Shown piece after piece: positions 1 to 64,000 of a DNA stretch of 64,000 nucleotides (within the stretch, counting starts at the first letter, position 1; the number at the start of each line of letters is the position of its first letter). The translations under genes and the position numbers were made by a program. The notes under the pieces are model-generated. The model was given only the letters and a program-made list of their open reading frames with translations, made no database searches and was not told the DNA's origin. The stretch is from Octopus vulgaris (Eukaryota), in NCBI GenBank assembly GCA_951406725.2, contig OX597816.1, positions 97,278,001-97,342,000 of the forward strand, read 5' to 3'.

Positions 1-50
1 TGTATGCATAAATATATATGTGTATATACATTCATATATAGACACACTCA

Positions 51-117
<67 letters not shown>

Positions 118-646
118 ATATATGCATGTATATATATATATACATGTATGTATATATAAGCATTTATTTTGTCGAGATATTCACTGACACACACGCACAG
201 ATACATACAATCTAATTAGAAACTGGCACAGGTACATAGAAACTAATTATAAACACATGCACACTTACACACCCAAATACACACACTCGCGCGCGTGTGA
301 AAACTTAGATATAGATATATTTGTGTCTGGAAAATAAATCTGATATTATGTGCTAATTATTTTTCAAATTTCCCACATGAAGCCAATAGATATTAAAATA
401 TAATGGAAGCAGAATGATTTGTAAACACTCACCAATTCTACTAAATAACGAAATATTACAAATTGCTGAAAGACATTAACCGCTAGAAAATAACAGTGTG
501 TTTATAGTCAGAATGGAAACACACATGTGCGTTTACATATATATATATATATACATACACATATATACAGACCCATACATATAGATGTACTTTTGCATAC
601 ATATATACATACATGTGCGTGTGTGTGTGTATCTATCTATATATAT

Positions 647-713
<67 letters not shown>

Positions 714-1276
714 CGTATATACATATAAAAATACATCCAGATATGCATATGACATATATATATATGTATGTACACATACACATACATATATATGTATATA
801 TATATATATGCGTATGTAGTTGTGCTTGTGTGTATACACACACGCACACAAACATGTATATCATGTACATACATACACATGTGTGTGTCTGTGTTTATAA
901 GTATATTGTCTGCGGGTGTTTATGCTTATCCACTTGTTTCCTTACACACAACAGACAAAACGAAAAAGGAAAAAATATAAACAAAATCATTATGTAATTT
1001 AGTTTCCTTACATTTCTAAGGTAATAACGATAGCAGTATTCACATGTGCGTAGAAATAAAGAACACGCAAAAATACTTTGAGTATATGGTTAACACCATG
1101 GTATCAGTAGTCAATTAAGGACATCTATAACAGACATTCAAGGATGTGATTCGGTAATCATACCGCCTAGGTGCTATTGGAGTAGATCTGAGTATTCAGA
1201 TGAAAGGCATTTGTTTCACCTGTCGTTTCGTCGGTCCTTTGTCTTCTCATTTTTTTTAAAATTACAAACATAGTTA

Positions 1277-1617
1277 TAGGGTGCAACGTGACTCTGTGGT
1301 CAGAAGTTTACTTTCCAACCACATGGTTCCGAGTTCAGTCTCACTGCATGGCACCTTGGGCAAGCGTCTTCTACTACTACCATTGCCTTGGCCCGACCAA
1401 CGGTTTGGGGTGGATTTGGAAGAGGGAAACTGAAAGAAGTATGTGGTATATCTCTCTCTCTCTATGTGCGCGCGCACGTATTTTTGTGTGATTTTTTCCT
1501 CTACCTTCGTTTGATATCCAGTGTTGATGAGTCTACGTCCTCGTAAACTAGCGGTTCGGCAACATATGCTGTTAGAATAAGTAGAAGGCTTTAAGAAAAA
1601 CAGTACTAGAGTCGACG
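1277..1617 (+). mobile_element. SINE family A copy
   Basis: ccaaccacatggttccgagttcagtc...ggcaccttgggcaag...ggaaactgaaagaag. Confidence 0.8.
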
Positions 1618-2469
1618 AAGGTAAAAGAAAGAGAAAATAGAAGGCTTCTGATTATGCAGAAAGTTTAATAAAAGCTATATATTCCAGGCGCAATGTTCCA
1701 TCTTCAGAAGATAAAGAAAAACAATCTGAGAAAAGTTTCGTTATGTAGATTCCGTTAACCCTAGATTCCGTTCTCTGGATTGACAAAACCTGCATAACTG
1801 GACTTTTCTCAGACTGTTTTCTTTCTTCTGAAGGTGGTCCTTTGCGCCTCAAATATAATGGTTTTATTCCCGCATTGTCACAAGCTGTCTATTTTCTCTC
1901 TTTTTATCTTCTTCGATATTTCAATGCCTCAAGCGAACTACAACGTTCTTATAATACTAGAGTCTATTCGTTGGACTAAAATCCCTCAATGCGGCCCTTA
2001 AGCATGGCTGAAACAATGGCGGAAAGAAGTAAAAAATATTTGATAGATATTGTCGAGAGTGAAGTAGCTGAAATAAAAAACGAAAAGGTGTATGTGTGTA
2101 ATTATTTGCTAGGGATATGCATGCTTTCAAGTTTCGCTTGACGGCGTTTTCAGCCAGCCTGGAAGAATAAGTTGACCGGAGAAAATTAAGATACCAGTCA
2201 AATACGAATATCATTTGTATGTGTTCATACCCACAGGTACATACATACACACGCAAATGCACATGCGTTTTAGCTCTCTATATGAAATATAGTTCTCGAT
2301 ATAACAAAAACCTATAATCATAGTTGACAGTTTTTCATAAAAGTCTGTTTCCCTAGCGGCTAAAAAAAATGAAATGAAAAATATAATTTTTTTAGTAACT
2401 TGGAATATTTTACTCAGATATTTTCAGGGTTTTTTTCTGTCAATTACTCTTTTGTTATTTCCATTTACA

Positions 2470-2850
2470 CTTTTCCTCGCCGAGAAGACGTCAGGTGTTC
2501 TCGGACACCATGCAACTGATTTCCTCTGCAAAATCGGGATAAAGGTGGCCCGCCTGAGAAATGAGATCCGCGAGGTGGAGTGGCTGCTGAAGCGAGTGTC
2601 ACTGGCCGCTCCTCGTGGCCACACCATCACGGTTATTACTTCTGGGCGCGGCTAAGCATAACATGTTTTATAGTGTGTGTGGCCCGACGCCCCCTTCTCC
2701 ATTTTCTGACGCTTTACCCACCTCCTTTTTTCTTTCTTTTCCATTTTACGTTTTTCGACTGTTTCTTTTTAAATATTTTTTTGCATTTAAATGTTATCAT
2801 TTAAAATTTGATCTATTGTATAATTGACTATAGAAATAAAACATTTATTT
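2470..2850 (+). mobile_element. 3' fragment of CRE-like (REL-endonuclease) non-LTR retrotransposon
   Basis: GC-rich island encoding EKTSGVLGHHATDFL..IG..VA.LRNE.RE.EWLLKRVSLA..RGH, resembling the CRE C-terminal ETxG..G..A..F/QRxSxAxxRGN motif; T-rich 3' UTR ending with AATAAA. Confidence 0.6.
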
Positions 2851-3541
2851 TCCTTATATCCGTACAAAACTTCATTTATTTCTATGTAAAACCCCATGCT
2901 ACTGCGATAACAATTTGTTTAAGATCGTGAGTTAGCGCTAGTAAATATTGATGAATTAACATACGATTATGTATATAGAGGGCATATATTCAAACTGCTT
3001 GTTATTGTCATTTGTTTAAATCGATTTATATAAAGTCTTGCATTATAAAAATCGTGTCTGAGTCACTAGCAACTTGCAAACTTTTATAGGTAGCAGAAAG
3101 TAAGAAAGTTGATTGAAAAATACTAAGAAGCAACTCACCTTGACAGAATATCAAAGTCAAATGAACGCTGGTTGTTATATATATTTAAGCACGCTCAGTA
3201 TCAGCTTAATATATCATGCCTTTCGTTTACTTCTTTCTCATATGATGAGTGCATATTTGAGGATACATAAACAAATGGTCCCGACATTTTGTCATTTCTC
3301 ATTCCTTTTTCTCTCTCTTTCTATTTCTCTTTCTCTCTCTCTCTCTCATCTCTCATTCCTTTCTTCCTCTTCTTCCCCTTTCTCTTTCCCAATCTCTCCT
3401 TTTCTCTCTATATCTACATGCATATAATTACATGGTATATAATTATATCCTCCTTCCCTTCTTTCCTGAGCGTCAAATAATACTTTAATTGTTCCACGTC
3501 CTCGCGTTGCTGTGTTTTTTTCTGTGTTTTCTTGTTTGGAT

Positions 3542-3596
<55 letters not shown>

Positions 3597-3957
3597 TGAG
3601 AGAGAGAGAGATAGAGTAAGAGAGAGAGAGAAAGAGAGAGAGGGTGTGTTCTAATAGAAGCAAATCTAATGTAGCATATTATTAATATTAAACATTCGAT
3701 TTCAAGAAAATTTGTGATTGATTGAGCCAATCAAGATCCCCTGAATGCAATTAAAATGGAATATGTTTGACAGTTGGAATCCATGTCTGATAGTTGTCAG
3801 ACATGGATTCCAATATATGGCTACTTTAAAAACGTTTATTTCTCGTACTATATTGCCATTTTTTCTTTTCTTTTCTTGTTTTCTTTTGAAATAGCTCAAT
3901 ACTACACATTTCGGAGGTGATGGATTTAGTTTGCCAGAACCGTTATCACGTCAGCTT

Positions 3958-4084
3958 CTCACAAGGCTTTGGTCGGCCCGAGGCTAAAGTAGAAGATACT
4001 TGCCAATGGTGCTACGGATTGGGATTGAACCCGGAACCATGTGGTTGGTAAGCAAGCTACTAACCACACAGTCACTCCTGCTCT
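3958..4084 (-). mobile_element. SINE family A 5' fragment
   Basis: Reverse complement of the family A head. Confidence 0.8.
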
Positions 4085-6918
4085 TATACATATATTATTA
4101 GATAAGAAATATAGCATATATTTGCACATACGAATACACAGAGAGAAACATACACATTCATGCTCACACACACACGCACATGCACACACACTCACACACT
4201 CACACACTCGCCCACAAACACACACACACACACACACGTACACACACACACACTCATGAATATTTATTACAGGCATGTTTCTTTCCAAAGATTGATATCC
4301 TGTTTAATAACATGCTCAAACTAAACTTACACTATTTCCAAACAAGAAAGAGATTTAGGGTATTATTTCCATTCGTAGAAGAAAATTTGGCATAAACTGT
4401 TCAGTGCATTATTAAACACGTTCCACTATCTTGTGTACATTATATGTCTTTATCGTTCTATTAGGATCCAAATTCTCCGAAGTCGATCAAATTAGTAGCA
4501 TGCGTTATATACTGGAGTGAGTCTTCTCGACTACATAACCATCAGCCTTAAATAGCATGGTACCTATACAATATATAACATTCTTCGTTCTCAATCCTAT
4601 TTGATGTTTAATAAATCCATTAGCTGTCGTATATGAGGAAATATATTCTGGACACTTATATTTTATAGTTGTATATCCCTATTAATGTACATAAAGCTAC
4701 AACTTTTAATCTGGAAATCTTGTTTTATTCTCATACATTCCATAATTTTATCTCGCATAATCTTTTTTAAGCTAGCGAACGTTGCTTATTCACCTATACC
4801 AACACTGTTTCATGAAGAAGATTACATTTAAAGTATTGTTCTATTTCCATACACCATTATGATATCAAGAAAAAATTGTATCTCTTTTAAGATGGTAATA
4901 GTCACTCTAATCTCAGGCATAGCTGCAGAGAATGGATACGAATACCTTTTTTAACCTGATAAATATTGTTTCAGTTCTTCTAAAATATCATTTTCTCGAT
5001 TATATTCAGAGGGATGTGATCTATTTTTGCTGTCACAACATAGCCTCTAACAATCAATTTGCCGCCGGAAATTATTGACGAAGCATCGTAACTTTGCAAT
5101 TCCTGTTGCATTACATTGTTTTATATTGGTTTTAAGAACTGCGAATATTTGATTATTGACGCGACACGGTGAATTTTGAATATTTATTTAGTTTCAGTTG
5201 ATATTAAATGCAAATTTAGCCTCAGTGTAGATAAGAGAAGGCCGACGATCTCAGAGAATTTTCGATTTGCAAAGTTCAAAAAGACATATTTTATTATAGT
5301 CTTTTGTTCTTTTACTGGCTTCAGTCATTGGATTCTATCCATACTAAGTTAGCAGTCTCCAAGTTACTCATACAGACCTGAGCACTAATTTTGGTTATAA
5401 CCATCTCTCTCTCTCTATGTATCTATCTATCTAGACACACGTACATGATTACAAGCATATATATGAAGCACATACATGCATACATACCTATCACACATAC
5501 ATACACACACACACACATAAACACACATACAGTACACACATACACACACATGCACACACACATATGCACACACACTCACTCCCATACACATACGTATACC
5601 TATTCGCAATCACATACACATTCAATGACATATTTATTTTCAATTTTGCGGATTATTAGAACAATTGAAAGAAGTGAAGCAGTGTACTAATTAAATTATG
5701 AATCGTCATCAAAATTTGATTAGTTTCCAGCTTCGGCTTTAAAAATGTGTAACACATTGAAGTATGCAATTATTCTTTGCTGAACACGTGATATATTAGT
5801 ACATCGGTCGAAAGAAAAAAAAAACATGGGTTATTCTCATGTTTTCAATATTATGTGTAAATCACATAGAAGCAGGGAAGTGTTTATTGCTTATTTAGAC
5901 TTAAAGTAGTAAATCTGAGTAATGTTTTTCACTTTGAACCCATGATATAAATGTACTGGGAAATATACTGTTTTAACCAGTTAATATTTGGAAATTCTGC
6001 AATAAATACCAATGGTAGAGTCTGTAGGAATTCATAAATTCCTAGCTTTGTTCGATAGTTTGGAAACATGTAACAGAACGATATAAATCTTCAATAGATA
6101 CATGTATAATCATTCTTATCCACACAACTATGACTGCGCAATATATGAAATACAGAAATAGAAGAAATATGTAGATTCCCCAAAACCTTGCTACACTGTC
6201 GTAATAAAGAAATCGGAAACTGGTTCTTCTACAATTACTCAGGATATTTGGTGGTATAATAAGAAGGTAGAAGTGGCGTGCATTTAAATCTTCATCAAGG
6301 AACTTTATTTTGTACCTTTTATTGCATTTATTTCATGTTCTTTATTTGTCCTGGGTTCTGGAATATACCCCTTGTACATTATCTAAGATGTCCTTGTATG
6401 CAGTTGTAGGTTTAAAGGAATATCTTTTTATTTACACAAAGTCAGCAATCATACGGTTCCATACAGGAAATCTTACCTGTTTTACCTCTTACCCGTTTTA
6501 CCTAAAGTTGGTGGATTCTATATTAAGATGAATTAATCACTAAAACTCTATCGAAACAGCTTTCGTAAAAACGCCATTGTGTGTGTGTCTATATATATAT
6601 ATGTTCGTTTTGTAAGATTTCTGAAATAGATATTGTTGTATTTCGGGACGGTCATTTTTTGTGCCAAATAAACACACGCGCTATATATTTTTCTTATCTT
6701 ATTATTTTTAACTCATATCCATTGTTCGGAAATCTTCCGTCAAATCTGTGAGCACTTCAGCGACACTTTTCGTTTTCGTGTGTGTGCTTGGTCCACTTAC
6801 TCCATTCTGTTCTTCCAGACAATGGACGTGAGTTAAAAATAATAAATTAAGAACAGTAGGAAATATATATAGTGCGTATTTTTATTTGGCACAAAAATGA
6901 CCAACTGGAAATACAACA

Positions 6919-6992
<74 letters not shown>

Positions 6993-6996
<4 letters not shown>

Positions 6997-8042
6997 CTGA
7001 CAGAAGTAAATAGATACCCTAATAATCATTAAACTTTCTTTAAACCTGAAGTTAAACATTCGAATTGTTTATTAATTGTTATAATGGGAATATTCTATAT
7101 TTAGTAGACATACCATTTGTAGTTTTTAATGCAGGAAGCCTATTAGGCATGTTACCGATCAGAGGGCGAATATTTTTTTGCGGAATTTCTTGCCAAAGTT
7201 CATGCAATAATTTCGGAAGATCTGGCTTTCAAGATGCTCTCTTGGTCTTATCTAGTGATTGGTTTGGCCATAGGAGCTTTTTAATGCCGTTCTCATCCCA
7301 TAAATCTTGGGTCATTTCAGCCGTGTAACAAGGAACCCTATCTTCCATAAATAAAGTCTCTCTTTAATAATTTTACCATTGCAGGAGATTGGAAGGAGTC
7401 CTTTCTGCAATATGGACACTTATTTATCTGAATTTATGTTTCCCTCTCACTCCACCAGCTCTGATCAACCGTGTTTCATTGTTGGTTACAATCTTTTCAC
7501 ACCCAATTCTTCATCACAGCATCTCTAGACCCACACTCGACCACAGTACATAGCCCAATCTTTTCTCTGCTTGATGTTGGCTTCCTTCTTGCTGGTCTGC
7601 CTTAGTGACCAAATTTGCGGAGATACCTGGCGGCTGTTTTGAGACTGACATCAAATTGCTCTGCTATTTCAAAGGCTTTGGAACGAGTATTATCCTTCAC
7701 TCTTCTCTTCGCAAAGAGAAGGGTTCTGTCAGGGGACCCTGATTGATGTGGGCTAGGTGAGGTAGACTCCTTCTTCTCACTGGTGAATTGCACAATCACT
7801 CTGTTAACTGTAGAAAGCGAGATCCCAATGTTTTCTGCGATTTTACGCTATGCCCACCTTCAGAATGATCCACAACGCGGTCACTTTGAAATTCAGACAG
7901 TTCCAAGTCTTCTTTTGTATATGACATTATCAAACAGTCAAATATACAACCTGAAACATAAAAATGTCAATGAATAAAAAAATATGAACCTTTACAAACG
8001 ATGTTGTATAGGATGTCTATTTACTTCTGTCATTTCTGTGTA
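6993..8042 (-). mobile_element. Tc1-family DNA transposon (decayed), related to the 24618-27416 element
   Basis: TIR core tgacagaagtaaataga at both ends in inverted orientation; HTH region [24 protein letters not shown] followed by ARRKP; degenerate SPDINPIE motif. Confidence 0.8.
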
Positions 8043-8132
8043 CTTATATACATGTGCACATATATACATACATATTCATACATACATATATACATGCATA
8101 CATACATAGATACCTACATACATATATATATA

Positions 8133-8340
8133 GTTGAAATTTACAGAAAAACTTACACAAATTTACAGACGAAGACAGGTGTATAAACAACAGGCAGGTG
8201 TATTAGTTTGACGCTGGGAATGTGAGAAAGTCTTTTCCATTTTGGGCCTAAGCTCTTCAACGGAAAGGAGAACGAGGAAATAAACAGAGAGTAAAAAGAG
8301 AAAATTAAAATCTTGTGGATTTAGCTGTCAATCATCGTGA
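8133..8340 (-). mobile_element. Solo PLE pLTR fragment related to 56270-56460
   Basis: Shares agacgaagacaggt...tgtattagt.t.ac.ct.ggaat...tctttt...gctcttc.ac.gaaagg with the 56270-56460 segment. Confidence 0.65.
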
Positions 8341-8341
8341 C

Positions 8342-8342
<1 letters not shown>

Positions 8343-8403
<61 letters not shown>

Positions 8404-8469
8404 GGCATAGATAGCTAGATAGGTAGATAGATAGATAGATAGATAGATAGAGATAGATAGATAGATAGT

Positions 8470-8521
<52 letters not shown>

Positions 8522-8522
8522 C

Positions 8523-8554
<32 letters not shown>
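8343..8554. repeat. (GATA)n/(GA)n microsatellite, representative of dozens of (TA)n, (CA)n, (TATC)n, (TATG)n, (AAT)n, (TAG)n and (GAT)n tracts
   Basis: Directly visible. Similar tracts occur at 1-150, 530-900, 15170-15395, 29710-29990, 33285-33380, 34193-34390, 57990-58300 and 61930-62105. Confidence 0.97.
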
Positions 8555-9309
8555 TACTTTCCTTTTTCCCGGGTGTATGAATAGAATGTTTTTATACAAA
8601 GTTCAGTCATTCAGCAAACGAATGAGCCTATCCTCGTATGTAGGCAGTCGATCTGTTTCTCCACTGTTATTGAATAATTGTATAGTTATCGGAATGAAGT
8701 AAGTGCCGCATATTATATATCAGTGAAGCAGCATATTTGTAAGTTTTTACTGTTTTACCGACCCTAGTAAATTAAACAATGAGAGATAAATAATCTCTCA
8801 CAATATTTAAGATCATCTATCTAGAGTTAATAAGCACTAGTAAACTATTACATATATATTAGTCGAATAAACCAATGCATATATGAGAGTACAACAAATA
8901 TGTCTATTGGACCATTTTGTCATATTTATTTCATAGCATTATTATTATTACAACGTTAAAAAGATTGTAGGAAGGTGTGATTGATTTAATGGAATTATTA
9001 CTCCACTGGTTTCCGCTGTACTTATTTTATCGACACTCTGGCGTGTGAAAATCAATGTTTTCCCAAACAGTGTTTGAACTAAATGCTGCATGCTCTTTTA
9101 TCTGCAACATTTCCTCTTGTGTCAGAACATTGTGGAGACAATAAAGATTCGCATATAATAAACAAACAAGATAATTATCGAGATCAACTTAATTAAAACA
9201 TCGAGTTCTTTAATAAATTTCTTGTTTCGTCTACGACACGAACGATCAATCAATCTAACATTAAAGAAATAGAAAGACCAAAACGAAGACAAAATTTCAA
9301 ATTGTAATT

Positions 9310-9598
9310 TGAATTTTGAACGTAATGGAGAAAGAAATGCTGCTAAGAATTTTGTCCGGCGCGGTAACACTTCCGTCAGATCGCCGCCATACCTGATACA
9401 AATATTAAGCATTCAATGATGTATGCTTCACTCTTTACTAATGAATTCATAAGTGCCTGACCAACAAACTGTTTAAAGTATTTTTAAGGTGTCTGCATTC
9501 TGAAATAATTTCACATGGGCATATGAATAGCGCTATCTGTGTATAGATCTAAATGACAATAGTTTGCTGACATCACAAAGACTGTGTTGCATCTCTGA
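9310..9598. repeat. Inverted duplication partner of 13330-13618
   Basis: Reverse-complement match covering a SINE head and ~200 bp of flank, for example gcctgaccaacaaactgtttaaagtatttttaaggtgtctgcattctgaaataatttca. Confidence 0.85.
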
Positions 9599-11726
9599 AA
9601 TTACAATTTCAAATTGTAAGACAACCATTTGGGGCATTTGAGTAGAATGTTTTTACAAATTTAAATCATTCAGTAAACAAATGAAAAAGCCGATATATGG
9701 GCAATCAGTCTGCTAAAAATAGCTGTCGAATTCTTAAATTACGCCATACAATCGTGAAAAGGGTAATGAACATATTAGAGGGTGTATTCTTAATTATATC
9801 TTTAAAACGAATAGGTTTCCGTGTTTCAAGTGTATATTATTGCATTTGGCCTGAACAGTGCAACTGCCACTAGTTCAATATGTCTCTGTATCAATATGAT
9901 CTTGACGCTAGAAGTGTAGATACTTATTCGATAACCATGTGACAAACCTCACTTAAATATAATTCATTTAAACTGATTTTAGTAGCAGTTTCGGAAAAAC
10001 AAATTGTTGCCATTCTGCTGATGATTTGAACACCTCGCCCAGTATGCAAGATTTTTGTCACTTTCATTTAATACACAACTTAAATCCACACAATAGACGC
10101 TATATTGGAAACTGAAATATTCATATATGCTTAACAACGATTTAGCTCTATTAAGAATCAAGCCACGAATTCGCTCACATAAATTTACGCAAACCGTTTT
10201 TCATTTGATAAAATAAGACAGGTAGAAAATGGATGATTTATTAGTTATTGCATGTATAGGACCTTAGCAATTTCAAAAACGAAGAACATTAAGAACTACA
10301 AAATATTGAGAATATTAATATTTCATCTTATCCACCACGTAGGTAACTTCGAGAAATATTAATATAAATGCATATAGATTTTATTAAAACATCAGCATTG
10401 TAGGCATCAGTTTTATCTTGGTTCATACAAAAATGCTCAAGTCCCATTTTAAGTAGAAATTCACTCCTGGATTTCTAGTTCTTCATAATTAACATTGTTT
10501 AATAAAATCTTCCAGATGATGCATATACATGCCGTATTCTCACTTAAATTTCTAGGAATCAAATGTCACCTGGCATCTAACAGTATGGTGGTACCGTTAA
10601 CAGTCAATGTGAAGTACTGTATGGACAGTGTAGAAGGCGTGGTGGAAGCTGAGGGCGGCTATTTTGAACAAACTGTTATCTCACGGTCATAATATTTTAT
10701 TTATATATTCGTTTTAAGTACTTTAATTTTTAGATGTGATATTGTGTTTTCCTTTCTTTTTATGCCAACTGTCAAATTGGTTTTATGTGCAATTTTCTTT
10801 TTAAAAGACAAATGTGTGATTGAAGGAAAGTTTGACAACTATATCTAGCAGGCTGAGTGACCAGGTAGAACCCCACCCCTTCGCTGGTTTATTACGTTAT
10901 ATTCCTTGGAAAACACACTCTCATATACGATAAATTTCTATCGATGTGTTCAGTAAAAGTAACTAAAAAAGCGAACAAAACAATAATACATGGCAATAGA
11001 AAGTTTATTAGGTTAACATCAGAACGATGGCTTTTTTTCATTAATATTGGCAGCTACACAGTGAAATATTACAGTCTTTTATCTGGAATGGAAACTTCCG
11101 TATCTTAGGTAGAGGGCAAGCCCGTGTTGCGGTGAAATGTATAATTTATTTTTTATTCCCGCTTTGTAAAATCTCAAAGGATGAAAGACCATGTCAAACT
11201 TGACGAGAGATGGCCTCAGAACGTGTAAGAAACTTGCAGCCTCAAAGCATTTAATATTATCGATATATTTGCATCGGTTTGATAATTGTTAATCTTTGCA
11301 AATTAGTCATGTAAACCATTATAGAAGAAAAAATCATTTCAATTATGTTTTACCATTCAAAATACACATTTTAGACGAGAGTTAACAATGTCATCATTCC
11401 TAATATAATATGTACAGCTTCAGCTAGCACTAAAAATATAATTTGGATTAATGTTATTGAATGTTCTACAGAAATTCTACACTTTCTTATTAAAATACAA
11501 TTTTTTTCTCTCTCCTAACTGCCAAATAGAAATGTTGAGATTAAATACATGTGATAAATGACAAATATTTTATTGTATTAACTGAAGTAATGTATGAAAT
11601 GGTGTTCCTAGTTGATAAGAAAATAATTAAAGATAAACATTTAACAACATATATATTTATACATACATGCATGCATACATACATGCATGCACGCACACAC
11701 ACACACACACACACATACACACACAT

Positions 11727-11781
<55 letters not shown>

Positions 11782-12039
11782 TGTGCGTGCCTGTTGTGTG
11801 TGTATGTGCATGTGTATGCATGTGTGTGGATATGTGTCTTGAAAATATATCCGATTTCTTCATATTATCAACGTACAAAATACTCATTATTATTTGGGAA
11901 TTAGTTTAGTAGATGAATTTATATGATATTAGTTGATTATAAGCTGGTATGAATGAAAAATGATCAATACATACACACATACATACATGCATATATATAT
12001 ACATATATGTGTGTGTGTGTGTATGTATATGTATGTACT

Positions 12040-12089
<50 letters not shown>

Positions 12090-13536
12090 AATTAAATTAA
12101 TTTTTTTTTATCAGTTATGGTGTTTGTTGATCGATATTTGTTGTCGTTGTGTGGAATCGTTATAACCAATTATTGATTTCTTTCGCCTAGCCAACATTTT
12201 AAGCAAAATTTTTGTTGTGTGGTTGAAGTCAATTGATTCTTTCTTCCATCAGTAACAATAATGGTGATAAAGACGTGGATGAGACGAGGGAGAGGAATCT
12301 ATGGTGAGAATGAATGATTATGATGGTGGTGAAGATGATAACAATGACGATGGGAATAATTATGATGACGATGATGATTATAACGACGTCGATGATGCAA
12401 ACGATGTCGATGATGTTGATGATGATGACGACGACGACGATGATGATGATGATGAGGAGGAGGAAGGGATTATATTGTTGATTAAGGTGACGATAACGAT
12501 GGCAAATATTGAGAAGCGCTTCGGTGTTGAATCATTTCGTGATTGCAATATAAATCTCAGTTTTACTCGTAAACCAGTTGTGTATGTACCATCCCTCAAT
12601 ATCAAATATTTATTTATCTAAATGTTAGAGGTATTAATAAGAAAGAATATTTATTTGAGACTACACGATAATCTAAGCGACCCAAGTAAGACGATATTAT
12701 CTCAAATGCTATTGAGAAGGTTTTCTATTTTATATTATAGATTTTGTAAAATAACTTCGTATACAAAAAGGTGTGTTTTCATTTCATACGTACTACATTC
12801 AGCAGTCAAATGTATCTTGTTTATGATATCTCTTTTCAGCAAGATATAGAAGTTGCGTGTAAGAGTGTAATTGTTTATTGATTGAATGAAATATTTGGCT
12901 TATAAACGAGTCTTCGTGAATTCTAGTTACGTTGGGCGTTTCCTACCGTTTCTCTTTAAAAACGTAGTTGTTGCTTGGTTCAAAATTATCCCTGATTTTG
13001 TATTTATATGGTCAGAGGAATTCCAGCCGTGTAAATTATTCAATATGGCCTTCTCTTTTTAAGTAGATCATGATTTTAGAGAGATTTAATGATGCTGCAT
13101 GAAGGATATATGTTAAAACTAAGGGCCTCAGCTGAATTGCAGTAGTGACTAGATCTCTTATCCCATATATTTTACGGACGTTACATGCGATAAAATAAAG
13201 ATAATGAATATAAGTTCTTTTTATTTTTCTTGCCCACTTAATGATTAAGACACTAGATTTAAATTCATATCTCATGAGGTTGTTGAGCATCCATGTCACT
13301 TAATGGTTAACCATTTAAGGTTGGTTGTGAGAGATGCACTACAATCCTTGTGATGTGAGCAAACTATTGTCATTTAGATCTTTAAACAGAGAGCGCTAGT
13401 CATATGGCCACATGAAATTATTTCAGAATGCAGACACCTTAAAAATACTTTAAACAGTTTGTTGGTCAGGCACGTATGAATTCATAAGGGAAAAGTGAAG
13501 CATACATCATTGAACGCTTAATATTTGTATCAGGTA

Positions 13537-13752
13537 TGGCGGCGATCTGGTAGAAGTGTTACCGCGCCGGACAAAATTCTTAGCAGCCTTTCTTTCTTCA
13601 TTACGTTCTAATTTCAAATGCCACCGGGGACGACCTTGTCTATCATCCCGTCGCGGTCGATAAAATAAGTATCAGTTAAGCACTAGGGTCGATGTAATCG
13701 ATTTATGCCACCCCACGAAATTGCCGGTCTTGTACTAAAATTTGAAACCAAT
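13537..13752 (+). mobile_element. tRNA-derived SINE family B
   Basis: ggcggcgatctggtagaa.gtta...ttcaaat..ggtcgataaaataagta...gggtcgatgtaatcga...ccaaaatttgaaacca-like tail. Confidence 0.8.
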
Positions 13753-14391
13753 ATTTGTGTTTGCGTATAACTAAAAGCTGATAAATTCTCCTTTATTTAG
13801 CAACCAGAATACAAATTGTATTGCCTTGAAGTTAGATGAAATTTTCAGTATCTGTACAAATGATAGTGTCTCACTGAAGATCGCCCATGCACCATTGAAT
13901 ATTTGACAGGATGTCCAATTACCTGTTGATTCAATTGCTCAGCAAAAGAAAGTGGGGGTCGTTACATGGCCAATTGCTCTGCTAAAGATAACAGCCGAAT
14001 TTTATTTAAATTACACCATTCGATCATGACAATCGGTCAAGGACACATTAGTCTTGATAATATCCTAAAATGATGAGATATTCTTGTTTGAAGTGTATTT
14101 TTTACATTATAGATGACCTGAAGCTAAGCAACATTAACACCAGCACAACCAACAGTAATAGCAACAGTAGCATGAGCAGCGTCAGCATCAGCAACAAGAA
14201 CAGCAAACAGAGCAGCTACAACAGAACAAGAGCAACAACATTTTAGCAACAATTTCTAGTAGCAATTTCATTGTGATCTACACAAACTTAAAATGCAAAA
14301 GCTTCAAAATATTAATTTATATATTTCCATCGGATATACATGCTAAATATTACTTGAGGTTTGTCAAGAAATTCACACACACAAACACACA

Positions 14392-14445
<54 letters not shown>

Positions 14446-14477
14446 CACACACACGCACACACACACACACATTTATG

Positions 14478-14691
14478 CATTCAACCATTTGATTGCAGCC
14501 AGGAAAAGGCACCGCTTTGGAGATCTTTAGTAGAACAAATCGACCCAAGTACTTTTTTAAAGCCTACTACTAATTTTATCGAACCGCTACTTCGTGGCGC
14601 CATAAAAATACCAATACTGGTTGTGAAGCTGTCGAGGGGAACAAATACAGATGCAGAGACACACACATACACACACCTACATATATATATG

Positions 14692-14732
<41 letters not shown>

Positions 14733-14883
14733 GACGGGCTCCTTTCAGTTTCCGTCTACCAAGTCCACTCAGAAGCTTTTGTTGGTCAGATGCTATAGTA
14801 GAACACACTGTTCCAAAGTGTCACGCAGTGGGACTGAACCCGTAACTCTGTGGTTGGGAAGTAAGCGTCTTACCACACCACTA
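14478..14883 (-). mobile_element. SINE family A copy
   Basis: ctttcagtttccgtctaccaa...gcagtgggactgaacc...ttaccacac. Confidence 0.8.
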
Positions 14884-15241
14884 CACTTGACCCCACGTGT
14901 GTGTGTGTGTGATGTATATGGGTGTGTATGACAATGTACATATAAATGAGAAGTATAAGATATAGATGCAGGGAATCGTGAAGCTGTCACTGTAAGCTCC
15001 ACTTGTATTACGATAAACATACATATGATTGCAAACATGCTCGATTATTATCTTGCATACTGAAATTAACACTATATAAATCAAATTGCGAAACCGCCAT
15101 AATCATATGGAAATCACTGAGTTAAATGAATATGTATTAAATTCTCAAACATTTTGAATTTACGCGTATGTGTATATATATATACACACATAGATACATA
15201 CGTATATGCATACATACATATATATATGTATATATATGTAC

Positions 15242-15373
<132 letters not shown>

Positions 15374-16006
15374 ATATATATATACATATATATAACATTG
15401 CCAGGTGGAAGTGAGATCCAAACATGGACAACCTCTTGATATTTATTGTAAACAATGAAGGAAGATTCATAGAAAATCAATTAAGAAAGATAATACATCA
15501 TTATTTATTGTCACAATAAGAAAATATGCTTCCTTTTCATATTTTTATTTATGATGATACCGGAATATGTATTATTTGCGTTGTAAAATATTTCATATTT
15601 GCATATTACCGGATATATAAGCAATGGCTAAGAAGTTATTATTATTCCATGTTTACTTGTTTATAAACGGGAAACATGAAAAAGGAAAACGATATCACTT
15701 GTATATCATTCATATACAAGAGGATCTCACCGCAAATTCATCTATATTTGTAACCAAAATCCCAAACAAAGCTTTGGATCTATTGAAAATGACAGTAAAG
15801 GCTGAAAAAATTCCACTTTTAATGGAATTGTTGCTTTTATAGCCTATTCGCTTGATAAACCCAAGCACACACGCACACACACACACACACACACAGAGAA
15901 ATACGTGCAATATGTTTGTGTATACAAAGATACAAACATACACATACACGTATACACACACATTCCACATATACAATGTGTCTATGTATGAGATGTGTAT
16001 TGTTAC

Positions 16007-16039
<33 letters not shown>

Positions 16040-16507
16040 ATGTGTGTGCGTGTGTGTGAGTGTGTATATGTGTGTGTGTGTGTGTGTGGTATGTATTGCT
16101 AATGTGCATCTAAGTGTATGGTATGTATTGTTAGTACACACAGGGATGTATAGAGGTTACGGACCAAGCATGGTGGTCAGGAGAAGAAGAAGAAGAAGAT
16201 GACGATGTTGATGATGATGATGAAGAAGAAGAAGAAGAAGAAGGAGAAGGAGAAGATGATGATGATGATGATGGTGGTGATGATGATGACGACGACGATG
16301 ATGATAATGATGATGATGAAGAAGAAGAGGAAGAAGAAGAAAAAAACAGAGAAGGGAGAATATGAATGGGTGAAAGTAGTGAGGTGTTGTATGACTTGAA
16401 GTTGGCATGTTATGGAGTATAGCTGTGATTGGGGCTGATTAGTAATGGATTCTTTGGAATGTAATATTTGTGTGTGTATATTTCTTTTATTCTAAAGTTG
16501 AGGTATA

Positions 16508-17775
16508 TTAATTGTTTGTCGTAGACCCGTTAAGAAGTGGCCTGTATTTTGTAATAAAGAGAGTTTCTTTACTTATTCGTTGTCTCGAGGTTGTATCGTC
16601 CCTAAATTGGTAGAGGGGGAAAATCCTGAAGCTTGGTGTTTTTTTGTTGGCGCAAGTATCTATGTGTTGGCTAAAAGCTATTTTTCTGTTTTGGGGAATT
16701 TTTATCTGGGATCTGTGCAGGGCCATTCGTTTACGCAAACTATTTTTTGTTTGGCCTATGTACTGCTCTTGACACCCGGAGCAGGTTAGTGAGTATATTA
16801 GGTTCTCCGAAGCACATGTGAAGTTGCTTTTCACTGTAAACCGTTGTCCCTGTTTGAAGGAGAACTCTGATCCCTCAATTAGATAGTCGCATATCCCGCA
16901 ATTGGGTCTTCCAGAATTTTTTACTGTCGGCTTTTGTGTTGAAGAGTGAATTCGGGCTTGTGTTAGGAGACTTTTCATGGATTTAGGCTGTCTCTTGCTT
17001 CTTATGATCGTGTGTGTTTGGAGGATTGTGTTCATTCTGTGGTCTTTTTTTAGGAGGGGTATGTTGTGGAGGATGGTGCCGAAAGCTTCGTTATTGAGAG
17101 GGTTGTGTGTGGAGATGTATGGTAAGGCTTTTGGTTGTAAGTTTTTCTTTGATTTGGGGTGTCTCAGTTCCTTGATGTTAAGTTGAAGGGCACGTTGAAT
17201 GCACTTGTCAATAAGTGAAGGTGGATAGTTCCTGGTGATAAGGGTATCTTTTAGTTCTTGTAGTCGTGTGTCTCTGGTGTTTGCGTTAGAGACTATAGTG
17301 CATATCCTTTTTGCTAGATTGAAGGGGATATTCATCCTGGTGTGTCTGGGGTGGCATGAATTGAATGGAAGATATTGCTTAGAGTCTGTAGGCTTATAAT
17401 ATATGTCTGTTTCTATTATATTATTAGCTTTCTTAATGAGGATATCGAGGAAGGGGAGTTGTTGCTGGCTATATTCCATCGTGAATTGGATGTTTACGTC
17501 CAGTCCGTTTAAAATTTCCTGGAATTCTATGAGTTTTTCTATATATTTTATGCCAAAGAATGAAACAGTCATCTAGATATCTCTTCCAGTTGTTTTCTAT
17601 GTAGATGGAGAAAGGGCTGCCATATCTTTCTAGAACCTTACGATACAGACTGATCTCTATAAATTCTATGACTAGGTTGGCAAAGGAGGGGGCCATTCGT
17701 GTACCCATCGCAGTCCTCGATTTTTGTCGGTAGAAGTTGTCATTGAAGGCGAAGAAGTTATTTTCCAACACCTCA
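16508..17775 (-). pseudogene. Penelope-like (Neptune-type) RT + GIY-YIG endonuclease, 5'-truncated, one frameshift
   Basis: Motifs FYRQ..TAMGTRMAPSFANL, WKRYLDDCFILW, LPFLDILI, YYKPTDSKQYL..SCHP, Cys linker GRPNCGIC, and LIYSLTCSGCQEQYIGQT...RMALHR. Frameshift near 17555. Confidence 0.93.
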
Positions 17776-18487
17776 CTACTTTCACCCATTCATATTCTCC
17801 CTTCTCTGTTTTTTTTCTTCTTCTTCCTCTTCTTCTTCATCATCATCATTATCATCATCATCGTCGTCATCATCATCACCACCATCATCATCATCATCTT
17901 CTCCTTCTCCTTCTTCTTCCTCTTCTTCTTCTTCATCTTCTTCTTCTTCTTCTTCTTCTTCTTCTTCATCATCATCATCATCATCAACATCGTCATCTTC
18001 TTCTTCTTCTTCTTCTTCTTCTTCTTCTTCTTCTTCTTCTTCTTCTTCTACTTCTCCACCTTCTACCCCTTAACTTTGTCACTAATGTTTTTTAGTATAA
18101 CACCTACGCAAATTCCATAAACAAGCCTTTCAATAGAAATATTCTCCTGAATTGAACTGCGACTGCTAGCCGCCACTGACCATTCAAAATACGACCATCA
18201 GGGCACTCCCAGATTTTCCCACCCCCTTTCCTCATCAGCCTTCTTCTTCTTCTACCCTACCAAGAACTCACAACGACCTTCAACACACAAGTGCAAACAA
18301 GGGAGTCAGAGAAAGGCAGAATGCCACTTATATCTGAACACTACTATAGAAATATTCCTTTAAAAAAACTTTTCTTCTAATTTTTCTAAATTTAATTATT
18401 TAATCGTTACAGTTGAAAAGGTCTCAAAATGACCGAAACCGGTACTGAAATGTTCACTATAAAATTATTTTAGCATTTTCTATTTTT
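17767..18487 (+). repeat. Inverted copy of the PLE 3' terminal repeat (pLTR)
   Basis: 17767-~18010 is the near-exact reverse complement of ~16185-16390, including the compound TTC/TCA microsatellite. It continues to a hammerhead motif at 18405-18452. Confidence 0.8.
18405..18452 (+). ncRNA. Minimal type I hammerhead ribozyme, U3-A8 compensatory core variant
   Basis: cgttacag-TTGAAAA-ggtc tcaaaat gacc-GAAA-ccggt-A/ctgaaatg. Stem II is GGTC/GACC, stem III is the palindrome ACCGGT, the triplet is GUA, and stem I has 7 of 8 pairs. Confidence 0.72.
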
Positions 18488-18531
18488 GACTTGTTTTTTT
18501 CATATATATCAACTCATGTGTTCCTTTTCAC

Positions 18532-18579
<48 letters not shown>

Positions 18580-18586
<7 letters not shown>

Positions 18587-19720
18587 AATTTGGTTTTATC
18601 CCCTAACTCCAGCTGCTGTAGTCAACTCATCGAGTTTCTTGAGGACATCATCCGAGTTACTGATGGCGGCTTATGGGTAGATGCTGTCTACCTTGATTTT
18701 GCTAAACCCTTCAATCCTGTGCCACACAAACATCTTATGGTAAGACTCTCTGCAATGGGTATGAAGGATTATTTCTATAACTGGCTGAAGGCTTTCATTC
18801 TCGGTCGGAATGACGCAGTTACGCTTCTAGGACATCGTTCTTCACTCTGCAAGATGGCTTCTGATGTACCACAGGGATATGTTCTTGGACCCTTACTGTT
18901 TGCTACATATATTAATGATATAGATGCCCACTTGAGGAATATTACAGTGCTGAAATATGAAGATGACATCAAGCTGTACCTCAAATTAAAAAGATCAGAT
19001 CCTATGCGCTATTGATCTTTCCTGCAATCAGACCTGGATACAATGCAGCCATGGATCTCTGACTGACAACTCGAGCTTGCTGGCGATAAGTGCGTTACCA
19101 TGTATTTTGGGAAGAAAAATCCAGCCTTTACATTGTCCCTAAGCAATACCAATCTCAAGAAGTTTCTAGCGGACATGATCGGGGCATTATTGTAAACAAC
19201 GATCTGCGTTGGACAAACCACATCTCTATAATCATCAAGAAGGCTGAGCAGGGGGCTAGCATCACCGAGTTAGACATTTGTCAGCCGCTCCCAGCTATCT
19301 ATTTAAAATTGTATACGACAATGAAACGTCCACGCTTGGAATTTGCATCACCAGTCTGGAACTCCTATCTTCCTCAGCATATAAATCTCCTGGAAACTGT
19401 TCAGAAACGTGCAACCAAACAAATACCCACAAGATTATCTACCTTCTTTCCAACAACAACCATGGGCAACATTTTGAATTCCATGACAAACTTTCACGGA
19501 CATGCTTATAAAATCGAAAAACAACACAGCAACCATGACTTTCGGAAACATTTTTTCACGTTCAGAATTGCTGAAGCATGGAGTAAACCACCTGTCGAGA
19601 TGCTACATCCGCCGAGATGCTACATCTTTCAAAACTTCCATGCTTCCTGAAATCATCCAAAAGTACAACTGAAGGCCTATTTTTTGTAGTGCACGTGAGC
19701 ACTGTATACAACATTTTCCT
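18580..19720 (+). pseudogene. CR1/L2-group LINE reverse transcriptase remnant
   Basis: VDAVYLDFAKPFNPVPH, VPQGYVLGPLLFATYINDI, KYEDDIKLY, RPRLEFASPVWN, LLETVQKRATK, RKHFFTFRIAEAW; contains stops and frameshifts. Confidence 0.9.
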
Positions 19721-19733
19721 CCTTCATTATGTC

Positions 19734-19805
<72 letters not shown>

Positions 19806-19808
19806 ATG

Positions 19809-19860
<52 letters not shown>

Positions 19861-19861
<1 letters not shown>

Positions 19862-21740
19862 TTGCTGACGTACTCGGTATTTCCCGGAAAAGTGGGGCTT
19901 ATCCCTTGGTTCCGTTCTCATAATAGTTTTGCTAATCCAATAACAAAAATACAAAGTATGTAGCCGTTAAAACGAAATTGTTTTAGGAATTCTCAATAAG
20001 TTATGAATACCCAAGTTGTGAAGTCAGTTACATTGTAACACGAAATTAGATACCTGATAGTGAGAATTCAAATAAAGTTGCCCCGAAAAGGGCTTTAATG
20101 CATTCCCAGAGTATATAGAACTTAGGAGAAAAAACCAACAAGGTACGTCTATTAAGATCGTCAAACCTGTTACGTAATAACAGGCTAAACATATATATGA
20201 GATCATAACAATATGAATGTAGAAACAGACTGGCATTTAGTTTTACAGTAGACATAGAAATAAATTTGCATATAGATTTAAAAATAAAATATGTAGATTA
20301 TCAATACATTTACAACGCTTAGAAATATTTCAGTTAGATAATAAATACTTGAGAATTTAGTGAATCTTATTAAGTTTGCAGAGCTTCTTGATAAACAACA
20401 TTTTTGGTCTTTCCTTGTGGGGCATAAACAAACAAATGATTAAAATTGCCGACTCTTGAACACCCCACATAAAAGTTGGCCATGGGAGAAAACTGGTTCT
20501 GTAAGTTTCAGACCTACCACGTTTAAGGACTTCGCCTGAGTCTTGTTAATTCTTATTGCAAAGCTCAGTTTCAACGGGTATTGCAGGCGCTGGCATTGAA
20601 AAGGCATATCTGAGGGAATAAGTGGAATTCTAGGAATGAATACAGGCTCACCGATTACTTTACCAGTCAAAATTGTTGTTTCCAAGAGTGTTCGTATCAG
20701 TCGTGTGCCATTGAAATCTTCGGTGGATCGAGGTTTCGAATCAGCATAGTGGGTGCCCCAACCTTGAGGTGCAAGTTGTGAGGTGGGAGGACAATTGGTG
20801 TTAGAATATTCAAGAATTCAAATGGATAATTCACAGTTGTGGTCTGTAATCTGATTCCTCAGATACCATATGTCCAAAAGGCCAGCTTATCCGGCTATTC
20901 TTCTTACCAACCGGAGTGCCATTACCGACGTCTAACAGTTGATTTGAAAAGATTATGTCCGCATCATTACCACTGAGTTGCACTCTCATGCTGGTTGTGA
21001 GTCTTAGCTTTTGCACACTGTTCCATAGGTAGGACGACTTTATACTGGTATTTACTTCATCAGCTCTTGTCTCCTTAGGAATCACGGGAAGGGTTTATCG
21101 AAAGTCTCTTACAAGTAAGACTGTGGCATCGCCCATGAGCCTGGTGCTGTGTTTCAGATCCTGAAGGGCTATGTCAAGAGCTTCAAAGGAAGCCCTATGG
21201 CACATTGTCGCTTCATTCCAGATGATCAACCTGCATTCACCCAGAAGTTTGCCTTTTATAGAACTGATGTTGCAGTTTGATTTCTCTTTGTTGGACAGGT
21301 CCAAAGGGAGTTTGAAACAAGAATGAGCTGAACGGCCACCATTTAGCACAGTTGTAGCTATTCCACCTGACGTCACTACTATGGCGACGTGCTTTATTTG
21401 GCACAGGTTAGCCAGAAGAAGGTTTATGTCAAATGTTTTGCCAGTTCCACCTGTAGTATCCAGAAAGAAAATACTTTCCTTTCATTTTCAATGCACGACA
21501 TAATGGTGTTATGAACACCCAGTTGGTCTTCCTTCGGTTTCTGTTCATTATCAGCTATATACGCCATCGTTTCCTCAATGTCATAGCTGATTCCTCGCAG
21601 GTACTCAATTGCGAGATTTTCTGCTGCCTGGTAGACCAAATGTGGAATTGTCTTGACCTCCTATAGCTTGCACTCGAATGTCCAGGTCAAGTAATGCCTC
21701 GTTACAAATGGCGTCGTTGAACGTGGCAATTTCTTCTGAG
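19861..21740 (-). mobile_element. Helitron 3' portion with decayed Pif1-family helicase
   Basis: SGGIATTVLNGGRSAHSCFKLP, LIIWNEATM, FIPRIPLIPSD.PF...RLQYPLKLSFA, VGLKLTEPVFSHGQL. The minus-strand end ccgggaaataccgagtacgtcagcaag-T resembles a hairpin + CTAG terminus. Confidence 0.9.
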
Positions 21741-21744
21741 GTTT

Positions 21745-21801
21745 GTCCCCCCTCCCACTAGCACCGTTGGTGGAGGGACAAACACAGACGCAACTACACA
21801 C

Positions 21802-21860
<59 letters not shown>

Positions 21861-22010
21861 ACACATATATACGATGGGCTTCTTTCAGTTTCCGTCAAAC
21901 CAAATCCACTCACAAACCTTTGGTCGGTCCGAAGCTATAGCTGTAGACACTTGCCCAATGTGTCATTGAACCCCGAACCATGTGGTTAGGAAGCAATCTT
22001 CTTACAAAAC
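21745..22010 (-). mobile_element. SINE family A partial copy
   Basis: cttctttcagtttccgtc..caaatccactcaca..gacacttgccca..accatgtggtt. Confidence 0.78.
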
Positions 22011-22594
22011 AATTCTTTAGCATTACTTTACATAATTAGTCTTGAATTATAAATTTCTTCTATTATATATTACAATTTAACTGTATAGATAACCACTATT
22101 TCTTTCATCTAAACCTGCTTATAATATTTTTAACACCTTTAATTGAATTCACTCTCAAACTGTTTCTTTTATCTTTCCATCCTTCGATGTTGCTTTTATC
22201 TTGCTTTTTTTTTCTGTTCTTTCTTATCATTACCTTTTACTTTGAACCAAATCCGAAAATACCCTTCCCACGCATATCTAAATACTGCTTTACTTCATCG
22301 ATGTATAAATGAATTAAGGCCCAGCTTCATAAATTAATCTTATCAACTGATACACAGTAGCTTTTTCTTTCCTCTCTAGCCCTTTACCCTCTCTTCTATT
22401 TTCATGTAAGTGGATGATCTCCAATACACAAATACAGGGCTCCTTTTGCCAAAATTTCCGTAAATATTCAAGCTTCAACGTATTAATTTATTGGTTTAGT
22501 TATAAAGAAATGACTATGGATTACACACAATACGACTTAATACGGTATAACATATGTGTATCTTGATATAATCAACATTGTCAAAGGATTTGCT

Positions 22595-23097
<503 letters not shown>

Positions 23098-25822
23098 ATT
23101 ATTTAGCTCATATGTGATACCAGTAACCCAATTCTTTTACTTCTTATGCTATACACCGAAAACGTCCTCAATTTTCAGTTTGCATGATTTCGTAGTAAAT
23201 AAGTAGAATTTAATACTTCAGGTTTAAAATAATGGATGGTTGTGGTTTTCATCACTTTTTGCAATTATCTTTAAAAAAATACGAATTTGTTATTCATTTA
23301 TTCCAGAAAAAAATTGCAAAAATATTACAGGTGTCAAAATTTTGATAATTTTCAGAATTTTCAGCCAATCAGAAAACAGCTTGTTCGCTGCGTCTTCCAT
23401 CATCAGGGGTGGGGGCAACATCAGCATGTCAAAACAATGCTACTCCTCTTGAACACTCACACGCATACACACATGCACAGAGTTGAAGTGCTGATTTTTC
23501 TTTTCAGCGTTGAATGTTCACCATTCCACTTCCATTGCATACACATACACACATACGCACACACGCAATACACACACAAACTTTCAGATACCTCCCTTTT
23601 ACACACACACACACATACTCACACGGAGTTGAAACGCTCCCACCACCAGTTTGCCATCACCCATTCCTTATTCATCTATTACCCCTTCCTTTCTCATTCA
23701 TATGTTGTGACGGAGAAAAACACAAGAGTATTATTATAGTGAGAAGATTATCTCATGCCTCCTTCTCCTCCATGTGCGCATGCGCAGCATCTTTGGTTAC
23801 TATGGAAACAGAGCTTTTCGCCAAGGTGATGTGTAAGGCTAAAATACCAAAATTTTGAAAATTTGAAAGACTAATAAAATTTTAATATGGATTTATAGGA
23901 AAAATGAATTTCACTTTCATAATTATCATACAAAACTTAATAAAATTAAAAACAAGAATGGTAATAACAGAACAACGCGCTCTGTTTCTTTCCCCCTATT
24001 CCTTCCACCCTCTTTAATTCCTTCTCTCTCTCTCCTTCTTTCTCTCTCTCTCCTTCTTTCTCTCTCTCTCTACTCTCACGTGACCTGCTGATCAACTAGC
24101 CATTCCGCTGGTGACCGCTGCCGGTTCAACATTGTCTTCGTCCGCCGAAAAGGCATTTTTTCAAAACACGCCTGCTAGATAAGTTAAATTTGTCTAAAGT
24201 CGTAAGACACCTGCTGCTGTCCTGTTATTACCATTCTTGTTTTTAATTCTATTTTTGTTTTTTGTATTTATATTCGTGTGGATTCGTCCGTTTTTCTGTC
24301 CTTGTTTCGTTTACATTCGATCCTTTTTCCAAGAAATCTAATGCTCGCAGCTTAGTTTTTCATTGGGGCTGGCCGTTTCGGAGCAATATCAGGATTAATC
24401 AGCCGAAATTTGCTATGATGATCCGGTTCCTGACTGAAGATTAAAGCCTTCGAATGACCCGTCGATGCACAAAATACTCGATGCACAAGACCACATCACC
24501 GGGTGTGACGCTCGTTGCAGGTCTTGAGATCGCTCATCGTCTTCCATGCACGTTCGTTCTCCAGCTTTTGAGGCGCGTGTCCCACTCGTATAAGAAATTT
24601 ATATATTTATATATGTACACAAACATGTAGGAAGTAAATAGACACCTTTAACTTCGACACGCAACAATCGAACAATTCACCTTTAGATTTAGGTTTCTGT
24701 CGAGTTTTTCGTATAGCTCTATCTAGTATGCTCCAAAGATTTTCAATTGGGTTCATGTCAGGAGATTGGCTCGGCCAAGGAAGCTTTTTGATCCCATTTT
24801 CAGTCAACCAGTGTTGACCTTTTCGCTGTGTGGTATGGAGCCCCATCTTCCATAAATAAAAACTCATTTTACGTTATGTTATCGTGTCTCGACATCGGAA
24901 GTAGCCCTTGCTTAATTATTTCGATGTATATTTCAGAGTTTATGGTTCCAACACATTTGATCATCTCAGAATGACCATTGCTGGTGACAGCTCCCCATAC
25001 CATTACAGAGATACCGCCATGTTTCACAGTTGGTTGGAGTCATTTCAAATCAAATTCTTGATTGGGAAGCCTCCAGACCCAAACACGCCCACTGTCTAAA
25101 AATAATGCAAATCTGGATTCATCTGAGAAAATCACTCTATCCCAAAATGAACTGGATTTTTCTAACATCTCCTCAGCCCATTTCTTTCTCTTTTCATGTT
25201 ACTAAATGGAGGAAGGAGAGGCTTTCTTCTAGTTGTTCGTCCATAATACCCAAGATTATGCAGATATGTAACACACGTTCTTGGACTAACTTCGAGCTGT
25301 TTACAATGTCAGAAGCCATCGAACAGGGTTCGTTTTCCAAAATTCTCTTCAAACAGCGAAGCTTGCTTTCCGAGGGCCCAGGTCGGCCGGGACGAGAATC
25401 TGGTGATTATTTTCGTTGGTTTTTAAATTGCACTATAATTTTATTAACAGTAGCAAGAGGAATTTGAAGATTTTCGGCAATTTTTCGCTGGCTAAGACCA
25501 GCCTCAGTTTGCCCAAAAATATGACCCCTTTGAAAATCTGACATTTCTGCTGAATTTTTTGTGCGTGGCATGGTTACTCTTCGCAAATCTTTAATATAAT
25601 GGCACCTGGAATGAAAAAGAATAATTACATTGTAAATTCTACAATGCTAAAAACATATTAAGAGGGACTAAAGCCATCTGAATATGGCTAGGGACAGGGC
25701 AGGGTGGTGGGGGTGTTACTGTTGCATTTAGCCCCAGGCGAACATCGACGTCACCAGAAAGGCTCGACACCGTCACGGTGCCCTAAACCTGCAAAGGGAG
25801 GTAATTCCCCGATGAAGCGGAA

Positions 25823-25874
25823 ACCACACACGGACCATGGTTTCAAGGTGTATTGCCTATCATCGGCGTGTGGT
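25823..25874 (-). ncRNA. Type I hammerhead ribozyme (variant core), copy 1 of 5
   Basis: Exact reverse complement of the 26369-26420 motif; C17 corresponds to position 25833. Confidence 0.78.
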
Positions 25875-26180
25875 AGGCCTCCGCTTCCTCGACGAATTCT
25901 CACTATGCAGGATTTCTTATATAGATTTTCAAGCAAAATACATTTGCTGATTTCGAAAATCTGTTCGAAAGCAATAATAATTCTCTAAAAGGGATATAGA
26001 CAGTAACTGCTCGATAACATAAGGGACTAAAGCCATCTGAATATGGCTAGGGACAGGGCAGGGTGGTGGGGGTGTTACTGTTGCATTTAGCCCAGGCGAA
26101 CATCGACGTCACCAGAAAGGCTCGACACCGTCACGGTGCCCTAAACCTGCAAAGGGAGGTAATTCCCCGATGAAGCGGAA

Positions 26181-26232
26181 ACCACACACGGACCATGGTT
26201 TCAAGGTGTATTGCCTATCATCGGCGTGTGGT
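26181..26232 (-). ncRNA. Type I hammerhead ribozyme (variant core), copy 2 of 5
   Basis: Exact reverse complement of the 26369-26420 motif; C17 corresponds to position 26191. Confidence 0.78.
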
Positions 26233-26368
26233 AGGCCTCCGCTTCCTCGACGAATTCTCACTATGCAGGATTTCTTATACAGATTTTCGAAATCAGCAAA
26301 TGTATTTTGCTTGAAAATCTATATAAGAAATCCTGCATAGTGAGAATTCGTCGAGGAAGCGGAGGCCT

Positions 26369-26420
26369 ACCACACGCCGATGATAGGCAATACACCTTGA
26401 AACCATGGTCCGTGTGTGGT
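26369..26420 (+). ncRNA. Type I hammerhead ribozyme (variant core CCGAUGA), copy 3 of 5
   Basis: accacacg-CCGATGA-t agg caataca cct t-GAAA-ccatggt-C/cgtgtgtggt. Stem I is cacacg/cgtgtg, stem II is agg/cct, stem III is the palindrome ACCATGGT, and the GUC cleavage triplet ends at 26410. Confidence 0.78.
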
Positions 26421-26727
26421 TTCCGCTTCATCGGGGAATTACCTCCCTTTGCAGGTTTAGGGCACCGTGACGGTGTCGAGCCTTTCTGGTGACGTCGATG
26501 TTCGCCTGGGGCTAAATGCAACAGTAACACCCCCACCACCCTGCCCTGTCCCTAGCCATATTCAGATGGCTTTAGTCCCTTATGTTATCGAGCAGTTACT
26601 GTCTATATCCCTTTTAGAGAATTATTATTGCTTTCGAACAGATTTTCGAAATCAGCAAATGTATTTTGCTTGAAAATCTATATAAGAAATCCTGCATAGT
26701 GAGAATTCGTCGAGGAAGCGGAGGCCT

Positions 26728-26779
26728 ACCACACGCCGATGATAGGCAATACACCTTGAAACCATGGTCCGTGTGTGGT
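26728..26779 (+). ncRNA. Type I hammerhead ribozyme (variant core), copy 4 of 5
   Basis: Identical motif 359 bp downstream; predicted cleavage after 26769. Confidence 0.78.
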
Positions 26780-27086
26780 TTCCGCTTCATCGGGGAATTA
26801 CCTCCCTTTGCAGGTTTAGGGCACCGTGACGGTGTCGAGCCTTTCTGGTGACGTCGATGTTCGCCTGGGGCTAAATGCAACAGTAACACCCCTACCACCC
26901 TGCCCTGTCCCTAGCCATATTCAGATGGCTTTAGTCCCTTATGTTATCGAGCAGTTACTGTCTATATCCCTTTTAGAGAATTATTATTGCTTTCGAACAG
27001 ATTTTCGAAATCAGCAAATGTATTTTGCTTGAAAATCTATATAAGAAATCCTGCATAGTGAGAATTCGTCGAGGAAGCGGAGGCCT

Positions 27087-27138
27087 ACCACACGCCGATG
27101 ATAGGCAATACACCTTGAAACCATGGTCCGTGTGTGGT
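27087..27138 (+). ncRNA. Type I hammerhead ribozyme (variant core), copy 5 of 5
   Basis: Identical motif; predicted cleavage after 27128. Confidence 0.78.
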
Positions 27139-28317
27139 TTCCGCTTCATCGGGGAATTACCTCCCTTTGCAGGTTTAGGGCACCGTGACGGTGTCGAGCC
27201 TTTCTGGTGACGTCGATGTTCGCCTGGGGCTAAATGCAACAGTAACACCCCCACCACCCTGCCCTGTCCCTAGCCATATTCAGATGGCTTTAGTCCCTTA
27301 TGTTATCGAGCAGTTACTGTCTATATCCCTTTTAGAGAATTATTATTGCATATTAAGAGGCTTAGATCAAAAAGTTTGAAAATTGAAGGTATATATTTAC
27401 TTCCAGCATGTCTGTGTATATAATGATAATATATGCTCACACACATGTGTATATATATATATATACACACACATACATACACGCACACACACACATGCAT
27501 ACATACACGCACACATACAACCACAAATACACGCGCGCGCACACGCACGTATGCTTACAGACATGAAACGAGACGTAATCCAAAGTGTTAATTGCATGTA
27601 TAAGAACATATGAACAGCATAACCAAATACAAATATGTCAAATACCATGGAATTTATCAAAGTTATTATTATTTGATTTGATTTATTAAAATTATTGCTG
27701 CCTCTAGATAATGTATCACAATTACCAAATAACAATGTAAGGTGGAGAGACTCTCAAAAGTTAAGCATTCACCAAAGCTGATTTGGCTCTAAGGGAAAAG
27801 ATATTTTCTGAAGGTATTAGGAATGTCGTGACACGTGTTTCTGCCCCTGTAGGTGTGATCAGCATATCCGTTGTTCTACTTAATTCAGGAGTCAAGCGAC
27901 TTAAACACATGATTATATAATTTTTTTTTTAAATGAACCTATTTATGTCCTAGTTAATTTGCATACTTTAAAGAAAATTTTAGACGTTAGAATTTTGAAT
28001 CGAACACCTTGCGGTTTTTGTACTGACTCTTTATGCTGAGTTCAGACACCAACGAAATCAACTTAAGGTTCATATTTTCGGGAACGAGAAATAAGTACAA
28101 ATCCAGGGCAGTTGTTCGCGAAATTGTTAGCGGATCAGCTAAAGATAAATGATTAGAAGGTACTTGGATGGAACTGAATTAGGTGAAGACACAGTATCGC
28201 GCTAAATCATATCCAGCATTCTAACACAGAATAAAGAACTAAATAATTTAATTCTGCTCTCAAAGCTTCAGCAGTCCTTAAGATACGTATTACACGAAAG
28301 TTAAAATAACTGATACT

Positions 28318-28500
28318 AATGTAGGAATGAGGTCATGACTTTTGAGAATGTTAGGTGATGCCATCGACCCCACTACTTGACTGGTATCTAATTCTATCGA
28401 CCATGGATGGATGACCGTCAAAATTGATTTTAACGTAATTAAACGTAAGACCTGGAACTAAGACTGCGACTTATCCTTCTGACAGCTCTAATAATACTAC
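28318..28500 (-). mobile_element. Degenerate SINE family B copy
   Basis: atcgacccc..tact.gactggta..aatt.tatcgacc..ggatga..g.caaa pattern. Confidence 0.6.
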
Positions 28501-29710
28501 CATAAAAGTTATGATGATAGTGACTAAGATTGTATGTAGTCACTCGATGTGCTAGAAATAGCAAACAAATTTTTAAATTCCGCTATAATCTTTTTAAAAA
28601 ATGAGGGAAGACACATTGATTAACATATTCGGGAGTACATTATGCACAGTTTTGTCTTAATCCCATTTTTTCTTGAATATGTTATCGCTGGAATTAAATA
28701 ATGCAATATTATCGATAGTAAATTTAGACAAGCGTCCTTCATGCTTATTTAAACTAGTTATATTTAGTTATTCGGTAAACTAATATATCTATACTATAGT
28801 GATATCGCTCACATCCATCTCAAATTATATGATGATATCGCTCAGATTTATCCCCAAATAAATAAGATACACTTCAAAATTATTGCCAAACACATTTTAA
28901 AATTGTAATGCGAATACGATAAAGATATGAAGAATTGAGAATTCTGTTTTATTTAGGTTCACATCGAAACGTATTTATGTCCGATTCTTCATATGTTTAA
29001 TATGAATAAAATATTTTATTACTGTCTGGTCCTTGCCCCAATGTTATATCGCCATTACAAAAGTACAGAGGACTATACTGTTTGGTGTCTTCTCGCTATA
29101 CTTATTGATTTCTTTTTGCGTTATTAATCTTTACAATTAAATGTCGAAGAACAAAATCAATAAGGATAGCGACAAGACACAAAACTTCAGTCCTGAGTGT
29201 GTGTGTTTTGCCATGGAAGTAAAATATTTTAGCAGCAATCGAGGTATTAGCTGTAGACTTGAGAACAAAAAGAAAACAAGGAAAAAAGAAAAAAAAAACC
29301 TTAGGAAGCACCATCTGTTAACGTTCCAAAAGGGAAAAGAGTGTAAAGTTATAGAAGAAAGTGAGAGAGAGAAAGACCGAGTAAAAACAAAAAAGGGAAA
29401 AGCGAGAAGGAGAGACAAAGACACAGAGAAATAATTTATTTATAAAATGAATGGTCTTTTTTTGCCTCCTGGTTCTTATATTATTTACTTCGACATCTCA
29501 TGTATTATATTTTGATATTGTATATATTAGCACTGTCATATTTACTTAACATCAATCGATATTTCGGTCTCATATTTATTGTGATCAGATATTTCTTTCG
29601 ATATCCTATTTATTACACAAGAATGGTATTCTATCACTGCACTTCCGTTCGTATTCAATTGTATTTCAGAAAGAACTCGATTACAAATAGAGTTATGCTA
29701 ACATCGGCAC

Positions 29711-29772
<62 letters not shown>

Positions 29773-29904
29773 GTAGTAGTAGTAGTAGTAATGGTAGTAG
29801 TAGTAATAGATATACAGAACTATCGTCATCATCAACAAACATCATCAACAAAGACACTACTACAACTACAACAACAAAAATAATGACTACTACTAACAAC
29901 TCCT

Positions 29905-29971
<67 letters not shown>

Positions 29972-30364
29972 GATGATGATGATGACGACATGGGGACAGT
30001 GAAGAGGATACAAATATCAACTCCGTGGCTTTACATAGAAATGAATGATAAAAAATAATTTCATCCTGAAATGTAAATGTACATGATATGCAATATATAA
30101 CTTATACATACATACATACATACATACATACATACAAATTTATATATAGATATACACATCTATATCTATAATATACATATTTATATGTGTATATACATAT
30201 GCCCTCTCTCTCTCTCTCTCCCTTGCTCTCTGTCTCTCAAATATATATACACACATGCACATGCACACACACATATAAAGTGTGCGATGGGAAAATGGTC
30301 GCCATTTTTCTTCTTTTATTTCGCACATGGGTATTGTTTGCTTTTGATTTTGTCGACTACACAG

Positions 30365-30875
30365 TATATTAGGGTCAGTTGGGCACCGTCTGTAAGAAAA
30401 ACAGTACCATGATACAATTCACTCTACCAGAAATTTGGTAACGACATGCTGTACTGCTTGGCATTCGCGTCGGAGGCTCTAATATAAACATTTCAGATTC
30501 GTTGAGTGCCAATCTGAGGACAGTGCTATGTGAGGACATATACCGAGAGTGATAAAAATCAAACATCCAGTCAACATCATGATGTTTGGCGTGAATACTA
30601 GTGATTGTGACGTTATACCTCAAATCATCTTCGCACAAGGCCTCACACTCAACACGGAGACCTACATCAAGTGCCTGGAGGAGGTAGCGCTGCCCTCGGT
30701 CAAGAGGGTGTCTGCTGGAAGACCTTATGTCTGGCAACAGGACTCTGCATCATGCCACACAAGCAGAAGAACCCAATTTGGCTGTTAGGCAATTTCTGCG
30801 ACCACATCATACCTAACATCTGACCACCTAACTCCCCAGACTGCAACCTCATTTTGCAGTTGAGTGAGAGAGCAA
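30365..30875 (+). mobile_element. maT/DD37D-like Tc1-mariner transposase fragment
   Basis: KHPVNIMMFGV...LNTETYIKCLEEV.LP.V.....RPYVWQQDSASCHTS...PPNSPDCN. Confidence 0.8.
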
Positions 30876-30899
30876 CACACCTCGCACCTAATCAGAGAT

Positions 30900-31479
30900 T
30901 AGCATTAGGTCTGAGAGAGTTCGGTTGATGCAGTGGACAGCGCTGTCACCCGACCTAAATCCCAACAAAGATCTTTGGGGAAGGTTGGATAGAGCTGTGC
31001 AAAGTAGTAAGCCAAAGAATAAGGATGATTTTAAAAGAATTATTAGCTAAAATTGGGAAAACATCTCAGGAACAGTGATAAATGATTTGAACAATTCTAT
31101 GTTTCCCAGATGCAAAGCTGTATTATGTAATTTTGGATACCCAACCAAATGCAGATTGTGTGAGCGTATTGTTTTTTTTGTTTTTTTTTTGTTGATCTCA
31201 GCATAAACATTTTAAAGCAAAAAAAAAAAAAAAAATTATGAAAGTTTACAAATTGTTCTTAAATTAAATGGTGCTATAAATTACGATAATTAAGGTTTAT
31301 TTTTAATTCAAAATTAATATGATGCTAGGCTGCAAAGTTGTATACTATATATGTAATTTTCTCGTGAAATTTTCTTTATTTTGATATACATCTTAATTAA
31401 TAATTTACAACTTGAATATATAAAAAATGCCATTTTAACATTAGTATACTAGGCGTTCTTAAATTAAATGGCGCCACTG
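30900..31479 (+). mobile_element. Tc1 3' fragment with right TIR
   Basis: W.ALSPDLNP..DLW..LDRAV...SM.PRC.AV....GYPTK; ends in ggcgccactg-TA. Confidence 0.7.
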
Positions 31480-32554
31480 TATGTGTTCCATCATGACCGT
31501 AGTCTCTTCACTGAAACAATTAAAAGACTAAAAGAATTTATATACATAAAATGACGATGTATTATAGATATAATGATGATACTATTCTGCTGATGTAGTA
31601 AGATACCTAGAGTTAATCAAGGATCTTCTTCTTTCTCATCCATCCAAGACTTGCCTGAATACCAAGGACTGGTGTTCGGTCTAGTTTTCGTACACTGTTT
31701 TTCAGGCTTAGAGCAGTCGAAGCCACTCTTACAATTTTCGCTACTTTCACCCATATTTCAACAAATTCACCCGGGAAATCACCTCGTTCTTCAGGTCACA
31801 TACCTTTTTAAATGAGCTTTAAATGAGTCGGTGACGGCACTTTTAAAGAGAAAATTCCCTGTCCATATACTTTCCAGCCGATGAGGCTGAAAGGTATAAG
31901 GGCAGTGTATAAAAACAGTCTCACGCATTATTGTAACAAGACCGAAGAAAATTACTTTCCTACACAGTTAAAAATGGGTATCATGGAAATCATCATCTTG
32001 GACTATGCTGGTAACCAGATCTGTTCTACAAGCAACAGGAAATTGGCAGCATAATTTCACAAATTAGCATTGCATGATATTTAGTGCTCGCATGAGTAAC
32101 ACCTTCCTATTTGCCTACTACAACATTTCTTACGTTTCCCTTTCCTTCATATAAATGAAGTCGCGGATTCATTAGAGACTTTTCAGGTGTTGTAACATTT
32201 CCACCTCTATTTTAATCATTGACCGGTTATCCTGAATAATTGATCATATGGTAATTATTTTAGTAAACTCTTCCAATATTATGCTGAAAGATTTAATATT
32301 CAATGTAGGCAGCACATTTGCGACTGTTATCTTATTTACAAGTTTCACTCAAAATGTCCGTATTAATAAATATTCCTCCGAAGAGCTCGTTTTATCAGTT
32401 ATTTTCTTAGCTTCCTCTTCACTCAGACATGTAACTACCATCGCTCTATACGCTTTGCCTTTCCACGTATGCTATATCGGACCCCAAGTTTTTTTCAAGT
32501 ATTTCGCCGCCTGTACCGAGTGAAATTGTTAACTTTTCTTATTACTTTCTCTGA

Positions 32555-32941
32555 GTGGAGGCGCAATGGCCCAGTGATTAGGGCAGCGGACTCGCGGTCG
32601 TAGGATCGTAGTTTCGATTCCCAGACCGGACGTTGTGAGTGTTTATTGAGCGAAAACACCTAAAAGCTCCACGAGGCTCCGGCAGGGATGGTGGTGATCC
32701 CTGCTGTACTCTTTCACCACAACTTTCTCTCACTCTTACTTCCTGTTTCTGTTGTACCTGTATTTCAAAGGGCTGGCCTTGTCACTCTCTGTGTTACGCT
32801 GAATATCCCCGAGAACTACGTTAAAGGTACACGTGTCTGTGGAGTGCTCAGCCACTTACACGTTAATTTCACGAGCAGGCTGTTCCGTTGATCGGATCAA
32901 CCGGAACCCTCGTCGTCGTAACCGACGGAGTGCTTCCATCC
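32555..32941 (+). mobile_element. Full-length tRNA-derived SINE with TSD
   Basis: A box tggcccagtgatt and B box gtttcgattccc; 11-bp TSD ACTTTCTCTGA at 32544-32554 and 32942-32952. Confidence 0.9.
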
Positions 32942-33294
32942 ACTTTCTCTGAAATATCTTGAATTGTGGGTCCTTCTTCCAATAATTTCTTTCATGAGGT
33001 ATTTTCAGAAAATTTGGTCTTAAAATATATTATCATTTTCTTTTACTGAAATCAATGTCAAGTTTGGTTTCCGTTAAACCTTTCTGAAAATGTCATGCAT
33101 CAGTTATGTTGCTATTGTAAATGCTGGTGGCAGATTCACAATCACTGTCTTCGGTATTGTTAACATTCTGACTATTTTCAATTTTGCCTTTGGCTCTCCT
33201 TTTTTCAATGTTGTTGTTGTTCTTGTTCTCAAACTCTACAGTTGTGCTATCAGTGGAAGTCCTGTCAGTTGTGCTATGGGCTAATATAATAATG

Positions 33295-33361
<67 letters not shown>

Positions 33362-34191
33362 TAATAATGTTGATAATAATTGCCCTTATGCAGTACCAAA
33401 CAGTGGCTCTCATGGCTTCTCATCTTAACTGGCTGAAAGTGTTATCATGTACATTGTTTTGTCTTGGTGTAAAAGATGGGCTATGACAAATATTTTGCTC
33501 AACACCACAGATCTTTTTGTCAGTTGCTTGACCTTAACCAGTTGAGCATGTCCCTTTTCTTTTAAACTGCAGCCTGTTTTCTGTGAAAAATATACTGTAG
33601 TCCGACATCATCCTCAAAAGATGGTATCATCATATCTGAAGTGCTTTTGGACAGTGAAAGCGCCTATCTAGTTTAGGTTGAAAAGCAACCTAGCTTAGGT
33701 TGAAAAGCAAAGTCGACCTCGTACGAATAAATAACATAAGGAAGGACGAAATGCCGCTAAGCATTTTGTCCGATGTGCTAACGATTCTACTAGCTCGCCA
33801 CCTTAAAGGTCATTGATATTGAGATGAAGATTTAATTGGTATGTCGTTATCACCTCGACATAAACATTGAACATTATAATACAAACCCCCCAGCCAAAAA
33901 AAAAGCAAAAAGAAAGAAAAAGAAACGAAAAGTTTGAATGGTCAGAATATTAGAATTCATTTAACCATGTGTCTCCTCCAGCAAGACTGACCTGAATTGA
34001 ATTTACAGAAGTAATAACAGACATTCACACAAAAAAGCGAGCACACAAAAGAGGAATACACGCGCACATACACATATAGACATAGAATGATGAACAGTAA
34101 TACACACATGCAAACGACAAACAGATATATAATATGCATAACTTTATAGTCGCTTAATAACTGAAATGATATTACTATTTTACAGTCAGAT

Positions 34192-34274
<83 letters not shown>

Positions 34275-34296
34275 GTCTGTCTGTCTGTCTGTCTGC

Positions 34297-34388
<92 letters not shown>

Positions 34389-34939
34389 ATTTATGACAAG
34401 ACATCGCAAATATATTACTTCTTCACTGTGGGAGTTAGATTTACAGAATATTTTGAAAACATTCTCTGAAAATTTCTGATCTGTTAATTACATCTTATTA
34501 CTTCTTACACAGTGGGGGATTATGTTTCTTTTAGCTAGTGTTAATTCAGTGAATTTCTCCAACTCACAACGACTAACTATATCTTGAGAGTTTCTGTTTC
34601 TGGAAAACATATACACCGAGCTAATTTTGGCGCTCCAAGTCATTTGTAATGCTAGTCAATTTGTTTTGCCAGCGACTTATATGTGTGGGTATGTATGTAT
34701 TGTAGATATGTTTCTGTGTATGCATGCATTTATGTATATGTTTGCATATCTATCTACCTGTACGGCTGTGTGTGTGTCTTGGTGGGACCACGACGAGATC
34801 TTTGAAACTACAAAAGAAAAATATGTATCAGTACATGTTACAGTACTTGTAAGGACTATATGTGTGCGCGCGCTACTTCAATAGATATAATATAATAATG
34901 TAATATAAAATATGATAATATTATTATGTGAGCGTATAA

Positions 34940-35018
<79 letters not shown>

Positions 35019-35619
35019 TATATGTTAAATCGATTCCCAAAGCTGGCTATCCACAGTGAATGATGGTGATACTCAAATTAATGAAGCGTGTGTAGGTGCA
35101 AGTGAAGAACGATGTAAATAACTATATATATATAATCGAAATATGTTATTAAAAGAAAATAGAAACTACACGTGGAAATGTAAGGGGAAAGTTAGAAGAA
35201 AAATAAGCGAAAATGCACATTGGAAATCAAAAAAAGTAAAGGCCTTTATGAAAAGTAACGATAGATATATACAATTAGATTAACTGAAGTAGAAATAAAA
35301 GTAATAAAAGTCATTATTGTAAGTTGTTAAAGAGATTCAAAAGCATACCGGTTTCGTAAAATTACTGATCAATGCTTTGAATACATACCGATTACCGAAA
35401 GGTGTCGGGTCTACTAGTCCCCGAGTCATAAGATTATATGTAAGGGAGGTAAGTAGTTCTGGATTTGGTGCAATTAGGGTAGATATAGATCTGTAATGTG
35501 AATGGTGTATGGGATATATGGATGGTATTAATTGAAAGGTTAGTAGTGTTCAGTATTAAGTTATGTGTTCATATTGAGTTGTGGAAGATATTTATTGATG
35601 AAAGTTGCTTCTTTATTCA

Positions 35620-37800
35620 TTCTTTGTTGTACATTGATAGAAAGGGAAAATTAGGAAAGTTAGCTACTAACCTTTCCTCCTTTCTATTTTCTTCTAATGC
35701 TATTTCTTTGCAAAACTCCATCGATATTACTCTAATCTCTCTTTTGAGAGCTACACACCACCTGTTGTTGACGCCCCCACCTCGTCAACTTCTGCTTAAC
35801 TAAATTGCTGACCCGGTTCCTGTAAGCCTTACGTGCAAGAAACGACATGTTCAGCTTCTGGTAATTGGGTCCTAACCTACGTGTCTTATCTAGGTCGATC
35901 GTACAGATTACAGGCTTATGGTCTGTATACATGACCGTTTTAAAAGTGGACATCCTACACTATTACCTTGTCAAAATCCTATCAATATACGATCTAGATG
36001 ACCCTAAGCGGTTGGTCCAGGTCCATACTGGCGCATTAGAGGAATCTCATCGGTACCTGTCAGACAGTTGGAACTGGCTGATCAGTTGCTAGAGGCATTT
36101 GCAACCTTTCTTCTATCTGCTACTTCCACACAATCCCAGCATTGACCTAAGATTTCTTTCCAGTCCCCTACTAACAGTAAAGGGCGAGACATATCTAGAA
36201 AGGCTTCCAGACGCCTGAAGAAATTCGGCCGTTTGGTTCCGATAGGAGCGTCGACGGACACCAGTCTAAAGACAGTACCTTCACTATTGCTCACGTCCAG
36301 GACCACCAACTTCCCGTCCGGGTCCCGGAAGATCGACTTTACCGCGAGATCCAGTTCATTCATAAACAGCACTGCCACTCTACCTCCCATTCCAGGCCGA
36401 CTAACAGATACAAAGATCTGACAGTCGTCGAACATGAGGGACAGTGCGCGTGTATTGGAAATCCTTGTTTCCCTGACAGCAATTATATCCGGTTCTAGAG
36501 ACCTGAGGTCATTGAGCAGGCGCCCCTCCTTCCGAAGCGACTCCAGACCTCGAACAATTAAACATCCTACTCTGAATGTGGCCATGTTGGCAAGATAAAG
36601 AGAGAAAGGAAAGGTTTACTTACCTCCTGGTGTCATATGAAGATCGGGTTGTTCGACGTACCCAATTGGTGGGGTCTTTTTGGGGAACCCCTTTAAGAGC
36701 GTCAATGTAGGTCTCTGGTTCGGGGTTCCCACGTCCTTCGGAAAGCTCTCTCGAATTTTTGTGTAGGAACCCAGCGACATTCTCACCAGAAGTAAATCTG
36801 GAACGCGAAACGTATCGGATTCGGATATAAAGCACTCCCTTGTTTCAAATTCCGTGTTGTATGTTACGAATGCCAGCGGTTCCTCGTCGTCCCTTTTGAT
36901 AAGTACGAAATTGGGTTGTATCGTGTTCAATTTATTTGCTTGGCCGTAGTGGTGGTAGTTGTGTTGTTGTTGTTGTTTATGTGTGTGCTGTGAGTGTTGT
37001 GTCTGCAGTTTTAGATGTTTGTGTAAGTGTTTGTTCTTGTTTAGGTTGTTTGCGTTCGGGGCGTTCTGGTGATGGTAAGGGTATTGGTTGTGCTGGTGTT
37101 GGTGTTTTGAAGAGATGTTTGCGTGGGTGATGTCTATATTATTTATTCGGGGTGTTGTTATGCTTTGTGCAGTTTTTCTTTTGAGCTTTTTTTTTGGGAC
37201 CTTTTATTTTTCCTTCATTTTCACTATTGGAAGATGAATGGTCTGTTGCTGTGCGTCTGCGTGTATGTTTATAATCTTGTTTATGTGTGTATTTTTGTTT
37301 GGTGTGAGGGAGGTGGGAGAGCTTTCCTTGTTTCCCCTAGGGTGGTTAATGTCTTTGCTGTTGTTGCTGGTGGTTTTGTTGGTACGGGTGTTGTTTGTAG
37401 TCCTCGTCTCGGCGTAAGCAGCAGCTGGGGCCTTTGACTCCTTATACTTTGTATCAGCCCGTAAGTGTGTTGTTTCTCCACAAGCGAAACAATGCGGCCT
37501 TTTGCCCTCAGTTATGATGTGTATCATTGTCCCGTTCTGGAGACGGATGTGGTCCAGGATTTTTTTATGTTTTCGGCTCTGATCTGGAGCAGTATCTCCA
37601 GGCTACTGTATTTCACGACTTGGCTGTTCCATTCAGCGGACAAGCAATTTTTGTTCGCTATCTTTGATTTTGTCAAAAACATTAGGGGCATCTGAGCCCA
37701 AACAAATAACGTAGCCGCTAAAGGCTACAGGTGGAGAAGAACTAACCAGCTCCCCAAGGTCCTGATTTGTTTAACTACGTAACAATTACAAATGTACAAT
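35620..37800 (-). mobile_element. L1/Tx1-like LINE 5' part: ORF1 zinc knuckle and APE endonuclease
   Basis: ORF1 PHCFACGETTHL; ORF2 N-terminus MATFRVGCLIVRGL...DIIAVRETR...GGRVAVLF...LLLVGDW, then TDHKPV and YQKLN.SFL. Confidence 0.85.
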
Positions 37801-37900
37801 TTGTAACAATATGAATAATAAAAAAACTTACGGAGCGATGTGTAACACGCATCGATAGATGACGAATAATAATAATAACAACAACAACAACAACAACAAC

Positions 37901-37934
<34 letters not shown>

Positions 37935-39162
37935 TGAAGAAGAAGAAAATAACAAAGTGAAATAAAAAAATTATAAAAAGTAGATTTCTTCAAAATCTGA
38001 GGTGGGGGCTACTGATGATCACTTGTGGACTCTGCTTCCAAAAAGAAAAAAGCGCAAAAGAAACGAAATCGTCACCTTGACTTCTTCTGAGGCACCGCTT
38101 CTTGGCTATCGATAAGCAATTGCTTAGAGCAGACTCATTCATTCGGATTATACTCGCTACTCTCACCCATCTTTCAACAAATTTGCTGAGAGACATCAAT
38201 GTGAGTATGAATTGGACGTGTGTGTAGAAGAGACACACGGTTTGCTACCTCAGAATGATACAGTATTATTGCTGTAATGGTAGAGGAAGCAGAGATATAG
38301 TGGACAAAATATTTTTTCTTTTTATATCAGCACAAATTTTTAACTGTTATTCATCTGTCATTGAAGGGAGTTAAGTTATGAATGATATTAATCACTTTGA
38401 TCCTGAAAGAAGTAAATTAAGTTGACAAGCTTCAATTTGACAAGTGATAAAATATTGATTTAATGTCTCAGATGAGACTATGTTTAAAAGATTATATTTT
38501 TGGATTGTTAACCCATCTTTAGAGAAGACATTAATATTTACTGTACTACTTCTACACAAAAATCTATCGGTTTTGTTTCTCTTCATTATTAGGTGTTATA
38601 TTCCTGGATGAGTACAGGCATTCGAAATGGATTTGAACTAAGAATCATTTGTTTCTAAACAACGAATTCTTACTTTATATTCGACCTATACTTACACTCC
38701 TTTCTACACTTCACTAAACTTACATCCACTCGCATACAAACACACTTATATCACTGTGCTTTTCTTCGGCAGATGTTACACAGCAAAACCAGCTCCATTT
38801 AATTCCCCGAAAAACAACAACAAGCATCAATTAGCAGCTATCAAATTCTCTCTCTTCCTTATTACTACGAACACCAGAAAACATCAAAAAACGTGTAACC
38901 ATACGACACACAGAAGATAGAAATAGATAGTTACAAATATCTCTTCCATAGTCTTCCCAGCACATATAACAGGCATAGTAAAGAATATGAAACGATGCAT
39001 AAGGATAGAGAAACCATAGATATCATATTTGATCAAAAGAAATAAACTACACGGGTGTACAAACAACATATTATGTAAATCTTCTTGGACTAATTTTGTC
39101 CTACCTGGTCTGTTTTGCTGTTTTATTATTTTGGTACAGTAAGTAACAATAATAATCCTTTC

Positions 39163-39366
39163 TACTATAGGCACAAAGCCAGAAATTTTGGTAGAGGGTG
39201 TAAGTAAATTATATCGAGCCCAGTACTCGACTGGTACTTATTTTGTCGACTCTGAAAGAATATAAATCATAGTCGACGTCAGAAGAATTTGAACTCAGAA
39301 ATTAAAGACGGATAAAATACTGCCAACCATTTTGTTCGCTGAACTATTTTGCCAGGTTGCCGCCTA
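39163..39366 (-). mobile_element. SINE family B copy
   Basis: Reverse complement of the family B pattern (ctggtacttatttt.tcgac, aatttgaactcagaa). Confidence 0.8.
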
Positions 39367-40191
39367 AAAAATGACGTTAGTGGGTGATATAAACTATCAA
39401 ATCGCCAAATAGTCCTTCAACATGTCACTTTTACATATTTCTCCAATCCATTCTTCTGAAAAATATATACCAATCAAGTACTGGCGATGCTCTTTTCCTC
39501 TTCAGCTGTCACATCATAATGTTATGTGAACCCGCAGAGAATTTGTCTTTCGTCGCCACTACAACGGTATCAAAACAAAACGGAAACCATGACGCATGTT
39601 CCTAAATAATATTCGCTTGCAGATGATAACTGTGTTAAAAGTAGTAGTATATTACAATTACATGTTATCGACCTCATTTATATGTGTATGTATACCTATG
39701 TGTGTATGTGTGATTAAAATCAACGTCGACAACCCGAGAGATTTGAACTCAGAAAACATATAATAGCATAATTAAAATACTATTAAAATAAAGCGGAGAA
39801 GAACTACGTGAACCGGTTGATTTATGGACGTAAGTTAAAAAGAAAATGAAAACAAAATGTTCTTTGTGAGGTCACACCCATTAATAATTCAAATTATTAA
39901 AAAAAAACACGAGAGAAAAATTCAACTAACTGATAATTTTAGAGAGATAATGCTAGAAAGATAATTATAGCAGTCATTAAGATTATCTCCCCGAGGGCAA
40001 TGAATTGTTCAAAATATTCATTATCATTATAGCTGTAAATTCAACGCTTATTTATATCAGTATAATGAAGCATTTTATTTTCCATAATAATTATCTATGT
40101 GACTTTATTGTTAACCAGAAAATTATCTCAACACTCATGTCCTCGTGTCATTTTAACTGCACACATACACAAACACACTCACATACACATA

Positions 40192-41276
40192 CGAGGATGG
40201 GCTGAAAAGTTCATAGGCTGACTATGAAGGAGTAATGCTAGAGTAGTGAAATCCTGCATGCATTAATTTCAACATCTCTTAATAATAACCGCATTGTTTC
40301 TTTCAAAGTAACTGATACCTGGCTGTTCAAACAAGATTTCAAAATGAAATAGTATCGACTTTGGAAATGGTAAAATTTGCATTCTAGTTTTATCAATTAC
40401 CTGCAGAAAAAAAGGGTTTAGCTCTCAAAGGCATTCATGCTAATACGATTGCTAAATTATGGAATGACACTCTGTATTCCGTGAGAGAGTTGAGAATATT
40501 CTATATTATTATCTTGGTATTATGAATGTTTCTAATGTTAGATCCACCAAATCAAAAGCGCACCAGGCTGATCACTTGTCAGGAAAATTTGACATTGTTT
40601 GAGGACGATCCAGCTGGTTTTTTTGGAACGTTTCCTAACCCAGGACGAATGTCCCGTCGATCACTTTGAGCCAGAGACAAAGAGACAATCCATGCAGCGG
40701 AAACACCCCTCCTCATTTACACAAAAGAAGGCCAAGGTCGTTTCATCTGCAGAAAAGATGATGGCCTCAATTTTGGGGACGCGAAAAGCATACTTCTTAT
40801 TCACTATTTTCAAAAGAGACACACCGTTAATGGAGAGTATTATACAAACTTGCTGAAGCAGCTATGAAAGATCAAACGCCTACGAAAACTGGCGAAAGTG
40901 GTCTTATTTCCCCTGGACAATGCTCCAGCACACACGTGCTTCGTTTTAATGACTACTGCGCGTGAGTGTAGGTTTGAACTGGTTGATCACAATCCCCATT
41001 CTCCTGATTTGGCCCCATCTGATTATCATCTGTTCCCCAACAGGAAAAAACACTGGGCTGGGAACCAGTGTTGCAGTCATTATGACGTCATATCTGCTGT
41101 TGACGACTTTCATGACCAACAGGCTGAAAGCTTCTTTACTAATGGGAACGAAGCATTACAACACTGAGGGAAGGGGTGTGTGGACCGCAAGGGGTAATGT
41201 ATTAAAAATAAACCACATTTAGCCACATTCCACGAGAGTACCTTGGTCAGCCAAAATACTTTTCAGCCTACCCGCA
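40192..41276 (+). mobile_element. mariner (DD34D) transposon, internally deleted
   Basis: TIRs TA-cgaggatgggctgaaaagtt..ggctgac and gtcagcc..acttttcagcc..-TA; motifs TQDE..V.HFEPETKRQSM, DNAPAH, HNPHSPDLAPSDYHLFP. Confidence 0.9.
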
Positions 41277-41499
41277 TACATATATACAACACAAACCACT
41301 AATCAATGCTATTGATCTCTACGTGGTTCCCTCTTCCAGCTAGAAATATCAGTCGAATCTCTAGTAGATTACATCCTAGTATTTTACAAATGGAAGTACA
41401 CACTGGACAATATAGTCCTGGATATATAAAATTATAGAGACTGTCACTGGTGTTAACACTGTTCGATGAGGGCTGACCTTTGTCTAAATAACAATAACA

Positions 41500-42740
41500 T
41501 GACTTCCCATATACAAAGGCAACAAAATCCTTCCTAGAGCAACAAAACAGGCTTTATTACGACGTTGTGGGCGTTTCTTTCACTCTATTTTTTGTGGTAC
41601 CCTGCAGAACTATCTACATTAAGATCCTAATGTAGGAGAAATATGATGAAAGCCTTAAAAATAAAATCACCCCAGACATTCTAGAAAGTTTAATTCTTGA
41701 TGTTACGCACTAAACTACACATACGCTCTCTATGTCTCAGAACGTATTGAGATCGCTACACACAACCATCACATTTCTAAAAGACCTACAAATACCACCG
41801 TCATTACTATCGACACCCGTACAGCTTTTCAATTCTCCCATCGTTGTCTACTAGGAAAAATACTCAAAACTCAACACCATCTCAAGAATGATCAAACTAT
41901 GTGCTAGGTAGCCATTTGGGAATCTCTCATTTCCTAAACGATTTACCAAAAGCATTTGTCCTCTTCTCTATACTTTTCAACTTATATCTAGAAAAAGACC
42001 TTGCTAAATCTCCAATAGATATAGAAATAGATTCATGCACTAATGACAATGCTCTTACATCCTTACGCGATTCTCCAGACACTGTTGTACAATTACTCTA
42101 AGCTCACTTATGCTCTTTACAAACCTGACAACACAATAAGAGATTTATAAGAATTAACAACCTAATCTATTACTTCTCTTATTACCAGCAACCAACATAC
42201 AGCCAACCCTCACATCCATCATAAATGTATCCCACCGCCACACAGATCATACAACTCGAAACCTTCATAACACACATTGAAGACTATGTGAAATAACACA
42301 AAACTTTCAGCAACGTTCAAGAATATTAAAATACAACAACGGTGCACGAATAATGATTAAGGCCCATGAAGTACTTTGACAGTCCTCTCTGCAACCGCAA
42401 ACTCTTCTCAAGAAGTCATGTAAGAAAACAATAAAAAAATAACAATAGATAATGTGCGACTCCTACCCATGCAATGAAACAAATAATACAGAAAATGAAA
42501 GAATATATAGACATATATGGTATTTGTTACCGCTGTTACCTTCAGTTCCACAGTCCTTGTCACTACCAGAAAATATTACCATGCAGACAACATCTAAGAA
42601 TTACTACATCTCTCGTCCATACACGAAAAAGAAAAATATTCAAGAAAATAAACTTAGACATAGAATTACCTGCATTACACCCAAAGAGTGTGCTGAGATG
42701 AACGCGCTTGGAATTAGTGTGGAAGAGGGTGTAGCGACCG
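41500..42740 (+). mobile_element. Very decayed non-LTR retrotransposon fragments
   Basis: A/C-rich strand bias with weak RT-like motifs (LEQQ.G and IEIDSCTND, similar to I.SYADD); heavily interrupted. Confidence 0.35.
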
Positions 42741-43699
42741 TTGTGCCCTGACTGCATAATTTCTTAGTCTCCGCTAATGTTACTTTCAGAATTTGCAAGC
42801 AAAACGAAATGGCTTGCACACTAGAGACAGGAGACGTCAACATGTTCTGTTACATTGAACATCATGCAATTCCTTATTCCATTTCGAAATATGGTAGCTT
42901 TTGGCTTGATGATATATGGTGTTGGGGGAAAAGTGCTTATTTGGAGAGTACAAAATTGCTTTCTATAGAACTGCTCGATCTCGGCTATCTTGGAACTACA
43001 CAACAAATGCAACGCCCTAGTATTAGATTCACTGTAACTCCTTACAGTGTGATCGACCTAAAAAAGGAATAACATATCATGTCAATGTGTCTGAAGTATA
43101 ATTTTCTGCAGTGGAACAATTTGGGAAATATCTTGGAAAGAAGTACAGTCTATTGAAATCAACTTCAGTACGTTAGTGGTAAGAGCAACACAGTTGCTCT
43201 GTTAACATAAAGGAAGGGAAGTGAACACTGCATGACACCCCACCGTTTCTGCTTCACTCCCGTTCTATTTTTAATAAATGCAAAATATTGAAATAATATA
43301 ATAATTCTCGGATCAAATATATAGCGCCCTCGGGTAAAAAAAAAAAAGGAAAACTGTAAAATTCTTGATAGAAAAAGAGCTGCAAAGAAAAAGGAATCGC
43401 TATAGAAATCAGGCTTTCTCAATATAATTTAATTACTATCACCGTGTGATTAATTTTTTTACAAAATTGATATAATCTCTTTATTCTTTTGCTTCTATCT
43501 TTGTTCCTGCATATTAAATTTATTCCTTCAATTCATGTTTGTTAATATTTCTGTAGAAACTTCGCTTGCATTAAGTTTTGTTTTGTTTGTATTTTGTCGG
43601 CTTTTTAATATAAGTAGCCAGTGTATGGTCTCTATTTATTTAAGCTTTAATATTTTCAACTAAGGAAAGAAACATTTGATACCTTCAAAGAAGAGACGG

Positions 43700-44800
43700 A
43701 TTATATATTTTTATGAAGATCATTGCTTTACCACCATAAAATGAGGCTTAGAAACATCAGATGACTTCCATTAACAAACATCCATAGAATATACTATTCA
43801 AAGGAAGGAAGAAGTGGAAAAGTTAGAACAAAATGTGTCTCGCAGGAACAAAATCTTGCGTACTTCAAGAGATAAGTAAAAGCTCATAAAATTATCTTCA
43901 GTAACAGGAAAACATTTCTTCCTTATTGATGAATTGTATGACAAGTGGGAAAAGAAACACATTTGCAATGAGAAAATTTATGAAATAATAAGTAATTTGT
44001 AGTAGACATTGTGAAATAAAGTGTTTAATATTGGTAAAACATCTGTAAGTTGGAAAAGGTTTGAAATATATAAAGGGCATATTAGTTGAAGCAATCTAAA
44101 TACAGTGGACCCATATTTTATATCAAGTGTTTAATTAAGCTAATGGTATGAAATACTATTAGCCGCAGTCTGAAACAAGTAAATGATAAGTAAAACTCTC
44201 TCTGAAATACCATTTACATTAAGGGTTGTCCTAGATGTTACAGAAGACCAAATGTAGCACCGGCAATAACGTGAATACAGCCAAGAAATACACTCCGAAG
44301 TTGTTATTAATCACCGGAGAAAAACGTTTCATAAAGTACCTCTTCCTATCTCTCCATCTTACTTGATTCAAGATTATCAGCAAGACCCTGCAAAATTATT
44401 ACTGTCCGTAGACGATGATGTTGAGTCCTTGCCAATATCCTATTCAGAAGTGTATTCTTTCATATTCATAATTAAATCTATTGAGTGTTTATGGCAGATG
44501 ATTAAGTCAAAGATCAATTCAAGAAGTTGTTCGAGCAAGTAAAATTTATTTGCGACAATTTATAAAGAAGTTTAAAAATTAAAGCTTATATTACAGAAAT
44601 TTCACGGAGAAAATATGATTAAAAGGATTTTAATAAACTACAAACTAATCACACCAGAAACTTTGGTTATTAAAATTTTATAAGGAAAAAATATATATCT
44701 TATTTTGAGGACATCTGAATATATTAATATAAATAAAACTGAATATTATAAAAATTCAATAATTTTTAAGGTGTTTCAAATTTTGGTGGTGAATAGTTAT
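43700..44800 (+). mobile_element. Highly decayed Tc1-like transposase remnant
   Basis: SIECLWQMIKSKI-like segment at ~44475-44520 resembles NPIExxWxxxK; otherwise degenerate. Confidence 0.4.
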
Positions 44801-46769
44801 TTATATTAAATATATTCATACAGATTGATGGTATTTAAAATAATACGAATGCGTATTTGTGTACGTGAACGTACACACGTACATCAACAGCTTAACTCGA
44901 AGGTCAATAGTTAGCGTTGGGTCTAAGGCTGTTATAAATTACTTATCACTTCCCACTCTTAACGTCGCCACTGCCACGCCCAACATCGTCACCACTACGA
45001 AGATGATTGGTACTATCGGCTCCCAGCGGCTTGTTCTCCGCTGCCGCACTGTCACCACCACCGTTGCCTACCGCGACGAAAATTGTTGATGTTGCTTGTC
45101 ACCATCATGTTATTGACTACAACCAGGATATGTTCCACCAACACCATCACCGACTACTATCACGACATTTACCCCCACCGGTGCAGACAATCACCTCCAC
45201 CACCTCTGCTGCTCATCTACAGTTAGACATCCACCCCCACCCTCTCTATAACCTCTGCGGCAACAACAACACCTTCTTTTCGAATATCTGCAATTGCTAC
45301 CATATTCACCAGACTAAGCGGAGATAAATGCCCATTTGGCTATTCAAATAATAGGATCTACATAAGATCATTTCTTAAATGATGGGCATTTGAGCCTGAA
45401 ATAACTAGAGGTTTTTCAATTTCCCCCTGCATTAGAAGAAGCCCACCTTGTCTTTTTTTTTTTATCTAAAATTAGATATCTTGCCGGCTTAATCTATCGA
45501 ATAATCTATCTTAACAGTTTCATCCTATTTTATCTTTCCGCAACATTACACGATTACTTCATTGTTTATTGTGTAATTTGTTCGCGAATATGCCCTACAT
45601 GATATAATGTCGATAAACAGGTGGTTTTAATGGTGCTTGCATGAATAGGATTTAATTAAAATAACTTTTGAATGTAATATTTTAAGAAGCATTCTGCATT
45701 ATAGCTGCCTATTTCATCGGTGTCTGGTATGTTACGCCGACTGTAACGATATTCATAAAATTCTCTAGAAAATAATTCCTTATATCGCAAATAATATCCA
45801 CTGTCTGAAGATACCCGTAGCACGGTAACATTCAGGTAATTTTAGAGGGTACATTATAGACTTCAGTAGCGATTGTTATTTCTGTTTTATATTTATTTAA
45901 TTTCAGAGAAGACAAGCGTTATTTGTAATATTCTATTTAAAAATCTATTTCTTTTAAATAAAACAAGTAAATATTCAAATATTTGAGTATAATTATTACT
46001 AATTGATATATTTGCAAGTCCATCATAGTGTTATCAGAAATGGAATATCTAGACAAATTTATTGATTTCAATCAATTTTAATGTTTATGATTAAATATGA
46101 AAGAAAAAATATTGATAAAAGTAAAAGGTAGAGTGATTTTATTATAACATGACATTATTACAAAATATTAAGTTGATTCAATATCCATACTGAAGTCTGT
46201 TATTAATATACAATATTTAATTTGTTTTAAGTAGCCATTAGAACACAGAGTTAAGGAGAGAAATAGGACGTGAAACTGTGATATACATTTCATTCTTTAG
46301 CATTTAGAGCGTATCATTATTTGGATGGTGGATTTAGAGAACACAGGAACTTTGGTTTCACATTCGGCTGTACCTGGTCATCTTTAGTTACGACTTATTA
46401 TGGAAGCAAGAAACAAAGATGATTCTTATTTTTGTGTTTAATTTCAGAATATGATGATATTGCAATAAGCAACAGAAGTGAAAATATGCATGTAACAAGT
46501 ATTATAGACTGCATAATCAACATGCAAAGCAGGAGCGCTATGGTTAGTTGAAATATTTGTACAGTGTTTCATGGTATTGTTTGAGTAAAACGATCACACA
46601 AATAATACCTACATCAAAAGTACTATTAAAAGAAAGACGAACGACAACAACTTAGAATATCTTTAGCAAGAAAAGAAAGAAAGTAATAACAATGTTTCAA
46701 AATTTGGCACAAGCCAGAAAATTTAGAGACAGAGTTTAGTTGATGCATTGACAGGTTAGGAATATCTGG

Positions 46770-48480
46770 AAATTATTCATGGCCGCTCGACTGAAATTTT
46801 CCAAAACAACAAGCAAGTTGATTTTCGCGGGGCCATTTGAAGCACACCTAAGGATCTAAAAGAAAACCATACCTCGAGCAATTTAATCGGTTCCGATCGG
46901 CTCACTAGAAGCAACCACTTGTTTCGGTTAAGCTTTGCTCGTGTCACCGACTCGTGTTCCCTTAGAACAGTTCCGATCACCTCGATGTGCCAGGGCTCCC
47001 GCAATACGATGCTGACGTCGTCCGTTTATGCTGATACAGATTTTTCGCATCCTAGTTGGTGCCGGACGACTCCCAAAGCATTTAGCATCCTTTTTAGTGA
47101 CTCTAAAATCAGTATATACAAAATGAACGGCATGGAACAAATTGGATGAATTGAACGCATGATGCTCAACGGTTTTGATAAATGGCTATTTACTCTGATG
47201 ACCGAATAGATTTTGTTGTACATTGAGGCATTTGGAAACTTGATCTAAAACGGTTATTGGAAGAGCAACTGCCAATTATTAATGATTGACCAAGTCAAAG
47301 TATTTAGAGTTTTTTTTATTGCCAGTTCGACATAAGATTTACAACCACGGATATACAACCCGACCTGGCAGAGATGCGTGCAGAGCAGCGAAACCGTTCT
47401 AAATGTTATCAATTTATATCTTGCACATGTAGGCACGTGTAGGACAAATGCGGGTAACAGCCAAGTCCATAGCAAAAGCAACACCCATTTCAGATTCCTT
47501 TATTCATTCTCTCTAAGACATATTGCATGAGCTGGATGTAGCCGTGAATGGATCTGTTAGGGATTGCGCACGCTCGAGCTTCCCCAATCAGGCTAAAGAC
47601 AAGTTTCCAGCTCTTCGCTAACATTTCGGCCAGAATCAGGAAATCTCCGTTAAACGTACTTAATCAATATGCCTTTTTTTTTTGTTGCGAAATTCCCCAC
47701 CAAACCTCGCCTCACAGAAATGAGAATTCTCCCATATTATGAGTTCACGACCATTCAGAAACAATTCAATGTCTCGTGATGAAGATGATATCTTAGTTTG
47801 GGTGTGAGAGAGCTCGATTTTGCATGGTTGAGGTGGTGAAAGCGTTGCTAGTTCTGTTACTACTGTCGCTGCTGAAGCGGGAGTTGTGGTATAAGTGGTG
47901 AATTTACTCTGTTCTCTCAGGTTGTCTCCTTGTAATAGATGTGGTTGTTTTCTGATTTATTTTACTTTTTTCCCTGTTATTTATAGTGGCGGAAGTAATT
48001 TTGTTTGTAATGTGGCTGCTACCGTTCTTGGTGATAATGATGATGTGGATAATGCAATTGGTGTCTTTTACTTTTGTCATTGTCGTCAGTAATTCTGTGT
48101 GGTGAGTTGGTGGTCTCGATCTATGGTAGTGTCACCAGCGGTGATAATTCTTTTGTTTCTATTACCATTGTTGTCGCTGCTATTTTTATGCTACTACCTG
48201 TTGCATTGACATTAATGATGATGCTGCTACTTTGGCATAAAGCCGCTGTTAAGGTCAAGTAGGAGGCATCAATACTGAAGTTCGAAAGTCTATTTACTTG
48301 TCTCCAGAACTCTGAAAATTTTGATGCTATGTTTTAATAGGAAAACGTATCAAATTCTGTCCCGAAGGCCCAAAACAAGACTGAACTGTTCCATAGAATC
48401 CTGAAAAGTTTCAGAACAAAGACTTTAACAAAAGACCTTTTAGAATACTGCTAAAGGACAAAAAGTTACGAATGATTCGT
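46770..48480 (-). mobile_element. Decayed, rearranged L1/Tx1-like LINE
   Basis: Minus-strand RT pieces (LNGDF.ILA...AIPNRSI and VSAYTDDVSIV...AKLNRNK), with a plus-strand piece at ~47270-47480 similar to 58310-58510. Confidence 0.65.
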
Positions 48481-48884
48481 AGTGGGACCTTTCCGATAGA
48501 AAAAATGAGTAGAAGAAAAAGATGAAGAAGTATACATAGAACAACAAAAATATGAACAACACGAACATCAGTAACAATAATACGAATATTGATATGATGT
48601 TGAGGATGCTGATGATGCTTCTCTTACGTGATCTCTTATTTAGCAGCTGTCTCAAGAAATAATGAAGCACAATATTTACTTTTAAACTAATTTGTTTAAT
48701 ATTATTAGATATTACTTTGCGTTAGAAAACAAAACACAAATCTCTAATGAGAATTAGCAAATATTTTTAAACTGACGAAAATAAATTTAAGTTACTTTAA
48801 AGAATTCGCCCTTGAATGTATTGTATGCTGAACAAATGCAGCATATTTCATTCGAAGAACGTGTGTGATTACTATTTATATTAA

Positions 48885-50169
48885 TAATGGTCTCAGATTT
48901 TGGCACAAGGCCAGCAAGTTCGGGGAAAGATGTTAAGTCGATTACATCGACCGCAGCACTCAACTGGTACCTATTTTATCGACCCGAGAGGATGACAGGC
49001 AAAGTCAACCTCAATGGAATTTGAACTCAGAACGTAAAGACGGGTGAAATACCGCTCAGCATTTTGTCCATGGTAACAAAGCTACCAGCTAGCCTCTTTC
49101 TATTTATATTAATAATGGTTTCAAATTTTGGCACAAGGCCTGCAAGTTCAACGTGGGGCGGGATAAGTCATTTACATTGACCCCAGTACTTATTTTATCG
49201 ACCCCAGAAGGATGAAAGGCAAAGTCAACCTCGACGGAATGTGAACTCAGAGCATAAAGACGGACGAAATGCCGCTAAGCATTTTGCCCGACATGCTAAC
49301 GATTCTGTAAACTCGCTGCCTTAATATTTATATTAATATTATTTCAAATAACGTACCAGTCCAGTGCTGGGGTAAATGGTATCAACCAACCTCTTCACCA
49401 AAAATTTCATGCCTTTTATCTACGCTAACATATTTATAACGGTGGTGGATTGGCTGATGATACAGACGGTCAGGAAAATGTTTTGCGATGTTTCTTCTGC
49501 CTCTTCACATTCTCACCGAGATCAATTTTGTCTTTTTCATCCTTTCGGGATATATATAATATAGCATCATTCAAGTATCGGGGTCTATGTAATTTATTAA
49601 CTCCTCCCTTCTAAATTCATGGTAGTTACCATTAAAATGCAGGGAAAGGTAGAGTCATTATAAATTCAGAATACATTTTTTGCGATTTTTATTCCGACTT
49701 TTAATGTTCCGACTCTTAGAGTTCTCAGCTCGTTACCTAAATATTAGATATTGGCATTGGTTTCAAATTTTGACACAAAGCCAACAATTTTGGAGGAGGG
49801 GCTAATCGATTACATTGACTCTAATACTCAACTGGTACTTATTTTATTGGCCCTGGAAGGATGAAAAGCAAATTTGACCCTGGCAGCATTTGAACTCAGA
49901 CAGTAAAGACGGATGAAATGGCGCCCAGGATTTTGTCTTGCATGCTACGATTCTTTTCTGCTCTAGGCACAAGGGCTGAAATTTTGGGGGAGGGGCTAGT
50001 CGATTAGATTGACCCCAGTACGCAACTAGTAATTAATTTATCGACCCTTAAAGGATGAAAAGCAAAGTTGACCTCAGCGGAATTTGAACTCAGAACGTAA
50101 AGACAGACGAAATACCGCTAAGCAAGCATTTCGCTCGGCGTGCTAACGATTCTGCCAGCTCGCAACCTA
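48885..50169 (-). mobile_element. Cluster of SINE family B copies (four on minus, one degenerate on plus)
   Basis: Minus-strand copies at ~48885-49100, 49112-49323, 49757-49952 and 49953-50169; plus-strand copy at ~49430-49620. Confidence 0.85.
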
Positions 50170-51010
50170 AATGTTAAATAATAATATTAATTGCAAACAG
50201 AAAACGTCGAATTCATAACATCGTTATTAAATGCTTTACAAATGCAGTTTCATCCGAGATCATTTTTTGCACAATCTGGATGAAGTGGATTTTATTGTTT
50301 ATCGATTAATAGTCGATAAGAAACCTATCAGTCAGGTACTAGAAACAGATCAATAAACTACACTCTGATCCAACATCTTTGTGGACTGTGAACACGAACA
50401 AAACAACTGAAAGAATAAAGTTAATCGATATTAATATTAGTAACTGCAGAAATTTGCCAGAAATTGGAACACCTGGATAATGACCTTATAGTATATTGCT
50501 TGCAGCTATTAATTTTGCAGAATTTTGTTTGTCGAAAATATCTCCCATATTTGTATTGTCATCTCACATAGCCAAGGAAAATAATTTTCGACTTGCAAAA
50601 AGCAGACTACCAGTGAAAGAAAATAAAACATTTGATAGTCAGGCTGATTACACCCTTATCGAGTGATCAGTAATCTTATCCTTTATTATTTCCCGATAAA
50701 CAAAAAGTATATGGCATAGTAGTGAACCCTATTTTCTGTAGAGTTAAGCAGTTGAAAGAAAAGAAATTCCTGGGTAGTATATTGTTCGAATGTTGTTAGG
50801 TATATATTCATAAATATAACAAAATAAGTACTCAAAGATAGCTAAACATTTACTAAAATATCTTGTTGTCCAGTCATGCAGCAAAGAATTATATATCCCG
50901 CCTGGAATTATTTTAATCCATACTCTACATTTTAGAAAAACCCAAACCATTGATTAAGTGGAGTGAACTATGATACTCAACTAAATAAGTCACTTTTCTG
51001 ATTTCTGTTA

Positions 51011-51383
51011 AATAATTTAAAAATATAAAGTATAAAAGCCATCTCAATATGGCTAACCACAAAGGGGGTTGTTACTGTAGCTTTTTAGCCCCAGGAGATC
51101 ATCGTCTCCAGCTGGCTTTAGACACACTTTCTGTGCGCTTAAGGTATTTGCAAAGGGAGGCCATTCCTTTCTCGTAAGCCTGAGTGATACGCACCGGACC
51201 GGGCCTCCCTTTGCAAATACCTTAAGGACACAGAAAGTGTGTCTAAAGCCAGCTGGAGACGATGATGTCCTGGGGCTAAAAAGCTACAGTAACACCCACC
51301 TTATTGAGATGGCTTTTATACTTTATATTGTCGGGCGATTACTGTTTACATCTCGTTCTGAGATTTAATAATTTAAAAATATA
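51011..51383. mobile_element. Short foldback insertion homologous to the 359-bp unit (diverged family member)
   Basis: Shares AAGCCATCT.AATATGGCT, GTTACTGT.GC..TTTAGCCCCAGG, GCAAAGGGAGG and ACAGTAA blocks with the 359-bp unit. Inverted arms at ~51022-51162 and 51202-51329, then a ~37-bp tail. 17-bp direct repeat AATAATTTAAAAATATA at 51011-51027 and 51367-51383. Confidence 0.8.
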
Positions 51384-52882
51384 TCTGTAAGAAAAAAGAG
51401 AATTTTGGCTGGTCATTAGCCCATAATCAATTCTGACGGGGTTGAATTATGTTAAAAGCATTCCAGCTTTAATTATTTTTCATTTCTAAAAAATGATAGG
51501 TTATAGTTTGAGGGTAATTTGACATTATTTTCTAGCATTTCAAGCGACCTCATAGAATATATCAGCGAACTTTCTCTGGTTTCAGAGAATGATATTTCAG
51601 GACATCAAGTTTATCTCTATGTATTTGAATGTGTACCTTGAGTGTATTAATAATAGAAAATCTAGATGATAACGAATACTCAGAAGCTAGAAGCGGAAAT
51701 GTAGGTTTTGTATATCAGGTGCCATTTTTAGACATACAACTACATATGTTTACCGAATAAAAGTTTACTCGACATCTCTGCATTGGAAAAGCATGATTAC
51801 TAAAGCAAAGAAATTGAAATCCATGGGAATAGAGATATGCTAGTTTGCTTTGTTCTCCATAATATCTATTAAAATAAGACCAACGCTATAATGATATTAA
51901 GTATATAGATAGGCTTCTAACTAGTTGCACAGCCAGATAGACATAACATCAAACATACACTCCGATCCCGTCCTACTTATATATAAAGGAATACATTATC
52001 TAATTTGATTTTTTAAATTTAAAATGCAGAGCAATTTGGAAAGGATAATTTTTTTTGTGCGCGTGTGTATAATAGAGATTGTATGTGCGTATGAAAGAGG
52101 GCTGGTGGTCTGGACGTATGTGTGTATGTATGTGTAGGTGTGAAGATGTGGGAATAGGTGTGTGGGTGGTGTGTTGCGATTTAATGTGTAATGTTGTATG
52201 GTGTAGTGTGGTGTGGTGTGATGTTGTGGGGAGGTGGGGGAGGCAAGAGTGGGGAAAGTACGGGTGAGGTGTGGTTTCGGCTGTGGGTTAGAGTTGGGGT
52301 TTGTGGGTAGACAGAGGGTGGGGGTAGAGGTGGGATACGTGGAGGATGTGGGATGGGAAGGATCGGGAAGGTGGAGTAGTGGTGGGTAGGTTTATGGGGG
52401 GAAGGTGGGTATGTGAGGAGAGAGAGGAGGAGAGAAGAAAGAAAGAGAGTAAGAGAGAAGAGAGAAAGAGAGGGTGAAAGAGTAGGAGAGAAGAGAGAAA
52501 GAGAGTAAGAGAGAAGATGAAGAGAGAAAGAGAGAAGAGAGCGAGAGAGTAAGAGGGAAGAGAGAAGGAGGGGAGAGAAAGAGAGAATAGGGAAAGAGAG
52601 TAGGGGTGAAGAGAAGTAGCAGTGAAGAGAAGTAGGAGTTGGGGCAAGAGAGGAGAGTTGGGTGGGAAGAAGGAGGAGGGAGGGGGGAGAGAGGAGAGAA
52701 GGAGAGTGAGGGGGCAGAGAGAAAGAGAGAAGAGAGAAAGATAGTAGAAGAGGGAAAGAGAGTTGGGGTGAAAAGATGTAGGAGTGAAGAGAAGTAGGAG
52801 TCGGGGAGGAAGTTAGATGAAAAGGGGAGGAGAGTTGAGCCCAAATGGCATAAAACAACGAAGGGAGAAGATTAATCCCTGT

Positions 52883-55618
52883 TCACGGCGCAAACGGGAG
52901 TCCGGATGGCCTCTGTGCAAGGACAATCCGAACACAGACAGGCGTTACAAGGAGTGACCGGTTGAGCGGAAATGGCGTGAGACTGGGGTCATTGCCGAGG
53001 CGGATGTCTCGGAGGTGTTCCGCGAACCGGTCAGCCAAGCGGCGTACCGTTTGTCCGATGTACAGGGAATGGTAGAGAGAGCGATAGGGTCGATGATGGG
53101 TGCCGGTGAGGAGGGTGGTGTTGGAGAGGTAAGGGCAAGTGCGGAAGCGTGGGCGGGAGCAGGAGAACGTGCCAGGCTGGGAGGTAGGGTTGGGGAAGAA
53201 GCTGTGGACCAAGAGGTCTCGTAGGTTGTGGGCTCGTTTGAAGGAGGAGAGGGGTCGGTTAGGGAAGATGTGTGAATTAGACGGGTCGGACTGAAGATGC
53301 CGGATAGCTCGGAGAATGGTGCGTTGGAGAGGTAGGGTGGTGGGGTGGTAGGTGAGGGGAAAATGGAGGTGGGAAAATGCAGGGCGGGTTCGGGGAGAGA
53401 GAGCAGATGCACGGTCCACGGAACGTGCTCTGGCAAGGGCAGTGTGGATAGTGGTGAGGGGATACCCATGTAGGATGGAGTGGTGATCCATGAGTTGAGA
53501 CTGAGTCTCAAAGTCATGGTCGTCACTACAGAGCCTGCGTAGAAGGATGAATTGGGAATAGGGGATGGAAAGCTTGGTGTGTTTGGGGTGGGAGGAGGAG
53601 AAGTTTAGGTATGAGTGTGAGTCTGTGTGTTTGTAGTGGATGGAGGTGGTAAGAGTGCAGTGATGAATGCTGAGTGATATGTCAAGAAAGGAGACAGATG
53701 TGTCAGAGATAGTGCAGGAGAAGTGGCGAGCAGGATGGAAAGATTTGACGAAAGATAGGAAGGAGTCTGGATATTCGCGGGAGAGTGAGGTGGCACTGAT
53801 ACAGTCGTCAATATAACGGCCATATAGTTCGAGAGTGGGACCAGTGAAACTAGAGAATATTTGAGCCTCAACATAGCTAACGAGCAGGTTCGCATAGTTG
53901 GGGCCCATTCTCATTCCCATGGCCACTCCCAAGACCTGCTGGTAAAACTCGCCCGCGAACGAGAAGCAGTTGAGTGAGAGGACAAGTTCGGCCAGACGAA
54001 CGAGTGTGAAGATGTCGGGTTGGGGATTGGTTCGGAGGTCTTGGAAGTGCTTAAGTGCACGCAGCCCCACGTGGTGAGGGATCACAGTGTAGAGGCTCTG
54101 GATGTCCATTGTAAAGAGAAGTTTGGAGGAGCCAGGAGGGAAGGAGAAAGAGTTGAAAGGACGAAGAGCATGGTTGGTGTCATGGATGTGAGAAGGAAGA
54201 GAAGCCACTTGGGGGGGGGGGCAAGGACACGGTCGAGATATTTGGAGATAAGCTTGGTGGGGCAGTTACTGGCGGAGACGATGGGGCGGCCAGGGTTGTT
54301 GGGTTTGTGGATTTGGGGGAGGAAGTAAATGGTGGGGTGCGGGGGGTTCGGACAATGAGGTTAGATGCGGTGTGGGGGAGACGGGAGGACGAGATGAGGT
54401 CGTGGATGGTAGAGGAGACCGCCTGTTGGTAGCTGGACGTGGGGTCAGCGGACAGAAGGCAGTAGAAGGAGATGTCAAGGAGCTGGTGGAGAGCTTCGGC
54501 CCTGTAGAGGTCCGCGCGCCATACCACCACAGCTCCACCCTTGTCAGCTGGTTTAATAACGATGTCAGCGCGCCGTCGGAGGGAACGAAGAGCCGAGAGT
54601 TCGGCTGGGGAGATGTTGAGACGACGGTGGCGCCTGGAGAAGTTGAACCTCTCCAAAGCGCGCTGACAGGCACCCGCAAAAAGATCCTCTACTTGGAACT
54701 GGCCAGGAGCAGGCGTCCACTGGGATGGTCGGCGGCTCAGGTCAGTGAAGCAGTCCTCCTTGTTTGATGCGGGTGGAGTGTCGCGGAAAAGCGCGCACAA
54801 CCTGACGCGGTGCACAAAGCTGTGGATATAAGCACGAGTCTGAAATTCCTTACAGGATGGAGTGAGGAGGATGAAACGCAGACCCCTACTGAGGATGGAG
54901 CGCTCCGCCACAGAGAGGGGAAGATCTGGGGGAATGGTAACAACAGACTGAAGTGGAGAAGGGTGGATGGAATAGAAGTAGGAGGGGTGGATAGGATGGC
55001 TGTAAAAGGGTGGTAGGGCTGGTGGAAGGCTGGAGGAAGGGAGTGGGGATGTGTGAGGGGGTTTGGAGGGACATTGAGGTTGGGTGTTGGTGGGTGGAGC
55101 CTATCAGGGAGGAAGAAGGGTAGTAGAGGAGTTGGGGTAGTGGCATCGGGTGTGATGGAATGGATAAGTGAGTGGAGTTTACGAAGTTTGGTGCTGGCAA
55201 GAAATTGATGAAAGAAATGATTTAAATGAATTATATAACGCAACGTGTTCTGAGCATGGAAGGGCGGCAGAGAGGAGAAAAAGATGGAAAAAGCAGGAGG
55301 GAGAAGGCGGTCGATGGTATGTATTTTAGAGGGATTGGAGCGAGTGGTGGCACGTATAAGGCGGTAAAATGTGCTACGGAGCATGGGTAGGATGGATGAA
55401 GCAGAGTGGAGAGTGGGGTGTAAATGGAAGCGGAAACTTTTAGGGATGAGGCGTTGATGTAAGCAGCGGCTGAGAAATGAAACGTGGCTAGAGAACCGGT
55501 TTTTCTTTAATGAGTAAAGAGAGGTTAATGGACGGCTGAAAGCAGTGGGAAGGAAGTAAGCAAAGGTACGTTTTAGGCGATGGTGAAGAGTGAGGAGGCA
55601 GGATTTATAGTCCGGCAT
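52883..55618 (-). pseudogene. PLE reverse transcriptase/GIY-YIG ORF (split by frameshifts)
   Basis: The ORFs 54737-56053, 54180-54911 and 52883-54208 join into one PLE protein. The endonuclease region appears partly deleted. Confidence 0.9.
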
Positions 55619-56359
55619 TGTGGAATAACAAGGAGACAAAAAAACAATAAAGGCAATTAAACGTGGAAAGCGAACATACAAAAGGTGTGAGAGAAAGAAG
55701 CACAAGCGTTTGAAGAAAAAAATAAATAATAAATAAAAAAAAAATGAAAATAAAAAAAAATGAAAATAATATAAATAAATAAATAAAAGAAGAATAAGAA
55801 GAAAAGGGCGTGAGGAGAAGAAAAGAAAATATATGCAAGGTAGGAGAAGAAAATAAAAGAAAATAAAAGCGATGAAGATGGAACAAATAGAAAGTGAGGA
55901 GAAAGGGGGTAGATGAGGAGGTAAGAGAAAGGAAACGGAGGGAGAGGGGGCAAAATAACGGGTGCAAACTAGAGAAAACCGCGTAAGGATATCCAGAGAA
56001 GTAAGAGACGACAGAAGGAAAGACCAAAAAATACAGAATGTATAAAATGACAAAAATTTACGTGAAGTTCAAAGGTTTTTTAGACGTCGTGGTGTATTGC
56101 AAGAATTTCTCATCAAGAGTAGAGTCCACTGTGATCCGTGTGTAGGAGAGCTGCAGCCGGAGGATGAGTATCCGTAAATAGTAGATGAAGAGTAGGTAAA
56201 GAGTCCAGTGGAGAAGTTCGTAGTGGTAAGAAATGATAGGATCAACGTGTGAGACCACGTGAGCGTGAGGGAGAGTTCACGAAGAAAACAATAAGACGAA
56301 GACAGGTGGTGTACAAAACAAACAGATGTATTAGTATAACACTCAGGAATAGAAAAAAA

Positions 56360-56396
56360 TCTTTTACGTTTCGAGCTTACGCTCTTCTACAGAAAG
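56360..56396 (-). ncRNA. Hammerhead-like motif with atypical core in PLE pLTR
   Basis: Minus strand reads cttt-CTGTAGAA-gagc gtaa gctc-GAAA-cgt-A-aaag. Stems I and II, GAAA, palindromic ACGT and a GUA triplet are present, but the 5' core is not CUGANGA. Confidence 0.5.
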
Positions 56397-56469
56397 GGAC
56401 ACAGAAAAAACAAGGAGAGAAACAAGGAGAGAAAAAAGTGTGTGTAGTGGCTAACATACAACAGAGAGC

Positions 56470-56702
56470 TGTTTTTATTTCACTTTTAACACGTAATACT
56501 GAAATAGTGGAGAATATATGATATTGCTGTGGTCCCGCCCTAGGCAAGAAGTTAATTTTTTTTTTTTTTGCCCATGACACCACATGGACCCTAAGTAAGG
56601 CATGTCTAAAATTTGAATGGAATTGGTTGCGTAGTTCTCAAGTTTTAGGGATTCAGACAGACAGACACACTGACACACATTCTCAGTTTTATATATAGAG
56701 AG
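56470..56702 (-). mobile_element. Helitron-like 5' terminal fragment
   Basis: Minus strand begins TCTCTATATATAAAACTGAGAATGTGTG..GTCTGTCTGTC..aactacgcaaccaatt..caaatttt, resembling typical Helitron 5' ends. Confidence 0.55.
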
Positions 56703-58206
56703 ATAAGCGAAAAAGTAAATATTGATGAGATTTTAAATCGCTAACGTGCTGAGACAAAATTCCCCTTTGTAAGCTGTTTTTGCCGCCAAAATTTATAATC
56801 CAGGATACGAAATATGATAAAGAGGTAGCGGTTTAAGCTTTGTGTATAAGAGCATTTTAAACTTGGAGTCATCTCGAACTCGTACGCACTTTATGAGGGG
56901 AAAGTATAGAAATATTAACATATTTCTTCATTCGGAGAGTGCACGAAGGTAACTAGACTCAGATAACTGATTGAAATACATATATGTGTTGTACTTTGTC
57001 GTCAGTAAAAAACGATAAATGTTGTGAAAGTATAAGAAAATTACCAACAAGTGTTTTATACACTCAAATGACATTTATCAACATGAAATTTCATATATCA
57101 AAGAAATAAGAGAGTGGCCCTGCATTAAGATTGTCGCTAAAAACGAAATTCCTTGCATTGAATATATAATACATAATGTGTGCTTAGATGATTTCAGCAT
57201 TTTATAGACAGAACTGAAGTATGCACTTTATAAGTGCATGAATAATGCAATGCATTAGCGGGCTGCTTAACCATACTAAGAAGAGTTGCTTATAAACTAT
57301 TTTCATTTAGTCTACTGATATCGCTTCTGAGTGTTTCTAGACCTTACTACTACTACCAAAAGTCTATCGGACATTATATTCTCCTATTATGTGTCCGATG
57401 AGGGACTGGTGGGGAGGTATGTTTTACAGCGTTTAAGATTAAGGATAATAATTAATATTGTTTATGTCATTGTTTCATTTCACGCCATCTGGGATTGGGC
57501 ACAATTGCGATGAAATGTCTCCAAAATGTATGTTAGCGATTGCACTGACCAAAGCAGTCTTTCCATTAGTAAAATGGTAAGGTGCGATTTGAAAGTTACA
57601 TGATTGCTTTCAAGCAAATTGAACGGCAGCATTGAAGTTGCTATAGTTTTCTTATTTTTTTCTTTTTATCATTCGCAAGAATCGACATTTTCCGCTTATT
57701 ATAAACCATACGTTAAAACCTTATGGTATACGTATTTCGATTTTAAATTGTTCCACAGATACTTCTCTCAGCGTTATTATCGATCATATGAAAAAAACAG
57801 CTTCAATAGTTTCTCTCTATTTTTCTAAACATATATAACATGCCTTTAAGAGTTGCCCTCTGAAATGAAACAGTAAAAGAACTCGAACCATATCAGTTTT
57901 TTCACCAGTTGGCATTAAATACAAGATCTACGCATAAGAGTATTATCTTTGCAGGATGGAGTACACATATTAGACATTCAGAAATAAACACAAACACACT
58001 CACAGACACCGACACACACACATACATACATACATACATACATACATGCATACATACATACAAACATACATACATAAATACATACATACATACATACGTC
58101 CCTCTGTCTGTCTCTCTAGCTATATATGCATGTATGTATGTATGTATGTATGTATGTATGTATGTATGTATGTATGTATGTATGTATGTATGTATGTATG
58201 TATCTA

Positions 58207-58295
<89 letters not shown>

Positions 58296-58304
58296 ATATC
58301 TAAT

Positions 58305-59160
58305 AAAAAAAGCGCTACCCGTTCGGGATAAGCTCTATAGGCATGGCTCGAGAAACACGGGTCCGACCTGCCCGAGATGCAGGCAGAGCGACGAAACCGT
58401 TCTGCGGGCAATCGTGCCGTGTCGAACAATCTCCGACCTGTGGGCTTATGTCGAACGACTGCTGTCACATGTGGGACGTGTCGGTTTATCAGCCGAGTCT
58501 ATCGTTAACATCGTCACGCACCTTCCTTCAAACGGGAAGGAAGAGCTATTTTTATCATACTTGTGGCTATAGCGAAAGAATGTATCTGGCGGACGCGCCT
58601 GAAAGGATTAGAGACAAACACTTTCCTCTCTAGTCAATCTCTCAACTTCTTCAAGTATCACTTGAAAAGGAAAGTGAGAGTAGAGAGGCAAGTTTTGTCT
58701 AGCGAATGTTTAAAAAAAAGATGGGTGAATGTAGCAAGGATGGCACGTATAAATGACGAAGCCACCTTGACTATGATCCTATGAACCGTAAAAATCAATA
58801 CAGAGAGTTGCTTATTTGTAAAAAAATATATATAACATGTGACTTCATTGACCGAGGTTACCGTGGTCTTTTCCGTAGGCTTTTCTTTCTACGGGTAAAC
58901 CGCACCTGTCCTCCCCTTTACACTTTATGTTGACATTTCTGTGATAACGATCCCTATTGATCGATTTTTTCTTTTTCCTTTTATTTTATTCCCCGCCCTT
59001 TTTTTCTTTTTTTTCTTTTTTTTTGCCTTCCTCTTTCTTTCATTTTACGATCCCTTTTGATCGAAAACCAAACCCCCATTTTTTATCCCCAAAAGAAAAG
59101 TTCTACCTTGTAATTTGTCCCGTCTTTGTGCAGCCCTGTGTGGCTAATAAAGAAGCATAT
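58305..59160 (+). mobile_element. L1/Tx1-like LINE 3' end (CCHC/zf-RVT region + 3' UTR)
   Basis: [12 protein letters not shown]...CPRC..SDETV.....C.....LW, then AIAKECIWRTR; T-rich UTR ending in AATAAA. Confidence 0.82.
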
Positions 59161-59245
59161 CTATCTAACAAAAGAGCTATATTTCTAAGCAGGAAAACAT
59201 AGGAAAATTTGTTGTTGAAAAAGCACTTATTGAAAAACGTGTAAT

Positions 59246-61075
<1,830 letters not shown>

Positions 61076-61439
61076 GTATGTATGCATGTATGTATTTGTT
61101 CAGTGGTATAAGCGCCAAGCAGTGTTTAGGTATGAGGGATCTTTAGGTTAGTTAAAATATATTAGTTATATATTTCAAATTTTAAAGGTATGTTGATTAC
61201 AGTCACCATGGAGAAGAAATTCTCTTTTCTTGTAAAAAGTGTATAAACACCTACAAGCTAAAGTACATACATAAGTACATACATACATACATGCATACAT
61301 ACATACAAACGCACCCTGTTGTTTATATTGAAATTCCAATGAAGAAGCCTTGGATCTACGTTAGAAACCGACTCTTTCTCTATTGGCAAGAAATCTTGAA
61401 ATAAAACTGAACAATGACATACTTACACTCACGCACACA

Positions 61440-62050
61440 TGTAACGTTGTGTTTTAGAGATTTAATGTTTTAGCAAAGGTACTCCACATACATGTTATTT
61501 CTGTTGTTTGCGAGCTCTTTGTTCAGTTGTTATCCTTGAATTTATCAATCTTCTATAGAAAGATTCCTGTTGCTAACTTGTCTTGCAGTTAGTTTTGTTA
61601 AATATTTACCATCATTCAATTTGGATTGTAAAATTCCCCTTCACTATTAGGATATTTCTTAACTGAAGATTTCCTTCAATTCTGTACCGTTGGCTTTATT
61701 TCTTTATAATATTTAAGATAGTTATATGTTTTTACATTTAAGGGTATTATATTCTCACCATTAGGTTTTTGCCTCTTATTCGCCTTCTTTATGAACATAT
61801 TTTGCGATTCCAAGTCATCCCAGGGCTACTGCTAAATAGTTTTATGGTTTCCACTAAAGAACTTCATTGTTTCTTCTTGCTATAAAGCATTTAATTGTCT
61901 ATAACCAGAAAGCGATTCTCTTTACTTGTCCATTATTATTGTTGTTGTTGTTGTTGTTGTTGCTGCTGCTGTTGTTGCTGCTGTTGTTGTTGCTGTTATT
62001 ATTTTTATTATTATTATTGTTGTTGCTGTTATTAACAGCGGTGGAGGTGA

Positions 62051-62104
<54 letters not shown>

Positions 62105-62420
62105 AGTTGAATTTACTGTTGTTTGCATTGCTTTTGCTGTTGTTGTCACTACTCGTGTCGCTTTTTTTCTTTGCTGTGGCAAGATGCTTTTTAACGAGCT
62201 CCGAAGAATTTATATTACAACCTTGCGTTCCTTGAATGGAAATTATTTTGTTTCCTGATGATTTCACAAACGAATCCTAATGGCAAAGCCCGGAGAGGCG
62301 TTTTCTATTGCAGGGAATTCTTGAGGGCATGTTTTTAGTCATTCACTTTGTGTATTTTGTTCGTAAACCGTTAACAACGATGGCATCTACAACAGTAACG
62401 AACAGGAGCCCCTGAAAATG
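61440..62420 (-). mobile_element. Possible R4/Dong-like LINE 5' remnant interrupted by trinucleotide repeats
   Basis: Weak TEQR..Q-like motif on the minus strand near 61520, adjacent to TAA/TAG/TTG repeats. Confidence 0.3.
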
Positions 62421-62849
62421 AACAGCGTATCTTTTGTAGTGATTGAGAAACAAACATAAAAAAATAATATTAATAAATACATAAACGCACTGTTTTTTTT
62501 TATATTATTGCCTTGGCAATTGCGAACACTGCCGTACAAAATGTGGGCAACCTAGTTATTTTAATGATATTGTTAAAAGTACAACAGCATTTGCACAGAG
62601 GCACACGTAGCATATGAAAATCTAAACAAAATAAAGACAATCTAAAGGTACGTACGATAGTGTTGCTAGTGTTGGAAGCGTAAGAGGAAATCTACAAATG
62701 ATTAAAGTCGTACAAAAATCGCCTTGCAGACATATAGACATATATGAAGTGAGACTGTGCTTACTTACCTAAGTATATCTAAGGAATGGTAAAGAAAATA
62801 AAATGGTTTCTGTGTATAGGGAAATATACCATCACCTTTCGAACAAGTG

Positions 62850-64000
62850 GCCGATCAATTTAGATCAATCTAAAAATTTGTTGATAGGGTTGACATGGAT
62901 ATTTGACTGCTGTCTTCACGACAGCTGATCTTGGTTAAAATTTATCTAACTTGATCGGCTGGTATTTTAAAAACAGGGATCGGATTGCTGCTATATACAA
63001 GGAAATCTACTGGTTGATCACATGACACTAAGCAGCCTATCAGAATCGTATACGTGCACGACATCAATGTCATAGAGTCGGGTACCAAACACATCGGCAC
63101 TGCTCTGAAAATTTGCAGGAGCCAAAATGACTCAGAAAAATTTCGTTGGCCCTGCAGTTTGGCAGTTTGACAGTCTGTTGAGGTGCTGGATCTAATTTCC
63201 TCAGGATCTGGAAGTGGACATGAGTATTCAATCTCTCTGAGAAATGTGACGAGAAGAAGCTAATTACGAAGAGTTGGATGGAGATGTCTAACGCCTATAT
63301 TTTATTCATCTTTTGACATCGGTCTGACGATGATGCCCTGCGCCACTCCGTTGCTGACGAGCTTGGAAAACTGGCTTTTTTGCTTCCTGTGGGGGAGATG
63401 GATTCCACTGGTCAGATAGTCTGTTTACTCTCAACATTTGCTGCGAAGAGAACTGAGATTGACAAATTAATGATGCGCACACATGCGCTGAGGCAACATC
63501 TCCAGTATTTCCTTGGTGGTGAGCAGATGTGACTGTCATTTGTCAGGCGCTCAGTCGGGCAGTGGAGTTGGTAAAGCTTCCACTAATGCCTGCTATAGAG
63601 GAGTAGTAGCAGGCAAAAGCGATGACATCTCCGGAGTAACTGTGCGAACCGAGAAGTATGAATTAGCTAATCGTTTTCTGGAGGAATTCCGGTCCTGAAC
63701 CCATGAATAATTTCCAGCAGTCACTAACAGGAAATATTGCTAGTACACTACCCGTGCATTGCTGACTTTGAAGTTATGTCGAAGTGCTAAAATAGTATGA
63801 AGGAGTGATCCAACTTTTGGCCGGCTTCATCGTGAACAGCATCTCGCTACTCCTCCTTCTCTGGGAAGGGCAGTCATTAATACTTTGCCTAGTATGAGTG
63901 GCAAAAGATGTCTAGTGATGGATGAGATTGACACACTTCCCTTCTGTGTTAAGTTCAACTTGAAAAGGAAGGTGATACTGGAGAGTGAATACTACTTTCC
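62850..64000 (-). pseudogene. Decayed CR1-like LINE RT remnant
   Basis: Minus strand gives SKLVSNGVAQGIIVRP (similar to SGVPQGSVLGP) and VWYP motifs; many stops. Confidence 0.5.

Follow-up and report, generated by a model that had tools for sequence, protein, structure and literature searches.

The closest described systems are the non-LTR retrozymes of metazoans, reported from coral, mussel and axolotl (PMC7229834) and from vertebrates (10.64898/2026.07.22.740005), and the Penelope (PLE) retroelements proposed to move them. In the accessible text of both retrozyme reports, mobilisation by PLEs and reverse transcription (RT) round a circular RNA stand as hypotheses, and the support given there for the spread of animal retrozymes as PLE-copied circular RNAs consists of co-occurrence and pLTR similarity alone; the vertebrate report saw cleavage in one of nine frog retrozymes. 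In vitro, a PLE RT initiates synthesis at two internal positions, which bound a “tail”, and extends both DNA strands, with unprocessed RNA as the main substrate (PMC11167929).

The locus studied here lies in a 64,000-nucleotide stretch of the Octopus vulgaris genome (the window). The ~4.7 units at 25654..27360 form two outward-pointing arms, 1.7 units on the minus strand and 3.0 on the plus strand, within a decayed transposon. The features are as follows, with unit position 1 defined as the base directly 3′ of the hammerhead cut.

24612 to 27422, minus strand: decayed Tc1-like DNA transposon hosting the insertion, with terminal inverted repeats at 24612-24654 and 27380-27422
25654 to 25665, plus strand: left copy of the 12-bp target-site duplication (TSD), whose 3′-most 3 bases also fit the left arm (priming microhomology)
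25666 to 26280, minus strand: left (“short”) arm in inverted orientation, 1.7 units long and ending on its outer side at unit position 170
25827 to 25872, minus strand: left-arm hammerhead motif, predicted cut after 25833
26185 to 26230, minus strand: left-arm hammerhead motif, predicted cut after 26191
26279 to 26288, no strand: head-to-head arm junction, 9 of 10 bases matching both arms
26279 to 27348, plus strand: right (“tail”) arm of 2.98 units, ending on its outer side at unit position 220/221
26371 to 26416, plus strand: type I hammerhead motif, predicted cut after 26410
26730 to 26775, plus strand: second plus-strand hammerhead motif, predicted cut after 26769
27089 to 27134, plus strand: third plus-strand hammerhead motif, predicted cut after 27128
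27298 to 27349, plus strand: “tail” segment, bounded by the two fixed ends of the family (170-178 and 221/222)
27349 to 27360, plus strand: right copy of the 12-bp TSD
51022 to 51375, no strand: copy of an older sister family, ~72% alike, whose arms also meet head to head, with a short end on one and a tail end on the other

The initial annotation had recognised near-identical units with two differences, which we also find (C>T at 26893 and a 1-base deletion at 26093/4), and had missed that the left 1.7 units are inverted. A 359-nt period is present in 3.0 copies at 99% identity over 26279-27349. The unit has a GC content of 46.8% (<50%) and no LTR structure, and the longest ATG frame on either strand is 58 aa, in line with the proposal that it is non-coding. 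Insertion into an older Tc1 element likewise held: the minus-strand host retains its terminal inverted repeats and was assigned as Tc1-like by eye from its translation. Because all 11 of 11 paralogous Tc1 copies are uninterrupted at this site and carry the 12-mer once, the annotated 12-bp duplication is a true TSD.

A pattern scan located the hammerhead at 5/5 unit positions in the window, in agreement with the previously proposed type I ribozyme in each unit and its predicted cuts on the plus strand. The motif at 26371..26416 has a 6-bp stem I, the core CCGAUGA/GAAA, a 3-bp stem II and a palindromic stem III. Rfam gave no match at the gathering threshold in the window, nor at E<=10 on 26279-27000. 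The core differs from the canonical CUGAUGA by U4C, a change that much reduces activity in vitro (PMC3088659), so efficient release of monomers is uncertain. The monomer folds with z = -5.5 against 100 shuffles, and adopting the active hammerhead would cost ~7 kcal/mol by folding estimate. A downstream “anti-ribozyme” blocking the core was considered and dropped, as that stretch lengthens stem I and the core misfolds locally. The scan returned the motif in unit sense only, with no hammerhead on the antisense strand; an antisense look-alike, inspected by eye, has neither stem I nor a valid cut triplet. The unit thus bears predicted ribozymes in one polarity, unlike viroid-like RNAs with ribozymes in both. 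Common change within the ribozyme is confined to core position 7 (124/387). Between families, stems I and II change together (95.5% paired; 0/500 shuffles equally high, in a control that ignores relatedness), stem III is palindromic in all families compared though its letters differ, and C3-G8 swaps with U3-A8. These patterns of substitution indicate that the ribozyme is maintained by selection.

A genome search for exact short ends adjoining TATA gave at least 526 insertions, with 441 exact tail ends adjoining TATA and none for reversed-pattern controls. Private divergence within the family is 0.11%, which bears out the earlier view of a recently active non-coding family. Units are 359/360 nt, each arm comprises 0.1-15 turns, and the target is AT-rich and mostly (TA)n. 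TSDs are mostly unreadable within (TA)n; those longer than 4 bp could be read at the window locus (12 bp) and at locus L040 (13 bp), and other copies occupy hundreds of dispersed sites, which answers the check for further insertions suggested in the initial annotation. The outer ends of the arms fall at two fixed unit positions ~44 nt apart, neither of which is the ribozyme cut, and the inner (junction) ends are random. Of 60 loci picked independently of their ends, 48 show the head-to-head arrangement. In 42 of these a short end is combined with a tail end, one has two short ends, none has two tail ends and five have a damaged end, so that short and tail ends are paired in 42/43 scorable two-arm loci. 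An inverted short arm was present in 34/40 loci picked by their tail end. The tail end starts at 221 without homology to the target, and the short end at ~170-178 with a few bp of AT-rich homology. We infer that these two ends, which bound the tail segment, are where RT begins. Upstream of the short end, a 5-bp hairpin is unchanged in three families; a consensus fold of the tail region from the same number of families was weak (-9.7 kcal/mol, 3/21 pairs covary) and established no shared tail hairpin. A loose-end motif search yielded an unrelated head-to-head family, and a pile-up of inner ends just 5′ of the cut site, considered as a sign of cut linear templates, was set aside since the second-pass stop rate is similar.

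The same two-end geometry recurs in a sister family that is 73% alike, in another that is 65% alike, and in the autonomous PLE families A (784-aa frames) and D (781-aa frames) of the O. vulgaris genome, whose tails are 33-37 nt. Since the arms show this PLE tail geometry, a PLE enzyme very likely acts on the retrozyme in trans. The initial annotation had also proposed PLE mobilisation in trans, and the insertion footprints support it; both PLE families of the window, which it had cited as examples of such a source, have no pLTR sequence in common with the unit and are therefore candidates only. No pLTR similarity was found between the unit and PLE families A, B and D, nor any similarity to 30 GIY-YIG loci, the best-scoring of thousands of candidates. 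In none of 100 mapped loci is the unit joined to a PLE ORF (RT/GIY-YIG), and four contain separate PLE fragments at least 450 nt away; an apparent pLTR-ORF-pLTR arrangement at locus L155 proved to be a LINE within an old array. Because this is a dispersed young family unattached to PLE ORFs, the earlier caveat that the unit might always be the pLTR of an autonomous PLE falls away.

Sequence variation within arrays bears on the template. Fourteen haplotypes occur among 82 loci, and marker tests were homogeneous in 941/960. With both arms included, 215 locus-variant pairs are fixed in every turn and 28 are partial. Six variants private to 1/100 loci (private, that is, among 100 of at least 526) are fixed in all turns, at most 11+2 turns at locus L054. 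This near-clonality of the arrays, which extends over both arms (215 versus 28), favours a monomeric circular template. Fourteen private substitutions, in 11 loci, are common to both arms in register, and arm reach correlates (rho 0.64, n=34), with 10 loci ending within 12 nt where 2.0 are expected; these two results argue that both arms are copied from one RNA. A further 87 private substitutions lie in shared register but in one arm only and would represent later mutation or RT error. The suggestion that multimers arise by RT round a circular RNA is thus backed by the insertion footprints and clonal arms. Mixing of some kind was seen in 12/74 tested loci, and there are long mosaic arrays at L040, L031, L221 and L225. 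At L040 the same mixed-haplotype pattern appears in register on both arms, with a switch between positions 199 and 277 that spans the tail site, which implies a template of at least three units.

We consider it probable, though by no means assured, that the locus is a young non-LTR retrozyme insertion, made by a PLE RT/endonuclease likely acting in trans, with both cut ends primed on a 359-nt RNA circle. An array would likely be transcribed on the hammerhead strand. By analogy with known retrozymes, two adjacent hammerheads are predicted to pair through the palindromic stem III and excise 359-nt monomers, which a host ligase would circularise. The PLE enzyme would then likely make a staggered cut in AT-rich DNA, usually (TA)n, the target itself being observed. 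One DNA end would prime at 221 without homology and the other at ~170-178 with AT-rich homology on the same RNA; the end positions and their pairing are observed and the priming is deduced from them. Each end would be copied for 0.1-15 turns round the circle and the copies joined head to head, as seen in the product, and some long arrays may have been remodelled later or copied from multi-unit templates.

The L040 pattern, with its switch across the tail site, and the mosaic long arrays also suit a scheme with the same PLE machinery and twin priming in which a linear multimer left uncleaved serves as template, with arrays that grow by self-tail insertion or unequal exchange and a hammerhead that cuts slowly or is incidental. 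The U4C core and the preference of a PLE for unprocessed RNA (PMC11167929) point the same way. Such a template would, however, require every one of the 14 haplotypes, and every private variant, to have had a homogeneous source array at 0.11% divergence; it sits poorly with the excess of fixed over partial patterns (215 versus 28) and with a ribozyme structure kept between families, and we regard it as unlikely. Jumping of the RT from the 5′ end to the 3′ end of a linear, ribozyme-cut monomer, telomerase-style and without a covalent circle, would produce the same clonal arrays, and PLE RTs are related to telomerase (PMC11167929). However, no one-copy indels or haplotype switches cluster at the cut/ligation point in ~387 passes, which makes it very improbable.

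In an earlier self-priming idea (PMC3846280), one end alone is target-primed, and its first cDNA then bends back to serve as its own template. This would account for variants common to both arms; the window junction falls on a unit-internal hairpin with a 24-nt loop, and 10/34 loci have near-palindromic junctions. A copy never exceeds the length of its template, though, and the short arm extends more than 20 nt beyond the tail arm in 14/34 loci, by up to four turns (the reverse holds in 8). As this scheme also leaves two fixed ends without reason, we judge it improbable. That the array arose as a multimer of the pLTR from an autonomous PLE, or grew as a satellite by local unequal crossover from a solo pLTR (a model found in the accessible text of 10.64898/2026.07.22.740005), is scarcely credible: the ends are arranged as in a pLTR and some mosaic arrays appear remodelled in situ, but 0/100 loci are joined to a PLE ORF, the inverted arms have one haplotype and random inner ends, and the sites are dispersed in their hundreds. 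Large perfect inverted repeats are generally recognised as a fold-back assembly artefact of long reads; here, the TSD agrees with the empty site, the arms are unequal in length and two fixed ends recur in three families, so that the chance of an artefact is negligible.

In the older sister families, an L1/Tx1-like LINE is inserted just upstream of the hammerhead in 14/14 cases, ~25 nt upstream of the core; its clade placement draws on domain content and L1 similarity only. As far as the available text of PMC4640811 goes, target-specific Tx1-clade LINEs are likewise APE-RT LINEs that use one site in multicopy sequence with a 13-15-bp duplication, and they differ in that the target here is a retrozyme. 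Our literature search found no LINE that targets a retrozyme; if true, such targeting would add a new class to the targets of site-specific retrotransposons.

A more elaborate proposal is tentative, and we hold it doubtful as a whole. A dimeric Penelope enzyme would fire two fixed sites at once on a viroid-sized circle, one per DNA end, with rolling RT; in addition, a LINE would specialise in the retrozyme lineage as its target, inserting just 5′ of the hammerhead, flanking ribozymes would excise the LINE transcript, and the young family would have escaped by target-site change. Dual-site firing on a circle, if true, would account in a single step for both the inverted repeat and the tail of PLEs. 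More broadly, hundreds of young insertions record PLE tail geometry, paired start sites and clonal multi-turn arms. The family supplies a protein-free substrate of 359 nt, on which the start positions are predicted, and the O. vulgaris genome has several intact young PLE ORFs, so PLE inversion and tail formation, and the circle as template, are directly testable in vitro.

We compared the retrozyme family and the LINE with the literature only, and Repbase or Dfam may list either. EN+ PLEs (PAc Poseidon, PMC11167929; PMC3846280, PMC8557442) share with the retrozyme an inverted 5′-truncated copy, a 30-44-nt tail at one end only, a hammerhead upstream of both ends, an AT-rich/(TA)n target and a TSD of ~8-13 bp; unlike them, the retrozyme has no ORF and both its arms are multi-turn repeats. 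The start site was alike on both strands in vitro (PMC11167929), whereas in the retrozyme the two sites are nearly always paired, one per DNA end. Tandem organisation is also found in newt satellite 2 and the Schistosoma hammerhead repeats, whose hammerheads, according to the available portions of those studies, work in dimeric form by way of a palindromic helix III (PMC4209133, PMC8490949); in contrast to such large satellite blocks, the retrozyme forms dispersed, short, two-armed insertions. With the metazoan non-LTR retrozymes, as presented in the accessible text of PMC7229834 and 10.64898/2026.07.22.740005, it shares tandem non-coding units of ~350 nt, a GC content below 50%, a single type I hammerhead in each unit, whose stem III is short and palindromic, TSDs longer than 4 bp and co-occurrence with PLEs. 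Their circles are documented by northern blot, while the octopus family is known from genomic sequence; conversely, that text does not describe outward arms, two fixed ends, (TA)n targeting or clonal haplotypes. Judged by these shared features, the repeat family is a non-LTR retrozyme, an element of known kind with unusually direct genomic evidence on its mechanism.

The feature at 25654–27360 is real. Its 359-nt unit is present ~4.7 times, as 3.0 copies at 26279–27349 (Tandem Repeats Finder) and a further 1.7 units at 25666–26280 that are their reverse complement, with one substitution and one single-base deletion between units. The count and near-identity given in the initial annotation are retained, but the units do not form a single tandem array: the two arms point outward and meet at 26279–26288, where 9 of 10 bases are compatible with both. 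As it had also proposed, the insertion holds no credible ORF (longest ATG frame at most 58 aa) and lies in an older Tc1 element, flanked on both sides by a 12-mer that is a true target duplication, because 11 of 11 paralogous Tc1-like copies carry a single copy across the uninterrupted site. The proposed one type I hammerhead per unit corresponds to five pattern matches, three on the plus and two on the minus strand, every one in the unit sense; Rfam did not recognise the pattern. At 25664 the host Tc1 copy has G where its paralogs have C or T, yielding a 3-base homology to the arm, and this G may have permitted use of a target site other than (TA)n.

When the same genome was searched with the unit, scoring 40 of 708 candidates yielded at least 262 matches. 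Across loci, the outer ends of arms lie at unit position 221/222 (tail end) or ~170–178 (short end), counted from the first base after the predicted hammerhead cut (window 26411), and not at that cut; inner ends are scattered. Exact array-end patterns adjoining TATA matched 441 tail ends and 526 short ends, with 0 matches for controls. We mapped 100 loci in three sets: the window copy plus the 39 top matches, biased towards long arrays (set 1); 40 tail ends, taken first in list order from the 441 pattern matches with three set 1 loci skipped (set 2); and a further 20 long loci, all of a second haplotype (set 3). Almost every one sits in (TA)n, but the window copy does not. A Penelope-like element (PLE) ORF was joined to the retrozyme in 0 of the 100, with separate PLE fragments at least 450 nt away in four, which bears out an independent element rather than a PLE terminal repeat (pLTR). 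Private single substitutions amount to 0.11%, and the family is therefore young.

The 60 loci of sets 1 and 3 comprise 48 head-to-head pairs of arms, 10 single arms and 2 complex cases. Among those 48, 42 combine a short with a tail end, one has two short ends, none has two tail ends and five have a damaged end; in set 2, 34 of 40 tail ends have an inverted short arm. The tail end has no target homology; the short end falls in an AT-rich stretch with which its exact position varies. According to the literature, an inverted copy and a 30–40-bp tail at one end are typical PLE traits (PMC3846280, PMC8557442), and a purified PLE cuts AT-rich DNA, extends both strands and starts at two internal RNA sites, which delimit the tail (PMC11167929). 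The same two end types occur in autonomous PLE families A and D of this genome, and again in two sister families of the retrozyme, which show 73% and 65% similarity. No partner PLE with a related pLTR was found among families A, B and D and the other GIY-YIG matches examined. The two fixed end sites and inverted arm, as in families A and D, support the suggested PLE mobilisation in trans, and a PLE mechanism very probably lies behind the insertions.

PLE and LINE remnants in the window
16508–17572, minus strand: truncated copy of a young PLE family; relatives with many intact 784-aa frames
18449–19650, plus strand: LINE-type RT and endonuclease fragments
36082–37602, minus strand: LINE-type RT and endonuclease fragments
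52883–56068, minus strand: decayed copy of a second PLE family; relatives with open frames of at least 1000 aa

The young PLE family has a CxxxCxxC linker, a (TA)n target and its own short and tail ends; in the copy of the second, a motif resembling a hammerhead, with core UUGAAGA, lies close to the 3′ end. At least three further retrozyme families share the end geometry (window 51022–51375; L130–L154; L249–L273; L275): one of 354 nt (3079 candidates), one of 355 nt (626 motif matches) and a distant one at L275, with cores CUGAUGA, UUGACGA, UUGAUAA and CCGAUGA, i.e. successive waves. Another non-coding family, unrelated in sequence to the retrozyme unit, lies head to head in (TA)n at L156–L159.

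How the two arms arise can be approached through their variants. Of the private substitutions, 14 (from 11 loci) are present in register in both arms and 87 are not; in set 2 the depths of the two arms are correlated (rho 0.64, n = 34), agreeing within 12 nt in 10 loci (expected 2.0). Fold-back, in which the first cDNA copies itself, would likewise give shared in-register variants and correlated depths. However, the short arm exceeds the tail arm by >20 nt at 14 of the 34 loci, and at 8 the same excess is on the tail side; simple copying of one arm from the other therefore does not account for the pair. We infer that both DNA ends were primed on one RNA by a dimeric enzyme (twin priming).

That RNA had been proposed to be a circle, for which the rival is a linear multimer. 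The 82 fully covered loci give 14 haplotypes. Markers were homogeneous within loci in 941 of 960 tests in 74 loci, many of them trivial (reference state), and locus–variant pairs were fixed in all turns in 215 cases, partial in 28 and single in 323. Six variants each occur in one of 100 loci and fill every turn there, up to 11 + 2 turns; repeated reading of a one-unit template would put a new variant into all turns of the two inverted arms. Homogeneous source arrays outside the 100-locus sample are a possible alternative origin of fixed variants. Against a one-unit circle stand L040, whose mixed pattern requires a template of at least three units, the mosaic arrays L031, L221 and L225, and some mixing in 12 of 74 loci. 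The clonal turns favour reverse transcription round a circle, with L040 calling for a multi-unit template, and a circular template is probable given a PLE mechanism. Patchy or alternating haplotypes were seen in long arrays (L031, L221, L225, L038, L043); the.X.X. pattern of L043 would fit a dimer circle.

We compared contigs from four runs presumed to be RNA with the window. One of 402 nt equals 26350–26725 without differences and spans the predicted cut site; its loose start, presumably template-switch adapter sequence, has the orientation of the hammerhead sense. Another, of 390 nt, spans a full 360-nt unit and 30 nt more, a length that either a closed loop or a tandem would give. Both contigs are weak hints of transcription and uninformative on circularity.

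A 5.3-kb L1/Tx1-like LINE, with a zinc-knuckle ORF1 and an APE-RT-zf-RVT ORF2, lies inside an old-family array (L155, G000:C1:21247600-21256600). Its family (560 first-look candidates, 94–98% alike; L155, L274–L287) is site-specific: 14 of 14 fetched copies have their 3′ end immediately upstream of a hammerhead in the same sense. In 13 of them it abuts an older sister retrozyme, ~25 nt ahead of the hammerhead core, and in the 14th a more distant hammerhead repeat. Target duplications are 13–15 bp wherever both ends are visible. The LINE was in 0 of 100 young-family loci, where the sequence at that site differs. A full-length LINE in an array would have ribozymes on both flanks, and we speculate that it makes use of them. 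No precedent for a retrozyme as LINE target was found in the literature searched.

The young-family hammerhead has a 6-bp stem I continuing into a long rod, a 3-bp stem II and a 2-bp stem III. Stem III carries a self-complementary 8-mer; folding estimates give −11.2 kcal/mol for the duplex between two copies and a cost of ~7 kcal/mol for the monomeric active fold. This palindromic stem matches the dimer-type design described in PMC4209133. The core is CCGAUGA (U4C), a change that, according to PMC3088659, causes a considerable loss of activity in vitro but sustains a viroid in vivo. Among 387 motif copies the sole common change is at free core position 7. Between sister families, double changes preserve the pairing of stems I and II (95.5% paired, a level reached by 0 of 500 shuffles, with relatedness uncorrected), stem III stays palindromic with its letters changed, and the 3–8 pair is either C3-G8 or U3-A8; selection on the motif is apparent. 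The flanks of many loci (e.g. L085, L164) contain two kinds of minimal hammerhead repeat, both very common, that share a CCGACGA (U4C) core and end at (TA)n; U4C cores recur in the O. vulgaris genome.

No description of a cephalopod retrozyme was found in the literature searched, the main texts of papers outside subscription journals; the family or the LINE may already be catalogued in Repbase or Dfam. For vertebrates, the portion of 10.64898/2026.07.22.740005 considered describes retrozyme/PLE co-occurrence and pLTR similarity and discusses local amplification; neither it nor the corresponding portion of PMC7229834 mentions insertions with two arms, a tail geometry or clonality of the arrays. 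The latter defined non-LTR retrozymes, demonstrated their RNA circles and proposed that a primed circle is reverse-transcribed, naming PLEs as candidates. The young family joins these known non-LTR retrozymes and offers genomic evidence of a rare kind on two questions of mechanism: how PLE inversions and tails form, and whether circles serve as templates.
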